Origin: Candidatus Woesearchaeota archaeon
GTDB lineage: Archaea; Nanobdellota; Nanobdellia; Woesearchaeales; GW2011-AR9
Direction of reading: 5' to 3'
DNA: 64,000 bases
NCBI GenBank assembly: GCA_018696595.1
Contig: JABHQW010000008.1
Coordinates: 96,001 to 160,000 of the forward strand
Part shown: positions 1 through 64,000 of the stretch, in pieces
Layout of the letters: each line of letters starts with the position of its first letter
How positions within the stretch are numbered: the first letter of the stretch is position 1
Program-made: the position numbers and the translations under genes
The notes under the pieces: generated by a model
What the model was told of the DNA's origin: nothing
Seen by the model: the letters and a program-made list of their open reading frames with translations, nothing else
The model's database searches: none

Positions 1-175
1 ACCCTTGATTAAGCAATATTTCTTCGGCGTTATTCCAATTACTATCATCAACAGAAATATCCAAATCAGTCCCCAGATCCCCTTGATTTAAGAGAAAAGC
101 ATAATTACGTAAAACACAATACTTGATGTTATTCTGATTAAATACTTGTAATATTTCTTTTATTTTTGGAATCAT
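1..175 (-). CDS. Partial gene (N-terminus only), nucleotidyltransferase-like protein of a glycan locus
   Basis: Hand translation from ATG at 175: MIPKIKEILQVFNQNNIKYCVLRNYAFLLNQGDLGTDLDISVDD...; a YxVLRNY...DxDI pattern resembles Pol-beta-like nucleotidyltransferase N-termini; runs off the window edge. Confidence 0.5.
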   Translation of the reverse strand, partial: MIPKIKEILQVFNQNNIKYCVLRNYAFLLNQGDLGTDLDISVDDSNWNNAEEILLNQG

Positions 176-194
176 TTTGCAATCGTTTTTGTAG

Positions 195-1682
195 TCATTT
201 TCTAAATAACTTAAAGTAATATTTCAATTCTTTTAAGCTCCAAACCTTAAAAAGCCAAGCTAAAAGTAGATATAATGTTCCAGCCATAGTAATGCTTAAG
301 ATAACATTTGCCCAAAGCCCAAAAGTTAAAACATCTTTTAAAAAGTTAATGAAAAACAAGAACATAATCGCCAACAAAGATAGTTTAATCCATTCCATAA
401 TACGAGATTTCATACCCAAGATGCGGTTCAAGAATATAGTTGATATAATAAAAACAATAAAATAACTCACAGAAGTAGCAATGGCCGCACCAATAATCCC
501 ATAGATAGGAATTAAAATAACGTTTAGAGTTACGTTGATTAAGGCAGCAATTACGATTGTAATTGTAACTACTTTTGGTTTGCCAATGCCAGAAATCATA
601 TTATTATTGATCCCAGCAATGATATAAAATAACACGCCCACTAAAAGTATTTGAAAAGAAACTGTTCCAACATTAAATTTTAATCCAAAAGATAAAGTTA
701 TAAAAAGTTTAGCAAAAGAGAATAAAGCAAGAATCATTGTACTCATAAAAAGAAAAGTATATTTATGTAATAAATTAATTCCTGCCGTCAATCGTTTAAA
801 ATCCTTCTTAGCAAACAATTCTGAAGTCATTGGAAAAACTACGGCTGACAAAGATGTCCCCACGAATAAAAATAACATTGCAGAAGGGAGGATTGCATTA
901 TAAACCCCAACCTGTTCTAAAGTTCCAAAGTAAGTTAATATTAAAGTATCTAAGTAACCAATAACTTTTCCCCCAATTCCAGTAAACAAAACAGGCAAAC
1001 CAAACAGAAACATTTTTTTAGTTGTTTTTTTAAATGAAATTAAGGGGTATTGAAAGAAAGGGAAAGTTCGTATTGCAAAAGGTAGCAATATGCAAAATAA
1101 AATTAATGACCCCACCACATATGCCCAGGCTGTCGCAAGAACAGTCTTATGCCCGAACATAAAGAATATAACCAAAGTTATTAGGATAATCCCATTTTTC
1201 AAAAATTCAAATAAAGAAAAAACCCTGAAGTTCTGAAAACCTCTTAAAATATATTTAGTCATCTTAAAAAAAACGCTGAGAATAATATACATGATAAATA
1301 ACTTAATTAAACTTTCCGCCATGGCTTCTTTAAAGTAACTAGTTGCTAAAAAACCAGCAAAAAAATAAAGAAAGAAACTAAAAATAATAGAACTGATTAA
1401 TTGAAAAAATAGAGTTACAAAAGTAATTGTGGTAATTAAATGTAATTTATTACTTACCTTAAACTCGGCAATATACTTGACTAATGCAGTTCCTAAACCA
1501 AGATCTCTAAAAAACAACAAGAACATTACTAAATTAAAAACGGCATAAAACAAACCATATTCTGTAATACTAAGATTTCTTGCAAGAATAATTTTTGTTG
1601 TAAAAGCTAACAGATTTGCTAATGCATTCATTACGAAAATTAGGGTTGCGCCAACAAGTGCTTTTCTAAAATAATTAACCAT
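195..1682 (-). CDS. Polysaccharide flippase (Wzx/MOP family)
   Basis: About 14 hydrophobic segments; N-terminal 'IILARNLSITEYGLF...DLGLGTALVKYIAE' and 'QVGVYNAI' patterns typical of MOP flippases. Confidence 0.9.
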   Translation of the reverse strand: MVNYFRKALVGATLIFVMNALANLLAFTTKIILARNLSITEYGLFYAVFNLVMFLLFFRDLGLGTALVKYIAEFKVSNKLHLITTITFVTLFFQLISSIIFSFFLYFFAGFLATSYFKEAMAESLIKLFIMYIILSVFFKMTKYILRGFQNFRVFSLFEFLKNGIILITLVIFFMFGHKTVLATAWAYVVGSLILFCILLPFAIRTFPFFQYPLISFKKTTKKMFLFGLPVLFTGIGGKVIGYLDTLILTYFGTLEQVGVYNAILPSAMLFLFVGTSLSAVVFPMTSELFAKKDFKRLTAGINLLHKYTFLFMSTMILALFSFAKLFITLSFGLKFNVGTVSFQILLVGVLFYIIAGINNNMISGIGKPKVVTITIVIAALINVTLNVILIPIYGIIGAAIATSVSYFIVFIISTIFLNRILGMKSRIMEWIKLSLLAIMFLFFINFLKDVLTFGLWANVILSITMAGTLYLLLAWLFKVWSLKELKYYFKLFRK

Positions 1683-1683
1683 T

Positions 1684-3645
1684 TTATACTATCTTAAAAA
1701 CAACGTAAAGATTCTCTTTTTGATAAATTGGTTGGAATGATGGTGAACTAACAAACCCATTTATTCTTTCCTGGAATTTCTTATTTACTTGTTCCTCATC
1801 ACCACAATCGGGGGTCAAATATTTTAAATCTCCAATTCCCGCTAGAAGGTATTCGTATTTGTTCCTTTTTAAAAAAGAATATAATTCTTCATTGTTTAAG
1901 CCCATGATACATTGATCTCTGGTATTTTCAATAATGTCTTCACACCAAGTACAACTAAATGCATCAAAACCGGCCATTAAATGGTTTCGATCAGAGTAAG
2001 TAAAAACTGAAGTCCCTTTAGGTAATGTTGCAAACCACTCCGCATATTCAAATGCAACTTGGGGATTCCCACCACCAAAATAGCCATACGTTGGCCAAAT
2101 GGCAGTATTAGCAGAATATTTTTGATGAGCTGAAGTCAATACAACCCCTGAAACAACAACCAATAAAACTATGATTATGGGGATCCCTACTTTCTTCAAA
2201 GAGTTTTTAATCAACCAATAGCCTTCAGCTGCCAATAAAGAAATAGGAATTGCTAAAAGCATCCAGAATCTAAAAGCAATAAGTCCCACAGGAAGATTAA
2301 ATGTCATACTATTAACTCCAAGGAAAGTAAAAATAAACCAGCCTATAGTTACAGGCAACCAATAATTTTTATTCCTAAAAGTTTTCTTGTAGAATATTAA
2401 TGAAGACAAAACCCCAATAACAAGTAGAATACTAATAAAAATACCTACTCCAATTGGATTATTGATCATATTATTATGTTGAGCAAAGAAAAAATCACCA
2501 AAAGTATACGCTCTCGTTGCTGAACCCACATCTGGTGGAAACATGGATAATATCCTACTAAATAAGCTACTACTACCAGAAGTTTCTGCAATCTTGAATC
2601 CACCCAAGCCAAGAGCCTGAGCAATTCCGCTTGCCCCCTTATATTTTGTCAACATATTACCCCACCATATAAATGAAATAACATATCCAGCAACAATACT
2701 AATAAAAGACCATCTTAGAAATTTCTTAGCTAAAATAGATTTAATAACAAAATAAATTAATAACAGAAAACCAATCTTAATTGGTTGAGTTGGTTGTGAG
2801 ACTGCTATGCTCGCAATCGTTAGTGCAGCAGGACACATCCATTTCTTATTTTCATCAATCTTTTCTAAACAATACATAGATACAAAGAAAAGAGCAGGAA
2901 TCAATGAATGAGCCCAAATAAAATGACTAAGATAACAAGGAATCGCAGCTAGAATAAATGTTGCAAATAACGCTTTATTACTTGAACCAATAAAGTTTCT
3001 GGCAAAGAAAAAGAAAAATATAATGCTTAATGATATAATTAAAGCATTAAAAAACTTCAGAGTCCAATTAATAGAATCATTTGTTTGATACAATAAAGCC
3101 ATTAAAATGTCATAAGCAGGAGGGTAAGGGTCCAAATAAGTCAGTTGATCATTATGCCTGTCAAGAATCTCCCTAGGAGGATCATAAGCCGTCTTTTCTA
3201 ATGAAATATATTGGGCCCCATTTGCGTGTGACCAAGGATCAGCATTTTCTAAATAAGGATATGCTGTTGCCCCAGTATAATACATAAAAAATGTTGCTCC
3301 AAAAATAATCAGAAGTGTAAACATAATCAAATGAGATTTTTTTATTTTCAAGTTTGGTTTAAATTTAAACTTAAACTGGTCAAGATGAATAGGTTTATTC
3401 TTAATACTAACAATAAATTTAATTAAAGGATAAATTAAACCAATAGAAAGAAATATTCTCCAATCCAGAGGAATTCTAACAAAGTTAAAGAAAACAGACA
3501 CTATTAAAATAACCCCTAAACCAATTCCTAAAATCATAAAAAAAGATTCCCATTTATCAACAATTTTCAATTTAAGAAGAGAAGTCATAGTATAACCAAA
3601 CCCAAGTAAGTATACAAAAAATAAGATTATTGTTAGTATATCCAT
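1684..3645 (-). CDS. Polytopic membrane protein, probable GT-C-fold glycosyltransferase
   Basis: Multiple TM helices; first external loop with 'ENADPWSH' and 'DPYPPAYD'; soluble C-terminal domain; glycan-locus context. Confidence 0.55.
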   Translation of the reverse strand: MDILTIILFFVYLLGFGYTMTSLLKLKIVDKWESFFMILGIGLGVILIVSVFFNFVRIPLDWRIFLSIGLIYPLIKFIVSIKNKPIHLDQFKFKFKPNLKIKKSHLIMFTLLIIFGATFFMYYTGATAYPYLENADPWSHANGAQYISLEKTAYDPPREILDRHNDQLTYLDPYPPAYDILMALLYQTNDSINWTLKFFNALIISLSIIFFFFFARNFIGSSNKALFATFILAAIPCYLSHFIWAHSLIPALFFVSMYCLEKIDENKKWMCPAALTIASIAVSQPTQPIKIGFLLLIYFVIKSILAKKFLRWSFISIVAGYVISFIWWGNMLTKYKGASGIAQALGLGGFKIAETSGSSSLFSRILSMFPPDVGSATRAYTFGDFFFAQHNNMINNPIGVGIFISILLVIGVLSSLIFYKKTFRNKNYWLPVTIGWFIFTFLGVNSMTFNLPVGLIAFRFWMLLAIPISLLAAEGYWLIKNSLKKVGIPIIIVLLVVVSGVVLTSAHQKYSANTAIWPTYGYFGGGNPQVAFEYAEWFATLPKGTSVFTYSDRNHLMAGFDAFSCTWCEDIIENTRDQCIMGLNNEELYSFLKRNKYEYLLAGIGDLKYLTPDCGDEEQVNKKFQERINGFVSSPSFQPIYQKENLYVVFKIV

Positions 3646-3647
3646 AT

Positions 3648-5066
3648 TTAACCCTTCATAACAGAGAAATGATAAACCTCTATCCCCTTATAAGTTTTAT
3701 TAAAGTCAAGAATTAAGTTTTTTTCTGCTTGTTCCAGATAATAATCAATATCGTTATAGTTATGAGAGAGAATCAACCAAAAACCTTTGCTTGAGAGTAA
3801 TGGAAAAGAATAATTATTTTCAGTATTAAGACCCATGATTTTTGATTTTCCTTGGTAGTAATAATCAAACGGAACAATAGCAGATGAACTATCAAATAAG
3901 ATTATTTCTCCTTTTTTTTCTTTTAGACTTATTAACTCAGAGACATTATCCCATTCCTCTTTTGTGATATCTTGATAATATAGTTGTAAGGAAGAAAAAG
4001 ACAATATAATAATTAAGACAATAACACTTATTCTTAATAATTTCTTCTTAGTTAAGCTAATTATGTATGCAAAGAAAACAAAAAGAAACGGCAATAAAAA
4101 TAAAGTATACCTGGTTAAGAAAAATGGAGAGTAGAGAGATTTGACAAATATTAGAATTAAAAAGAAATAGATGATAACCAAAAGTAAAAGAAAATTGTGA
4201 TTAATAAAAAAGAAAAAGTTAACAATTTTCTTCCAATTTCTAACAACAACAAATATAGTCAAAATAAGTGAGATAATTGGAATTAAAAATAAGATAATAC
4301 CAAGATTTGCAACACTTGAAGATAATCCCCACTTATTTATGAAAATGTTGATTAAAATATTATTGTACCAAAAAAACTTAGTTATAAATTTTGGTAAAAA
4401 TGGAATAAAAAGTAAAATAATTATTAACTGGCTGATAAACCATCTCTTTAGAGATGTACCCTTTTTATAAAATAAGGATAATAAAATGATGTTTTGAACA
4501 AGAAAAATTAACAAACCAAAATAATGGATAGCATTTAAGAATGCACCTACAACTCCAAAGAAAAAATAAAGAAAAAGGCTGCTTTTTTTAGAATCCTTGT
4601 TTACAAAACCCTTAATTAATTTTACAAATATAAAAAAAGATAAAATTGTCAAAGTAGTAAAAAAAGAGAAAACTCTGGCTTCTTGAGAATAAATTATATC
4701 GAATAGTGAAATTGAAATCAATAGTGCTGATAATATTGCTACTTTTTTATCAAACAACTCTTTTGCCAAAAGGTATAGTAAGATTATAGAAATAACACCA
4801 CACAATAAAGAGAAAAAACGTAAAGCGAACATAGAAAGACCAAAAATCTCTGACCAAAGATGTAAAATAATAAAATATACTGACGGCTTAGTCTCGGTAA
4901 TTTCTGCTTGATCAATCACACCACCAATATTATCTTGATTAATTGATAATATCGTATATCCTTCATCAAACCAAAGATTTTCTTTATCTAAATCATAAAA
5001 TCGCAATCCAAAACCCAAGAGAACTATTAAAGCCAAAATAATTAAGGGAACATATCTTTTTTTCAT
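3648..5066 (-). CDS. GT-C glycosyltransferase (GT39/PMT/ArnT-like)
   Basis: 'LRFYDLDKENLWFDEGYT', 'ALRFFSLLCG' and 'YSQEARVF' are characteristic of PMT_2-type enzymes. Confidence 0.85.
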   Translation of the reverse strand: MKKRYVPLIILALIVLLGFGLRFYDLDKENLWFDEGYTILSINQDNIGGVIDQAEITETKPSVYFIILHLWSEIFGLSMFALRFFSLLCGVISIILLYLLAKELFDKKVAILSALLISISLFDIIYSQEARVFSFFTTLTILSFFIFVKLIKGFVNKDSKKSSLFLYFFFGVVGAFLNAIHYFGLLIFLVQNIILLSLFYKKGTSLKRWFISQLIIILLFIPFLPKFITKFFWYNNILINIFINKWGLSSSVANLGIILFLIPIISLILTIFVVVRNWKKIVNFFFFINHNFLLLLVIIYFFLILIFVKSLYSPFFLTRYTLFLLPFLFVFFAYIISLTKKKLLRISVIVLIIILSFSSLQLYYQDITKEEWDNVSELISLKEKKGEIILFDSSSAIVPFDYYYQGKSKIMGLNTENNYSFPLLSSKGFWLILSHNYNDIDYYLEQAEKNLILDFNKTYKGIEVYHFSVMKG

Positions 5067-5075
5067 TTTTCTGAT

Positions 5076-6167
5076 TTACAACTTTTGTTGTAAGATAGAT
5101 ATTATCCTTTCTGCAGTTTTACCATCACCATAGGGATTTGTCCAAGACCGATCCTTTTTAGTCATCTCTTTAGTTCCATTCAATACCGATTCTGGCTCAA
5201 CTCCGACTAAAATATTACTACCAACATTTAATGTTTCGGGTCTTTCAGTATTATCTCTAAGAGTCACACACGGAACCTTTAAAACACAACTCTCCTCTTG
5301 CATCCCGCCCGAATCAGTCATAATTAGGTGAGAATTTTTTTGTAATTGTAAAAATTCCAAGTACCCTAAAAGGGGAATCGTCTTAACACATCCTGGAACT
5401 TTTAAATTAAACTTTTCCAACATTTTAATTGTTCTTGGATGAATGGGCCAAACAATTGGCAAGCCATGGTATTCTGCAACCAAAGAAATGCTGTCAAGTA
5501 ATTTTAATAATCTAGGTTCAAAATCAACATTTTCTTGTCGATGAGATGACATAAGAATATACTGCCCCTTCTTTAATTCAAACCTTTGCAAAACATTACT
5601 CTTACGATCAGACAATTCAATATTTTGTGAAAGAGCATCAACAACTGTGTTTCCAGTAACAAAAATCTTATTTTGATCATGGTTTTCTTTAAGAAGATTG
5701 TTTTCAGTTGTAAGGGTCGGAGTAAAAAGAAAATCTGATAAATTATCAATTATTATTCTATGAGTTTCCTCCAACATTTGAATATCATCACTTCTAAGTC
5801 CTGCTTCTACGTGCCCAAGGGGAATTCTTAGTTGAGTCGCAGCTAATCCACCAGCTAACACAGAATTAGTATCACCAATAACTAAAACCACACTCGGTTT
5901 TTCCTGTTTAAGAATTTTTTTAATATTTGGAAGCATAGTACTTAATTGAAACTTAAATGCCCCCACCCCTCCTTGAATATGATATTTTGGAAGTGGCAAT
6001 TCCAATTCTTCAAAAAAGAGTTTATCTAAGTCATAAGAATAATGTTGCCCAGTATGAATAATAAAATAATCAGTACCTCTTTGTTCACAACACCTAATTA
6101 AAGAACATGCTTTAATTATCTCTGGTCTGGTCCCCAGAACAATACAAACTTTCATTAAACAATCCAC
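5076..6167 (-). CDS. wecB: UDP-N-acetylglucosamine 2-epimerase (non-hydrolysing)
   Basis: 'GTRPEIIK', 'HTGQHY', 'HVEAGLRS', 'TDSGGMQEE', 'NPYGDG' motifs. Confidence 0.97.
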   Translation of the reverse strand: MDCLMKVCIVLGTRPEIIKACSLIRCCEQRGTDYFIIHTGQHYSYDLDKLFFEELELPLPKYHIQGGVGAFKFQLSTMLPNIKKILKQEKPSVVLVIGDTNSVLAGGLAATQLRIPLGHVEAGLRSDDIQMLEETHRIIIDNLSDFLFTPTLTTENNLLKENHDQNKIFVTGNTVVDALSQNIELSDRKSNVLQRFELKKGQYILMSSHRQENVDFEPRLLKLLDSISLVAEYHGLPIVWPIHPRTIKMLEKFNLKVPGCVKTIPLLGYLEFLQLQKNSHLIMTDSGGMQEESCVLKVPCVTLRDNTERPETLNVGSNILVGVEPESVLNGTKEMTKKDRSWTNPYGDGKTAERIISILQQKL

Positions 6168-7192
6168 CCCGGATTTGGTTTCTCATACTGCCAGAGAACT
6201 GATTGAAGTGCAAACATGGTGACCCAAGAATTAACGTCAGAGGAAGTTTCCCCACTTAGCTTCATATTATAAACTAATCCCTCAAATTGGTGTTGTAATT
6301 TTCTTAAGAAAGAAGTACCCAAGAGGATATTCTCTTTATACTTCTCAGAATCAGCAAATAACCAAATTCTAATTGCTTGCGAAGTTGCATCCCCTTGTTT
6401 TTCTAATTCAACATTTTCTTTAAAATACCAATTATACAAACTACCATCTTTATTTTGTTGTTTAGCTAGCCATTCTGCGGATAATTGTATGGGTTCATTA
6501 TATTGAGAGTACCCTTTAGATGTTAGAAAAATCAACCCTTCTGTAGCATAACAATGAGGATGAGTATAAACATAATCTTGTTCTTTGTTTATAGTAAAAT
6601 AATTTTCTTTAAAAGCCCCCATTATCTCGTTGGTTAAACTCTCTGCTAGAACTTTATATTTCTCATCATTAAAGTATTCTGCAGCTTCAATTAGGGCCAT
6701 AGTATTCTTAATCAAAAGAGAACCATAACTTAAAGACCACCTTGTTTTGTCAAAAATAGCTAAATCTTGTTTATCATATACTAATTCTTTCTTTTGTAGA
6801 GAGTTATAAATAAATTCAATCATTTTCTTCATAGCGTTTTTATGGGAATCACTTAACTCACTAACTTTACTTAATGCAATTAAACCTGAAAAACAAATAG
6901 CAGTATCAAAGACATACTTGAATTCTTCCCTACCAACTGAACCATCTTCATTCAAATTCTCACTTAAGTAATCTGCAGAGGTTATTGCTTTTTCTAAATA
7001 CTTAGGCTCATTATATAACAGATATAAATAAGAGAAAGTCTTAACATAATATCCAATTATTTCAAAATAAATATAACCAGGTTTATCGGAATTAGTCCAA
7101 CTATAAACAGCTCCATCTTCTGAGCAAATTTCAGAATTAGACAACCAATTAATCATTTGATGAGTAAATAATTTTAATTCTTCAGGAGCCAT
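6155..7192 (-). CDS. (alpha/alpha)6-toroid protein of unknown function (six-hairpin glycosidase/prenyltransferase-like)
   Basis: Repeated helical units such as 'AEWLAKQQNKDGS' and 'ADYLSENLNEDGS'; 'YFEIIGY', 'FDTA' and 'HPHCYATEGL' motifs; embedded in the glycan locus. Confidence 0.55.
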   Translation of the reverse strand: MAPEELKLFTHQMINWLSNSEICSEDGAVYSWTNSDKPGYIYFEIIGYYVKTFSYLYLLYNEPKYLEKAITSADYLSENLNEDGSVGREEFKYVFDTAICFSGLIALSKVSELSDSHKNAMKKMIEFIYNSLQKKELVYDKQDLAIFDKTRWSLSYGSLLIKNTMALIEAAEYFNDEKYKVLAESLTNEIMGAFKENYFTINKEQDYVYTHPHCYATEGLIFLTSKGYSQYNEPIQLSAEWLAKQQNKDGSLYNWYFKENVELEKQGDATSQAIRIWLFADSEKYKENILLGTSFLRKLQHQFEGLVYNMKLSGETSSDVNSWVTMFALQSVLWQYEKPNPGWIV

Positions 7193-7259
7193 CTTTTATT
7201 TCTTCTTTTTTATTCTTACCGATTATTATTACTGACTACTCTTACTATTTTGGTGCTTG

Positions 7260-8237
7260 CTATTTTGATGTTTTCTGATTCTTAACAAATTCGATATTTC
7301 TCTTCAATCCTTCTTCAAAAGAAACTTTTGGTTCCCAACCAAATAATTGTTTAGCATAAGAATAATCACCACACAAACGATCTACTTCGGCCGCTCTTTC
7401 TTCTACATGAACAATCTCAGAAACACTATTGGTTAATTCTTTTATTTTTTGAGCACAATAATTTACAGAATAATCTTTACCAGTGGCAAAATTTACTGCT
7501 TTCCCTACTGCGTCTGGGTGGGACCCCATTATCAAAAATCCTTCTACTGCATCGTCAACATAAAGTAAATCTCGACTTTGTTCACCATTACCATAAACAG
7601 TAATTGGCTTCCCTTCCAAAGCTAAATTAATAAATTTTGGCACCATGTCATAAGTATGTCTTGGTCCAAACATATTAAATGGTCGAATAATTGAAACTGG
7701 AACCCCATAAGTGTTCCAATAAGCAAAACTATATCGATCTGCAGCAACTTTTGATGCAGCATATGGCGAAGTTGGATTTAACGGATGTTTTTCATCAATT
7801 GGAACGTATTGGGCAGTACCATAAGCTTCACTCGAAGAAGTACAAACTACTCTTTTAATATTCTTATTTAATCTAGCAGCCTCTAAAATATTTAATGTGC
7901 CAATTAGATTAGTTTCCATAACTTCAAAAGGATGATCAAAAGAAAAAGGCACATAAGCTTTTGCTGCCAAATGGAAAATCACTTCAGGACCATTACGATT
8001 AATTAAATTAATTGCATCCTTATCTGCAATATCTCCAGTGATAATTTCTTCAAATTCATCAACTAAGTGTGCGATTTTTCCCAATTGACATTGGATAGGG
8101 CCATCACTTGTTTTTTCTTTAACATAAACTGAAACTTTCGCTCCTAATTTTAACAATGCTTCTGTCAAATGTGATCCCACAAATCCATCAGGACCAGTGA
8201 TTAAAACTTTTTTTCCTTGCCAGTGTGTATTTTCCAT
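7260..8237 (-). CDS. NAD-dependent nucleotide-sugar epimerase/dehydratase (extended SDR)
   Basis: 'ITGPDGFVG' Rossmann motif, 'TSSSEAYG', catalytic 'YAASK', 'RPFNMFGP'. Confidence 0.93.
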   Translation of the reverse strand: MENTHWQGKKVLITGPDGFVGSHLTEALLKLGAKVSVYVKEKTSDGPIQCQLGKIAHLVDEFEEIITGDIADKDAINLINRNGPEVIFHLAAKAYVPFSFDHPFEVMETNLIGTLNILEAARLNKNIKRVVCTSSSEAYGTAQYVPIDEKHPLNPTSPYAASKVAADRYSFAYWNTYGVPVSIIRPFNMFGPRHTYDMVPKFINLALEGKPITVYGNGEQSRDLLYVDDAVEGFLIMGSHPDAVGKAVNFATGKDYSVNYCAQKIKELTNSVSEIVHVEERAAEVDRLCGDYSYAKQLFGWEPKVSFEEGLKRNIEFVKNQKTSK

Positions 8238-8375
8238 TATTGATACCCCGTCATGAGATTATTATAAGATTATTATAACAAGGAGAAAGCCCCTATTCGC
8301 TTTATAAATATTGTTAAACATTGTCAAGTGAAATGTACTTACTTCCCTGTGACAGAAGAGACAAAGAGTAGTAAA

Positions 8376-9074
8376 TTAAAACCACCGATATCCAAATATT
8401 CTTACCATTCCTTTGATATAACGTAAACCATGTTCAGATAATACAAATTTTGATTCGCCCTTTTCCCTATCAACAGAATTAAAACCAACTTCTGAAATCT
8501 TTGCACCTTTTTTCATTAACTTAACTAAAATTTCAAGTTCAACTTCAAATCCTTCTTCTTTCGTTTTTAAGCCCTTCAATATTTCTTTACGATATGCTCT
8601 AAAACCAGAAGTAACATCCTTTAATTGAGACAAGATCATCAACTTGGTGAAAAAGTTAGTAATTTTACTAAGAAGATCAGATTTTAAAGGTACGCCCTTG
8701 ACTCCAGCTCCCTTAACATACCTTGAACCAATTACAATATCATTATTGGAATCTAATCTATTAACCAATCTGGAGATTATTTTTGGAGGATGAGCTAAAT
8801 CTGAGTCCATAGTAACAATGATTCTTCCTTTGGCAGCTTTAAAACCAATTGGTAATGCGTATCCTAAGTTCTTATTTGGGGCATAACTAATCAGTTTAAT
8901 TTTAGAATAATTCTTCTGAAATTGTTTGATTATTTTTTCAGTCTGATCAGAACTACCATCATTAACAAAAATCAATTCATATTCTTCATTTAAATCAATT
9001 TGTTTAAAGAAAGTAACTATAAAACTAGGTAAAACCTCTTCTTCATTATAAACAGGAACAATTATTGAAATCAT
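8376..9074 (-). CDS. GT2 glycosyltransferase, polyprenol-monophosphomannose synthase-like
   Basis: 'IIVPVYNEE', 'VNDGSSD', 'MDSDLAH', 'IVIGSRY', 'DVTSGFRAY'. Confidence 0.93.
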   Translation of the reverse strand: MISIIVPVYNEEEVLPSFIVTFFKQIDLNEEYELIFVNDGSSDQTEKIIKQFQKNYSKIKLISYAPNKNLGYALPIGFKAAKGRIIVTMDSDLAHPPKIISRLVNRLDSNNDIVIGSRYVKGAGVKGVPLKSDLLSKITNFFTKLMILSQLKDVTSGFRAYRKEILKGLKTKEEGFEVELEILVKLMKKGAKISEVGFNSVDREKGESKFVLSEHGLRYIKGMVRIFGYRWF

Positions 9075-9700
9075 TTTTTCCTAAATACCCCATATAAAAC
9101 TAAAGTTAAAAAATTTCTGATTCTTAAACATCTAAAACCCAAAAACATTTTTATAAACGATTTTCTATCATAAGTTCTGTTAATGGGTTCATCATTGGGA
9201 TTTTTTTTACCAGTGATTATTCTTCGCAAGAACATTGAATTATAAATACTATATTTCCACGGAACTTCCGCAACTACAATTCCCCCTGGTCTGAGAATCC
9301 GATGCATTTCTTTAATTGTTTTTTGGGGATTATCTAAATATTGGATTAAACCAGTATTTACAATAACATCAAAAGAATTATCTTCAAAATTAAGTTTCTC
9401 TGAATCCATTACTTTAAATCCGATCATTGGAAAGTTTTTTTTTGCTCTTTCGATTGCCCAAGAAGATAAATCCACCCCCATCGTTTTCCCACTCCTCTTA
9501 AACAAATCAAAAGTATTTACTCCCGTTCCACAAGCTAAGTCTAAAATTCTTTTGTTTTTATATTTGGTTAATGACAAGATAAATTTTATTTTCAAACCAT
9601 AAAACAAACGTTCTAAGAGGTTGCCTTTCTTTCTCGCTTTATACCAATCATAACGAGCAGAATTAACCCAATATTCCTTAACTTTTTCTTTTTCTACCAT
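9071..9700 (-). CDS. Class I SAM-dependent methyltransferase
   Basis: 'ILDLACGTG', 'GVDLS', 'FEDNSFDVI', 'RILRPGG'. Confidence 0.93.
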   Translation of the reverse strand: MVEKEKVKEYWVNSARYDWYKARKKGNLLERLFYGLKIKFILSLTKYKNKRILDLACGTGVNTFDLFKRSGKTMGVDLSSWAIERAKKNFPMIGFKVMDSEKLNFEDNSFDVIVNTGLIQYLDNPQKTIKEMHRILRPGGIVVAEVPWKYSIYNSMFLRRIITGKKNPNDEPINRTYDRKSFIKMFLGFRCLRIRNFLTLVLYGVFRKK

Positions 9701-9839
9701 GTAATACTTTTCATAACAGGATTATATAAAACTTACGAAAGGAGATTCAATTTAAATTAGAAGTACATAAGTTATATAAATAACTATTTTTGCATTCTTT
9801 AATAAATTAAAATATTTATAGATCCCACCCGAACAAAAA

Positions 9840-10715
9840 ATGAAAATAATAATAACGATTCCGGCTTACAATGAAGAAAAAACTCTTCCTAAAGTAATTG
9901 CAGAGATCAGGCAAGTGATGGAAAAAACTGATTATGATTACCAAATTATGGTTCTTAATGATGGAAGTATAGATCAAACAAAAAGAGTGGCAGAAGAAGC
10001 AGGAGCAATTGTTTTTTCCAATAAAAGAAATAAAGGGTTAGCTGATACATTTAAGCATGAGATTAAAAGATGTTTAGAATTAAATGCAGATATTATTGTT
10101 CACACTGATGCTGATGGTCAATATCCCGCAATATATATCCCCCAACTTATTGAAAAATTAAATAAAGGTTATGATCTCATTTTAGGTAGCAGATTTGGCA
10201 AAGGAAATTATTCTGGATCTTTAATGAAAAACATTGGAAACAAAACATTTGCTAAAGTTTTCTCGGGATTATTAAAGGTTAAACTAACAGACACTACCAC
10301 GGGATTTAGAGCTTTTACTAGAGAAGTTGCTGAGCTTCCTCTGATCAATAATTTTACTTACACACAAGAACAATTAATCAGAGCCGGAAAAGAAAAAATG
10401 AAAATTGGTGAAGTCCCAATAACAACAAATAGAACAAGAAAAAGTCGATTATTTAAAAATCCGTTTGATTATGCAATTAAAGCTTGGATAAACATATTTA
10501 GAATTTATCGAGATTTTGAACCAATAAGGTTTTTTGGGCTAATTGGATTCTTAAGTATTATTTTTGGAATGTTAATTGGAGTTTATTTTGTATACTTGCA
10601 TTTTACATCTGGAATCTCAGGACATTTAGGTCTTTTATTTCTAATGTTAATTCTACTTGTTTTTGGGGTTCAGACAATATTATTTGGTTTTATAGCAGAT
10701 ATGATTAGGAAATAA
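9840..10715 (+). CDS. GT2 glycosyltransferase with C-terminal TM helices
   Basis: 'IPAYNEE', 'NDGSID', 'DADGQY', 'DTTTGFRAF'; two C-terminal TM segments. Confidence 0.93.
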   Translation: MKIIITIPAYNEEKTLPKVIAEIRQVMEKTDYDYQIMVLNDGSIDQTKRVAEEAGAIVFSNKRNKGLADTFKHEIKRCLELNADIIVHTDADGQYPAIYIPQLIEKLNKGYDLILGSRFGKGNYSGSLMKNIGNKTFAKVFSGLLKVKLTDTTTGFRAFTREVAELPLINNFTYTQEQLIRAGKEKMKIGEVPITTNRTRKSRLFKNPFDYAIKAWINIFRIYRDFEPIRFFGLIGFLSIIFGMLIGVYFVYLHFTSGISGHLGLLFLMLILLVFGVQTILFGFIADMIRK

Positions 10716-10741
10716 ATAGAAGATTAAGAAATAGATAAAGT

Positions 10742-12163
10742 TTAATTTCTTCGCATTTGATTCTTTAACATATTAAATCCCATTTTCATCCCATTAATTA
10801 AACCAATCTTAAAAGAACTTAATGATCGAATCCCATAAGAAACAACGCCCACCACATAAAATATTCGGTTTGGTTTTAGTTTTATTAACTTTCTAATCAA
10901 TGGAATGGTAGAAGGATATTTTGCACCAAGACTAAAAAACTTTTGTAAATTAGCAAATTGATCTGCATACTCTGATTTTAATAACGAAGAATCAAATAAA
11001 GAAGGAATAACGTCAACATTAAATTCCTTACCAATGTAACCATTCTCAACACAATATTCCGCTAAATCTGTTTTAGGATAAGGTTGAAAGATGCATGGCA
11101 AAGTATAATCTGTTTTAATCTTAGCATTAAATTTCATTGTTTCAATAGCTTCTTCAATTGTTTCTCCAGGAAGACCAATCATATTGTAAGTTCCAACTTT
11201 AATTTTATACTTTCTCAATAGTTCCACTCCTTCGATTATACTTTCATTTTTCAAAGCTTTACGTAAAAGTAAATTTCGCATATTCTCATTAGCAGTTTCT
11301 AAACCAAAAGTAATACAATCACACCCTGCCCAACTTAATTTTTTAACGACTTCTTCATTTAGTTCATTAGCTCTTCCTAAACAAGTAAAGGGAAGCCCAA
11401 TTTCTTGATGATATAAGTCCAATAGTTCCATTAACCATCGCTTATCCACCGTAAAATTATCATCAATAAAACGCACAACTTCTAAAGGATATTTTTCTTG
11501 AACAGATTTAATCTCTTCAATTATTCTTGCCGGGCTCATTCTTCTAACATATTTTCCTTTACCTTTATACAAAAGCCTCTTAGCATGATTGTAACAAAAA
11601 GAACAATTATAAGGACATCCTCTGCTAGTAGCAAACCTTTTTGTCACTAAACCCCTTAAGAACGGAAACTTGGAATAATAAAGTTCACGATCTGGAAATG
11701 GAAAAGAATCTAAATCTTCTACTAAGTTTCCCAGTGGGTTTTTAATGATTTGTCCTTCTTTTTTTACCCATAATCCTTCAATATCAGAATAATCTTCATT
11801 CTTATCAATCCTATTAGCCAATTCTAACATTGGGACTTCACCCTCCCCAATACAAATCATATCAACCGCTTCTTCATTAATAACATCTCTAAAAAAAGTT
11901 GGATGGGGACCCCCAAAAATAAAAGGAACTGAAAAATATCTTTTTAATTGTTGAGCGGCTCTTAAGTTCCATTTATGGAATCCAGAAACAACTGAAAATG
12001 CAATGAGGTCAGGATTAAGTTTCTTTATCGAAGAAATAATCTTTTTTTCTTCTTTTAAAATAAATATCTCTACTTGGTGCCCTTGTTCTTTAAGAACAGC
12101 AGAAAGTGACATAGGGCCAAAATAATCAAATAAAGTATCTTGAATAAATGCGATTTTTGCCAT
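10742..12163 (-). CDS. Cobalamin-binding radical SAM protein (class B methyltransferase-like)
   Basis: N-terminal B12-binding domain ('GGPHPT', 'IGEGE'); CxxxCxxC 'SRGCPYNCSFC'; 'DDNF'; 'GLET'. Confidence 0.93.
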   Translation of the reverse strand: MAKIAFIQDTLFDYFGPMSLSAVLKEQGHQVEIFILKEEKKIISSIKKLNPDLIAFSVVSGFHKWNLRAAQQLKRYFSVPFIFGGPHPTFFRDVINEEAVDMICIGEGEVPMLELANRIDKNEDYSDIEGLWVKKEGQIIKNPLGNLVEDLDSFPFPDRELYYSKFPFLRGLVTKRFATSRGCPYNCSFCYNHAKRLLYKGKGKYVRRMSPARIIEEIKSVQEKYPLEVVRFIDDNFTVDKRWLMELLDLYHQEIGLPFTCLGRANELNEEVVKKLSWAGCDCITFGLETANENMRNLLLRKALKNESIIEGVELLRKYKIKVGTYNMIGLPGETIEEAIETMKFNAKIKTDYTLPCIFQPYPKTDLAEYCVENGYIGKEFNVDVIPSLFDSSLLKSEYADQFANLQKFFSLGAKYPSTIPLIRKLIKLKPNRIFYVVGVVSYGIRSLSSFKIGLINGMKMGFNMLKNQMRRN

Positions 12164-12244
12164 GAAACCTAGTTTAAAACATTCCTTTTTTTAAACATTC
12201 CTATAATAAATCCACAACATATATAACTATAAGAAAAACAATTA

Positions 12245-13234
12245 ATGATTCACAAAATGAGTAAAATAAAAAAACCGTTATTAAAGATATTAAAAACTCC
12301 AGCCCTTTATATTATCGGTATCGCAATTATTGGGTTTATTCTCTATAAAATTGGAATCAAAGAAATAACTGTGACAATTAGTTCTATGAATCTTTTTTAT
12401 CTCCCCTTAATAATCATATTAACCCTAGGGGCATTATTCTTAGGCAGTTTAAGTATTTGGATTTTAGTAAGGCCAATCAAAGAAATTAGTTTAAGAAAAA
12501 TAATTAGATATTATTGTATTTCTTGGGCGTTTGGATTGATTGCGCCAGGTAAAATTGGGGATTTCTCAATTCTCCTTTGGTTTAAGAAAAAAGAAAATAT
12601 TAATTTTGGACAAGGGCTTGCAGTAGTAATATTAGATAAAGTAATAACATTCGCAATATTATTCATTTTTGCTAGCGCTAGTTTATTTCTATTTTTTCCA
12701 TTTGTTATGGCATTAAAATTATTCTTTCTAGTTTTAGGTATTGGGGCCGTTGGTTTAATCATCATTTATACCCCCTGGGGAAGAAGAATTGTTAGAAAAA
12801 CGATTCTGAGGAAACACGCAATTTATTTTAATGGTTTTTGGACAGCAAGTAAAAATTATTTTAGCAGTTTACAAAAAACACTTTTAATTAATATAGCTGC
12901 CACCCTAGGTAGAGTTATATTAACTGGATTGATTTATTATTCAATTTTCTTAAGCATAGGATTAAAAACAAATATAATTTATGTTTTTTTAATTTCTGCC
13001 ACCGTTTTAATTATTTCATTTATTCCAATCTCTATTAATGGCCTGGGTATAAGAGAATTAACCAATGTTTACTTGTATAGCCAAGTTGGAATTACGCCAC
13101 AAATTGCTTTTTCCTCATCTATCATCAATTTAATAATACTTTACGTTCTTGGAGCAATTATCTTTTCTTACACTTACAAGATGAGGAATTCAGAAAACGA
13201 TCCTCAATCAGCCCCAGATACTTTTCCCAACTAA
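12245..13234 (+). CDS. Lysylphosphatidylglycerol-synthase TM-domain / UPF0104 flippase-like membrane protein
   Basis: 'APGKIGD' and 'PISINGLGIRE' motifs; multiple TM helices. Confidence 0.85.
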   Translation: MIHKMSKIKKPLLKILKTPALYIIGIAIIGFILYKIGIKEITVTISSMNLFYLPLIIILTLGALFLGSLSIWILVRPIKEISLRKIIRYYCISWAFGLIAPGKIGDFSILLWFKKKENINFGQGLAVVILDKVITFAILFIFASASLFLFFPFVMALKLFFLVLGIGAVGLIIIYTPWGRRIVRKTILRKHAIYFNGFWTASKNYFSSLQKTLLINIAATLGRVILTGLIYYSIFLSIGLKTNIIYVFLISATVLIISFIPISINGLGIRELTNVYLYSQVGITPQIAFSSSIINLIILYVLGAIIFSYTYKMRNSENDPQSAPDTFPN

Positions 13235-14306
13235 AATTCTGTTTATAAACTTTGACGTTTTCAATAAAATTTTCTTTTTTATTAAGTTTGTAGAAATTAA
13301 CAACCGCCCGAGCTAAAGCAGAAGCATCTTTGGGTGGGACTAAATATCCTGTATAATCATCTTTTACTGATTCTGATAATCCACCAACATCAGTAACAAC
13401 ACAGGGTTTATTAAAATGATATGCAGTTTGAACAATCGCTGATTGAGTTGTAGTTAAGTAAGGTAAAACTAACAAATCAGAAACAACAAAATATTTGCCG
13501 ACTTCTTTATCGGGAACATAATTATCAATTAATACAATTGAATCTTCCAAGTTGTTATCTTTAATTAAATCTAAATACCTCTTTTTATCTTCCCAAAATT
13601 CTCCAACAATTAAAAGAGTAATATCCCCTAATTGTTTAACAATTTCGGGCATAGCTTTAATTAAATACCATAAGCCTTTATATTCGCGAATATAACCAAA
13701 AAAAAGTATTGTTCTTTTCTTTAAACCCATGTCTATTTTTAACTGTTCTGACAGAACCACTTTATCAAAATTATTAAAATTTGGCAAGAATGAAGTAATT
13801 ACAGAACATTTCTTATTCATCTTTTTTACTTCTACTGCTTCATCAGAAGAATGAGCCACAAAATAGTCCACATTACTAAAAGACAGTTTTGTTAAAAAAG
13901 AGTCCACTAAACGCCCTTCGTGTGGCTTAGCACAATGACAAATAAATATGGGTTTAGCTTTTGAAAAAAGTTTAATCATAATGGTGAGAGGGTAAAATAC
14001 TGGAGTCATTGCCGGAGACACCCAGTTAAAAAAAACAAATTTAGATTTATTTCTCTTAATCAATTTAACAACCTTAATCCAAGTAAGTGGGTTCAAATAA
14101 TCTAAAACAAACACAGATTTATTTTTCTTAATAACTTCAGAACTATTATTTTCTACTTGATTCTTAACCAAAAAAGAAGGGTAACGCCTCTTCCAACTGA
14201 TTAATTGAACTTCATGTTTTTTGCTAAATTCTTGATTAAGTTGTTGAGTAAAATGAGTTATGCCACCTTTGTAAGGATAAACCGGACCAATTAAAGTTAT
14301 TTTCAT
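13158..14306 (-). CDS. GT4 glycosyltransferase
   Basis: 'GPVYPYKGGI', 'FFGYIREYKG', 'PCVVTDVGGLSE'. Confidence 0.93.
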   Translation of the reverse strand: MKITLIGPVYPYKGGITHFTQQLNQEFSKKHEVQLISWKRRYPSFLVKNQVENNSSEVIKKNKSVFVLDYLNPLTWIKVVKLIKRNKSKFVFFNWVSPAMTPVFYPLTIMIKLFSKAKPIFICHCAKPHEGRLVDSFLTKLSFSNVDYFVAHSSDEAVEVKKMNKKCSVITSFLPNFNNFDKVVLSEQLKIDMGLKKRTILFFGYIREYKGLWYLIKAMPEIVKQLGDITLLIVGEFWEDKKRYLDLIKDNNLEDSIVLIDNYVPDKEVGKYFVVSDLLVLPYLTTTQSAIVQTAYHFNKPCVVTDVGGLSESVKDDYTGYLVPPKDASALARAVVNFYKLNKKENFIENVKVYKQNFSWEKYLGLIEDRFLNSSSCKCKKR

Positions 14307-14309
14307 TTT

Positions 14310-15317
14310 TTATTGAACTATTTTTATACTAGAGATAGTATTCTGAAGAGCTTCTTTCATTGAATGATATTTTCTCTCACCTAATGCTATAGTGATTAAA
14401 TTGTTGGAAATGGTCCGATATTCTTTTTTCAGATTATTTTCATCAGTATATTCTATACTAATCATTTCATCACCCAATATTTCTTTAATAAGTTCAGCAA
14501 TATTACTTAAAGACAAGACTTCTGAGGAAGAAAGATTATAAACCCGATGTTTTAGTTCTAAAAAATTAGAAGAGGCCAAATCAATTATGTCTCGCACTAA
14601 ATCCTTAACATAAATAAATGTTCTTTTATTAGAACCATCACCAAAAACGGTAATCTTTTGTTTTGTCATTGCATCTTTAATAAAACGCGGGATAATCTGA
14701 GGATAATTGTCAAAGTCATCACCCTCGCCAAAAGTATTATCAATACGAATAATAATAACATTTAAACCAGATTCTTTATTATAAGCAGAACAAAGGTTTT
14801 CCCCAAATCGTTTTGCAATAACATAACCATAATTAGGGGTTGTATTAACATCACTACCATCTTTTATACAAAAATTATCAGATTCGTTAATTAAGTCTTC
14901 TTTAAAATCATATAAAGCAACCGAACTCCCATAAATTAATTTTTCAATTTTGTTCTCTTGACAAGCCTTAATTATATTTGAATCAATCTTACTATTAAGA
15001 TCCATCATAGTTGCTGGAAATTGATTGTGGTACCCATAATTTTTTTTAAAATTAGCTAAATGAATAACAATATCTACTTCATTAAAACTCTTTTGACAAA
15101 AAGAAGCATCTAATAAATCCCCCGTTACAAAATCTATCTTTGATCCAAATCTTTTTGTTAAGTTTCTATGATCTTTACGCCCAATAATTTTTAATGGAAA
15201 CTGACTAATATTCTTGGTAATTAGTTCTTCAACAAGATGCGAACCAATAAATCCCGAACCACCGGTAATTAATATTCGTTTACCTTTCAAAACATCATCT
15301 TGTTCTCTCAAATTCAT
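14310..15317 (-). CDS. Nucleotide-sugar epimerase/reductase (GDP-fucose synthase or GDP-mannose epimerase-like)
   Basis: 'ITGGSGFIG'; catalytic 'YGYVIAK'; directly downstream of gmd. Confidence 0.8.
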
Positions 15318-16344
15318 TAACCTCCCATTCTGTCATTAATTTGATCAACTCCTTAAATTTAACTTTTGGTTGCCAACCCAGAAGCGTTCTAGCTTTTGCA
15401 GGATTACCTAATAATAAATCAACTTCAGTTGGCCGAAAATAATTAGGATCAACGTCAACAATTACTTCTCCCGAATCAGAATTAATTCCTTTCTCATCAA
15501 TCCCAGACCCTTGCCAAACAATATTAATCCCTAATAGACTACAAGTTTCTTCTATCAACTCCCTTACAGTATGAGTTTCCCCAGTAGCAATAATATAATC
15601 TTCGGGTTTATCTTGTTGAAGCATTAACCACATAGATTCAACATAATCTTTAGCATAGCCCCAATCACGTCGTGCTTCTAAATTTCCAATCCCTAACTTT
15701 TTCTGTTTACCATACTTTATTCTGACAAGAGATTCAATTACTTTCTTTGAAACAAAATTCTTCCCTCTCCTTGGAGACTCGTGGTTAAACAAAATACCAT
15801 TACACCCAAAAAGATTATACGCTTCACGATAATTTTTGATAATCCAATAACCATATAATTTTGCAACCCCATAAGGACTTCGAGGATAAAAAGGAGTTTT
15901 CTCAGTTTGTGGAGTTTCTACTGCTTTACCAAACAATTCCGATGTTGAAGCTTGATACACTCGAGTTGTTTCCACTAATCCCGCTGAACGAACTGCTTCC
16001 AATATTTTTAAAACACTAAAACCAGTTGCTTCCGCAGTACCTTCAGGAACTTTAAAGGAAATCCCAACATGACTTTGTGCAGCAAGATTATAAATTTCAT
16101 CAGGCCGTATTTTTTGAATTAGTTGAAATAAGTTACTAGAATCAGTAATATCACCATAATGTAAAAATAGTTTCTCATTTCGATTATGTTTATCCTGATG
16201 CAAATGTTTAATTCTTTCCCGATTAAATGTTGAAGATCGTCTCACTAAACCATGAACTTCATAGCCTTTTTCTAACAAAAACTCAGCAAGATAAGACCCA
16301 TCTTGGCCAGTTATTCCTGTAATAAATGCCTTTTTTATCATCAT
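15295..16344 (-). CDS. gmd: GDP-mannose 4,6-dehydratase
   Basis: '[16 protein letters not shown]', '[10 protein letters not shown]', '[11 protein letters not shown]', '[11 protein letters not shown]', 'RDWGYA'. Confidence 0.98.
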
Positions 16345-16410
16345 TTAAGTTCCAACTATAGAGTATTTAAATGTTATTATACTATTTTTCAGGTAACACA
16401 AATTTATCAT

Positions 16411-17712
16411 TTATTTTCTGCCAACTCCAAAATATTCGAAGCCAATCTCTCGCAAATAATTGGGATTATAAATATTACGGCCATCAAACATTTTCTTAGC
16501 TAACATGGTTTCTCCAATTCCTTTCAAATTAATATTTCTAAATTCGTCCCATTCAGTAACAAGAATAATTCCATCTGTCCCCTTTGCAGCAGCTTCGGGA
16601 GAGTTAAAGTAATTTATTTGTTCACCAAATATTTCTTTAATATTATCTATTGCTTCAGGATCATAAACATTTATTTTTGCACCAGATTTTAATAGTTCTT
16701 TAATTACAGAAAGAGAACAAGAGTCCCTGATGTCATCTGTTTTTGGTTTAAATGAAAGGCCCCAAATCGCTAGCTTTTTCTCTTTTAGATCAGGATAAAC
16801 AAAATTAATCTTAGGTAAAAGCACCAACTTTTGTCTTTCATTAAGTTGGTGGACTTCTTCTAATAACTTTGAGCGATAACCTTGTTCTTTAGCGGTGGCA
16901 CATATTGCTTTTATATCCTTGGGAAAACAACTGCCCCCATAACCAGTCCCAGCATTTAGGAATTTAGGACTAATTCGATAATCCATACCAATTGCTTGTG
17001 AAACTTCTTTAATATCCGCCCCAACCAAATCACAAATATTGGCAATTTCATTAATAAAACTGATTTTGGTAGCTAGGAAAGAATTATTAGCGTACTTACT
17101 CATTTCTGAAGTTTCCCAATTAGTTACTAAGAATTTTAGATAGGGCCTCATTAGTCCAGCATAAACTTGTTTAATAATCTCAGCAGATTTATCACTTTTA
17201 ACTCCGATGATGATTTTATCGGGATGCGTAAAATCATGAACAGCATTTCCTTCTTTCAAGAACTCGGGATTAGACGCAACTTCAACTTCAGAATTTGGAT
17301 TAATCTCAATAATTGTTTTTTGACATTTTCTTGCAGTCCCAGGAGGAACTGTACTTTTGTTAATAAGAAGTTTATATCCCTGAGAATATCTTGCTACATC
17401 TTTTGCAACATTAAAAACATAATCTAGTTTCGCAGAACCATCTTCCTTACTTGGAGTTCCAACACAATTAAAAATGACTTCGCCAAAATTAGCCCCTTCT
17501 TGACAATCAGTTGAAAAGAATAATCTGTTTCTTCCCATATTCTTTGTGATTAGCTCTTTTAATCCTGGCTCATAAAAAGGAACCACACCATTCTTTAATT
17601 GAATAATTTTGTTCTCATCAATATCAATACATAAAACATTATGACCTAAGTTAGCTAAACAAGCACCCGTTACTAAGCCAACGTATCCAGTTCCAAAAAT
17701 ACTAATCTTCAT
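16411..17712 (-). CDS. ugd: UDP-glucose 6-dehydrogenase family
   Basis: 'GTGYVGL', 'NKSTVPPGT', 'SNPEFLKEG', 'GYGGSCFPKD', 'FKPKTDDIR'. Confidence 0.95.
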   Translation of the reverse strand: MKISIFGTGYVGLVTGACLANLGHNVLCIDIDENKIIQLKNGVVPFYEPGLKELITKNMGRNRLFFSTDCQEGANFGEVIFNCVGTPSKEDGSAKLDYVFNVAKDVARYSQGYKLLINKSTVPPGTARKCQKTIIEINPNSEVEVASNPEFLKEGNAVHDFTHPDKIIIGVKSDKSAEIIKQVYAGLMRPYLKFLVTNWETSEMSKYANNSFLATKISFINEIANICDLVGADIKEVSQAIGMDYRISPKFLNAGTGYGGSCFPKDIKAICATAKEQGYRSKLLEEVHQLNERQKLVLLPKINFVYPDLKEKKLAIWGLSFKPKTDDIRDSCSLSVIKELLKSGAKINVYDPEAIDNIKEIFGEQINYFNSPEAAAKGTDGIILVTEWDEFRNINLKGIGETMLAKKMFDGRNIYNPNYLREIGFEYFGVGRK

Positions 17713-17751
17713 TCTTTATTACCTCATTAATTGTTTTATATATTATCTCCA

Positions 17752-18510
17752 TTATTTCTCTAGATAAAAAATCCCTGTCGCAATTTTTTCATTATTACTT
17801 GATTCAAATTCCATTGCTTTTTCTAAAGCCATCATTTTATTTGTTAAATCGTGATCATTTCCCAATTCATAAATTCTTTCTTGATAGAAATCAAACTTGT
17901 GCCCAAACGTAACACAAGATTGTAAAATATCTACAAACGCGAAACCATTATGGTGGATTGCCTCTTTAATTATTTCAGTCATCTGTTTTAAATTTCCCGC
18001 ATAAGCTCTAGCAACAAAAGTAGCCCCTGCAGAGATTGCAAGAGTAATCGGGTTAATTGGTTTTTCTGTTGAACCCAAAGGACTGGATTTACTTTTCTTC
18101 CCAATACTTGAAGTTGGAGAATATTGTCCAATTGTTAAACCAAAAACACTATTGTTGTGAACTAAATAAGTGAGGTTAACATTTCTTCTACATGCATGAA
18201 TAAAATGATTTCCGCCTTCACCATAACCTGCTCCGTCTCCACTTAGTGCAATAACATTAAGTTTAGGATTAGCTAACTTAACTCCCTGAGCTACTGGTAA
18301 ACTTCGACCATGCAATCCCACAAAACCATTAACTTTGATCCAATAAGGAAGTTTAGCATAACACCCAACTCCAGAAACTAAAGTAGTGTTGTGTGGTTCT
18401 AAATGAAGTTCTGTTAAAGATTTCTTTATCCCCATTAAGATTGCATAATTGCCACAACCACTACACCAGTTTGAAAGTTCAGTCCTATCATAATCTTTAA
18501 TTGCTACCAT
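17752..18510 (-). CDS. korB: 2-oxoacid:ferredoxin oxidoreductase beta subunit
   Basis: 'WCSGCGN', 'LHGRSLPVA', TPP-binding 'GDGAGY...N', 'QSCVTF'. Confidence 0.93.
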   Translation of the reverse strand: MVAIKDYDRTELSNWCSGCGNYAILMGIKKSLTELHLEPHNTTLVSGVGCYAKLPYWIKVNGFVGLHGRSLPVAQGVKLANPKLNVIALSGDGAGYGEGGNHFIHACRRNVNLTYLVHNNSVFGLTIGQYSPTSSIGKKSKSSPLGSTEKPINPITLAISAGATFVARAYAGNLKQMTEIIKEAIHHNGFAFVDILQSCVTFGHKFDFYQERIYELGNDHDLTNKMMALEKAMEFESSNNEKIATGIFYLEK

Positions 18511-20240
18511 TAGTTTAACCTTTTCTTTAATTCTTCATAAACTTTATTTATAGTAAATGGATTCCCATCATAACGTAAAATTTTATCTTCAATCATTATC
18601 CCTGTTTGTTCTGCGATTAATTCTCCAAGTTGCCCAGAATAATTACACTCCAGTAAAACCAGTTTCTTAGAACCCACTAAAAGTTCTTTAACTTCTTTAT
18701 TATGGAAAGGAAATAAATATTCTAAACAAAGGAAATTAACTTTTTTACTTTCTAAATTTAACTTTTCCATTGCTTCAACAACAGCCCCATAATTACTACC
18801 CCAAGAAACAATTGTAAGTTCCGCATCTTCTGGTCCAACTAATTTAGGGATGGGCAATTCTTTTTTTGCTAACTTTAACTTATTCATTCTCCTTTGCATC
18901 ATTTCTATTCTGGTTTTAGGTTCTTCTATAATTTGACCAACAGCATCATGTTCATCACCAGTACAAGTATAAACCCCATTAATGGTTCCAGGAAGGGTTC
19001 TATTAATGTTGTCTTTTTCATAGCGTTTGTAAATCCCATCAGAATTTAGTTGTCCCTCATTCACAGATTCAATCATATTTATTCTTTGATCATAATTAAA
19101 AGTAAATTCTTTTTCTACCTCTTCTAAATTCAAGGTTTGAGAACTTTCTGTAAGATGTTTATCTACCAACACAATAACTGGTAACTGATACTTTTCTGCT
19201 AAATAAAAAGCACGTTTTGTTTCAGTATAACATTCACCAACTGTTTTTGGAGCAATAACCACTCTAGGAAAATCTCCTTGTGAAGCAGAAAGAACAAACT
19301 TCAAATCTCCTTGTTCAGTTTTTGTTGGTAATCCTGTTGCAGGACCGGGTCTTTGACCTTCAATCAAAACTAAAGGAATTTCTGCCATTCCCGCTAATCC
19401 AAAAGATTCTACCATTAAAGAAAATCCCCCACCAGATGTTGCAGTCATTGCTCTTCTTCCAGTATAAGATGCACCTAACGCCATATTAATTGCAGAGATC
19501 TCATCTTCTGGTTGAATAACAATTAAATTTTTATTTCTCACTGCTTCTTTAGCTAAGTTATGTAATATCCCCGTTACGGGAGTCATTGGATACTGAGCAT
19601 GAAATGTTAATCCTGCTTTCAATGCCCCTAATGTAATAGCATCATTACCATTAATAAAATGTGAAACTTTATTTTCAATTTCTTTTGCAAATTCCGTCTC
19701 CTTATTTTCCTCAACAGAATCAGATCCTTCTTTCGCTGCAAGTAATAACTTGCCAACAAGAGTTTCTTTTCCTTGGAAATGATCTTTAATTCTTTTTCTT
19801 AAGAGAGAATAATCAATCCCTAATGATTTAACCATCGCTCCTAAAAAAACCGCATTACGAACATTCTTCAAATGATTTCTTTCTTCTATTTTTGTTAGTG
19901 GGATTGGCACATAATTGATATTTTGTTTTTTTTCTTCCAGAACAACCTTTTCGTCATAAAGAACTATTCCGTTTTCAGAAACATTTTTTGTATGTAAATC
20001 TAACGTTCTTTTATCCAAAGCTAACAACAAATCAACATTTTTTACATCTGCAGAAGCTTCTTTATTAGAAATTCTAATAGTGTGATAATTGTGCCCACCT
20101 TTTATCTGCGAAGCGTAATCTTTACTAGAAAAAATATTATAACCCAAATTAATGAAAAGTTTAGCAATTATGTCGGCAGCTGAAGCTAAACCCCAACCCG
20201 CTTCTCCACCAATCCTAATTACATAAGATTCTGTATTCAT
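18510..20240 (-). CDS. korA: 2-oxoacid:ferredoxin oxidoreductase alpha subunit (fused gamma domain)
   Basis: 'GGEAGWG', 'SQIKGGH', 'YPMTP', 'EDEISA', 'ATSGGGFSLM', 'QRPGPATG'. Confidence 0.93.
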   Translation of the reverse strand: MNTESYVIRIGGEAGWGLASAADIIAKLFINLGYNIFSSKDYASQIKGGHNYHTIRISNKEASADVKNVDLLLALDKRTLDLHTKNVSENGIVLYDEKVVLEEKKQNINYVPIPLTKIEERNHLKNVRNAVFLGAMVKSLGIDYSLLRKRIKDHFQGKETLVGKLLLAAKEGSDSVEENKETEFAKEIENKVSHFINGNDAITLGALKAGLTFHAQYPMTPVTGILHNLAKEAVRNKNLIVIQPEDEISAINMALGASYTGRRAMTATSGGGFSLMVESFGLAGMAEIPLVLIEGQRPGPATGLPTKTEQGDLKFVLSASQGDFPRVVIAPKTVGECYTETKRAFYLAEKYQLPVIVLVDKHLTESSQTLNLEEVEKEFTFNYDQRINMIESVNEGQLNSDGIYKRYEKDNINRTLPGTINGVYTCTGDEHDAVGQIIEEPKTRIEMMQRRMNKLKLAKKELPIPKLVGPEDAELTIVSWGSNYGAVVEAMEKLNLESKKVNFLCLEYLFPFHNKEVKELLVGSKKLVLLECNYSGQLGELIAEQTGIMIEDKILRYDGNPFTINKVYEELKKRLN

Positions 20241-20986
20241 AATGTTCTGTAAACCTCATCTGCTTGTTTTAAACTTTCTATATTTCCAACATCAAACCAA
20301 TGGTCTTCAAATATATATCCATGCACTTTGGACTCTTTTACTAAAAATTTAACTAAATCCCCAGAATTATCTGCATAACCAGATTCTACAGCTTTTTCTA
20401 CATGTTTCAAATCTTCTTTATGAAAAATGTAACACGCAGTTGCAGCTAAAGTACTTTTTGGTTCTTCAGGTTTTTCTTCGAAATCAATCACTTGAGAACA
20501 TTCTTGTTTGAGAATCGCCACCCCAAATTTATTTCTAACTTTATCTTTGTCTTTAAGATCATGTAAAGCAACAACAGAATTATTCTTTGTGTTAAACTGA
20601 TTGATAAAACTATTTAATGGAAAACCAAAAAGGTTATCGCCAGCAATAACTAACAAATTATCATTAATCTCTTCTTCTTTGAGAACATGATGAATATCCC
20701 CCACCGGACCTAGACGATCTTCATTGCTGATTGTGCCATCATTAATTACCTTTACTTTTTTAGAACAATTAAGATCATTTAACCAAACCATAAAATGACC
20801 ATAAAATTTATTATTTGTAACTATGAAGATTTCATCGATATTATCTACATCATTTAACTTTTTAAGAATATGTTCTACGATTGGAACTCCTGCCACTTTA
20901 AGTAATGGTTTTGGTTGATTTTCTGTTAATGGATAAAGTCTTGTCGCGTATCCTGCCGCCAATATTAATGCTTTTATTTTGATCAC
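20237..20986 (-). CDS. Sugar-phosphate nucleotidyltransferase
   Basis: 'LAAGYATRLYPLT...KPLL', 'GDNL', 'FEEKP', 'WFDVG'. Confidence 0.92.
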   Translation of the reverse strand: MIKIKALILAAGYATRLYPLTENQPKPLLKVAGVPIVEHILKKLNDVDNIDEIFIVTNNKFYGHFMVWLNDLNCSKKVKVINDGTISNEDRLGPVGDIHHVLKEEEINDNLLVIAGDNLFGFPLNSFINQFNTKNNSVVALHDLKDKDKVRNKFGVAILKQECSQVIDFEEKPEEPKSTLAATACYIFHKEDLKHVEKAVESGYADNSGDLVKFLVKESKVHGYIFEDHWFDVGNIESLKQADEVYRTL

Positions 20987-21107
20987 CTATTTTGTATATT
21001 TATTCTGATTTAAGTTAAATTAACTCAAAATCGTTTAAAAGCATTGTGGAAGAAAGGTATTAAATAGAAGGTAAATTTGATTAAAGACAAACAAGATTAA
21101 AAAAAAG

Positions 21108-21219
21108 GAGGACAGCTTATCAAGTTTCCCGCGTAATGCAGTACACCAAGATACGGAGGCGTTCTTAACTTCTGTGTTCGAAATGGGAACAGGTGAACCA
21201 AGCCCCTATGGCCGTCCAT
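21108..21219 (-). rRNA. rrf: 5S rRNA (solitary)
   Basis: Reverse complement reads GGACGGCCAUAGGGGCUUGGUUCACCUGUUCCCAUUUCGAACACAGAAGUUAAG...GCUGUCC, with the 5S hallmark 'CCCAUUUCGAAC...GAAGUUAAG' and complementary ends. Confidence 0.95.
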
Positions 21220-21388
21220 TAAGCTCATAATACTGGCTATTTATAAAGGTTTCTGAAAGAAGCTTAAAAAATTCGAAGAATTTTTGCTTAATTTTGATTG
21301 AAAATGCCTTACTAAAGAAGATAGATTTAGATTCTTATTCCATAACCCTTTAAAAAAGAAAAACATTACTTCCACTAACAAAAAGAAG

Positions 21389-22105
21389 GTGAATAAAAAA
21401 ATGATTGAAACGGCAATTATTCTGGCAGGTGGACTAGGAACAAGGTTAAGACCTTTAACAGATAAAACCCCAAAACCCTTACTGCCAATTAAAGAAAAAC
21501 CAATAATAAGTCACATAATTGAGAATTTGAAAAAATTTGGAGTTAAGAATATAATTCTCTCTATAGGATACAAAGCAGAAGATATCCAAGAACATTTCAA
21601 AGATGGATCACATTTAGGTGTAAATATCTCTTATTCTATTGAAACAGAACCCTTGGGTACAGGAGGAGCAATCAAGCAAGCAGCAGCAGGATTAGAAAAA
21701 CCGTTTATTTTATTGTGGGGAGATAACTTAATGGACATTGACTTAAACACAATGTATAAAGATTTTTTAAGAGATGCACCCCAAGTAACTATGACTTTAA
21801 CCCCCAGAGAAGATGTAGAAAACTTTGGTGTGGCAACATTACAAGAAAATAAAATAATTAGTTTTGTAGAAAAACCTAAAAGGGAAGAAGCGCCAAGTAA
21901 TTTAATTAATGCTGGCGGTTTTATTATTGAACCAGAATGTCTAAAGATTCTTCCAGAAGGAAAGTCTTCGATGGAAAAAGATTGTTTTGAAAAAATTGCC
22001 CCACTTGGAGAAATTTCTGCACATGTCCATGAAGGACAATGGTTCCCAACAGACACATTAGAGAAATATCAACACGCTTACGATAATTTTAAGCCACTAT
22101 TATAA
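21389..22105 (+). CDS. Nucleotidyltransferase, mannose-1-phosphate guanylyltransferase-like
   Basis: 'LAGGLGTRLRPLT...PKPLL', 'EPLGTGGA', 'FVEKP', 'INAG'; adjacent to the PMM. Confidence 0.9.
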   Translation: MNKKMIETAIILAGGLGTRLRPLTDKTPKPLLPIKEKPIISHIIENLKKFGVKNIILSIGYKAEDIQEHFKDGSHLGVNISYSIETEPLGTGGAIKQAAAGLEKPFILLWGDNLMDIDLNTMYKDFLRDAPQVTMTLTPREDVENFGVATLQENKIISFVEKPKREEAPSNLINAGGFIIEPECLKILPEGKSSMEKDCFEKIAPLGEISAHVHEGQWFPTDTLEKYQHAYDNFKPLL

Positions 22106-22107
22106 AA

Positions 22108-22869
22108 ATGCCAATCGTAGAAAATATTAATTCAAGTGAGAAGAAAGTTATCATTGCCGATGTTGATGATACCATTTGTGAAAGTTGTCAACTTGTTTCT
22201 GATGAAATGGCTTTAGAAATTTCTCGATTAATTGATACTGGTTTTAGTTTCGCTTTTATCAGTGGAACAAAAAGTGAAAGTTTGCAAAGAATGATTTCTT
22301 CAAAGTTAAAAAAAGAACACCACATCTTAGGTACTACTGGAACAAATTATACATTAATTAAAGAGGATAGTTCAGTTGAAATAATTTACAAATATTCTCT
22401 TTCAGATGAAGAAAAAGGAGAAATTATTAATGCATTTGATAAACTAATTGAAAATTATAACATCCAATCGATGACCACTAAAGAAGATCAAGTACAAGAC
22501 AGAGATTCACAAATTACTCTTTCTGCCATTGGAAGACATGCTCCTACAGAAGCTAAGGCAGCTTATGATTCAGATGGAAAAATAAGATTAATGTGGATTG
22601 AGTTTCTAAAGAAACATTTAGATTCTGAAAAGTACCATATGAAGATCGGTGGAACAACATCTGTTGATATTACTAAAAAAGGTTTTGATAAAGAATGGGG
22701 AATCAGAAAGTTTGCTAAACACAATAACATAAACCATTCAGAGATAATCTTCTTTGGGGACAAGTTGTATCCAGGAGGAAATGACTTCCCGGCAACTAAG
22801 ATAGTTGATTGTGTTGCTGTTAAGAACCCAGAAGATACTATTAGAAAACTAAAAGAATTTTTCTCATAA
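22108..22869 (+). CDS. pmm: HAD-IIB phosphomannomutase (eukaryotic PMM/Sec53-type)
   Basis: 'ADVDDT' HAD motif I, 'SAIGRHA', 'IGGTTSVD...GFDK', 'FFGDKLYPGGND'. Confidence 0.85.
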   Translation: MPIVENINSSEKKVIIADVDDTICESCQLVSDEMALEISRLIDTGFSFAFISGTKSESLQRMISSKLKKEHHILGTTGTNYTLIKEDSSVEIIYKYSLSDEEKGEIINAFDKLIENYNIQSMTTKEDQVQDRDSQITLSAIGRHAPTEAKAAYDSDGKIRLMWIEFLKKHLDSEKYHMKIGGTTSVDITKKGFDKEWGIRKFAKHNNINHSEIIFFGDKLYPGGNDFPATKIVDCVAVKNPEDTIRKLKEFFS

Positions 22870-22875
22870 CTTTAT

Positions 22876-23223
22876 CTAATGAACAATTGCAGGAGTAGGG
22901 CGACCTTTCTTCATAGTAGAAGAACTAACATTCTCAGAACGCAATCTTCTCTGCCGAATTTCTTCCCCAAGTCTCCAATCTTGAACTATTGCAGTTGTAG
23001 TAATTTCTGCGGCCACCTGATCTGGAAAAATCATTTTATGAGCCATACAATAATCTCTTGCTTGCCCTAAATATACTTTGGTTTGAGCTTCATCTCCTTC
23101 CTGAGCAGAACTAAGTGCTAGAGATAATGAGGTGTATCCAACTGTTCCTTGATTAGCCGTTAATGAAGCCTTAACTGCTTGACTTTCACGCCGAGCTAAA
23201 TATTCTAAGCTTAAATTTACCAT
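22876..23223 (-). CDS. Hypothetical protein (115 aa)
   Basis: Open frame filling the intergenic gap with an upstream TATA-like element; no recognisable motif. Confidence 0.55.
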   Translation of the reverse strand: MVNLSLEYLARRESQAVKASLTANQGTVGYTSLSLALSSAQEGDEAQTKVYLGQARDYCMAHKMIFPDQVAAEITTTAIVQDWRLGEEIRQRRLRSENVSSSTMKKGRPTPAIVH

Positions 23224-23310
23224 TTTTATGTTTTTTAATGAGAAGTTTATAAAGTTTATTGTAAATTTGTAATGAAAACATTTAAATTAAACAAACATTA
23301 ATTCTTAATT

Positions 23311-24204
23311 ATGGATGAAGAAACATTACAAAAATATGTTGATGCTGGCAAGATTGCCTCAGAAGCATTACATTACGGAAAATCACTAATTGTTAAAGGA
23401 GCAAAAGTAATCGAGATACTTGATGCTGTTGAAGAGAAAATTGCAGAATTAGGAGGAAAACCGGCTTTTCCTGCACAAATCTCATTAAACGAATTTGCAG
23501 CACATTCTTGTTCAGATTTAAATGACGAAACAATCTTATCAGATCAGATTGTTAAATTGGATGTAGGAGTGCATCTTGATGGTTTTATCGCTGATAATGC
23601 TTTAACAGTAGACTTATCTGGCAAGTATAATGATTTAGTTAAAGCCAGCCGTGAAGCCCTAAATAATGCTTTAAAGGTTATCAAACCAGGTGTTACTTTG
23701 GGAGAAATTGGAAAAGTGATTCATGAAACAATTACTTCTTACGGATTTGCTCCAGTAAAGAATCTTTCAGGCCATGGATTAGGAGAATATCAAATCCATA
23801 CAAAACCCTCAGTTCCAAACTTTGATAATGGGAATGAAAATGTTCTGGAAGAAGGAGATGTAATTGCAATTGAACCATTCGCATCAACCGGCGCAGGTAT
23901 TGTTCAAGAAAGTTCTCCAGCAACAGTTTTCACATTAATTAATGATACGGGTGTTAGAGATCCAATTTCAAGAAAAATTATGATTAAAGCTAAAGAAAAT
24001 AAAGGTTTACCTTTTGCCAAAAGATGGTTAGAAAAAGATTTTGGAACTGCTAAAACTAATTTTGCTTTACGAATGTTAAGAAAAGCAGGTTGTGTTGATG
24101 AACATCCACCTTTGTTTGACCAGAATAAAGGCATGGTAAGTCAAGCAGAACATACTGTTATTGTTTCTGAAGAACCAATTATAACAACTTGGCATGAAAA
24201 GTAA
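23311..24204 (+). CDS. map: Methionine aminopeptidase type II
   Basis: 'KLDVGVHLDGFIADNA', 'NLSGHG', 'AIEPFA', 'QAEHTVIV'; type II helical insertion. Confidence 0.97.
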   Translation: MDEETLQKYVDAGKIASEALHYGKSLIVKGAKVIEILDAVEEKIAELGGKPAFPAQISLNEFAAHSCSDLNDETILSDQIVKLDVGVHLDGFIADNALTVDLSGKYNDLVKASREALNNALKVIKPGVTLGEIGKVIHETITSYGFAPVKNLSGHGLGEYQIHTKPSVPNFDNGNENVLEEGDVIAIEPFASTGAGIVQESSPATVFTLINDTGVRDPISRKIMIKAKENKGLPFAKRWLEKDFGTAKTNFALRMLRKAGCVDEHPPLFDQNKGMVSQAEHTVIVSEEPIITTWHEK

Positions 24205-24240
24205 GTTTTAAATAGATAACTTGTTTCTTTTTATCACTAA

Positions 24241-24765
24241 ATGAAAAAAAATACTAAATCATTGTTGATTATTGTAGCAGTAATTGTTGTTTTATTCTTA
24301 GGTTATTTTATTATTAAATGGAATGGTTGTATTGGATGCGGACAGAATAATGATTTTTATGAAGAACAAAAAGCAAAACAAATTCAGGAACAAATAAAAC
24401 TGCAATTATTAGAAGATCTTGACAATGGAGCGGGGAGGTTAGCATTTCCCGCAACAACTTTAAAATTAAAACAAAGTGAAAAAGAATATTTTTTCTTTGG
24501 AATCAATAATGTTTTACCGCTTCCACTTAACTTCAAGGTTAAAATTGAGAAGAAAGAATGTAAGAATAATGATAAAGAAGTAGAAATAAAGACCACATAT
24601 GATGAAGACCCACAATTTCTTAATTCAACAGATCGTTTAATGGTAAGTTTTAATATGGAAACAGAGAGTCATAATTTTGGAGATTGCCTATATCAATTAT
24701 TAATCATTAATTTAGAAACAGAAGAAATTTATGCAGAAAAAGCCTTCTTTGTACAAATCACTTAA
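24241..24765 (+). CDS. Membrane-anchored hypothetical protein with a beta-rich extracellular domain
   Basis: N-terminal TM helix, CxxC, beta-strand-rich C-terminus. Confidence 0.7.
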   Translation: MKKNTKSLLIIVAVIVVLFLGYFIIKWNGCIGCGQNNDFYEEQKAKQIQEQIKLQLLEDLDNGAGRLAFPATTLKLKQSEKEYFFFGINNVLPLPLNFKVKIEKKECKNNDKEVEIKTTYDEDPQFLNSTDRLMVSFNMETESHNFGDCLYQLLIINLETEEIYAEKAFFVQIT

Positions 24766-24934
24766 TTCTTTCCCTAATCAAAGGCAATCCTTTCCAAACA
24801 AATAATGCACCAAGAGCAATAACAATCCAAAACATCAATGTGCTAACTAATTGCATTGCAAATAGAATCATGTTCGCAATAAGAATTACTAGAACAACAT
24901 ATCCAATTGCTTTTAATTTCTGAGGTTTATCCAT
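24758..24934 (-). CDS. Small two-TM membrane protein (58 aa), not in the ORF track
   Basis: Hand translation MDKPQKLKAIGYVVLVILIANMILFAMQLVSTLMFWIVIALGALFVWKGLPLIRERIK; start overlaps the hisS stop. Confidence 0.7.
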   Translation of the reverse strand: MDKPQKLKAIGYVVLVILIANMILFAMQLVSTLMFWIVIALGALFVWKGLPLIRERIK

Positions 24935-26225
24935 CTTGTTTCAACTTCTTAACAACACTTTTCAAAGCCAGCAGTTTCTGGTCTCCAGTAACCATATCTC
25001 TAAGAAGAACTTTATTTTTCTTCACTTCATCGCTACCGATAATGATTGCATAAGGAATTCCTAAAGTGTTTGCATATTGTAAATTCTTGCTCATCCCTCT
25101 ACCATTAAGATCATAATCTGCAGCAATCCCTTCATTCCTTAACTGTTGAACTATTTGTAAAGATTCCTTTTCAGTTTTAATTGGAATTACAAAAACTTTT
25201 GCCAGAGTTCGTTTTACTAAATTTTCTTTTTCTTTAATACTTTCAATGATTGGAACTAAACCAAAGCTCCCACCTACTGCCGGAACAACTCTGTTTCCGC
25301 CCATGAAGTTTCCAATCATATTATCCCACCTTCCGCCAGCGGCTAATGAGGAAGTTATTTTTCCTTTCTTCATAAAAGCTTCAAAGATAGTTCCAGTATA
25401 ATATGCTAATCCCCTAGCAAGAGAAACATCAAACTTAGCAGATTTAATACCCATACTTCTTAAGTAAGAAAAAACTTCTTCCAATTCTTTAACACCTTCT
25501 TTTCCTTCTTCAGAAGTTATTTTCTTTTTTATTCCTGCTAATGAAATGTTTTCTTGAATTAATTCAAAGATTGCATTAATTTGTTTTTTCTTAAATCCTT
25601 TTTCTAACAATTCTTCTGTAACTCCCGTTACCCTAATCTTTGCTAACTTGTCAATAGAAATAATTGCCTCTTCTTTATTTTCTATTCCTGCTTGTTCTAA
25701 AATTCCGTTAAGCAATTTCCGATTATTAACTTTGATAATTGTATCAAGTTTTAATTTATTAAAACCAGTACTCATGATAGCAATAATTTCAGCATCAGCT
25801 AACATAGATTTACTGCCAATAGTATCTACATCACATTGCCAGAATTGTCTTACTCGACCTGCTTTAATTGGGCCATCTCTGAAAACAGAACCCATCTCAA
25901 AACGTTTAAAGGGCATTTTTAAAGTTGGATTCATAGCAACAAATCTTGCCAAAGGAACAGTTAAATCAAACCTTAATCCCAAATCCCTTTTTCCTTGATC
26001 AGTTAATGTAAAAGTTTCTTTCAACGCATCAGAAGCCTCTCCAGCTGCAAACTTAGCAGTTAGAGTTTCGTACCTTTCTATGATTGGTGTTTCTAAAGGA
26101 GCGAACCCGTATAGTTGAAACACTTCTCTTAAAGTATCAACTACCTTATTCTTGATAATCTTTTCTTCAGGTGGAGTATCTTGTACTCCTCTTGCTGTTT
26201 GTAGCTTCATTTTCATATTCCTCAT
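24927..26225 (-). CDS. hisS: Histidine--tRNA ligase
   Basis: 'RGVQD', 'LRFDLTVPLAR', 'GRVRQFWQCD', 'LARGLAYYTG', 'GGRWD'; anticodon-binding domain. Confidence 0.98.
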   Translation of the reverse strand: MRNMKMKLQTARGVQDTPPEEKIIKNKVVDTLREVFQLYGFAPLETPIIERYETLTAKFAAGEASDALKETFTLTDQGKRDLGLRFDLTVPLARFVAMNPTLKMPFKRFEMGSVFRDGPIKAGRVRQFWQCDVDTIGSKSMLADAEIIAIMSTGFNKLKLDTIIKVNNRKLLNGILEQAGIENKEEAIISIDKLAKIRVTGVTEELLEKGFKKKQINAIFELIQENISLAGIKKKITSEEGKEGVKELEEVFSYLRSMGIKSAKFDVSLARGLAYYTGTIFEAFMKKGKITSSLAAGGRWDNMIGNFMGGNRVVPAVGGSFGLVPIIESIKEKENLVKRTLAKVFVIPIKTEKESLQIVQQLRNEGIAADYDLNGRGMSKNLQYANTLGIPYAIIIGSDEVKKNKVLLRDMVTGDQKLLALKSVVKKLKQDG

Positions 26226-26247
26226 TATTATTTTATTGTTTATATAA

Positions 26248-26370
26248 TTTACTTGTAATTGTGAGTATTAAGTTAGATTTGCCAATTGAGACGCATTTTT
26301 TCCGCATTTCAGGAAAAAATCTACGCACCGTGCAATCTTAACTTAATACTTACTTGTAATTACAAGCAAA
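26248..26370. repeat. Long imperfect inverted repeat (rod-like hairpin, about 120 nt)
   Basis: cttgtaatt(26252-60)/aattacaag(26358-66); gtgagtattaagtta(26261-75)/taacttaatacttac(26339-53); inner attttttcc(26295-303)/ggaaaaaat(26312-20). Confidence 0.85.
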
Positions 26371-26499
26371 AGTATAAGTTCGTTGATCGTTATCATAATA
26401 CTCACAAATAATCCCTTTGACTTTCTGTAAAAGATTTTCTTGTTCTTTAGTCAGTTCATCATTATCCAGGTATCTTTCTTTTTCTATTTTTTCAACTAA

Positions 26500-26846
26500 G
26501 ACAGTGAATACAATCAGCACTATCTTGTGCCTGAGCCCCTAAAGTTTGTTCAATTATTTTTTGTTTTGTTTGTTGCATTTTATTTTATCTCCACGTTTTG
26601 AGCTCGTCAGCTTATTGATTGATTATTTACTCTAAGAATAATAGAGTTAGAACTAATGATTATGAATATGAATATGAAAAGAAGGGCGGCCACCGGGAGT
26701 TGAACCCGGCCCAAAGGTGCCACAGACCTTTATGCTACCGATACACCATGGCCGCCATGAATTATTGAATAGAAACATATCTCTTTTAAAAAACTTTTTG
26801 TAGTTATAACTAGAATAATAAGAATTACTGACAGTGAATACAATCA
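26500..26846. repeat. Exact 17-bp direct repeat (gacagtgaatacaatca) flanking tRNA-His
   Basis: Copies at 26500-26516 and 26830-26846. Confidence 0.9.
26685..26756 (-). tRNA. tRNA-His(GUG) with genome-encoded G-1
   Basis: GGCGGCCAUGGUGUAUCGGUAGCAUAAAGGUCUGUGGCACCUUUGGGCCGGGUUCAACUCCCGGUGGCCGCC; anticodon loop CU-GUG-GC; C73; CCA not encoded. Confidence 0.96.
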
Positions 26847-26933
26847 ACTCTGGTTTGTGTCATCTTATTTATATGAGAATGGAGTATATATTTAAATGTT
26901 TTGGAACAGAATTGTTAAAGGAGGAATATTGTT

Positions 26934-27431
26934 TTAAAATTCCTTTTTGAACAATACATTATAAGTTTCTTTTGTTCTTTTACTATCTCTATAACGTTTA
27001 ATTTCTACAAATCCCATTTTTTTCTGTAATTTTAAAGAAGCAACATTATTAGAACCAACATCTGAATAAATTCCTTTAAATCCTTCAGCACGTATCACTT
27101 TTAGCATAAATTCAGTTAATAGTAATCCAACACCTTTACCCTGATAATCTGGGTCGACACCTATCCCTAAATGATAAGCAAAACCTTTCTTCTCAACTTC
27201 AAATGGACACATTAAAAACGCTTCTGCAGATCCGAAAATAGCGTAACCAATTACTTTTTTTTTCTCAGTGCAAATTAAAAAACTTCTACTAGGAAATTCG
27301 CTTTGAATTGTAGCTTGTACTTTATTCAAAGACATATTCTTAAATCTAAATTTAATATAGCCAACTTTATTCATAACATTAATAATACTAGATATATCGC
27401 TTTTTTTTGCAAGTCTTAACTTTAATGTCAT
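26934..27431 (-). CDS. GNAT acetyltransferase
   Basis: 'IGVDPDYQGKGVG' acetyl-CoA motif; 'NVASLKLQKKMGF'. Confidence 0.92.
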   Translation of the reverse strand: MTLKLRLAKKSDISSIINVMNKVGYIKFRFKNMSLNKVQATIQSEFPSRSFLICTEKKKVIGYAIFGSAEAFLMCPFEVEKKGFAYHLGIGVDPDYQGKGVGLLLTEFMLKVIRAEGFKGIYSDVGSNNVASLKLQKKMGFVEIKRYRDSKRTKETYNVLFKKEF

Positions 27432-27476
27432 TGTAATAAAGATATTTCTTGAGTTTATAAAAATGTAACTAAAATA

Positions 27477-28952
27477 CTATATAACCAAGACTTTCTGCTT
27501 TCTAACAACACGAACCTTAACCCACTTAGTGTGTCCTAGAAACTCACCACCTGCCTGAATTGGAAAAGGAACTTCGCTCTCAATAATAAACTTCTTTGCC
27601 TTCAATTTCAAAAGCGGGTTCTTATCTTTGTTTAACATCCCTAATATTAAACCCCAGAAACGAACAGCCTTATTCAAAAAAACATTATGAGTATTAATCA
27701 CAGCAGATGCATAAACATAATTATCATCAGAATCTAAGTTTCCAGTTATAGACCGAACCCCATAACCGTAATAAGGAACTTTACAAATTGTTAAGTTAGG
27801 ACAATTATTTAATTCCCTTTTCTTACCATCTAATTTACAAGAGAAATCGTAATCGGATTTTGCTCTTAACAAAGCTTTGTAACTAGCTTTAATATAATCA
27901 GAAAAGCCAGACTTAGTTCTTTCTTTACTATATCGAGCAACATCAGAATCAATCCCCAATGTAATAAAAGTAGATTGAGTTTTTCCACCTTCCCATTCTA
28001 ATTCTAAAATATCTAAATCAATTTCCATGAAATTAAATCTTGAACGCAAATATTCAAACCGATTACCTTTGTAAAAATAAGAATAATAAGCGTTCCCCGC
28101 ACCTAAAGGAAAGAACCCTAACACTTTCTCATGAAACGGTTTGTAATTCAAAGCCCCTTCAAAAGAACCATCTCCGCCAGCAATAACAACATGATCAAAG
28201 TTTTTCGTTTTTGTTGCTGCTCCAATAAACATATCTTTTTTATTGTGTGATAAAAAAATCAAAGGTGCTTTTCTTCTCTTTGAAAATTTCTTAAGTAATC
28301 TTCTCCTATACTTGCTATGATATCCGCGAGCCCTTTTGTTAGCTAAAACCACCATATTTTCATTCTCAACCTTTCTGCCCACTTTCTTTCTTTTTCTCAA
28401 ACCAAAATGGTAAGCGAACAAATAATGGAAAACTGAAACCACCGAAACAATCACTGCAAAGATTGTCATTAAAACAATAAAAATTTCTGTGTAAACTAAA
28501 AACATTCCATCAACAACATTATCCATAATTAAAAAGTTTTCAATTAACAAACCAAGTACTACGCCGAACTGAGAAGCAACAACTAATTTACTATAAACTT
28601 TTTCTCCTACTAAAATGCTGTCACGAGTAGCAAACCACCTTACAAAGATTGCCACAATTTCTCTAACTACAAAGATTAGTAATAACCAAACAGAAAAAGC
28701 TTCAGTTAAAACAAAAATAAACATTAAAATTAAAGTTAATGTTTTGTCTGCAAACAAATCTAAGAAAGATCCTGCTTTTGTAACTTCATTTCGTTTTCTA
28801 GCAACATAACCATCAACGATATCGCTAATAATAGCAAGAGCAAATAAAAACACAGCAATTGAACTAGCCGTAGCAGTTTCCTGATAAATTAAGTAAATAA
28901 TCACGGGTAAACAGACTATCCGAAATAAAGCAATTAAGTTAGCTATGTTCAT
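27477..28952 (-). CDS. Fusion: CDP-alcohol phosphatidyltransferase (PgsA-like) plus soluble diacylglycerol-kinase-family domain
   Basis: N-terminal 'NIANLIALFRI...DIVDGYVARK...GSFLDLFADK' (DxxDGxxAR...GxxLDxxxD); C-terminal 'IAGGDGS', 'PLGAGN', 'GIDSDV', 'IQAGGE'. Confidence 0.85.
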   Translation of the reverse strand: MNIANLIALFRIVCLPVIIYLIYQETATASSIAVFLFALAIISDIVDGYVARKRNEVTKAGSFLDLFADKTLTLILMFIFVLTEAFSVWLLLIFVVREIVAIFVRWFATRDSILVGEKVYSKLVVASQFGVVLGLLIENFLIMDNVVDGMFLVYTEIFIVLMTIFAVIVSVVSVFHYLFAYHFGLRKRKKVGRKVENENMVVLANKRARGYHSKYRRRLLKKFSKRRKAPLIFLSHNKKDMFIGAATKTKNFDHVVIAGGDGSFEGALNYKPFHEKVLGFFPLGAGNAYYSYFYKGNRFEYLRSRFNFMEIDLDILELEWEGGKTQSTFITLGIDSDVARYSKERTKSGFSDYIKASYKALLRAKSDYDFSCKLDGKKRELNNCPNLTICKVPYYGYGVRSITGNLDSDDNYVYASAVINTHNVFLNKAVRFWGLILGMLNKDKNPLLKLKAKKFIIESEVPFPIQAGGEFLGHTKWVKVRVVRKQKVLVI

Positions 28953-29089
28953 ATAAGATTAAAAATAAAGAACTATTAAAAACGTTTCTAAAAATTGTAT
29001 GAATTAAACTTAAATTAACTTGAAAATTAATGTTTGAGGATAATAATATTTATTAAGTCCATTTACTCTCAGTATTAAAAGAGAGTAAT

Positions 29090-29896
29090 ATGGCAAGTAT
29101 ACTATTTTTAGGCACAGCAGGAAGTTCAGCAGTTGTAAACAAACAACTTAGGTCTTCCGGCGGAATAATTGTGCAAGTAGAAGACTTACAATTCCACCTA
29201 GATCCTGGACCAGGAGCATTAGGTCAAGCTAAAGAATACGGGGTAAATTTACAGCATAATACGGCAATTTGTGTTTCTCACAACCATATTAACCATTGTA
29301 ATGATTTAAATGCAGTAATCGATGCGATGACCCATTCTGGCATTGAACACCGAGGAATCATTCTTGGCAGTAAATCTGTTTTACAAGATAGTGAAACCAG
29401 TCACCCTTATTTAACAAAACATCACCAAAATTTAGTTGAGAAAATCATTCCTTTAGAAAAAAATCATAAAGTTGGAATCGAATTAATTGAAATTAATGCT
29501 TTATCTGCCGAACATACAGATGAAACAGCGATTGGATTCAAATTCTTTTGTCCAAAATTTACTTTAAGTTATACTGGAGATACAAAATTAACTCCACAAT
29601 TAATTGAAGAACTTACTGGAACGGACGTTTTAATTCTTAACGTCCCTTATCCTGGCGATAAAGCTAAAGGATCAAATTTAGATACTGAATCAGCAATTAA
29701 AATTATTTCTCAAGTTAGACCAAAACTAGCAGTTTTAACACATTTCGGCTTAGAAATGTTAAGAGCAGACCCTCTTCAAGAGGCTCGAGAGATTCAAAGA
29801 ATTACTGGCGTGCAAACAATTTCTGCTAAAGATGGCTTGTTAATTTCCCCACAGAATTATGGCAATGCCAGAAGTCCTGTTCGTGGATACGATTAG
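29090..29896 (+). CDS. Metallo-beta-lactamase-fold hydrolase
   Basis: 'FLGTAG', 'DPGPG', 'SHNHINHCND', 'YTGDT', 'LTHFG'. Confidence 0.9.
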   Translation: MASILFLGTAGSSAVVNKQLRSSGGIIVQVEDLQFHLDPGPGALGQAKEYGVNLQHNTAICVSHNHINHCNDLNAVIDAMTHSGIEHRGIILGSKSVLQDSETSHPYLTKHHQNLVEKIIPLEKNHKVGIELIEINALSAEHTDETAIGFKFFCPKFTLSYTGDTKLTPQLIEELTGTDVLILNVPYPGDKAKGSNLDTESAIKIISQVRPKLAVLTHFGLEMLRADPLQEAREIQRITGVQTISAKDGLLISPQNYGNARSPVRGYD

Positions 29897-30801
29897 ATAA
29901 GCATCCCAATTAACCAAACAACTAACAGTCCTAAAAAGCACCCTGCAGAAATGAAAGGCATAGCAGGATAAAATCTTTTTTCTTTACCAATAAACATTAA
30001 TAATCCCAATCCAAGTAAAGCAAAGAATGGTATTAGTAAAGCTTGCCATAAACCAATTTCTTTTAGAATAACTCCAGCAAAGATTAAGGGGAATCCAATA
30101 TCTCCGCCACCTAAAAGAGCAGTTCTAACTTTCTGTGGAATCTTTTTTACTTTCGCTTTGATCTTCTTGTTAGTGGCTTTTTTTATTTTAGATTTCTTAG
30201 CTTTCCCAAGTTTGTAAGGAATTAATAAACCAGCAAACATGTTTGCTTTCGCTTGCGACTTTGCCAATTTAATCATATGTTTAGATTTCCAGACAGCGTA
30301 AGCATCGTAAGCAGAAATGATAACCAATAAAATTGAAACTGATAATAAATTGAATATTGGAACAAAGATAATTGCTAATCCACCATAAATAAATAATTCA
30401 GTAAAGTTCTGAACCCAAACATTTGGTTTGAACACTTTCCAGATTGCTAATATTAAAGCTAACAAAAGTGCTATTTCCATTCTGATAAAAGCACCAAAGG
30501 CAACAAATAAAGATATTAATACTGCAATTAAAAACCAACCCTTCCATAACCAGATTGCGTTGAATTTTATTATTAAAAATAATAATCCAGTTCCAACTAA
30601 GATTGCTAAAACGATTGGCAAATAAGAAACATCTTCATCTATCGGCGGTCTTTCTCCAAAAGGTAATTCTTCAAACGTTGTTTCTCCTGTTTCTAAAGTC
30701 TTTTCTGTATCAATCGATTGATGAAGAGCAGCAATTCCAATAAACTGTGCTAGTAAAAATATTGCTAAAAGAATAATAGTAATCTTCACACCGTGTTTCA
30801 T
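29893..30801 (-). CDS. Presenilin/signal-peptide-peptidase-like GxGD intramembrane aspartyl protease (A22)
   Basis: 'YDAYAVW' (YD), 'LGGGDIGFP' (GxGD) and 'YPAMPFI' (PAL-like) motifs. Confidence 0.92.
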   Translation of the reverse strand: MKHGVKITIILLAIFLLAQFIGIAALHQSIDTEKTLETGETTFEELPFGERPPIDEDVSYLPIVLAILVGTGLLFLIIKFNAIWLWKGWFLIAVLISLFVAFGAFIRMEIALLLALILAIWKVFKPNVWVQNFTELFIYGGLAIIFVPIFNLLSVSILLVIISAYDAYAVWKSKHMIKLAKSQAKANMFAGLLIPYKLGKAKKSKIKKATNKKIKAKVKKIPQKVRTALLGGGDIGFPLIFAGVILKEIGLWQALLIPFFALLGLGLLMFIGKEKRFYPAMPFISAGCFLGLLVVWLIGMLI

Positions 30802-30841
30802 GAAGAGAATTATATTTTATTGGTTTATATAATTTGCTGAA

Positions 30842-31795
30842 TTACTTGAACAACTTTTTATAGAATTCTTCTCTGCCAACACTGTCTAAGAACTCAAGTC
30901 TCTTTAAACATTTAATAAAAACATCTTCACCTTCATATTTTTTATAGAAAAACCAACCCATATAAGTAAAAATAACCATTTTTATTCCGTCAAACAAATG
31001 TTTTTTCTCAGTTTCAGAAAGTTTTCTATATTTCAAGTAATCTTTCAATAAAGATCTTGCCCTAACAAAATTAAACTTTCTTTCTCTCATCCAAGCCCAA
31101 TAATAAATAAAATTGGCAACATCAAAAATTAGATGAGTATAACAAGCATCATCAAAATCTAAAACCCCAACTATTTTATCACCATCAAATTTCAAATTGG
31201 TAATATCCCAATCCCCATGACATACCCCTTTTGGGAGAGAACCAGATAATTTAACTTTATTAATCTCATCTCTTAGAAATTGTAACCTTTCTTTACCTTT
31301 AGTCTTTGATTTAAATCGTTTTGCTTCAACCTTTGCAATATCTAAACAAAACTTTTTATCCTTAGTTTCTCTAACATCCCAATAATCAGGCCTATAACCT
31401 TGTGAAATATTGTGAAGTTTAGCTAAATACTTTCCTAACTCATGAGATTGAATTTTATTTGGCTTCTTAATGTGCTTTCCTTTAATATAATCAAAAATAG
31501 CATAATATTTCTCCTTATATTTTCCTATGAAGTCTCCATGAACATTTCTAATAGGGGTTGGACAGGGATATTTATGGTCATAAAAATAATGAAGAATATT
31601 AACTTCAAAAAGAATATATTTTCTGGATCTATGCTCATAGTATCTTAAAACAAATTTCCCCTTAGTTGTTTTAAGCAAAATATTTGTTTGTACAGTCCCT
31701 TCTTTGAATGGTCTTGAACTCTTTAATTGACCGAGATTATAACCTACAAGAATTTTATTTAACTCCTCTTTTGAAAATTTTTTTTTAGCAACCAT
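30842..31795 (-). CDS. Homoserine kinase type II / APH-family phosphotransferase
   Basis: 'GTVQTN', 'LAKLH', 'LPKGVCHGDWDITN', 'GVLDFDD'. Confidence 0.85.
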   Translation of the reverse strand: MVAKKKFSKEELNKILVGYNLGQLKSSRPFKEGTVQTNILLKTTKGKFVLRYYEHRSRKYILFEVNILHYFYDHKYPCPTPIRNVHGDFIGKYKEKYYAIFDYIKGKHIKKPNKIQSHELGKYLAKLHNISQGYRPDYWDVRETKDKKFCLDIAKVEAKRFKSKTKGKERLQFLRDEINKVKLSGSLPKGVCHGDWDITNLKFDGDKIVGVLDFDDACYTHLIFDVANFIYYWAWMRERKFNFVRARSLLKDYLKYRKLSETEKKHLFDGIKMVIFTYMGWFFYKKYEGEDVFIKCLKRLEFLDSVGREEFYKKLFK

Positions 31796-31859
31796 CTATA
31801 AAAACTAATTAGAATTCTTGATTATATAAATTTTATTCCTTTTTAATTATTTATCAACC

Positions 31860-33380
31860 CTAACTAAATCCGACACCACTAAAGCTAGTCTCAAATTCTT
31901 TCTCTTTCTTAACCGCAGCGAATTCCTTAAACAGAGGAATCTTAATCGGAACTGCAAACTTAGTAAACGTTGAAGTTACTAAAGCTTCCCCTTTATCTAA
32001 AGCAGCAATGTTACGATTATCTTGAGATAAGTCTTGAGGACTACTTTCAATTACTGCTTGCCTTTCAGAATTCATTTCTATTCCCAGAATAATTTTGGTG
32101 TTCATATTAGCCAAAATGTTTTTAGGAATTTCTGAAGGTAATTGTGTAATTGCAATTAAACCAACTTTAAACTTTCTTCCTTCTCTAGCCAAAGTATCAA
32201 AAATGTTTGAACCTTGCTCAAGAATCTTTTTTCCTAAAACACGAGGAGCTTCCTCTAAAACAACAGAGATTACTGGTTTGTCATCCAACTGTCCAATTCT
32301 TTTATAATATTTATATTTGTTAAAAATCTCGGTAGTGATTAAACCGCCAACCAAGATTTCAATCGCCCCTGAAAAAAAACTAGTATCAATAATAACCGTT
32401 TTAGCATTCTCTAAATCTTGACAAATTTCGCTAATAGTATTTTCACCAGCAACAGCATCAAAAATTCCTTGACAATGTAATTGGCCCTCAACTAAATCTA
32501 AATTTAATAAAGCGATCAGTTTTCTTTTAACTACAGAAATAGTATCTTCATGAAAACTTACCCCTTCAATCTTTTGCTCATTTAACAAACTAAAGACCCA
32601 ATTTTCCTGAAACTTTTTATGATAAGAATATAAACATTGTCTTTGCGGATCTGATAAAGATATTGCTCCTTGAAAATGTTCTGGTTTGAGTTTACTAAGA
32701 TTAACCTTCAAAGACTTGGCCCCAGGCGGAGGATTACTAGGAGTGTAATAAGAAACTCTATCTTTTTGTAAATGATCTTTCAATCCTAATCCTGTTCGGC
32801 CATAATATTCGTCATGGGGATCTAAAACAAGCATTCCCGCATAAGTGTGATTAAGAATTTCCCAAAGGACACAACTCATTAAATTACTTTTACCTTTTCC
32901 CGTAGATGCAGGAATCAAAACATGGTGACTTAAAACGTCCCTTCCTGCTAAAAATATATTAAAGTCCATTTCCTTGCTACCAGACCTAAGTTTACCCAAA
33001 TATAACGGATTCTCAGGTTTAGTAATAAAGAATAAATCTTCTTTAGTTATTTCTCTGATCTTGGAAAAGAAACTCGGCAATTTCTTGCAAGTTTTACTTT
33101 TATCTCCCACATTTAAAATTGGTTTCAATAAAGCTAATTGATAATTTCTTAAATTTTCATCCATGATTGAAAATGATCCTTCTTCTAAATTCATTCCTGC
33201 AACCATTTCTAAATTTTGTTGAGAAATCTGTGAACCATAAATTAAATCATAAACTTGTAAAATAAATTTTTCATTATTGTTCTCAATTACTAAAAGTTCC
33301 CCCAACTCAACTTCTTGATCTGCTTTAACTCGCATCACAATCTTACTGAAATCACCCGAAACAATTTGACCTTTAAGCAT
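31860..33380 (-). CDS. herA: HerA-like DNA helicase/translocase ATPase
   Basis: N-terminal HAS-barrel-like region; Walker A 'ASTGKGKS'; 'DPHDEY'; 'LEEAPR'; 'REGRKFKVG'; 'TQLPS'. Confidence 0.85.
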
Positions 33381-33477
33381 AGATTAAACAATTAATTCTT
33401 TGTTTTTATGCTTTTAGGTGATGAATAAGATAAATCCATGAAAAGCTTTATAAAACACTCCAGTTTTTAGGATTAAC

Positions 33478-33732
33478 ATGGAAGCAACAGTTATGCATTT
33501 TAGACAAGGAAGACATCATCAGAACACTAGACAGATGATTATTAAGGTAGCAGACACTCCTGAAGAAGCGGAGAAAGTTATTGGTAAAACTGTTACTTGG
33601 ACTTCTCCTAGCGGCAAAGAGATTAAAGGTAAGATTTCTGCATTACACGGTCGAAAGGGTGCTGTAAGAGCTATTTTTGAAGAAAAAGGTTTACCGGGTC
33701 AATCTCTAGGAACCAAGATTAAGATTGAATAG
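33478..33732 (+). CDS. rpl35ae: 50S ribosomal protein L35Ae
   Basis: 'IGKTVTWTSPSGK...GKISALHGRKGAVRAIFE.GLPGQSLG'. Confidence 0.95.
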   Translation: MEATVMHFRQGRHHQNTRQMIIKVADTPEEAEKVIGKTVTWTSPSGKEIKGKISALHGRKGAVRAIFEEKGLPGQSLGTKIKIE

Positions 33733-33773
33733 AATTTTAGTTTTCTATATTTTAATTATTAAGAATTATTAAA

Positions 33774-34481
33774 TTAAGCACTATGTGGTAAAGCAGAATC
33801 TGATTTATCTTCCTCAATAAATCTTTCCAAAGCTACAAGAATTTGACCAACTTCTACAATTCTAGTGCCAATCTGATTTTTTATTGTAGTAACTTTACCT
33901 CTCCAAGTAGCATCCGGTTCTCCCGGATCTGGCATTCTCCTAACAACCTCTCGATCAAGATGTGACATGATAGCTTCAACAGAATCATACATTTTTTGAA
34001 GATATACTTTCTTTTCCCCTTCCGTTGAATGGCGAGCAGCCCTTAGACCCTTTTTAAAATTTTTTAAGTTTTCAACTATCCCTTTAACTTGTTCTTTAGC
34101 TTCTTTCACAACCTCGTCAGTTTTGTCACTGAAACCATCGGCCTTTAAGTCACCCAAATCTGTCTGGACTTCAACTAGATAGCCACGAATTGGACTTAAC
34201 AAGCCTTCTCTTTTCTTAGTAGCTTTCATTGCTGCTAGTTTCTCTTTATCAGTTTTTTTCTTTTTCTCTCCCGCTTCTTTATGTTCTTTGTATTTACCAC
34301 CCAAAAAATCTCTAAACTTTTTAGCTTTCTCATCTTGTTCTATTTTCCTAGCTTTTTTTGATTCTTCGGTTGGAGGAGCCACTAAAAAGAATTTAACAAT
34401 ATACCACAATAACATTAAACCAACAATACCGCGAGCTAAATCGATAAACTGAAGTACACTTCCACTAACTGGTGTTGGCAT
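33774..34481 (-). CDS. Hypothetical single-TM protein with a charged helical cytoplasmic domain
   Basis: One N-terminal TM followed by K/E-rich helices; starts 1 nt after the stop of the upstream gene. Confidence 0.75.
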   Translation of the reverse strand: MPTPVSGSVLQFIDLARGIVGLMLLWYIVKFFLVAPPTEESKKARKIEQDEKAKKFRDFLGGKYKEHKEAGEKKKKTDKEKLAAMKATKKREGLLSPIRGYLVEVQTDLGDLKADGFSDKTDEVVKEAKEQVKGIVENLKNFKKGLRAARHSTEGEKKVYLQKMYDSVEAIMSHLDREVVRRMPDPGEPDATWRGKVTTIKNQIGTRIVEVGQILVALERFIEEDKSDSALPHSA

Positions 34482-34482
34482 T

Positions 34483-35028
34483 TTAAATCATCCTCGCTAC
34501 ATGATAACGCATAGCTTCTAAAATCCACATTAATAATATAGTTAATATTACTTTCAAAACCACTGTTGCTTTAGTTTCTTTACTATTTCCTTCACTATCC
34601 TTTCCAGGGTAAGACCACATTAAGAATGCAATTCCAACAATGGGGCCTCCGATTAATAATAAAGCAACTAAAGTTGCCCAGCCTGTTCCTGCGGCTAATA
34701 AAACGTGTGCGGGTAAAAATATTGAAGTGATAATTGCAATAATTAAAGAGATGACTAATGCTTGATTCTTTTTAATAAAAGGCAAAGTCGGTTTGTCTCC
34801 ACCACTTAACATGTTAATTACTGCATAAAAAATTGTAAACACTAAGATCCCTATTAATATTCTAGTCAAAGCCACAACCACAGAACCATCAGACATCCCT
34901 AAGAAACTAAGGTTACCGACACTCATGATTTTCCACCAAACGTTTCCTAAAGTATCTCCTAAGTCCGCTAAAACAGTAGGAATAGCTAACAAAGACAGCA
35001 TACTAAATAACAACCACTTCTTTTTCAT
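34483..35028 (-). CDS. Hypothetical membrane protein with signal peptide (paralog of the N-half of 35110-36489)
   Basis: Signal-like N-terminus; TM module 'RILIGILVFTIFY...ALVISLIIAIITSIFLP...GTGWATLVALLLIGGPIVG'. Confidence 0.75.
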   Translation of the reverse strand: MKKKWLLFSMLSLLAIPTVLADLGDTLGNVWWKIMSVGNLSFLGMSDGSVVVALTRILIGILVFTIFYAVINMLSGGDKPTLPFIKKNQALVISLIIAIITSIFLPAHVLLAAGTGWATLVALLLIGGPIVGIAFLMWSYPGKDSEGNSKETKATVVLKVILTILLMWILEAMRYHVARMI

Positions 35029-35109
35029 TAAGGTTAGAATTATTTAATGGTTTATAAGATTTTTGTATGTCAGAAATATAAATAAAAAGAAAAAAAGAAA
35101 AAATGGGGT

Positions 35110-36489
35110 TTAAACAACCCAATTGTCTTTAATGTAGTTTGCAAGTGCAATTGTTTGAGCCAATGCTAATGTTTCTGCTTTCTTAGCTTTACCTAATGCT
35201 AACATTAACGCATTAGTGTGTTTCTTAATTGCATTCAAATCAGTCTCAGCAGGGTTTCCTGCACAAGTAAAAGGATATCCTGCACCACCATTAACCTTGG
35301 CGTAAAAATCAGATTGTCCTTTTCTAACTTTAGCAATTGCAGTTTTAGCACCACGAACTTCTGATAAAACTACAGAAAATTGACCAAGAATTAATTGTGA
35401 GTCTGCACCCATCTTGTCTATTACTGATTGTTTTACACCTTTTTTAGCAAGTTCTTTCTGCAATTTAGTCATCTCTCTAACTTCTCTTCTTTCAGCTCGC
35501 TTAAATCTTTTCATATCTTTTGTGGTTACAGTATCCATAATACTTTTTAATTTATTATAAGACGCTTTCATAGAATCTAACTGAGCCTTACTTAACACAT
35601 CTTTAGTAGCATGTTTGTCAACATCAGTGTACTTAAGCTTGTAATCTTTACCAAAACTAATTGCTTCTTTGATATCTTTTAGCTGTTCTTCTTCTGCCGC
35701 GACATCTGATAATAGTCTAGTTTTTTCAATCTGAGCATGTCTTAATTCCTTACCCTTTTCAGTATAAGAACCAACAAGCGGAAGACTCTGAGAAATCCTA
35801 TTCCATAAACGTTTAGCACCATTTGGATGATGAGCTGAAGATCTTCCCCAATTGCTCATTACACTTAATAAGCTGATAGCTGCTAATGCCCAAGCTAAAA
35901 CAATTACCCATGTGAAAAAGCTAGATATTGCTCCAAAAGAAGTCCCTACAGTTCCACCAACTCCTGCTGCAAATCCGGCAATCATTCCATCAACTGTGTA
36001 TAAAACTAATATAGCAAAAACCATGCAAATAAAACGCATAATATGATGACCTTTCAGGAAATAATATGCGGCAAATAAAAGCCCCACTGGCAACCCTAAA
36101 AACAACAAACTGAATATTGTTCCGTAACCTACACCACCACCAATAATAATACTTGTTGGTGTAAAAATAATTACTACTAAACTAAGAATTGCTGATAAAC
36201 CAAGAGCAGTATAATTGTTTAAACCAATTGCTGTTGCCCCTTTGTATAATAGTAAGATAATCGCGATCAATAGTAAGAATCTAATAAATCCCTCTAATGG
36301 ATCAATCGTATTTTGAATTACATTTAAGCCATCAGGACCTAAAAACTGCAAAGTTACAATATTTTGAAAAGTCGCTTTTGCATCTATATTAGATAAACCA
36401 CTGCTGCCACTTGCTGCTGTTCCACAACCACTTAAAAACAAAGTTGCGATTACTAAAAAACTTAAAAAAAATAACATTCCTTTTTTCAT
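35110..36489 (-). CDS. Hypothetical lipoprotein-like polytopic membrane protein with a C-terminal coiled-coil domain
   Basis: Lipobox-like 'LSGC'; TM module 'RFLLLIAIILLLY...ALGLSAILSLVVIIFTP...GVGYGTIFSLLFLGLPVG'; long helical tail. Confidence 0.75.
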   Translation of the reverse strand: MKKGMLFFLSFLVIATLFLSGCGTAASGSSGLSNIDAKATFQNIVTLQFLGPDGLNVIQNTIDPLEGFIRFLLLIAIILLLYKGATAIGLNNYTALGLSAILSLVVIIFTPTSIIIGGGVGYGTIFSLLFLGLPVGLLFAAYYFLKGHHIMRFICMVFAILVLYTVDGMIAGFAAGVGGTVGTSFGAISSFFTWVIVLAWALAAISLLSVMSNWGRSSAHHPNGAKRLWNRISQSLPLVGSYTEKGKELRHAQIEKTRLLSDVAAEEEQLKDIKEAISFGKDYKLKYTDVDKHATKDVLSKAQLDSMKASYNKLKSIMDTVTTKDMKRFKRAERREVREMTKLQKELAKKGVKQSVIDKMGADSQLILGQFSVVLSEVRGAKTAIAKVRKGQSDFYAKVNGGAGYPFTCAGNPAETDLNAIKKHTNALMLALGKAKKAETLALAQTIALANYIKDNWVV

Positions 36490-36495
36490 TATTTA

Positions 36496-36545
36496 ACACC
36501 TCGATTTTTCGAGAGGCATTAGAAGATTCACGTTTCTATCGCCTC
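36496..36545 (-). promoter_or_regulatory. Two tandem hairpins in the putative 5' leader of the membrane-protein operon; one overlaps the GAGGTG ribosome-binding site
   Basis: ctcga/tcgag (36500-36513); gaggc..tagaa/ttcta..gcctc (36513-36545); SD-like GAGGTG on the minus strand about 7 nt before the ATG at 36489. Confidence 0.45.
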
Positions 36546-36679
36546 AATTTTAAATTATTATTATTAAAGAGAATTAATTGTCATATTTAAAGCTTTCCTA
36601 ACTTCAAAATATTAATTAGAGAGAAACACCTTTATCTTTTCCAAAAGCTTTATAAATAAGCCACTATCTTAATGGCTCT

Positions 36680-37129
36680 ATGACTCATATATTAACAGTA
36701 AACCCAAACGAACTTGTAAATAAGGCGGCAGTTGAACTAAAAAAGCAAAAATTAGTTGAACCAACTGAATGGAGTAAGTTTGTAAAAACCGGACATCACA
36801 AAGAAAGATTACCAGATAATGATGATTGGTGGTACCACAGATCAGCTGCAATCTTGAGAAGTATTGCTAGATTAGGCCCAGTGGGTACAGCAAAACTAAA
36901 AACGAAGTTCGGCGGAAAGAAAAACAGAGGCCACAAACCAGAAAAAGTTTTCAAGGCATCAGGTTCAATAATCAGAAAAATTCTTCAACAATTAGAAAAA
37001 TCAGAATTAATTAAACAAGCTGAAAAAGGAGTTCATAAAGGAAGAGTATTAACTCCAAAAGGCGTATCATTCTTAGATAAAATGGCTGTTGAAATCGCTA
37101 AACAGCAATATAAAGAAAGCAAACAATAA
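36680..37129 (+). CDS. rps19e: 30S ribosomal protein S19e
   Basis: 'PTEWSKFVKTG..KERLP...DWWY.RSAAILR', 'GSIIRKILQQLE', 'GRVLTPKG.SFLD'. Confidence 0.98.
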   Translation: MTHILTVNPNELVNKAAVELKKQKLVEPTEWSKFVKTGHHKERLPDNDDWWYHRSAAILRSIARLGPVGTAKLKTKFGGKKNRGHKPEKVFKASGSIIRKILQQLEKSELIKQAEKGVHKGRVLTPKGVSFLDKMAVEIAKQQYKESKQ

Positions 37130-37131
37130 AA

Positions 37132-37305
37132 ATGGCAAGAAATAAACATCCAGCAAAGAAGAAACGGTTAATCAAGTTAAATAAACAAACTAGGTGGGCA
37201 CCGTTCTGGACAGTTTTCAAAATCTATGGCAAGGGTAGAAAAGTTCATCCTTCCAGACATACAGAAGTTAAAAGATCCTGGAGAAGAGGGAAAACTAAAG
37301 CGTAA
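37132..37305 (+). CDS. rpl39e: 50S ribosomal protein L39e (not in the ORF track)
   Basis: Hand translation MARNKHPAKKKRLIKLNKQTRWAPFWTVFKIYGKGRKVHPSRHTEVKRSWRRGKTKA; lies between S19e and L31e. Confidence 0.92.
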   Translation: MARNKHPAKKKRLIKLNKQTRWAPFWTVFKIYGKGRKVHPSRHTEVKRSWRRGKTKA

Positions 37306-37310
37306 TTAAA

Positions 37311-37778
37311 ATGGCTAAGAAAGAAACCAAAACAGTTATCGAAAGAACTTATAACGTCCCGTTAAGGAAAGAGTACAGGAAAGTTCCACGTTGGCAAAGA
37401 ACTAAAAAAGCAGTTAGTGCTTTAAGACAATTTCTTTCTAAACATATGAAATCAGATAATGTTAAAATCAGTAAAGAGTTAAATCAAAAAGTTTGGAAGC
37501 ACGGAATTAAGAATCCACCACATCATGTTAAGATTACTGTTACTAAAGATTCTGAAGGTGTTGTTAAAGCAGATTTGTTTGGTGAGAAAAAAGGTAAAAA
37601 GAAATCTTCAAAACCAGTTGCTAAAAAAGAAGAAGTTAAAACTGAAGAGAAGAAAACTGAAGTAAAAGAAGAAGTTGAGAAAGTAGAAGCACCGGTTGAA
37701 GAGAAAAAAGAAGAAACAAAAGAACCAGAAGCACCTAAAGAAGAAAAGCCAGTTGAAGAAATTAAGAAATCCGAATAA
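37311..37778 (+). CDS. rpl31e: 50S ribosomal protein L31e with a K/E-rich C-terminal extension
   Basis: 'ERTYNVPLR...RTKKAV..LRQF..KHMK...LNQKVWKHGIKNPPHHVKI'. Confidence 0.97.
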   Translation: MAKKETKTVIERTYNVPLRKEYRKVPRWQRTKKAVSALRQFLSKHMKSDNVKISKELNQKVWKHGIKNPPHHVKITVTKDSEGVVKADLFGEKKGKKKSSKPVAKKEEVKTEEKKTEVKEEVEKVEAPVEEKKEETKEPEAPKEEKPVEEIKKSE

Positions 37779-37802
37779 TTCTAAATTGTTTTTTATAAAG
37801 AC

Positions 37803-37832
37803 CCACTAGACACACTAGACAGGTTCAGGAAA
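37803..37832 (+). repeat. 30-bp dispersed motif, copy A (upstream of the Cas4-like nuclease promoter)
   Basis: ccactagacacactagacaggttcaggaaa; 25/30 identical to 55406-55435; directly 5' of a BRE/TATA-like 'aaacacatataaag'. Confidence 0.8.
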
Positions 37833-37882
37833 CACATATAAAGGATTAGTTTTCTAATATTTCTATAAAAAACGAAAGGAGG

Positions 37883-37964
37883 AAAAGATTATCATCTTTT
37901 GGTGGGTAAGTTATTTTATGAACGCATCCCACCGTCTTTGGATGATAACCTTTGTAAAGGTTAT
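37883..37964 (+). promoter_or_regulatory. Structured leader with mutually exclusive stems upstream of the Cas4-like gene
   Basis: ttatcatc(37889-96)/gatgataa(37941-48); ggtggg(37901-06)/cccacc(37928-33); competing aaaagat/atctttt (37883-37900) and ataaccttt/aaaggttat (37945-64). Confidence 0.55.
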
Positions 37965-38780
37965 ATGGCAAAAAGAGTTGAATCACCATCATCAATTAAT
38001 ACGTTTAAGCAATGTAAAAGAAAATATTATTATTCCTACATAGAAAAATTGCCAAGCGTCCCAAGTATCCACCTAGTCAGAGGAAATATTGCCCACTCTG
38101 CTTTGGAAGATTTCTACGATATTGATGTCAGCAAATTCAATGAAGAAAATTGTCAAAAAGAATTTCAACAAGCTGTTCAAAAATTATTGGTTTATCAATG
38201 GGACAAATATGGACCGAAATTAAATGACCTGGGCTTAAATAATGATAAATTAAAATTTTATTTTGAAGAAACAATGTTAATGTTAATGAATTGGTGTAAA
38301 TATTTCTTAGCAGATATCAAACAATTAATTAAAGAAAAAAATATTTCTGTACAAGAAGCGTTTACTGAATTAACACCAGTCAGAGAACAGAAATTTAGTT
38401 CTGAAGAATATTCTGTAAGGGGATTTATTGATGCTGTTCACCATTGTGGAGATGAGATTCACATTTTAGACTATAAAACAAATGCACGGTTTGATATGAA
38501 AGAGAGCATTAAGTTGCAATTGGCAATATACTCTTTGTTATACCAAGAAAAGAAAGGAGTTATGCCGCATAAAGTAGGAATCTTTTTCTTAAGACATAAA
38601 TCCAAGTATATGAATGTAGAACCTGGATTAATTGAGTTAGCTAAACGAGAAATCAATTCAATTCATTCACATACTTCTAGTACTGAACATGTCGATGATT
38701 ATCCGCAAACCATTACACCTTTATGTAAATGGTCTACTGGTCAGTGTGATTATTATCATGCCTGTAAACCACACGGTTAA
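37965..38780 (+). CDS. PD-(D/E)XK nuclease, solo Cas4/AddB-like with a predicted Fe-S cluster
   Basis: 'SPSSINTFKQCKRKYY', 'RGNIAH', 'GFIDAV...ILDYKT', 'QLAIY'; C-terminal 'CKWSTGQCDYYHAC'; ATG at 37965 is the more likely start than 37899. Confidence 0.88.
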   Translation: MAKRVESPSSINTFKQCKRKYYYSYIEKLPSVPSIHLVRGNIAHSALEDFYDIDVSKFNEENCQKEFQQAVQKLLVYQWDKYGPKLNDLGLNNDKLKFYFEETMLMLMNWCKYFLADIKQLIKEKNISVQEAFTELTPVREQKFSSEEYSVRGFIDAVHHCGDEIHILDYKTNARFDMKESIKLQLAIYSLLYQEKKGVMPHKVGIFFLRHKSKYMNVEPGLIELAKREINSIHSHTSSTEHVDDYPQTITPLCKWSTGQCDYYHACKPHG

Positions 38781-38783
38781 GAA

Positions 38784-39857
38784 CTAAGCGCTAGCCATAA
38801 AACTCATTTTAATTATTTCTTGATAAGATATAGTTCCTAAACCAAAATCTGGAAGTCCAAAAATAATCATTACAGCCAAAGCAATAAAGAAAGCATAAAA
38901 GTACAAGAACAAATTGTTAAATAAATGATTTCCCCTCCATTCAAAAGGCAAAATAAAATATTTTGTAATTAAGAATACAGCAAGTAAAATCACTACAATT
39001 ATCGCAAAAGCAAAAATTGGCAATTCCATAATTAAAACAATGGTTTCTACTAAAGCACCAATTAATAATGTAATTAAAGCTGCTAAAAGCAAGTATAAGT
39101 TAAAAGTAAAAACTTCAAAGAAACGATTAGAAGCAAATTTTTCTAAAAGCACATCTTTTGAAATAACACTTCCAGAAATTGCCGCCAGGAAATAAGACAG
39201 TGCTTCGATTATCATATGACAAAAGACAACAAACATTATCCCCACAAATATTAAAATTGGCCACTGGCCAGAAAACGAAGCTGCATTCTTTGCAGTTAAT
39301 CCAAATATCGTGCCCCAAACCGAAGCGTTCCATGTTATTAAGAAAATCGCCCCATCCCCTGTTAATAAAGCCATAATAAAACAAGCCATTAAAACTAAAA
39401 AATTATTGCTTAACAAACTTTTGAACAAGCCAGCATCAAAGAATTCTGTGGAAACAGCACTACCAGCAAAACCTTGTCCAAATCTAATCTCTAATTGTTC
39501 TCTAAATAAAGTGTTACTTTGCATTTCGGGCATAACCATTGTACCAACAGAATAAACAAGTAAAATCCCAATAAATAAATAAACATAAATTTTAACAACG
39601 TCAACATCATCTTTCCATAATGATTGTAGAGAAACTTTTTGTTCCATACTTTCTTGTCTTTCCTCGATGGAAAATATTTTGTAAAGTTCAGGTAATAATA
39701 ACAATGAAGTGAAAGCAACTGCAACTAATGCTGGATCTCCTGGAAATAATACTGAAGCAATTAACAATCCAATGAAAGAATAAACAATTCCTAGAATTAA
39801 AGCATAAATGCCTTTCCTTTCTAACCAATCTTCTGGAAATATATGTTCTAACACCAT
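38784..39857 (-). CDS. Stage II sporulation protein M (SpoIIM)-like membrane protein
   Basis: 'LLSNNFLVL', 'FLITWNASVWG', 'HMIIEALSYFLAAISG'. Confidence 0.75.
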   Translation of the reverse strand: MVLEHIFPEDWLERKGIYALILGIVYSFIGLLIASVLFPGDPALVAVAFTSLLLLPELYKIFSIEERQESMEQKVSLQSLWKDDVDVVKIYVYLFIGILLVYSVGTMVMPEMQSNTLFREQLEIRFGQGFAGSAVSTEFFDAGLFKSLLSNNFLVLMACFIMALLTGDGAIFLITWNASVWGTIFGLTAKNAASFSGQWPILIFVGIMFVVFCHMIIEALSYFLAAISGSVISKDVLLEKFASNRFFEVFTFNLYLLLAALITLLIGALVETIVLIMELPIFAFAIIVVILLAVFLITKYFILPFEWRGNHLFNNLFLYFYAFFIALAVMIIFGLPDFGLGTISYQEIIKMSFMASA

Positions 39858-39974
39858 CTTTTGAGTTAAGAAAGATATTTTAGTTTATATAGTTTACTAT
39901 TTGTGATAAACCATAACATTTATTAAAAACAAACACACAATAGGACCAATTAAAAATTTTGAGGGTGAATTAAT

Positions 39975-40523
39975 ATGGTAGCTACATGGATTATTGGAAT
40001 TATTGTTGCTGTGGTGATATTGTTTGTTATTTACATTTACAACAGCTTGATTAAATTAAAAGTAAGAGTAAAGAACGCCTGGTCACAAATTGATGTGCAA
40101 TTAAAAAGAAGATATGACTTAATACCAAACCTAGTAAATGCAGTTAAAGGTTATATGAAACATGAGAAGACTGTTTTAGAAGAAGTTACTAAAGCAAGAA
40201 CAAGTTTAATGTCTGGTTCAAAAGAAACTCAAGCAGAAGCATCTAACCAAATAACAGAAGCATTAAAATCTATTTTTGCAGTGGCAGAAAATTATCCTGA
40301 CCTTAAAGCTAGTGAGAATTTTAAACAATTACAAGAAGAACTTTCTGGAACAGAATCAAAGATTGCTTATGCTAGACAATTTTATAATGATAGTGTAATG
40401 GCTTTTAATGAAGCGATTCAAGTATTTCCAAAAAATATGTTTGCCAAAATGTTTGGATTTAAACAAGAAGAATTTTTTGGTGCTGAAGGAAAAGAAAGAG
40501 AGAATGTGGAAGTTAAATTCTAA
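39975..40523 (+). CDS. lemA: LemA family protein
   Basis: '[21 protein letters not shown]', 'AENYPDLKA', 'RQFYND'. Confidence 0.97.
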
Positions 40524-40561
40524 TTCCACTTTTTATTTTTTTAATATCTTAATTTTCAAAA

Positions 40562-41461
40562 ATGGGAATATATGAAGAAATAGCATCAAACAAAAGAAGA
40601 TCGTACCTATTGATTTTTGCATTTCTAATTTTTATTACATTTGTTGGCTATGTTGTTGGATTCTTTTACGGAAGCGGTTACTTTGGTATTGGTCTAGCAT
40701 TAGTTATTGGAATCATTTACTTTCTAATTAGTTATTATGGGGGAGCTAACGCAATTCTAGCCATGACTAAAGCTAAAGAAGCAACAAAACCAAAATACAC
40801 TTACTTGATAAACACAGTAGAAGGATTAGCAATTGCAGCAGGATTAGCAAAACCACCAAAGGTTTATGTTATCGAAGATTCAGCATTAAACGCTTTCGCT
40901 ACTGGTAGAGATCCTGAACATTCTTCAATCACAGTTACAACTGGATTACTTGAAAAATTAACCAAATTAGAATTAGAAGGAGTTATTGCCCATGAAATGT
41001 CACACATAAAAAACTTCGATATTAGGGTAATGATGTTAGCAGCAGTAATGGTTGGATTAACAGTTTTACTTTCTGACTTTTTGTTGCGTAGTTTCTTATG
41101 GGGCCGAGGAGGAAGAAGCCGTGAGAATAACCAAATGACTGCCGTTTTTATTATTGTAGGATTAGCTTTAGCAATTCTTGCACCATTAGTTGGAGAAGCA
41201 ATCAAGTTAGCTATTTCCCGTAAGAGAGAATATCTTGCTGATGCATCTGGGGCCTTGTTAACCAGATATCCAAAAGGTTTAGCTGATGCCCTTAAGAAAA
41301 TTAGAAGTGATCCTGATCCATTAGTTGACCATGCTAATAAAGCCACAGCACATCTGTTCATTTCTACCCCTTTTAGAAAATCGAAGAAGTCTTTTATGAA
41401 GAAATTGTTTTCTACACACCCACCAATTGATCAGCGGATTAAAAAGTTAGAAAATATGTAA
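40562..41461 (+). CDS. htpX: HtpX zinc metalloprotease (M48)
   Basis: 'NAFATGR', 'HEMSH', 'SRKREYLAD', 'STHPP'. Confidence 0.96.
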   Translation: MGIYEEIASNKRRSYLLIFAFLIFITFVGYVVGFFYGSGYFGIGLALVIGIIYFLISYYGGANAILAMTKAKEATKPKYTYLINTVEGLAIAAGLAKPPKVYVIEDSALNAFATGRDPEHSSITVTTGLLEKLTKLELEGVIAHEMSHIKNFDIRVMMLAAVMVGLTVLLSDFLLRSFLWGRGGRSRENNQMTAVFIIVGLALAILAPLVGEAIKLAISRKREYLADASGALLTRYPKGLADALKKIRSDPDPLVDHANKATAHLFISTPFRKSKKSFMKKLFSTHPPIDQRIKKLENM

Positions 41462-41524
41462 AATCTATTTTTATCAAATATTTTGTTAGATTTTTTAAAT
41501 ACAGGCCGTTTCTACACTAATATT

Positions 41525-41588
41525 ACCCAGCGTTAGTACTTCCCTTGTGAGACGATGATCAAGGGCGTTAAACGTTGGGTTCATAATC
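41525..41588 (+). ncRNA. Candidate H/ACA-type guide sRNA with K-loop
   Basis: 10-bp basal stem 41525-34/41571-80; internal pocket; upper stem ending in a K-loop (GUGA...AUGAUC); AUA at 41583-85; TATA-like tttaaata at 41494-501; pocket complementary to CGCC-UG-GGAAGUAC. Confidence 0.6.
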
Positions 41589-42918
41589 CTTTCAAATTTT
41601 CTTTAAAATATTCTTTCTTCTCCTTAATCGCTACAGGAGCAGAACCGCCATGCCAAGTAAATCTAGGACGCATTTGTACAGGAAAAATTCTTTCATTAGC
41701 ATCATCAAAGATTACTGCTGCACCTTTAACTCTAGGAAGCATATCAATTTCATGTTCCAAACCTTGCCGCATATAACTTTGAGTTAACATCCCTAAAGCA
41801 TCAACATCCATCCTTGCAGTTAGACGATGAGCCAAAACAGTATCAGATTGAGTCATAACATCTGTATGGATCTTAGCGGGCTGTTGAGTTGCCAATATTA
41901 AAGAAATCCCTGGTTGCCTACCTTCTCTTAGAATCGTAATGAGAGCATCAGAAGCGGCAGTCTTACCATCATGAGGCAACAATTCATGTGCTTCATCAAT
42001 CGCAATCCAAACTAATGGTTCTTCCATTTTTTGTTCAACATCTTTAGAGAAGTAGTGCATTGCGGCATCTACTGTTTTAAATTCTTCAGTCTTTCTTGCT
42101 AACATTCTTTGATTGAATAAAGTTTTACTGATTAGTCCTACAACTAAAGCTTTAATTTCCCAACCGGAAGACATTGTTGCATAAGGAGAAACGTCTAAAA
42201 CTGTAACTTGACCACCTTGAACAATATCTTTCAGAGGTGTTCCTTCTTTAGAAAAAACACCCCATCCTTTAGCTTTCTCAAATTGGTTTGTAACAACATT
42301 TCTGACAACTTTTTCACTTTCTTCATCTGCTTTAACAAATTGCATAATTGCATCAATTTCATAACTTTCTCCTTTTTCTTTTAATTGGTGGGTTGCTTTT
42401 GTAATTAAAACTCCTTCGGCTGAATTTGGATTAAGAGCAAATGCTTTACACCAATCCTCGCTATCAACATCTAAAGGCCTAATTGAAAAAGGAAAATCTG
42501 TAGGGATGCCTTCATCTTTGTATTTGTAATAAAATCCTGAAGGAGTATAAATCTTAACATCTAACCCCTTGGGATCGAAATTCCATTTCTTAACTAAATC
42601 GGCATCTTGGAAATTTGGATACTTCATGGTCCAATAAATCCCCATCGTATCTAAAAGAACAATTGATAAGTTTTGTTTTATTTCTGGTTCTAAATCAGCA
42701 AGACCTTCTGCGATTGAACCCATAGTGTAAGATTTTCCACTCCCTCGTTTTCCAACGATAAAAACAACGTGAGCACTAGCCACATCTAGATAAACAGGAT
42801 TAGATAAAGAAGTGGTCTGACCCATCTTAACGTACTGTTTAGCTATAAGAACGGTTCCCCTTTTACCAAACTTCTCCACATTCTTTTTACTTCTTCCAAT
42901 AATAACATCAAACACCAT
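41581..42918 (-). CDS. HerA/FtsK-superfamily (DUF87-like) ATPase lacking a HAS barrel
   Basis: Walker A 'GKRGSGKS', 'LDTMG', 'IDEAHE', 'REGRQPG', 'ATQQP'. Confidence 0.88.
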   Translation of the reverse strand: MVFDVIIGRSKKNVEKFGKRGTVLIAKQYVKMGQTTSLSNPVYLDVASAHVVFIVGKRGSGKSYTMGSIAEGLADLEPEIKQNLSIVLLDTMGIYWTMKYPNFQDADLVKKWNFDPKGLDVKIYTPSGFYYKYKDEGIPTDFPFSIRPLDVDSEDWCKAFALNPNSAEGVLITKATHQLKEKGESYEIDAIMQFVKADEESEKVVRNVVTNQFEKAKGWGVFSKEGTPLKDIVQGGQVTVLDVSPYATMSSGWEIKALVVGLISKTLFNQRMLARKTEEFKTVDAAMHYFSKDVEQKMEEPLVWIAIDEAHELLPHDGKTAASDALITILREGRQPGISLILATQQPAKIHTDVMTQSDTVLAHRLTARMDVDALGMLTQSYMRQGLEHEIDMLPRVKGAAVIFDDANERIFPVQMRPRFTWHGGSAPVAIKEKKEYFKENLKGL

Positions 42919-43000
42919 TACTTGGTTTAATCTAAGGGAGAATAAAAAGCTTGTGGTTAAAAGAGGAAATATTAAATAAACAAGAAAATAAAAGTTGTTT

Positions 43001-43555
43001 ATGACAATCCTCTCAATTATTGGAACTTCTGGAGTTGGAAAATCATTTTTAGTTAAACAACTAGCTGCAATAGAAGGCTTACCTGCTTTTTTTGAAGGAG
43101 AAGAAGGTACAATCCCTAAAGAAGTTTTAGAAAATGTCTTCTCTAAAAAAGATTCTATTCAGAGATATGATTGGTTTTTGAACCATTATAAAAAAATATT
43201 AGATAACGCAAGAAAAGTTTCTGATAATGGTTTAGATTGTTATACGGATTGTTCAGAAACATTAGCTAAAGCAATATTGACTGTAGAAAAAGCAGAAATT
43301 AAATTAAACTTACCAAAATCAGATAAAACTATTATTCTAACAGCATCAAAAGAAAAATTACAAGAACTAATTAACTTAAGAGCAAGAGATAGTGAAAATA
43401 ATGAAAAAGCTATTATTCGAGCTCTTAAAATTCAAGAACATCTAATTAAACTAGCGAGAAAAGAATCATTAATTATTATTGATAGATCAAATCTAGATTT
43501 CACAAAAGAAGAAGATTTAAAAAAAATATTAAAAAAAATAAAAAGTTTAAACTAA
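43001..43555 (+). CDS. P-loop nucleoside/nucleotide kinase-like protein
   Basis: 'IIGTSGVGKS' P-loop; small NMP/dNK-like size; ATG at 43001. Confidence 0.7.
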   Translation: MTILSIIGTSGVGKSFLVKQLAAIEGLPAFFEGEEGTIPKEVLENVFSKKDSIQRYDWFLNHYKKILDNARKVSDNGLDCYTDCSETLAKAILTVEKAEIKLNLPKSDKTIILTASKEKLQELINLRARDSENNEKAIIRALKIQEHLIKLARKESLIIIDRSNLDFTKEEDLKKILKKIKSLN

Positions 43556-44860
43556 CTTATCATCAGTTAAAATACTTACTTTCTGAGATTCTTTAACTTT
43601 GGAACTAGTTCCAACTAAATACTTAACTCCAAGTTTCTCGGCAACTCTAACTAAGTCAACATCAACCGCACCATCCAAAATTAAAGCGTGAACTCCTCCA
43701 TTTAAACTTTTTACAGTACTAGTTAGCTCACTTAAAGGGACTTTACCCAAGATGTTTAATTTATCATCAAAGATGCAAGCACCCCTTGTTCCAAACAAAT
43801 CATCAAGAGTTTCTTTAAATTTAGATTTCTCTTCTGCAGATAATTTTACTTCTTTCCGAACAGTTCTTTGCGGAGCTGAATGACTTTGAGATCTTTGAAA
43901 TCTAGACTCTGGTTTCTTATATTCAGGTCTTCGTTGAGCTGGTCTTTGAGTTTGTTCTCTTCTTCCAGTATGTCCTAAATGATTGCCTCTTGAAACTGGT
44001 TCTTCTTTCAAAGCCCCAGTATCATCAATTCCAAGATCTAATTTAGCTTGTTCAGCAGTTATTTTACCACGTAAAGCTTTATGGATCTCTTTCTTAGTAA
44101 TTTCTTCAACTTCTTTTCCATCTGGTGCTTTACATACAGAATCAATATCTGCTACGCTTAATAATTCCCGAATAATCAAGTTTCCACCACGATCACCATC
44201 AACAAAAACAGTAGTGTTTTTCTTTTTGGTTAATTCTTTAATGGTTTCTGGACAAGAAGTTCCGTTCATTGCAATTGCATTCTTAAATCCATGCTTAAGT
44301 AAGTTTAAGACATCTGCTCTACCTTCAACGATAATAATGTCATCACTTTCTTCTATTGCTGGTCCTGCTGCAAGCTTTTCTCTACCATAATCAGTAACTT
44401 CCATCATTCTTACAGATTTAGAAACTTCATCAGCAAGTTCTTGTGAATCTGGAAGAGTGTTATCAGTTAAGTCTTTTAGTAATTCTTTCGCTCTGTCAAT
44501 CACAAACTGCCTCTTACTAATCCGAACATCTTCAACTTTACCAACTGTAACTTTAGCATTACAAGGACCAATTCTTTGAATAATCTCCAATGCTGCACCA
44601 ACAATTGCAGTTTCAGTTTTATCTAAGCTACTTGGAATAATAATTTCTCCCTTAGTTTTTCCAGAACTTGTGGAAACATTAACTTCAATTCTACCAATTC
44701 TTCCACTTCTTTGTAATTCTCTTAACTCTAAATCATTTCCCAACAATCCTTCAGTTTGTCCGAAAATTGCCCCAATTACATCAGGACGATCTACAACACC
44801 CTCAATTAAAATTGTTGAATGAATAATGTATTTTGCCGCTACTGGGCTTATTTTTGCCAT
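43547..44860 (-). CDS. dnaG: Archaeal DnaG (TOPRIM primase-like, exosome-associated)
   Basis: 'GVVDRPDVIGAIFGQTEGLLG..LELRELQ.SGRIGRI', 'IIIVEGRADV', 'FVDGDRGG'. Confidence 0.97.
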   Translation of the reverse strand: MAKISPVAAKYIIHSTILIEGVVDRPDVIGAIFGQTEGLLGNDLELRELQRSGRIGRIEVNVSTSSGKTKGEIIIPSSLDKTETAIVGAALEIIQRIGPCNAKVTVGKVEDVRISKRQFVIDRAKELLKDLTDNTLPDSQELADEVSKSVRMMEVTDYGREKLAAGPAIEESDDIIIVEGRADVLNLLKHGFKNAIAMNGTSCPETIKELTKKKNTTVFVDGDRGGNLIIRELLSVADIDSVCKAPDGKEVEEITKKEIHKALRGKITAEQAKLDLGIDDTGALKEEPVSRGNHLGHTGRREQTQRPAQRRPEYKKPESRFQRSQSHSAPQRTVRKEVKLSAEEKSKFKETLDDLFGTRGACIFDDKLNILGKVPLSELTSTVKSLNGGVHALILDGAVDVDLVRVAEKLGVKYLVGTSSKVKESQKVSILTDDKLV

Positions 44861-45101
44861 TTTTTATTCCTCCGAATAGTACTTTAGAAATAGCGCTTTA
44901 ACAAATCGTCAATGATCAAATTTTGATTCTTTTGTACTAAAATTATTATTGATTGATTGAACATGATAAGCACCCTTCCAAAGTGTTTTTATTTTTATAC
45001 TAGAAAAAATGTCACTAAATCTCATTACTTGAGGTTACTAAATTAATTGTTATATGTTTAATTATATAGCGAATAGTGAGTTGGATTTTCTAGTTTTCTA
45101 T

Positions 45102-45184
45102 GATTATGAAGCCCGCTTCACTAACTCCCAAGTTCAAAGCTTGCATTTAGCGTAAGCTCCCCAGGGTACTCTCGTGACGGGCTT
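45102..45184. ncRNA. Candidate structured small RNA (or MITE-like element)
   Basis: GC-rich island with terminal stem aagcccg(45109-15)/cgggctt(45178-84), tcac/gtga, and inner hairpin agcttgc/gtaagct; minus-strand TATA at 45207-14; flanked by a 10-bp direct repeat tagttttcta. Confidence 0.45.
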
Positions 45185-45500
45185 AGTTTTCTAGGTGTGC
45201 TTATAATATATAAATGATTCGGTCTGAAAATCAGATTTTAAAAAAAGAAGCAAATTTAAGCTTAATTTACCGAATTCAGACAGTATTTAAGAAGGATTAA
45301 AAACCCCAGTAAAACCGGATTCATCATCCAGCATTACAAGGGTAAAAGAGGTGGTTTTGAGGTGTTTATTACTCTTAAATGACAACTAATATATAAGGTT
45401 TTTGGTTGTTTGTCACTAAGGAGTGGTTTAATTGTCTGAACTTGAACCATTATGTTTGAAGCCAATTAAGCTTTTAATTCAAAAACAAACTATTTAAGAC

Positions 45501-47891
45501 ATGCTTTCACAATTCTTCATTACACATGTAGAACCCCTACATTTACAAAAAGGCAAAGAAGCATTGTTTTATGTTAGAGAACAAGATTTATCTACAGGAA
45601 GAGGTAAATCCCATATTAGAATAAAAGAAGTCCCACATTATTTCTTTACTCGCAATATGCCAAACGACCAATTAGCTGGACACATTCTTAAGTTTGGACA
45701 ACAACCTGATTTAGAACATTTAGTTATGGAACAACATCGTATTAGTAGCAATTGGTCTTTCTTAAGAACAGAGGGATGTAAAGAAGATAGAAAAGTTTTA
45801 CCTCATCCCTTTGTTTGTAGAAAAGATTCTAAAGATAAAAGAGACCCATCAGGAAATAGTTCTCCCTCAAAATTATTAAGATGGCTTTATCCACCAATGA
45901 TGTTAATACCTTCGCCAGATGAAATACCTCTCCCTTTAGAAATTATGGGTTTTGACTTTAATTATCAATTTGCAGGTTTAGAGCACGTAATTAATGATTT
46001 AATGGCCATTGCAGATATTGAAGTTCGAGATTGGCAAATTGGAAAAGATAGTATCTTTCAAATGGTTTATATTTCTCCGCTAAGTCAAATTATCTTTCAT
46101 GACCTACCTTTTAATGATCGTGAGCAAGAAGGATTTAGACTAATAAGATATCCCACGCAAAAAGAATTAGGGCAACTGACAACCCAATTAATTGCTCAAG
46201 AAGACCCCGTTTGTTTAGCGGGTCACAATTTAATGAATTATGACCAACTACAGCTTAGAAATATTACTCAAGCATATTTTCCTGCAACCAATGAATATCA
46301 TCCTGTTACTAAATCTGCACAAGGATTTGGTAGAGTTTTAACAAAAGGAAGATTTACGATTGATACTTATGGATATTTCTTCAATTGGTTAAATTTGTAT
46401 GTTAACAATAAAATTGAAACAATTCAAGAGTTTTCTAAATCAATTGGTTATGACGAACAAGCTGCTTTACTTAGAAGAGCAGAGCAAGGAGACAAAGAAG
46501 CATTTAGAAAATTAACCCATTATTGTATTGAAGATGGTAAAATCACTTGGGATTTGCTGCAGAAAGTTAAAGAGACCGTTTTTGATAAATCTTTAGCATT
46601 AAGAACTTCTCCGGACAAAATCAGTTCATCTGGTAGAAACTCTTTGGGGAGAGAAGATTGGAAAAGAAAATATTTTTTATTTCATGGTAATTATGAAGAA
46701 GGTTGGAGAAGAAGAGCAAAAAGGGCAAAGAAAGGTTTTTCAGTAGAAAAAGTAAAAAACAGATACCTACCAATAACAAAGTTCCCAGAGTTAGTTGATT
46801 TTCATCAAGGAATGTTTGAAAATGCCCACATTGTTTATTTTACTCCTTTTGTTTCTGCTTGTTCAGAAGAAATAGAAATGTTATTTCCAGAATTGTTAAA
46901 CAAAATTAGAGTTTCTCAAGACCCTTTAGAAAAATTTGATTGGTTACAAGTTCTTAATGCCAAGTTAAGTTATGTTGTTGAAGAAATAGTTGATGTTTTA
47001 GATCAGCAAGAAGGAGATCTTTTTCAAAGAACAGAATGGATAGAAAAAGATCAATATTGGCAATTATCTAATTTTTTAAAGGACCACCATTTTGGGCTTT
47101 CTGGAGCTGTAGACTTAGTTAATAAATTTGTTGGAGCTTTAGAAAAAACCAGAGAATTTTTAGCAGATCCGAAAGTAGATATTATTAATCGAGGAAATTA
47201 TTTTTATTTTCTTACTGGGGCGGTAGATTTAAACAAACTTAGAGAACAAGAACTGGGAATACATATGGGACAAGGACAAGTGTTGTCATTAGGAAAAGAA
47301 AGAACTGTTTCCAACCCATTTGGAACAGATAATATTGACAGATTAATTTATCAAGGATATAAACCCTACCTTGGAACAAAATTTGTTTTTGAAAAAGAAG
47401 TATTAAGAGATGTTTTAACAATGTTTTTTGGTAAAGAAGATCCCAAAATTATTCACAGTTATTTGAGTCATGTTTTAGATAAAGTTCAATCCGGCAATTT
47501 ACCAAGAGAGGCATACTTTGTTCCAAAAAAAACAAGAACTTACTTTAAAGGACTATTTAACCAAGCAGTTGAAAGAAGTGAAAGAGATAAAGAGTTAAAA
47601 GACAGGTACGCTCAACTAAAAAGAAGAATCAAAGATCGAATGTCAAATGACACAGCCAGAGAATTAACTGGATTTACTGAACAATGCCAGGATTGGTATT
47701 GTCATCCTTTCCTAGAAGAATGTTTAGAAGGCATCTTAAGCCCTTATCCACCAACAACAAACCTGGTTTATGTTAAAGATTCTCAAGGGATATTACTCCC
47801 AGAATCAATGACTGATAGTTTAGATTTAGAATTTTACCATGACAAATTAAAAGAGTCATTAAGACCTTTTATTGATATTATTAATTCTTAA
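45501..47891 (+). CDS. Family B DNA polymerase-like protein with a 3'-5' exonuclease domain and a degenerate polymerase domain
   Basis: ExoI 'ADIEVRD', ExoII 'AGHNLMNYD', ExoIII 'YCIED'; no DFxSLYP or YGDTDS, with candidate remnants 'VYFTPF' and 'NRGNYFY'. Confidence 0.7.
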   Translation: MLSQFFITHVEPLHLQKGKEALFYVREQDLSTGRGKSHIRIKEVPHYFFTRNMPNDQLAGHILKFGQQPDLEHLVMEQHRISSNWSFLRTEGCKEDRKVLPHPFVCRKDSKDKRDPSGNSSPSKLLRWLYPPMMLIPSPDEIPLPLEIMGFDFNYQFAGLEHVINDLMAIADIEVRDWQIGKDSIFQMVYISPLSQIIFHDLPFNDREQEGFRLIRYPTQKELGQLTTQLIAQEDPVCLAGHNLMNYDQLQLRNITQAYFPATNEYHPVTKSAQGFGRVLTKGRFTIDTYGYFFNWLNLYVNNKIETIQEFSKSIGYDEQAALLRRAEQGDKEAFRKLTHYCIEDGKITWDLLQKVKETVFDKSLALRTSPDKISSSGRNSLGREDWKRKYFLFHGNYEEGWRRRAKRAKKGFSVEKVKNRYLPITKFPELVDFHQGMFENAHIVYFTPFVSACSEEIEMLFPELLNKIRVSQDPLEKFDWLQVLNAKLSYVVEEIVDVLDQQEGDLFQRTEWIEKDQYWQLSNFLKDHHFGLSGAVDLVNKFVGALEKTREFLADPKVDIINRGNYFYFLTGAVDLNKLREQELGIHMGQGQVLSLGKERTVSNPFGTDNIDRLIYQGYKPYLGTKFVFEKEVLRDVLTMFFGKEDPKIIHSYLSHVLDKVQSGNLPREAYFVPKKTRTYFKGLFNQAVERSERDKELKDRYAQLKRRIKDRMSNDTARELTGFTEQCQDWYCHPFLEECLEGILSPYPPTTNLVYVKDSQGILLPESMTDSLDLEFYHDKLKESLRPFIDIINS

Positions 47892-47930
47892 TCCAAACAT
47901 ATTTAAAAAAGAAGAGCATTTCTTATCTTA

Positions 47931-48635
47931 ATGGTTACCAGAACATCTCAAGAAAGATTTAGGACAGATAAAGGAGTCTTTGACGCATTTACTAAAAGAA
48001 ACCTATTTGAGTTACAAAGTAGAGGATTTTACGATGAAATGGTTGGTCCTCTTTTTGTTGGTAAAGAAAGTAATGTGTTCATTGCAAAAAGTAAAAGTAA
48101 GAAAGTAATCATTAAGATCTATCGCGTTCAAAATGCTGATTTTAAAAGAATGTTTCAATATATCAAACAAGACCCACGTTATGATTTTCTTAAAAATAAG
48201 CGCAGAGAAATTATTTTTTCTTGGACACAACGAGAATATAAAAACTTGATAAAAGCAGAAAGAGGAAAAGTTAAGGTTCCAAAAACAATTGTTTGGAAGT
48301 ATAACATTCTAATTGAAGAATTTATTGGTGATGAAAAACCAGCACCACCATTAAAAGATTTGTATCCTGAAGACCCAGAAAAGTTCTTTAAAGAAATTGT
48401 TAAAGAAATGAGAAAGTTGTATAAGATTGGTCTTGTTCATGGAGACTTGTCTGCGTTTAATATTTTAAATTATAACGATAAACCAGTATTAATTGACTTT
48501 TCACAATCAACTTTAGTTAAAACACCAAACTCAGAAGAATTACTTTTGCGAGATGTGAAGAATGTCTTGCAATTTTTTAAAAAATTAGGAATTAAAGCAG
48601 AAATTGAAGAAATAGTGGAAAAGATTAAAAAGTAA
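47931..48635 (+). CDS. rio1: RIO1 serine/threonine kinase
   Basis: 'GKESNVF', 'IKIYR', 'WTQREYKNL', 'LVHGDLSAFNIL', 'LIDFSQS'. Confidence 0.95.
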   Translation: MVTRTSQERFRTDKGVFDAFTKRNLFELQSRGFYDEMVGPLFVGKESNVFIAKSKSKKVIIKIYRVQNADFKRMFQYIKQDPRYDFLKNKRREIIFSWTQREYKNLIKAERGKVKVPKTIVWKYNILIEEFIGDEKPAPPLKDLYPEDPEKFFKEIVKEMRKLYKIGLVHGDLSAFNILNYNDKPVLIDFSQSTLVKTPNSEELLLRDVKNVLQFFKKLGIKAEIEEIVEKIKK

Positions 48636-48655
48636 AGCCCAGAAAACTAATAACA

Positions 48656-49213
48656 ATGGAAGAAAACCAAGAACCTATTGAAACCGGAGACGAATTCTCC
48701 TATGAACTAAAAATCCCTGAAGAAAGGATCGGAGCACTTATTGGAACAGATGGAGAAACTAAAAAACAAATTGAAGAACAAGCGGGTTGCCAATTAGATA
48801 TTTCTAAAGAAGGAGATGTAACAGTTACGGGAAATGATGGAATTAAGTTATATACTGTCAGAGAAATTGTTAAAGCAGTTGGTCGCGGATTTAATCCAGA
48901 TATTGCTTTATTGTTATTAAAACCAGACTACACTCTTGAATTAATTGAATTAAAAGATATTGCCGGAAAAAGTAAAAATACCATGCTTCGATTGAAAGGA
49001 AGAATTATTGGTAAAGGTGGAAAGTCTCGGGAAGAGATTGAAAGATTAACAAACACTTACATTTCTGTTTATGGTAAAACTGTTGGTATTATCGGCGAAG
49101 TTTCTTGGACTGCTTTAGCTCGACAAGCTGTTGGCATGTTACTTGATGGTTCAATGCATCGAACAGTTTACAGATTCTTAGAAAAGAAAAAGAAAGAAAT
49201 GATGTTTGGGTAA
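48656..49213 (+). CDS. KH-domain rRNA-processing protein (Dim2/Pno1-like)
   Basis: 'RIGALIG', 'VKAVGRGF', 'RLKGRIIGKGGK', 'VYGKTVGIIG'. Confidence 0.95.
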   Translation: MEENQEPIETGDEFSYELKIPEERIGALIGTDGETKKQIEEQAGCQLDISKEGDVTVTGNDGIKLYTVREIVKAVGRGFNPDIALLLLKPDYTLELIELKDIAGKSKNTMLRLKGRIIGKGGKSREEIERLTNTYISVYGKTVGIIGEVSWTALARQAVGMLLDGSMHRTVYRFLEKKKKEMMFG

Positions 49214-49241
49214 AGAATTAAAATAATTTATTTTTAGAGTA

Positions 49242-50675
49242 TTAACGACGACTTTTTACAGATTTCTCAGATGACAAAGGTGAACATTCCCAATCTTTAG
49301 AACTACAAATTAACCCATCTTCAAACCTACAGGCTTCTTTTTCACTAGGGTTGCAACATTTTCCCCCTAAAGGGCCAACTTTATTGCCTTCATAACAATC
49401 AAGATCCTGACAATCTATTAAGCCATCATCATCATTATCCTCTTTATCATAACATTCGTACCAATGTTCTTTTGTACCACAATCCCCATTACCTTCACAA
49501 TCTTCGTCTGCACAATCAATTAGTTTATCATCATCATTATCTTTACTATCATCACATAATTCTCCTTGAGTAAATGATACTTTATCTTCACAACTTTTAG
49601 TAGTTTCATCCCAATTACAAACTTGATTTGTTTTCTTATCTAAATAAGCGCTTCCGCAATCTTCTTGATTTAACATACATTCACAATCTTTACAGGCAAC
49701 TTTAAGAACCATCTTTTGAATTGTTTCTTTCAACTTATCACAATCATCAAGACCTTTATGATTAACACCATTACAAGTAGGAACAGTCTCAATTTTTTCA
49801 CTTTGAGCTACGTCCCATGTTTCTTTATTCACATCAACGTGAATGTCCATTGGAACTTCTGAATCACCTTTAAAATAACCGACAACACCAGTGTGATCAT
49901 CCTGCATAGTTTGATGAAATACCAATAAATTTTTAACGTTATCTTTAAATTCCAATCCTTCTGAGATGCCACCAGCAAAACCTTCAGATTTAAGACAGCT
50001 CATGTCTACGCCAACAAAATATTCGATATCTTTATTCTTTAATTTGTTACTCTTGGCTGCTTTAGTACCAGAAACCGCATGTTGTAACTTACAACCACCC
50101 ATGCTTTTTCCAATTAAGAAAATTTTTGTGGGTTTACCACTTTTTTCTTTCATTTCTTCAGCTAATTCAGCAATATTATCAGATAAGATTCCCGAATTGG
50201 TATGAACCCCAGCATAACTTGAAATACAATAGATATTGTCATATGTTGGAAGATTGGGGTTCCCATTTTTATAAAAAAAGTCCTCACAGAACCACTTAAA
50301 AATACTTTTACCGCCCCCATACGAAGTAGAAGCTCCACCTAATGCAACTACTAAAATATTTTGTTCATTAGTAGGTTTTGGACGGTGATTCCAATAATGA
50401 TTTATGGTACCTCTTTTCTCACAAGCATGCCAATTTTCCCCATAACCATTCCAATGTTTCATCCCAGTATAATCTTCACCACAATTATATATGGTAGAAC
50501 AATGACTACAATGAGATTCTTGGTTACACCATTCATTACAAATTTTTTTATTTTCTAAACCCGCATCAATCCAAGAACCCATACCCACCAAGTTTTTATT
50601 AACCATTACAATTAATATTGTTAAAGCTAAAATAGAAATAATAATTGTAATAACAATCCTCTTCTTTTCATCCAT
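49242..50675 (-). CDS. Membrane-anchored, Cys-rich surface protein with an alpha/beta-hydrolase-like domain and Asp/Cys repeats
   Basis: N-terminal TM; GxSxG 'LIGKSMGG'; two repeats 'CDDSKDNDDDKLIDCADEDC' and 'CYDKEDNDDDGLIDCQDLDC'. Confidence 0.7.
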   Translation of the reverse strand: MDEKKRIVITIIISILALTILIVMVNKNLVGMGSWIDAGLENKKICNEWCNQESHCSHCSTIYNCGEDYTGMKHWNGYGENWHACEKRGTINHYWNHRPKPTNEQNILVVALGGASTSYGGGKSIFKWFCEDFFYKNGNPNLPTYDNIYCISSYAGVHTNSGILSDNIAELAEEMKEKSGKPTKIFLIGKSMGGCKLQHAVSGTKAAKSNKLKNKDIEYFVGVDMSCLKSEGFAGGISEGLEFKDNVKNLLVFHQTMQDDHTGVVGYFKGDSEVPMDIHVDVNKETWDVAQSEKIETVPTCNGVNHKGLDDCDKLKETIQKMVLKVACKDCECMLNQEDCGSAYLDKKTNQVCNWDETTKSCEDKVSFTQGELCDDSKDNDDDKLIDCADEDCEGNGDCGTKEHWYECYDKEDNDDDGLIDCQDLDCYEGNKVGPLGGKCCNPSEKEACRFEDGLICSSKDWECSPLSSEKSVKSRR

Positions 50676-50776
50676 ATTTCTGGGTAAATTAAACAGATTT
50701 ATAATGTTTTCTTAAATAAGATCTTTCTTCAACTTCACCAAAACTTTAATAAAACCTACCTTTTTCTCAACAATCA

Positions 50777-52513
50777 ATGGTTCAGAAAACTGCAGAAGAT
50801 TTAGCAAAGAAACAGAAACAGATCTCTATTGCGGAATTCTTTGAGAAAAATAGACACTTACTAGGTTTTGATAATCCTAGAAAAGCTTTACTAATTGCAG
50901 TAAAAGAAGCAGTAGATAATGCTTTAGATGCGTGTGAAGAAGCAAGAATTTTACCTGAAATAAACGTAGAACTGATTCAACTTTCAGATGATCGTTTCAG
51001 AATGATTGTTGAAGATAACGGACCAGGAATTATTGAAAAACAAATTCCAAAAATATTTGCTAAGCTTTTATATGGGAGCAAATTTCATAAATTATCATCT
51101 ACAAGAGGACAGCAAGGTATCGGAATTTCTGCTACACTTCTTTACGGACAATTGACTACCGGAAAACCAGCTTTGATTACTTCTAAGATTGGAAAGAATC
51201 AACCAGCACATCAAATCAAACTTAAAATTAATACGCAAACAAATAATCCGGACGTTGTTTCAAGTACAACTGTTGAATGGGATGAAAAAGAACATGGCAC
51301 CAGAATAGAAATTGATATGGAAGGAGCTTATTTAAAAGGAAAACAGTCTGTTGATGAATATTTAAAACAAACAGCAATCGTTAATCCTCATTTAACGTTA
51401 ATTTATACTAATCCAAATGCAGAACAGTTTATCTTCCCAAGAGCCACAGAAAGTTTGCCTGCAGAAGTTAAAGAAATTAAACCACATCCTTATGGGGTAG
51501 AGTTGGGAAGATTAATCAAGATGTTAGATCTGACCTCTGCAAAATCTTTACAACAATTCTTAACAACAGAATTTGTTCGTGTAGGGGGTGGAACTGCAAA
51601 AACAATTTGTGAAAATTCCGCATTACTACCAAAAACAAGACCCGGAAGAGTTAGTAGAGATATGGCTGAACAACTTTTCAATGGAATTAAAAAAACCAAA
51701 ATCATTTCGCCACCAACCGATTGTATTTCTCCAATTGGTGAAGAAGAGTTAGAGAAAGGATTACGAAAAGAAATCAATGCTGAATTTTATTGTTCCACTA
51801 CAAGAAATCCTTCTGTTTACCGGGGAAATCCATTTATTATTGAAGCCGCAATGGCTTTTGGCGGAGAACAACCAGCAGATAAAACTGTAAGAATAATGCG
51901 ATTTGCTAATCGTGTTCCTTTATTATATCAACAAGGAGCTTGTGCAATCACTAATTCCTTGATGCATACTTCCTGGCGATCTTATGGATTAAACCAAAGT
52001 AAGAATTCTATTCCTGTTGGCCCTTGTACAATTGTAGTACATATGACTTCTGTTTGGGTCCCATTTACAAGCGAATCTAAAGAAGCACTTGCCCAGTATA
52101 ATGAGATTGTTAGAGAAATAAAGTTTGCTTTGCAAGAATGTGGAAGAAAACTTGCTAGTTTTGTTAACAAGAAAAGAAGAATTAAAGATGAAGGTAAAAA
52201 AAGAAGTTATATTGAGAAATATATTCCTCATGTTGCTGAAGCATTACATGAATTATTAGGTTTAGATGAAATTAGTAAGAAAAAGATTGAAGATGATTTA
52301 TGTGAGATTTTAGAACATACTAGAGGAGAATTAGAAGAAATTAAAGTGGACAATCCAGATTATGATCCCGAATTGGCTAAAATTGGTAAAGAAGAGAAAG
52401 AAAAGAAGGAAGAAAAAGAAGAATCTGAAAGTGAAACAGGAAAAGAAAGTAAAGAAGACAAGAATGATAAAGTTAAAGACAAAAAGAAGCCTGGACAACA
52501 GAAGTTAATGTAA
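50777..52513 (+). CDS. top6B: DNA topoisomerase VI subunit B
   Basis: '[10 protein letters not shown]', '[10 protein letters not shown]', 'EDNGPGI', 'RGQQGIGIS', '[10 protein letters not shown]'. Confidence 0.98.
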
Positions 52514-52521
52514 ATAATAAA

Positions 52522-53616
52522 ATGGCAAAAAAAACAGATAACGTTGTAGAAAAAATTCAAGAGATAGCTAAAGACATTTACAACAAAATTAAACTAATTA
52601 AGCAACCTGAATTAGTAATGCCAATCAGAGCTTTAAGTAACGTTGAGTATAATGAAAAAGAAGGATATTTCAAAATCATGGATAAAATTAAGTCACGAAC
52701 ATTAACTGCTTCTACCATCAAAACTTTTGCTCAAACATTGAGGATGATGGGTCTTTCAAAAGAACTTATAGAAAAAAATGATATTGCTACCAAAAGAGAA
52801 GCCTATTATGTTTCTAAAAATTGGGGGGATGCCCGTTTTAAAGAACAACCGGAATCAGATACAGTCATGGATGATATTGAAGCAATGATGCGTGTTAATC
52901 GTGAACAAATCGGTTTTATCCCCGGCGAAAAAGGTGGTGCAGTTGCTGGTAAGTTAACAGTGATTGATGTTGATCAAGATACAAAAAAAGAATTAAAAAT
53001 TGATTGCACTAAATTTGGAAGTGGGGCATATGCAATCCCTTCTTCAGTTGAACATTTAAAATTTGAAACTAATGCTAAATTTGTATTGGCAATTGAAACT
53101 GCGGGTATGTTTGAACGGCTTAACAAACATAAATATTGGAAAAAAACTAATTGTATTATTATAGCAATGTCTGGAGTTCCTACAAGAGCAACAAGAAGAT
53201 TTATGAGAAAACTAGCTGATGAAAACAAGTTACCAGTTTATGTATTTACAGATGGTGACCCTTACGGATATTTTAGTATTTATCGGACTCTTAAAGTTGG
53301 TTCAGGAAATGCTGCCCATATCAATAAATTTTTCTGTGTGCCAAATGCTCGTTTTATTGGGGTTACGCCCCAAGATATTGAAGATTATAAATTGCCAACT
53401 CATCCATTGAAAGAAGTTGATTTCAAAAAAATCAAAGATGTTATTAAGAATGATCCATTCTGTAAACATCATAAAGAATGGCAAAAAGCTCTTCAAAAAA
53501 TGGCAAAAATGAAAGTTAGGGTTGAACAGCAAGCTTTTTCGGCACATAGTTTGAACTTTGTAATGGAAACATACTTACCTAAGAAATTGAAAGATCAAAA
53601 GACGTGGTTACCATGA
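52522..53616 (+). CDS. top6A: DNA topoisomerase VI subunit A
   Basis: 'ATKREAYY' (catalytic Tyr), 'LAIET', 'GVPTRATR', 'FTDGDPYG', 'EQQA'. Confidence 0.98.
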   Translation: MAKKTDNVVEKIQEIAKDIYNKIKLIKQPELVMPIRALSNVEYNEKEGYFKIMDKIKSRTLTASTIKTFAQTLRMMGLSKELIEKNDIATKREAYYVSKNWGDARFKEQPESDTVMDDIEAMMRVNREQIGFIPGEKGGAVAGKLTVIDVDQDTKKELKIDCTKFGSGAYAIPSSVEHLKFETNAKFVLAIETAGMFERLNKHKYWKKTNCIIIAMSGVPTRATRRFMRKLADENKLPVYVFTDGDPYGYFSIYRTLKVGSGNAAHINKFFCVPNARFIGVTPQDIEDYKLPTHPLKEVDFKKIKDVIKNDPFCKHHKEWQKALQKMAKMKVRVEQQAFSAHSLNFVMETYLPKKLKDQKTWLP

Positions 53617-53993
53617 TGATTAAAATAGAAAAAATAGAACAGTATTATGGTGGCGAAAGAGGTAGCTCTTTCTTTGCCAAAAATGAAGGCAGACCCTTGA
53701 TTTCTATTCTTAAAAGAAACAAAGGAACTGTTTCTGGCCATCATTATCATACCGAAAAGACAAAAGGTAAAAACCCAGAAGTTTTTGTTTTAATTTCTGG
53801 AAAGATGGAATTATATGTTGAGGATATCAAAACCAAAGAATCACAAACCCATATTATTGAAGAAAATACCTTGTTTGAAATCCCCCCATATATTTATCAT
53901 GAAGTTAAAGCAATAACAGATTTTGTTGCTTTAGAATTTAATGTTTCTATGGAAGACCAAACAAATGTAATTGAAGGCAAAGAATTACAATGA
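53604..53993 (+). CDS. Cupin-fold protein
   Basis: 'GHHYH...E' and 'PPYIYHEV' cupin motifs. Confidence 0.8.
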   Translation: MVTMMIKIEKIEQYYGGERGSSFFAKNEGRPLISILKRNKGTVSGHHYHTEKTKGKNPEVFVLISGKMELYVEDIKTKESQTHIIEENTLFEIPPYIYHEVKAITDFVALEFNVSMEDQTNVIEGKELQ

Positions 53994-54541
53994 AAAAAAT
54001 ATTAATAATCGGATTAATGGTAATAACTTTATTCTTATTATCATGTGGGGGAGAAAAAATGACAAACAAAACAGCAACATTTCATACTACATTAGGAACA
54101 TTTGAAATTGAATTATTTGAAGAACAAATGCCAATTACTACAAAGAACTTTATTGCTTTAGCAGAAAAAGGGTTCTATGACGATACTAAATTTCATCGTG
54201 TTATTTCTGGATTTATGATCCAGGGCGGAGACCCATTATCTAAAGATAACTCCAAGAAACACATGTGGGGCACTGGTGATCCAGGATATAAAATCAAAGA
54301 TGAATTTGGCGATGTTGGAAACAATAAAGGAACAATATCTATGGCTAATTCAGGACCAAATTCTGGTGGAAGTCAATTCTTTGTTAATTTAGTTAACAAT
54401 AATTTTCTGGATTCAAAACATCCAGTTTTTGGTAAAGTAACCAATGGGATGAATATTGTAGAAAATATTGGCAAAGTTCAAACAGCTCAAGCTGATCAAC
54501 CAGTTGAAGATGTAGTTATTGAAAAAATTGTAATTTCTTAA
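53990..54541 (+). CDS. Cyclophilin-type peptidylprolyl isomerase with N-terminal signal
   Basis: 'FHRVISGFMIQGGDP', 'SMANSGPNSGGSQFF', 'HPVFGKV'. Confidence 0.96.
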   Translation: MKKILIIGLMVITLFLLSCGGEKMTNKTATFHTTLGTFEIELFEEQMPITTKNFIALAEKGFYDDTKFHRVISGFMIQGGDPLSKDNSKKHMWGTGDPGYKIKDEFGDVGNNKGTISMANSGPNSGGSQFFVNLVNNNFLDSKHPVFGKVTNGMNIVENIGKVQTAQADQPVEDVVIEKIVIS

Positions 54542-55173
54542 TTTTTAATTTCTTTCTTTAATCCAATAATCATTTCTTTGTAAGAGCTCAGTTCTTTAGA
54601 AACAGTGATTTGTTTTAAATTTTGATTCTCAAAACCAGTATCACTAATGATAACTCCATTTTCATTTAGTTTACTTAAAATCTTATTTTCATAATCGAAA
54701 ATGTAATCTCGCATAATTCTAAATGCTTTTTCAAAATAAATATCATAACTTTGTAATTCAGAGAAATGATTTTCTATCTTTTTCATAACAAAGGTTAAAG
54801 TGATGAGTTTATGATTCCAGTGAAATTGAATTTGACTTTTATCTTCTGAGAAACTAATTCCCACTTCATCTAAAATTGTTTTAATCATCCCCAGGTTATT
54901 ATCCTCGTCAACAAATGTAAGATTAGCTTTGTTTAATTGCGGGAATAGTTTATCTAAATAAATTAGTGGAAATAGAATATCCGTACCACAACCAGGGTAA
55001 AGTAAAGAGATTTCTGTTTTTTCAAAGGGGATGCTTATTTTGTTTAATAATTCCAAATTTTGATAATCATCTTCAAAGAAGTAACTCTTAAGTTTTTCTT
55101 GGTTAATTTTGTTGTTAGAGTTTAGCCCTTTTGCTTCAACCTTCTTTTCTTCATAAATTATTAAGTTTGGCAT
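54538..55173 (-). CDS. Hypothetical protein, possibly SAM-methyltransferase fold
   Basis: 'LLYPGCGTD' resembles class I motif I; otherwise unrecognised. Confidence 0.5.
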   Translation of the reverse strand: MPNLIIYEEKKVEAKGLNSNNKINQEKLKSYFFEDDYQNLELLNKISIPFEKTEISLLYPGCGTDILFPLIYLDKLFPQLNKANLTFVDEDNNLGMIKTILDEVGISFSEDKSQIQFHWNHKLITLTFVMKKIENHFSELQSYDIYFEKAFRIMRDYIFDYENKILSKLNENGVIISDTGFENQNLKQITVSKELSSYKEMIIGLKKEIKN

Positions 55174-55272
55174 TGATTAAACTTAACTTAGAAATATACA
55201 TAAAAAACTTTCTATTTTTTGTAGATTTCAAACGAAATGTTTAAAAGTTACCACCAGATTTAATCATTTAAT

Positions 55273-55389
55273 GGGCCTGTAGCCTAGCCTGGATAGGGCG
55301 CCAGCCTTCTAAGCTGGATACCGTGGGTTCGAATATCTTACAGGGAGACTACAAATCTTCCTGAAGATTTGAAAGTCCCTCCAGGCCCA
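55273..55389 (+). tRNA. tRNA-Arg(UCU) with a 42-nt intron in the T-loop (59/60)
   Basis: Acceptor GGGCCUG/CAGGCCC-A; anticodon CCAGC-CU-UCU-AA-GCUGG; T-loop UUCGAA|U interrupted by 55334-55375; UUCG(54-57) pairs with intron UGAA, forming a bulge-helix-bulge. Confidence 0.9.
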
Positions 55390-55405
55390 TTTTACATTTC
55401 TAAAG

Positions 55406-55435
55406 CCACTAGACACACTCGACAACCTCAGGCAA
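55406..55435 (+). repeat. 30-bp dispersed motif, copy B (upstream of the LAGLIDADG promoter)
   Basis: ccactagacacactcgacaacctcaggcaa; 25/30 identical to 37803-37832; followed by 'agcttattaa' (TATA-like). Confidence 0.8.
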
Positions 55436-55510
55436 AGCTTATTAATTATTAATACTCATTTTAATTCACTCTTTATTTTTTCAATTATGTAAAACAAAGA
55501 GGTGATTGAA

Positions 55511-56221
55511 ATGGAATTTAACTTATATGAATTCATTGGCGTAATGATTGGAGACGGTTGTTTAATGGATTATCCCCATCTAAGAGCATATAGGGTTGAA
55601 ATAACGGGCAATGTAGTTGAGGAAAGAGATTATTATGAAAATATTTCTATTTTTCTTCAAAAAGAATTTAACCTCACACCAAAAGTATTTGAACGTTCTT
55701 ATAAAGATGGATCAAAAGGATTAAAGCTAATTGTTAATAATAAGAGATTTGTCTACTTCTTGAAAAATGAATATGGTTTTACAAATAATAAAACATACAC
55801 GGTAGAAATTCCTAATCATTTAATGACTTGGGACAAGTCAAAACATATTTTGAGAGGGATTTTTGAAACTGATGGGTGTCTTTATTTCTCTAAATCCAGA
55901 GTTACAACCAACAAACCCACTTATCCTCGTTTAGAAATTACTACAGTAAGTGTTAAATTAGCCAATCAAATTGTCAAAATATTAAAAGAAAACGGATTTT
56001 CTGTTCAAAACCATAAAAATCGTTCATCAACAGTGATTTATTTAAGTGGGGCAGAAATGCTTCAAAAATGGATAACGGAAATTGGATTTAGTAGTAACAA
56101 AAATTGGAGTAAATATTATTTGTGGAAAAAATTGGGTTATTATATCCCAAGAATCACTCTTCCCGAAAGGCTCTCTCTTTTGGAAAGTAAAGACTTACAA
56201 ATAATACCAGAAATTATATAA
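55511..56221 (+). CDS. Free-standing double-motif LAGLIDADG endonuclease-like protein
   Basis: 'YEFIGVMIGDGCL' and 'ILRGIFETDGCL'; SD GAGGTGA precedes the ATG at 55511. Confidence 0.88.
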   Translation: MEFNLYEFIGVMIGDGCLMDYPHLRAYRVEITGNVVEERDYYENISIFLQKEFNLTPKVFERSYKDGSKGLKLIVNNKRFVYFLKNEYGFTNNKTYTVEIPNHLMTWDKSKHILRGIFETDGCLYFSKSRVTTNKPTYPRLEITTVSVKLANQIVKILKENGFSVQNHKNRSSTVIYLSGAEMLQKWITEIGFSSNKNWSKYYLWKKLGYYIPRITLPERLSLLESKDLQIIPEII

Positions 56222-56248
56222 ATAACACTAATTCTAACCAATTGTCAA

Positions 56249-56321
56249 GGGTCCGTGGCAAAGTGGCTAATGCGAGAGCCTGCAGAGCTTTAGATCGAGG
56301 GTTCGAGTCCCTCCGGGCCCT
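56249..56321 (+). tRNA. tRNA-Cys(GCA)
   Basis: GGGUCCG/CGGGCCC-U73; anticodon AGAGC-CU-GCA-GA-GCUUU; T-arm GAGGG-UUCGAGU-CCCUC. Confidence 0.96.
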
Positions 56322-56379
56322 TTTTATTCTTTTTTTTTAACTCACAAAATTTATTAACCCCCTAATTCTAAACAAAAAT

Positions 56380-57057
56380 ATGACTTTAATCAAAGAATCT
56401 TTTCAAAGATTATTTCCAGAAAGAGAGTTTAAGTATAAAACTTATCTGGAGTATAATCGCAGATTAGGAAATTTTAATGCCAATATTAAATATGATTACA
56501 ATAAAATATCAATTCATCTTAATTTACAGTGGAAAGATATTGAGGATGAGATTAAAATTGGCTTAATTCAAACATTATTGGTCAAAGTCTTTAAAACTAA
56601 AAAGAGACAAACCTCTAACATTAATTTATATAATAATTTCATCAAGAATATTCCGACGTTAACAGAAAAAATTCATTCTAATCCAATTCTTGAATCTTCT
56701 TTCCATCGTGTTAATAATGGGTTCTTCTTCAACCAAATTGAAAAACCAAACTTAAAGTGGGGCACAGATTCAAGAAGAAAATTAGCCTCATATAATTTTC
56801 ATGATGATACTGTAACTGTTTCTACCATCTTTAAAGAATCAAGAGAAGAATTGTTGGATTACTTAATGTATCATGAATTACTACATAAATATCATAAATT
56901 TAATCATAAAAATGGTAGAAGTTTCTTCCATACTAAACAATTTAAAGCGGACGAGAATCTTTATCCGGATAAAGAAGCTTTGGAAAGAGAAATTAGTAAG
57001 ATTATAAGAAATTCTAGAGTGCCTAAGAAGAAAGAGTTATTTTCTTTTTTTAAATGA
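56380..57057 (+). CDS. SprT/YgjP-like zinc metallopeptidase
   Basis: 'YLMYHELLH' HExxH; 'H...F' C-terminal pattern. Confidence 0.8.
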   Translation: MTLIKESFQRLFPEREFKYKTYLEYNRRLGNFNANIKYDYNKISIHLNLQWKDIEDEIKIGLIQTLLVKVFKTKKRQTSNINLYNNFIKNIPTLTEKIHSNPILESSFHRVNNGFFFNQIEKPNLKWGTDSRRKLASYNFHDDTVTVSTIFKESREELLDYLMYHELLHKYHKFNHKNGRSFFHTKQFKADENLYPDKEALEREISKIIRNSRVPKKKELFSFFK

Positions 57058-57075
57058 TTCATAAGATTTATTAAT

Positions 57076-57227
57076 AAAACCCAGGAAAAATAAGAAAATA
57101 AAGCCAAAAATCCCGCAACAATACAGAAATCTAAAATTTAACAAAGATTAAATTTTAGGTCCTAAAAACAGTTGTTTTTAGAAAACAAAGATTTTTCTGG
57201 GGTTTAAGAATTTACAGCGTAAATTCT
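57076..57227. repeat. Cluster of nested palindromes upstream of the histone promoter
   Basis: ctaaaatttaa/ttaaattttag (57131-58), ctaaaaaca/tgtttttag (57162-81), agaatttac/gtaaattct (57207-27); outer arms 57076-91/57191-205. Confidence 0.8.
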
Positions 57228-57264
57228 CGAAACCTTTAAAAAGAGGGCTAATTTATCCATCCCT

Positions 57265-57477
57265 ATGGTAAAAAAGAAGTTTCTATCCCATAATGCAATG
57301 GATAAAATCATGCGTGAAGCTGGCGCTTTAAGAGTTTCAGATGATGCAAAAGCAACCCTTGCAGAGGTTTTAGAAAAAAAGGCATTAGAAATATCAGCAG
57401 AAGCAAAAAAGATGGCTGAACACGCTGGTAGAAAAACAGTAACAGAAAAAGATATCCATTTAGCAAATAAAGAATAA
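57265..57477 (+). CDS. Archaeal histone (HMf-like)
   Basis: 'MDKIMREAGALRVSDDAKATLAEVLE...AKKMAEHAGRKTVTEKDI'. Confidence 0.96.
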   Translation: MVKKKFLSHNAMDKIMREAGALRVSDDAKATLAEVLEKKALEISAEAKKMAEHAGRKTVTEKDIHLANKE

Positions 57478-57510
57478 ACAAATAATAATCAATTAGGAAG
57501 GTGGTTTACT

Positions 57511-57903
57511 ATGTATGAGAAAAAACTTGTTAGTGTAGGTAGCTTAAAAAAAGGAGACACAATCATCATTGATGGTGCGGCTTGTAAAATTACAGATACA
57601 ACTACATCTAGGCCAGGAAAACACGGTCACGCTAAAGTTAACATGATGGCGGTAGGAATGTTAGATGGTAAAAAAAGAAACTTAGTTATGCCAGGTCATG
57701 ACAAAGTCGAAGCACCAGTAGTAGAAAAGAAAAATGCTCAAGTCCTATCCATATCCGGAAAAATGGCTAATGTGATGGACACAGAAAGTTATGAAACTTT
57801 TGACTTAGAAATCCCAGAAGAATTAAAAGCAGACGTAAAAGAAGGTTCTGAAGTTTTATATTGGATCTTGATGGGAATGCAAGTTATGAAGCAAGTCAAA
57901 TAA
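57511..57903 (+). CDS. eif5a: Translation factor aIF-5A
   Basis: Hypusine motif 'SRPGKHGHAK'. Confidence 0.98.
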   Translation: MYEKKLVSVGSLKKGDTIIIDGAACKITDTTTSRPGKHGHAKVNMMAVGMLDGKKRNLVMPGHDKVEAPVVEKKNAQVLSISGKMANVMDTESYETFDLEIPEELKADVKEGSEVLYWILMGMQVMKQVK

Positions 57904-57930
57904 ACAATCTAATAATAAAGGTGAATCAAT

Positions 57931-58092
57931 ATGGTAAAATTTGAAGAAGCTGCAGTAAGAAAACAAAAAAACATTTTTGTTTGCAGAACATGTAAATCTA
58001 AAATTAGAGCTGCAAGTTTAAAAGTTGCTCAAAAGAAAATTAGTTGTCGTAAGTGTAGTGCAAAGAAACTTCGACCTAAAAGAAAAAAGTAA
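57931..58092 (+). CDS. rpl40e: 50S ribosomal protein L40e (not in the ORF track)
   Basis: Hand translation MVKFEEAAVRKQKNIFVCRTCKSKIRAASLKVAQKKISCRKCSAKKLRPKRKK; C4 zinc ribbon. Confidence 0.92.
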   Translation: MVKFEEAAVRKQKNIFVCRTCKSKIRAASLKVAQKKISCRKCSAKKLRPKRKK

Positions 58093-58118
58093 ACCAATAA
58101 AGAGGGTTTTGTGATAGG

Positions 58119-59312
58119 ATGTTTGAACTAATAACTACATTTATTTGGAAGTACAAATTTATTTTCTTATTCTATTTATTAGTAGTTCTTTTACTATATG
58201 TAAAAAGAAAAAAATTAGATTTTCAAGCTAAGGTTATTGTTCTTTACCGAATGAAATTTGGTTTAAGGTTTATTGAAAAGTTTGCTAACAAGTTTAGAGA
58301 ACCAACTATTCTTTTAGGTTATATTGGTGTTGGTGCTGGTTATGTGGGTTTAATTTTTATTTCTTATGTTCTAATTAAAAACTTAGTTGATTTGGTAATT
58401 AGCCCAGCTGCAGTTTCAGGAGTTAGTTTAGTATTACCTGGAGTTAATATTCCTGGATTAGGAGTTTTACCATTCTGGTATTGGGTCATTGCAATTTTCT
58501 TGATTGCTTTAGTGCATGAGTTTTCCCATGGGATCGTTGCTAGAGCACATAAAATTGATGTCAAAAATACCGGCATTGTTTTTTTAGGGCCAATTATTGG
58601 TGCTTTTGTTGAACCAAATGAGAAACAACTTAGAAAACAATCCGATATCAAACAATATTCTGTATTAGCTGCAGGAAGTTTTTCTAATATCCTTTTAGCA
58701 ATTGTTGCTTTATTATTGCTTAATTTCTGTTTCATGCCTTTACAAGAAGCGATGGTTGAACCAACCGGATTTACCTTTGATGCTTATGTAAATGAAGATT
58801 TGCCTTTTGCTCAAGCTGGAATTATGCCTGGAACTTTAATTAATGGCATTGATGGCAGTATGACTTACAGATTTGAAGAATTTAGTGAAAAGTTATTTTG
58901 TACTTCTCCCGGAGATAAAGTTTCTATTATAGGTGCAGAAAAAAATTATCCTGTTACACTTGCAGAAAATCCAGAAGTGCCAGGAAAAAGTTATTTAGGG
59001 ATTCAAACAATCCATAACGAATTTGAAGTTAAAGAGAAATATAGTACTGGAGTTTGGAAATCTGTCTATTATTCTTTAGATTGGTTAACTGGGTTCTTAC
59101 GTTGGTTATTTATTCTTAGTTTAGGAATTGGTTTGTTTAATCTTTTACCTTTACCAATTGTTGATGGTGGTAGAATGATGCAAGTTTTCTTACATAAGTT
59201 ACGTGGAGAACAAAGCGGCGAGAAATGGTACAGAAAGATTGGTATGTTCTTCTTATTAGTATTATTATTGAATTTTATTTACCCTCTGATTAGAGGCTGG
59301 TTAGGGATATAG
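58119..59312 (+). CDS. Site-2 protease (M50) with a PDZ-like domain
   Basis: 'HEFSHG', 'GAFVEP', 'LAAGSFSN', 'FNLLPLPIVDGG'. Confidence 0.95.
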   Translation: MFELITTFIWKYKFIFLFYLLVVLLLYVKRKKLDFQAKVIVLYRMKFGLRFIEKFANKFREPTILLGYIGVGAGYVGLIFISYVLIKNLVDLVISPAAVSGVSLVLPGVNIPGLGVLPFWYWVIAIFLIALVHEFSHGIVARAHKIDVKNTGIVFLGPIIGAFVEPNEKQLRKQSDIKQYSVLAAGSFSNILLAIVALLLLNFCFMPLQEAMVEPTGFTFDAYVNEDLPFAQAGIMPGTLINGIDGSMTYRFEEFSEKLFCTSPGDKVSIIGAEKNYPVTLAENPEVPGKSYLGIQTIHNEFEVKEKYSTGVWKSVYYSLDWLTGFLRWLFILSLGIGLFNLLPLPIVDGGRMMQVFLHKLRGEQSGEKWYRKIGMFFLLVLLLNFIYPLIRGWLGI

Positions 59313-59334
59313 AAAAAATAAAAGAAAGAAAAAT

Positions 59335-60066
59335 CTAACTTTTAACCAATCTTAACAGACTATACTTCTTACTTAAGAATAATTCTTGAGCAGGAAAACT
59401 AATTTTCCATTTCTCAACAGCATAGTCTAAAGCGGTGTTAAAGATAACATAAGACCCTGCAATCCCTAATCCAAACAATAACCGTTCATATCCTGTAATT
59501 GGAATTAAAGTTAACCACATCCCAACTGTTGAGGGTATGGTCCAAATCCAGATTGCTGTGCCCACTGCATGAGCTGCAAAGGTTGCCCCTAAACTTCTGA
59601 ATAATAATTTTCCTGGCACTTTCTTTGGTAGAATTACTGCAAATACTGGAATCAACCAATACAATGAATAAACCCATGCTTGTCTTCCAATAGGATGATA
59701 AATGAACAAAGCAATACAAATTAAAGGGACTGTTACTTTAATCCAATTCTGATTTCTTTTCTTAACGGACATACCAAAATAGTAAGCTGCAAATAACATT
59801 GGTAAGAATCTTAAAATACTAACCCATGTCCATTCTTTTCCCATAATCAAGAAATCTGCAAGTTGTGCAAAAAGTACCGCAATCCCTCCAAAAATGGGCC
59901 CTAAAAAAGCACCCGCTGTTGGACCAAAGAATTGATATAATGTAAAAAATTGATTCTCTGCTCCTAAAACGGGAGAGAAATTAATTTTTCTTCCAATTAG
60001 TACTAGAACAAAGAATATTAGTAAAAAGATAATTCTTTTTGTTGTAAATATATTTTTAGCATCCAT
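59335..60066 (-). CDS. Six-TM membrane protein, ECF-transporter S-component-like
   Basis: 'FFGPTAGAFLGPIFGGIAVLFAQLAD' resembles the S-component helix 1-2 signature; co-oriented downstream of folC. Confidence 0.55.
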   Translation of the reverse strand: MDAKNIFTTKRIIFLLIFFVLVLIGRKINFSPVLGAENQFFTLYQFFGPTAGAFLGPIFGGIAVLFAQLADFLIMGKEWTWVSILRFLPMLFAAYYFGMSVKKRNQNWIKVTVPLICIALFIYHPIGRQAWVYSLYWLIPVFAVILPKKVPGKLLFRSLGATFAAHAVGTAIWIWTIPSTVGMWLTLIPITGYERLLFGLGIAGSYVIFNTALDYAVEKWKISFPAQELFLSKKYSLLRLVKS

Positions 60067-60105
60067 GTTTAACCACCCTTAAAATAAATTATTTCTTTTT
60101 ATTTA

Positions 60106-61338
60106 TTAATATTTATGTAGTATATCACCAATTAAATATAAAGAGCCGGAAACTAGAACAAAATCATCTTCATTAGCAATATTTAAAGCCTCTTTTACCG
60201 CTTCTTCAGAATCTTTAACAATTTTAACGTTGGGATTATATTCTTTGACAGCTTCTGCTAATTCTTCAACAGGAGTCGGTTTAAAACTTCCTTCTGTTAC
60301 AATTATCTGTTCAAACAAAGGAACTAACAAAGAAACCATTTCATTTAGTTTTTTATCTTTAGCAATTCCTAAAACAAGTATTTTCCTTTTCCTAATTGTC
60401 TTAACAAAATTTACTAAATATTTAATCCCAGCAATGTTATGCGCACCATCAACCATTAACAAAGGGTTCTCTTGCAAAGTTTGTAATCTTCCTGCCCAGA
60501 GTGTTTTTTCTAGTCCCCATTTTACTTTATTAATTGGAATCTCTAATTGTTTTGCAATTAGTAAAGCTAAACAAGCATTCCTGATTTGATGTTCACCTAA
60601 CATTTTAATTGTAAAAGTATTGTTCTTTACAGTAAATGTTTGTGTATTGAAATTGGATTTATTAATCTTATATTTTAATTGATCATCTAAAACTACTAAA
60701 AAAGAATTTTTCTCTTTACATTTATTTTCAAAAATATTTAAAACAATAGGATCTGTTTCAGCAGTTATAACAACTTTCTTTTCCTTAATAATCGCTGCCT
60801 TCTCTTTAGCGATTTCTTCTTTAGTTTCTCCCAATATTTTAGTATGTTCTAAAGAAACATTTGTAATCACACATAAATCTGGGTCAATTACATTAGTTGC
60901 ATCTAATCTGCCACCAAGACCAACTTCAATGATTGCAAAATCAACCCCTTCATTAGCAAAATGTTGAAAAGCCATTGCGGTAGTAAATTCAAAGAAAGTA
61001 GTATCAATATTATTAGTTTCAACTTGTTCTCTGATTATCTTAGTTAGCTCAACAATATTTTCATCCGAAATATCTTTGCCATTAATCTTGATTCGTTCGT
61101 TAAAGTTAACTAAATGTGGACTAGTATATAACCCAACTTTGTAACCCGCTTCTTCCAATATCTGAGCAAGAAAAGCAGCAGTACTTCCTTTCCCATTAGT
61201 TCCCGCAATATGAATTGATTTAAACTTATTTTGAGGATTATCTAAAGCAGAAACTAGCTTCTCCATTTCTTCTAAACGTAATTTGTCTCCAAATTTCTTT
61301 AATCCATATAGGTAATCCAATACTTGTTCTTTCATCAT
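60106..61338 (-). CDS. folC: Folylpolyglutamate synthase / dihydrofolate synthase
   Basis: 'HIAGTNGKGST', 'YTSPHL', 'TFFEFTT', 'EVGLGGRLDATN', 'WAGRLQ', 'DGAHN'. Confidence 0.97.
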   Translation of the reverse strand: MMKEQVLDYLYGLKKFGDKLRLEEMEKLVSALDNPQNKFKSIHIAGTNGKGSTAAFLAQILEEAGYKVGLYTSPHLVNFNERIKINGKDISDENIVELTKIIREQVETNNIDTTFFEFTTAMAFQHFANEGVDFAIIEVGLGGRLDATNVIDPDLCVITNVSLEHTKILGETKEEIAKEKAAIIKEKKVVITAETDPIVLNIFENKCKEKNSFLVVLDDQLKYKINKSNFNTQTFTVKNNTFTIKMLGEHQIRNACLALLIAKQLEIPINKVKWGLEKTLWAGRLQTLQENPLLMVDGAHNIAGIKYLVNFVKTIRKRKILVLGIAKDKKLNEMVSLLVPLFEQIIVTEGSFKPTPVEELAEAVKEYNPNVKIVKDSEEAVKEALNIANEDDFVLVSGSLYLIGDILHKY

Positions 61339-61403
61339 TATTTCGGGACACCATAACCTATTTAAAGATTTAGCATCTACAATATAATTGGGGTGGTTTA
61401 AGA

Positions 61404-62270
61404 GTGGAATCTTATCTTAATATAATCAAAAAAATTCTAAAAAAAGGAGAATTAAAACATAGCAGAACCGAAGTTGGCACTATTGCTATTGCAGGAGCAA
61501 TGTTCGAACACGACATGACAAATGGGTTTCCTTTGTTAACAACAAAAAAAGTACCGTTTAGGTTAGTTGCTTCTGAATTAGAATTCTTCATTAAAGGAAT
61601 TACAGATAAACAATGGTTAATTGAAAGAAATAACCATATTTGGGATGAATGGTGTTCTCCAAAAATTATTCCTTATGGTCATGATCAAGAAACAAAAACA
61701 AAAATGATGGAAGAACGTGAGTTGGGACCGATTTATGGATGGCAATGGCGAAACTTTGGTGCTAAATATGTTTCCCATAACCAACAACCAGAAGGGAAAG
61801 GGATTGATCAGTTCAAGAAATTAGTTGAAAAACTAAAAGAGAACCCCTTGGATCGAAGAATGATTGTTTCCGCTTGGAATCCTTTAGATATTCCCAATAT
61901 GGCTTTACCACCTTGTCATTATGGTTTTCAAGTTACAGTTATCAATGGTAGATTAAATTTACTTTGGAATCAAAGATCTGTTGATTCTGCATTAGGGTTA
62001 CCATTCAATATTGCCAGTTATGCTTTATTATTACATCTGTTAGCAAAAGAAGCAGGATTGAAAGAAGGAAAATTAATTGGTTTTCTGGGAGACACCCACG
62101 TATATGAAAATCATGTTGAAGGGTTGAAAGAACAATTGTCTCGAGAACCTAAAACACTTCCAAAGATTAAAACAGAAAACTTCACCTCAATCTTTAATTG
62201 GAAATATACTGATTCAATTATTGAAAATTATGAAGCACACTCAAGAATAAAATTTGAGATCGCTGTATAA
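61404..62270 (+). CDS. thyA: Thymidylate synthase (ThyA)
   Basis: 'FPLLTTKK', 'LGPIYGWQWR', 'MALPPCH', 'QRSVD...GLPFNIASY'. Confidence 0.98.
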   Translation: MESYLNIIKKILKKGELKHSRTEVGTIAIAGAMFEHDMTNGFPLLTTKKVPFRLVASELEFFIKGITDKQWLIERNNHIWDEWCSPKIIPYGHDQETKTKMMEERELGPIYGWQWRNFGAKYVSHNQQPEGKGIDQFKKLVEKLKENPLDRRMIVSAWNPLDIPNMALPPCHYGFQVTVINGRLNLLWNQRSVDSALGLPFNIASYALLLHLLAKEAGLKEGKLIGFLGDTHVYENHVEGLKEQLSREPKTLPKIKTENFTSIFNWKYTDSIIENYEAHSRIKFEIAV

Positions 62271-62751
62271 AATGGTTAGCATAATTGTTGGAATGACAAA
62301 TAACAGAGTTATTGGTAAAGATAATTCTTTGATTTGGCATATTCCTGAAGACTTAAAAAACTTTAAAGAACTAACTTCCAACAATACAGTAATCATGGGT
62401 AGAAAAACGTGGGAAAGTATTCCAGAAAAGTTTAGACCGCTTCCGAACAGGAACAATATCGTCATCAGTAGAAATCTTAGTTCTATCGAAGGCGCAGAGG
62501 TTTGTTCTTCTGTGGCAAATGCTTTAGAAAAAGCTAAATCTTATGAGAAAGAAGTTTTTGTTATCGGTGGATCTTCAATTTATGAACAAACATTACATTT
62601 AGCAAGCAAAATTTATTTATCTTACATTAGAAAAGAATATGATGGTGACACTTACTTTCCAAGATTTAATGAAGATGATTGGGAAATAACTGAAACAAAA
62701 GATTTTGCAGAATTTAAGTTTGTGGTTTATGAAAAAAAAGGAGAACGATAA
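62254..62751 (+). CDS. folA: Dihydrofolate reductase
   Basis: 'IGKDNSLIWHIPEDL', 'MGRKTWESI...PLPNRNN', 'VIGGSSIY', 'GDTYFP'. Confidence 0.97.
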   Translation: MRSLYKMVSIIVGMTNNRVIGKDNSLIWHIPEDLKNFKELTSNNTVIMGRKTWESIPEKFRPLPNRNNIVISRNLSSIEGAEVCSSVANALEKAKSYEKEVFVIGGSSIYEQTLHLASKIYLSYIRKEYDGDTYFPRFNEDDWEITETKDFAEFKFVVYEKKGER

Positions 62752-62752
62752 A

Positions 62753-64000
62753 ATGAAAGACCAAGAAGTTGCTAAAATAATCAAGAAAGAAGAGAATAAA
62801 CAACAATTTAAACTATCTATGATTCCTTCTGAAAACTTTTTTTCTGCCTCTGTTAGGGAAGCAGTAGGTTCGGTTTTTATGCATAAGTATGCAGAAGGAA
62901 ATGTTGGCAAAAGATATTATGAGGGGAATCAGTTTGTTGATGAATTAGAATTATTAACAATAAAAAGAGCAAAGAAAGCGTTTAATCTTCCTGAAGATTG
63001 GGGTGTAAATGTACAAGCTCTTGCTGGCAGTAATGCTAACTTAGCAGTTTATTTAACTTTACTAAAAATAGGAGATACAATTATGGGCATGTACTTGCCT
63101 GACGGTGGACATCTTAGCCATGGTTGGAGTTATGAGCCAAAAACAATTCAGGATCCAAACGAATCAACATATATGGGAGGATCTAGAAAAGTAAACATCT
63201 CTTCTAAGATCTTTAAAACAGTCCAGTATAAAACAAATCCCAATACACAATTATTTGATTATGAAGAAATTGAAAGAACTGCTTTAGAACATAAACCTAA
63301 ATTAATAATTACTGGCGGAACTGCTTATCCAAGAGAGATTGATTATGTTCGTATGAAACAAATTGCAGAGAAAGTTGGCGCTTATTATTTAGCAGATATT
63401 GCTCACGAAGCTGGCTTAATTGCCGCAGGTGTAAATAAATCTCCAGTTGGCATTGCTGATGTGGTTACTATGACTACGCATAAAACTTTACGCTCTGGAA
63501 GAGGGGCTTTGATATTATCTAATCAAGATATGATTAAAAAAATTAATCGTTCAATTCTTCCTGGATTACAAGGCGGACCGTTCAACCATTCCATTGCTGG
63601 AATTTGTGTTGGCTTAGGAGAAACATTAACCCCAGAATTTAAAGAATATGCATTCCAAACTGTTAAAAATGCCCGGTTTCTTTGTTCAGAGTTACAAAAG
63701 TTTGATTTTAAAATAGTTTCTGGCGGAACAGATAAACATTTGATTTTAATTGATTTAACGAATAAACCTTTATTGGGAAAGAAATTTGCACGTGCTTTAG
63801 ATTATGCGGGAATAATTGCTAACATGAACACGATGCCTCAAGAAACTAAGAGTCCCGCTAATCCTTCTGCTTTACGTTTAGGAACGCCTTGGATTACTAC
63901 TAGAGGAATGAAAGAATCGGAAATGACTTTAATTGCTGGTTGGATTAATTCCGTCATGGAAATTTGTTCCTCGTGGAATGAATTGGAGTTTGTTGAATTC
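62753..64000 (+). CDS. glyA: Serine hydroxymethyltransferase (partial; truncated by the window end; not in the ORF track)
   Basis: Hand translation MKDQEVAKIIKKEENKQQFKLSMIPSENF...KYAEG..GKRYYEG; 'GGHLSHG', 'ADIAH', 'TTHKTLR', 'GLQGGP', 'RLGTP'. Confidence 0.96.
   Translation, partial: MKDQEVAKIIKKEENKQQFKLSMIPSENFFSASVREAVGSVFMHKYAEGNVGKRYYEGNQFVDELELLTIKRAKKAFNLPEDWGVNVQALAGSNANLAVYLTLLKIGDTIMGMYLPDGGHLSHGWSYEPKTIQDPNESTYMGGSRKVNISSKIFKTVQYKTNPNTQLFDYEEIERTALEHKPKLIITGGTAYPREIDYVRMKQIAEKVGAYYLADIAHEAGLIAAGVNKSPVGIADVVTMTTHKTLRSGRGALILSNQDMIKKINRSILPGLQGGPFNHSIAGICVGLGETLTPEFKEYAFQTVKNARFLCSELQKFDFKIVSGGTDKHLILIDLTNKPLLGKKFARALDYAGIIANMNTMPQETKSPANPSALRLGTPWITTRGMKESEMTLIAGWINSVMEICSSWNELEFVEF

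What the first reader, a model, noticed from the sequence alone, without database searches (positions are those of the whole stretch)
41525..41588. Unannotated K-loop hairpin RNA with a bipartite guide complementary to 16S rRNA helix 27 (candidate H/ACA-type guide)
Seen: a GC-rich island between htpX and the DUF87 ATPase folds on the + strand. It has a 10-bp basal stem (41525-34/41571-80, one G-U), an internal loop, and an upper stem c-g/u-a/u-a/G-C/U.U/G.A/A.G closing a K-loop (GUGA gacg AUGAUC, with the usual C-G pair swapped to G-C). An AUA follows at 41583-85, and a TATA-like tttaaata sits about 26 nt upstream. The pocket strands GUACUUCC (41536-43) and GGCG (41564-67) would pair with 5'-CGCC-UG-GGAAGUAC-3', leaving UG unpaired at the upper stem. 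Known: CCGCCUGGGAAGUAC is, from my recollection, a conserved archaeal 16S segment near E. coli U884, and this geometry is that of L7Ae/Cbf5 pseudouridylation guides. Inference: a stand-alone guide RNA in a DPANN archaeon. Caveat: the pocket-to-ANA distance is 19 nt versus the usual 14-16, so it may be a variant class or an rRNA-folding chaperone.
Basis: partly seen in the sequence, partly recalled or inferred. Interest (0 to 1): 0.78.

Follow-up and report, generated by a model that had tools for sequence, protein, structure and literature searches.

The report
H/ACA-type guide RNA with UCA box
The hairpin is a real, separately transcribed small RNA of a Woesearchaeota (DPANN) archaeon, built like the guide RNAs that direct pseudouridine formation but with UCA in place of the usual ACA box; the proposed 16S rRNA target remains only a candidate.

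Summary
Window 41525-41583 (+) folds as described: lower stem, internal loop, upper stem and terminal K-loop.

A covariance model finds one copy in 26 of 113 genomes of the same family. It finds none in 150 genomes of other families of the order. 11 of 15 base pairs show compensatory changes. About 23 of 26 copies have a TATA box 24-32 nt upstream and a T-rich tail.

- The AUA "box" is not conserved. UCA at 41581-83 is invariant in 26/26. A second, order-wide H/ACA RNA in the same window (45107-45184, minus strand, helix-69 guide) carries ACA in six other families and UCA in this family, at the same place. UCA is therefore this lineage's ACA-box equivalent.
- The CC/GG nucleotides used as guide are the covarying base of the upper stem.

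The 16S site exists (CGCC-UG-GGGAGUAC, one G·U). It is the best bipartite match in the whole genome (shuffle P about 0.01). Only about 9 of 26 homologues keep the complementarity, although the 16S site was identical, apart from one purine, in all six genomes with a 16S. The pairing also needs a non-canonical geometry.

Cbf5, Nop10 and L7Ae are present; Gar1 was not found.

Verdict: an H/ACA-type sRNA, a new variant of a known kind. Its target is unresolved.

The parts
41494..41501 (+). TATA-like promoter box (TTTAAATA), 23 nt before the hairpin
   Evidence: Read. An equivalent TTTTTAAA-type box lies 24-32 nt upstream of the hairpin in about 23 of 26 homologous loci. Function as a promoter is inferred.
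41525..41534 (+). Lower stem (H1), 5' strand
   Evidence: Pairs with 41571-80. The 8 inner pairs are conserved in 26 sequences, and 6 of 9 modelled pairs have changes on both sides.
41535..41541 (+). 5' strand of the internal loop (pocket), AGUACUU.
   Evidence: This is the most variable part of the RNA across the family. ACUUCC is conserved in a 9-species subgroup.
41542..41548 (+). Upper stem (H2), 5' strand: CCCUUG plus U of a U·U pair
   Evidence: Pairs with 41559-65. 5 of 6 modelled pairs have compensatory changes, including C-G to U-A at 41543/41564.
41549..41558 (+). K-loop: G·A / A·G tandem (41549-50 with 41557-58) closing a 6-nt loop (7 nt in most homologues)
   Evidence: The four GA nucleotides are invariant in 26 of 26. 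The layout equals the D'/C'-type K-loop described for archaeal H/ACA RNAs (PMC7991803). L7Ae binding is inferred.
41559..41565 (+). Upper stem (H2), 3' strand
41566..41570 (+). 3' strand of the internal loop (pocket), CGUUA. GUUA is invariant.
   Evidence: GUUA is present in 26 of 26 homologues. The helix-69 guide RNA of the same window has the same N-GUUA directly below its upper stem.
41571..41580 (+). Lower stem (H1), 3' strand
41581..41583 (+). UCA box, the lineage's equivalent of the ACA box. It overlaps the TGA stop of the HerA-like gene on the other strand.
   Evidence: UCA is present in 26 of 26 homologues, including 10 loci without the HerA-like neighbour. In the orthologous helix-69 guide the same position reads ACA in 6 other families and UCA in 9 of 9 members of this family.
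41590..41604 (+). T-rich stretch, likely archaeal terminator region
   Evidence: T-rich sequence follows UCA in nearly all homologues, often as UCAUUUUU. This is inferred; no transcript data were available.
45107..45184 (-). Second H/ACA-type RNA ('RNA-B', K-turn version), the calibrating comparison for the UCA box. Pocket GAGAGU(A)/AGUUA is complementary to 23S helix 69.
   Evidence: Found in 23 of 40 relatives, including 13 of 17 families. Covariation: 0 of 500 shuffles. Pocket strands are invariant and H69 is invariant in 6 LSUs.
40562..41461 (+). Upstream neighbour: M48 (HtpX-type) peptidase gene
   Evidence: Pfam PF01435, E = 3.9e-33. It is the neighbour in only 9 of 26 loci.
41581..42918 (-). 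Downstream convergent neighbour: DUF87/HerA-type ATPase gene
   Evidence: Pfam PF01935, E = 2e-14. It is the neighbour in 16 of 26 loci.

Best explanation
Window 41525-41583 (+) encodes a stand-alone small RNA of about 60-65 nt, of the archaeal single-hairpin box H/ACA type. It is transcribed from its own TATA box and ends in the T-rich stretch after the hairpin.

Inferred mechanism, by analogy with solved archaeal H/ACA RNPs:
- L7Ae binds the terminal K-loop.
- The PUA domain of Cbf5 (with Nop10) holds the lower stem and the single-stranded UCA that follows it. UCA is this family's version of the ACA box.
- The 7 x 5 nt internal loop lies over the Cbf5 active site as a pocket that can pair with a substrate RNA.

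Which substrate is not settled. In this genome the best candidate is 16S rRNA CGCC-UG-GGGAGUAC. There the U equivalent to E. coli U884, at the 5' base of helix 27, would become pseudouridine. I put that target at about 30%. It requires opening two C-G pairs of the upper stem, and it is kept in only about a third of the homologues. Otherwise the RNA is an orphan guide or acts on a substrate I could not identify.
For: Structure:
- The fold has z = -3.0.
- The strongly matching homologues (26 genomes, E 2.6e-23 to 1.1e-10) are single-copy, out of 113 genomes of the family searched. None was found in 150 genomes of other families.
- 11 of 15 pairs have changes on both sides, and 0 of 500 shuffles reach the observed covariation.
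- Many G·U pairs and the GA motifs fix the + strand. The reverse-strand model scores about 20 bits against 50-90.

Gene-like context:
- A TATA box lies 24-32 nt upstream and a T-rich tail follows in most loci.
- The neighbours vary.

Class:
- The K-loop has invariant tandem GA and a 7-nt loop in most homologues (6 nt here), as described for archaeal H/ACA RNAs (PMC7991803).
- The upper stem has 6 Watson-Crick pairs, and 15 nt separate it from the box. These are the canonical values (PMC2377435).
- UCA is invariant in 26 of 26.
- The order-wide helix-69 guide in the same window has ACA in 6 families and UCA in all 9 members of this family at the same position.

Proteins:
- Cbf5 carries DKCLD, TruB_N, TruB_C_2 and PUA domains; Nop10 is present; L7Ae is present.
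- In the family, Cbf5 is found in 109 of 113 genomes and Nop10 in 105 of 113.

Target:
- The 4+8 bp match to 16S is the top hit in the rRNAs, in all GC-rich islands and in the whole genome on both strands.
- Shuffled pockets reach that score in 1% of trials.
- Within the 9 species that keep the match, pocket columns are 98% conserved against 85% for stem columns. These species interleave with non-matching ones by RNA backbone type.
Against: - The defining ANA box is not met literally: it reads UCA.
- Gar1 was not found even at E <= 10 in a genome that is 97% complete.
- No transcript or protein-binding data were available.

Against the 16S target:
- 16-17 of 26 homologues have pockets that cannot pair with it, although the site is the same apart from one purine (GGGAGUAC here, GGAAGUAC in the other five) in all six 16S genes, three of them from such genomes.
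- The pairing leaves only 4 Watson-Crick pairs plus U·U between pocket and K-loop, and 17 nt to UCA. Such values were non-functional in Pyrococcus reconstitutions (PMC2377435). Spacings of 17-19 nt did work with an ACA box in the Haloferax/Methanocaldococcus system (PMC7075261).
- One homologue (G208) changes C-G to U-A at 41543/41564. That keeps the intramolecular pair but would place an A·C mismatch next to the target U.
- The invariant GUUA is not used by this target.
- For the subgroup consensus (4+6 bp) the shuffle P is only about 0.07.
- No rRNA site is matched by all pocket variants.
Confidence: 0.7

Rival explanations
1. It is an H/ACA-type RNP RNA that does not guide pseudouridylation of 16S helix 27. 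Either it is an orphan or fast-evolving guide whose real substrate uses the invariant GUUA (pairing with a UAAC-U site), or it acts as a non-modifying pre-rRNA chaperone in the manner of eukaryotic snR30/U17.
For: - GUUA is invariant while the 5' pocket strand is the most variable part of the RNA.
- The helix-69 guide uses the same N-GUUA, directly below its upper stem, to pair with UAAC. This suggests common descent and a UAAC-type anchor.
- With the upper stem closed, the geometry is canonical: 6 bp and 15 nt.
- One homologue (G009) matches the 16S helix-31 loop UAAC-UU-UACGCA with 4+6 bp.
- Most homologues have no helix-27 complementarity.
Against: - With the closed-stem pocket I found no rRNA, spacer, tRNA-like or GC-island target in this genome.
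- No site is shared by the six genomes that have rRNA sequences.
- The helix-31 match occurs in one of about 12 pocket types and is not significant on its own.
- A pattern search of G016's genome gave no more hits than the reversed control.
Confidence: 0.4
2. It is an L7Ae-binding K-loop RNA with a function outside the H/ACA system, for example a regulator or decoy of L7Ae, or a scaffold for another protein.
For: - The K-loop is the best-conserved element.
- There is no literal ANA box, and Gar1 was not found.
- Other stand-alone K-turn RNAs have been noted in this genome (unchecked notes).
Against: - The whole architecture matches H/ACA RNAs: lower stem of 8-9 bp, two-sided loop, 6-bp upper stem, a box one nucleotide after the stem, and 15-nt spacing.
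- The tail is the same NCA box, in the same position, as in the bona fide helix-69 guide.
Confidence: 0.12
3. It is a cis element of a neighbouring gene, that is a terminator or 3'-UTR structure of the HerA-like or HtpX gene, and not a separate RNA gene.
For: - It sits between two convergent genes.
- UCA overlaps the HerA-like stop codon.
- The HerA-like gene is adjacent in 16 of 26 loci.
Against: - 10 of 26 loci lack the HerA-like gene and 17 of 26 lack HtpX.
- It has its own TATA box at a fixed distance.
- The strand-specific features (G·U pairs, GA motifs) are on the strand opposite to the HerA-like gene.
Confidence: 0.03
4. It is a box C/D sRNA, a tRNA half or another known RNA family.
For: The apical motif resembles a D'/C' pair. 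Many homologues read GUGAUGA, a perfect C-box string.
Against: - There is no terminal C and D box pair at guide distance, read.
- Rfam gives no hit even at E <= 10.
- ARAGORN finds nothing.
Confidence: 0.02

Closest known systems
Archaeal single-hairpin box H/ACA sRNAs with a K-loop (Pyrococcus Pab91, Pab160/Pf9; PMC2377435, PMC7991803)
   Same: - One hairpin with a lower stem of 8-10 bp and a two-sided internal loop of 5-11 nt per strand.
- A 6-bp upper stem.
- A terminal K-loop with tandem G·A and a 7-nt loop.
- A conserved trinucleotide just 3' of the lower stem, 15 nt from the pocket.
- The genome encodes Cbf5 (PUA), Nop10 and L7Ae.
   Different: - The box is UCA, not ANA.
- Gar1 was not found.
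- There is no sequence similarity and no Rfam hit.
- The 5' pocket strand is poorly conserved among orthologues, whereas guide strands are normally the best-conserved part.
The helix-69 guide of the same window (45107-45184, minus), functionally like stem-loop 2 of Haloferax volcanii sR-h45 (PMC7075261)
   Same: - The same CCC/GGG base of the upper stem and the same N-GUUA start of the 3' pocket strand.
- The same one-nucleotide spacer plus UCA-UAAUC tail in this genome.
- Own TATA box.
- This suggests paralogy, which is an inference.
   Different: - RNA-B has a K-turn with an extra apical stem, 17 nt to the box, and invariant pocket strands.
- RNA-B has a universal target (H69, UNUN layout) and an order-wide distribution.
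- The RNA studied here has a K-loop, 15 nt to the box and a variable 5' pocket strand, and is limited to part of one family.
Nanoarchaeum equitans 159-nt two-hairpin H/ACA sRNA (Randau 2012, PMC3491384)
   Same: A DPANN archaeon with very few H/ACA RNAs, K-turn elements in the hairpins, and no canonical H box.
   Different: The Nanoarchaeum RNA has two hairpins and ACA motifs. No sequence relation was tested here.
Pyrobaculum atypical H/ACA-like sRNAs (Bernick et al. 2012; cited in PMC7991803, not read here)
   Same: A precedent for lineage-specific departures from the canonical H/ACA layout, including the ACA element.
   Different: As I recall, those lack the lower stem and ACA altogether. 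Here both the stem and a box are kept, and only the first box nucleotide differs.

Membership tests
Archaeal box H/ACA guide sRNA | Hairpin with lower stem (at least 7 bp), two-sided internal loop (5-11 nt per strand) and upper stem (at least 5 bp) | tested here: met
   The lower stem has 8-10 bp, the loop is 7 x 5 nt (7-8 x 6 in homologues), and the upper stem has 6 bp plus U·U. Covariation was seen in 11 of 15 pairs.
Archaeal box H/ACA guide sRNA | K-turn or K-loop in the apical part, 5-6 bp above the pocket | tested here: met
Tandem G·A/A·G is invariant in 26 of 26, with a 6-7 nt loop and 6 Watson-Crick pairs down to the loop when the stem is closed.
Archaeal box H/ACA guide sRNA | ANA (usually ACA) trinucleotide directly 3' of the lower stem | tested here: not met
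Mitigating: the orthologous helix-69 guide shows an ACA to UCA replacement at the same position in this family. The Cbf5 PUA domain is known to bind both ACA and tRNA CCA (PMC7991803).
Archaeal box H/ACA guide sRNA | 14-16 nt between pocket top (target U) and the box | tested here: met
   15 nt with the upper stem closed. For the proposed 16S target it is 17 nt to UCA, or 19 nt to AUA (counted).
Archaeal box H/ACA guide sRNA | Bipartite complementarity of both pocket strands to an rRNA or tRNA site, leaving 5'-UN-3' unpaired, conserved among orthologues | tested here: inconclusive
   In this genome a 4+8 bp match to the 16S is the best genome-wide hit, P about 0.01. It is kept in only about 9 of 26 orthologues, and no common site fits the rest.
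Archaeal box H/ACA guide sRNA | Core proteins Cbf5, Nop10, L7Ae and Gar1 encoded | tested here: inconclusive
   Cbf5 with PUA and Nop10 are present, and L7Ae is present. Gar1 gave no Pfam match even at E <= 10. At the default cutoff (E <= 0.001) the Gar1 model missed one of four control archaea.
Archaeal box H/ACA guide sRNA | Binding of L7Ae and Cbf5-Nop10; pseudouridine at the predicted site | not testable with these tools
   This needs gel shifts, reconstitution and pseudouridine mapping.
Box C/D sRNA | Terminal C (RUGAUGA) and D (CUGA) boxes flanking about 12-nt guides, plus an internal D'/C' pair | tested here: not met
   Only the internal D'/C'-like K-loop exists. There is no C box near 41528-34 and no D box near 41574-77. 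Rfam gave no hit.

The most novel reading that the evidence does not exclude
This Woesearchaeota family runs a reduced H/ACA system with three features. The box read by the Cbf5 PUA domain has shifted from ACA to UCA, a general NCA rule that also covers tRNA CCA. Gar1 has been lost. A family-specific guide, derived from the helix-69 guide, places a pseudouridine at the 5' base of 16S helix 27 (E. coli U884), a site not known to me to be modified in any organism.
Probability: 0.2. Interest if true: 0.65.

Novelty: new variant of a known kind. Interest (0 to 1): 0.5.

Why it matters
H/ACA guide RNAs are almost unknown in DPANN archaea and are missed by Rfam. This report gives a covariance-supported family and an internal comparison.

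The comparison shows that the "defining" ACA box reads UCA throughout one family, in two different RNAs. Three consequences follow:
- Searches that require ANA will miss such guides.
- It gives a natural experiment on what the Cbf5 PUA domain reads: ACA, UCA or CCA.
- With no detectable Gar1, it points to a minimal RNP.

If the 16S helix-27 target is real, it would add a new rRNA pseudouridylation site next to the decoding-centre switch helix. That part is not established.

Tried and rejected
- **Rfam.** The gathering scan of the window and the E <= 10 scan of the locus gave no family.
- **ARAGORN.** No tRNA-like gene was found.
- **Common rRNA target.** I scanned SSU and LSU of six genomes with each genome's own pocket, using upper-stem lengths of 4-8 and requiring hits in homologous columns. 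Only the three genomes with the same pocket shared sites.
- **Spacers, flanks and rRNA insertions.** Scanning the six operons with unpaired gaps of 2-4 nt gave nothing consistent.
- **Closed-stem pocket against the whole genome and all intergenic GC-rich islands.** Hits lay only inside or antisense to ORFs.
- **G016's predicted target in G016's genome.** There were no more matches than the reversed control.
- **Helix 69 and the helix-31 loop as targets through the GUUA anchor.** Helix 69 does not fit any 5' strand. Helix 31 fits only G009.
- **An LSU site matching G014 (UAACGCU-UU-GGAAG).** It is not conserved in this genome.
- **More K-loop hairpins in GC-rich intergenic islands of this genome.** This RNA was the only H/ACA-like one; K-turn types were not covered by that scan.
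- **The rio1-dnaG two-hairpin H/ACA RNA reported for other Woesearchaeota.** In this genome rio1 (47931-48635) is followed directly by another ORF, with no intergenic island.
- **Literature.** Searches found no paper on Woesearchaeota H/ACA RNAs or on a UCA box.

Full report
**1. The observation.**

- A 10-bp basal stem, 41525-34 with 41571-80, has one G·U.
- It is followed by an internal loop and an upper stem.
- The apical motif is GUGA, a 6-nt loop, then (AU)GAUC. It gives tandem G·A and A·G, then U·U and G-C. This is the D'/C'-type K-loop with the closing pair swapped.

TTTAAATA lies at 41494-41501 and AUA at 41583-85. The + strand folds at -22.3 kcal/mol with z = -3.0, and 0 of 200 shuffles fold as well. 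The minus strand folds less well.

The flanking genes are an M48/HtpX peptidase (+) and a DUF87/HerA-type ATPase (-), and they are convergent. Rfam has no match, even at E <= 10. ARAGORN finds nothing.

**2. It is a conserved, structured, separately transcribed RNA.**

A blastn of 111 nt against relatives matched only the hairpin plus a few tail bases. I built a covariance model from eight sequences.
- It finds a single strong hit (E 2.6e-23 to 1.1e-10) in each of 26 genomes, including this one, among 113 genomes of the same family.
- It finds none in 150 genomes sampled from the other families of the order, with Infernal's stricter filters.
- It finds no second copy in this genome.

On the 26-sequence alignment, 90.9% of cells are paired and 11 of 15 pairs show changes on both sides. 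No shuffle out of 500 reaches the observed covariation, and slid controls collapse.

Frequent G·U pairs and the GA motifs fix the + strand. The reverse complement scores about 20 bits against 48-91.

About 23 of 26 loci carry a TTTTTAAA-type TATA box 24-32 nt before the hairpin, and T-rich sequence right after it. The neighbours vary: the HerA-like gene is adjacent in 16 of 26 loci and HtpX in 9 of 26. It is therefore an independent gene and not a UTR element.

**3. Anatomy across the family.**

Invariant or nearly invariant:
- the inner 8 bp of the lower stem;
- the four K-loop GA nucleotides and most of the 7-nt loop;
- GUUA in the 3' strand of the internal loop (26/26);
- UCA one nucleotide after the lower stem (26/26).

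These pairs are conserved, and 41543/41564 changes C-G to U-A in two sequences.

With that stem closed, the RNA has 6 Watson-Crick pairs (plus U·U) between pocket and K-loop, and 15 nt between pocket and UCA. Muller et al. found 6 bp and 14-15 nt in functional Pyrococcus guides (PMC2377435). The review PMC7991803 gives 5-6 and 14-16.

The 5' strand of the loop is the most variable part of the molecule.

**4. Why UCA counts as the box.**

I checked it.
- It occurs in 23 of 40 relatives, including 13 of 17 families of the order.
- Its four helices are supported by covariation (0 of 500 shuffles).
- Its pocket strands GAGAGU(A) and RGUUA are invariant in 20 sequences.
- They are complementary to 23S helix 69, UAAC-UAUA-ACUCUC, which is identical in all six LSU genes examined.

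The four unpaired bases, UAUA, reproduce the UNUN layout. Stem-loop 2 of Haloferax sR-h45 uses that layout to make the two helix-69 pseudouridines (PMC7075261). This RNA is a bona fide H/ACA guide.

One nucleotide after its lower stem it reads as follows:
- ACA in six families;
- UCA in all nine members of the present family and in three other families;
- CCA in one family.

In this lineage the ACA box has therefore become UCA, and the RNA under study carries UCA in the same position. The Cbf5 PUA domain is known to bind both ACA of guides and CCA of tRNA (PMC7991803). Reading NCA is thus plausible, but it is untested.

**5. Proteins and organism.**

- The genome is 1.19 Mb, 32% G+C and 97% complete.
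- It encodes a Cbf5 with DKCLD, TruB_N, TruB_C_2 and PUA domains, and a 58-aa Nop10.
- It also encodes L7Ae.
- In the family, Cbf5 is found in 109 of 113 genomes and Nop10 in 105 of 113.
- Gar1 gave no Pfam match even at E <= 10. That model is weak on control archaea, so absence is not proven.
- Nep1/EMG1 was not found.
- The closest Cbf5 genes lie in records named Candidatus Woesearchaeota or Nanoarchaeota.

**6. The proposed 16S target.**

The 16S gene contains CGCC-UG-GGGAGUAC at positions 916-929. The pairing is topologically correct for an H/ACA pocket. The 3' strand GGCG pairs with CGCC, the 5' strand GUACUUCC pairs with GGGAGUAC (one U·G), and UG is left free. The equivalence to E. coli U884 rests on my memory of the E. 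coli sequence.

In favour:
- It is the best bipartite match in the rRNAs, among all GC-rich intergenic islands, and in the whole genome on both strands.
- Shuffled pocket strands reach its score in 1% of 2000 trials.
- Nine species from six genera keep ACUUCC and GGCG. In these, pocket columns are 98% conserved against 85% for stems. They are interleaved with non-matching species when clustered on the rest of the RNA. This hints that the pocket is old and maintained.

Against:
- 16-17 of 26 homologues cannot pair with the site. Apart from one purine (GGGAGUAC here, GGAAGUAC in the other five) the site is identical in all six 16S genes, three of them from such genomes.
- The subgroup consensus (4+6 bp) has a shuffle P of only 0.07.
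- The pairing opens two covarying C-G pairs. That leaves 4 Watson-Crick pairs to the K-loop and 17 nt to UCA, values that were inactive in Pyrococcus (PMC2377435). Spacings of 17-19 nt worked with an ACA box in the Haloferax/Methanocaldococcus system (PMC7075261).
- G208's U-A pair would put an A·C mismatch next to the target U.
- The invariant GUUA is left unexplained.

I put this target at about 30%.

**7. Other targets.**

No rRNA column is hit by all pocket variants. Spacers and rRNA insertions give nothing consistent. The closed-stem pocket has no credible target in this genome. G016's predicted target is not in G016's genome above control level.

The shared N-GUUA start of the 3' strand, the shared CCC/GGG stem base and the shared tail suggest that this RNA descends from the helix-69 guide. 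GUUA may still anchor it on a UAAC-U site. Only one homologue (G009) fits such a site, the 16S helix-31 loop, with 4+6 bp. That is not significant alone.

**8. Verdict.**

The hairpin is a genuine, family-restricted sRNA gene of the archaeal H/ACA type, with a lineage-specific UCA box. It works like an H/ACA guide scaffold (confidence about 0.7-0.75).

Strict membership fails on the ANA criterion, so I file it as a new variant of a known kind. The helix-27 target is a reasonable but unproven candidate.

Noticed in passing
window 45107-45184 (minus strand): A second H/ACA-type sRNA gene with a K-turn, its own TTTATATA box and a UCA tail. Its invariant pocket (GAGAGU / RGUUA) pairs with 23S helix 69 in the UNUN layout of Haloferax sR-h45 stem-loop 2. 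It is conserved in 13 of 17 families of the order. Its box is ACA in six families, UCA in this family and three others, and CCA in one.
   Followed up: yes
own 16S gene, G000:C6:197547-199112 (L001), 16S positions about 730-830: An AT-rich insertion of about 90 nt interrupts the conserved GGAUUAGAUACCC (790-loop) region of the 16S gene. It may be an rRNA intron or an expansion. Relatives also show extra sequence: the G255 16S has extra sequence right after GGCUGAA in helix 27, and three LSU genes are about 300 nt longer, with a break just after UUAAGGU next to helix 69.
   Followed up: no
G000 genome-wide: No Gar1 (PF04410, even at E <= 10) and no Nep1/EMG1 (PF03587) match, in a genome that is 97% complete and keeps Cbf5, Nop10 and L7Ae. 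This may be a three-protein H/ACA RNP.
   Followed up: partly
L034 (G009:C7:3490-3558): The G009 homologue of this RNA has a 5' pocket strand UGCGUA. Together with GUUA it matches the family's 16S helix-31 loop, UAAC-UU-UACGCA (4+6 bp). The unpaired U is the position homologous to the hypermodified pseudouridine of eukaryotic 18S (my alignment from memory). G009's own 16S is not assembled.
   Followed up: partly
G000 contigs C2, C3, C6, C7, C8 (for example C3:261992-262059, C8:51491-51556, C2:55782-55838; C3:334154-334230, C8:12847-12913; C3:284083-284215, C3:344181-344270): Several families of repeated GC-rich hairpin-forming islands lie in intergenic DNA of this 32% G+C genome. They may be further small RNAs or miniature repeat elements.
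   Followed up: no
G000, tRNA genes (ARAGORN): Only 14 tRNA genes were recognised, and several have long or non-canonical introns (Asn, Gly, Val, Ser, Ile). Many tRNA genes are probably missed because of unusual introns.
   Followed up: no
alignment A3 (RNA-B), columns 69 and 87: In the helix-69 guide, the nucleotide opposite the target U covaries loosely with the box. AGUUA goes with ACA in other families, and GGUUA goes with UCA, with two exceptions, this genome among them. The meaning is unknown.
   Followed up: no
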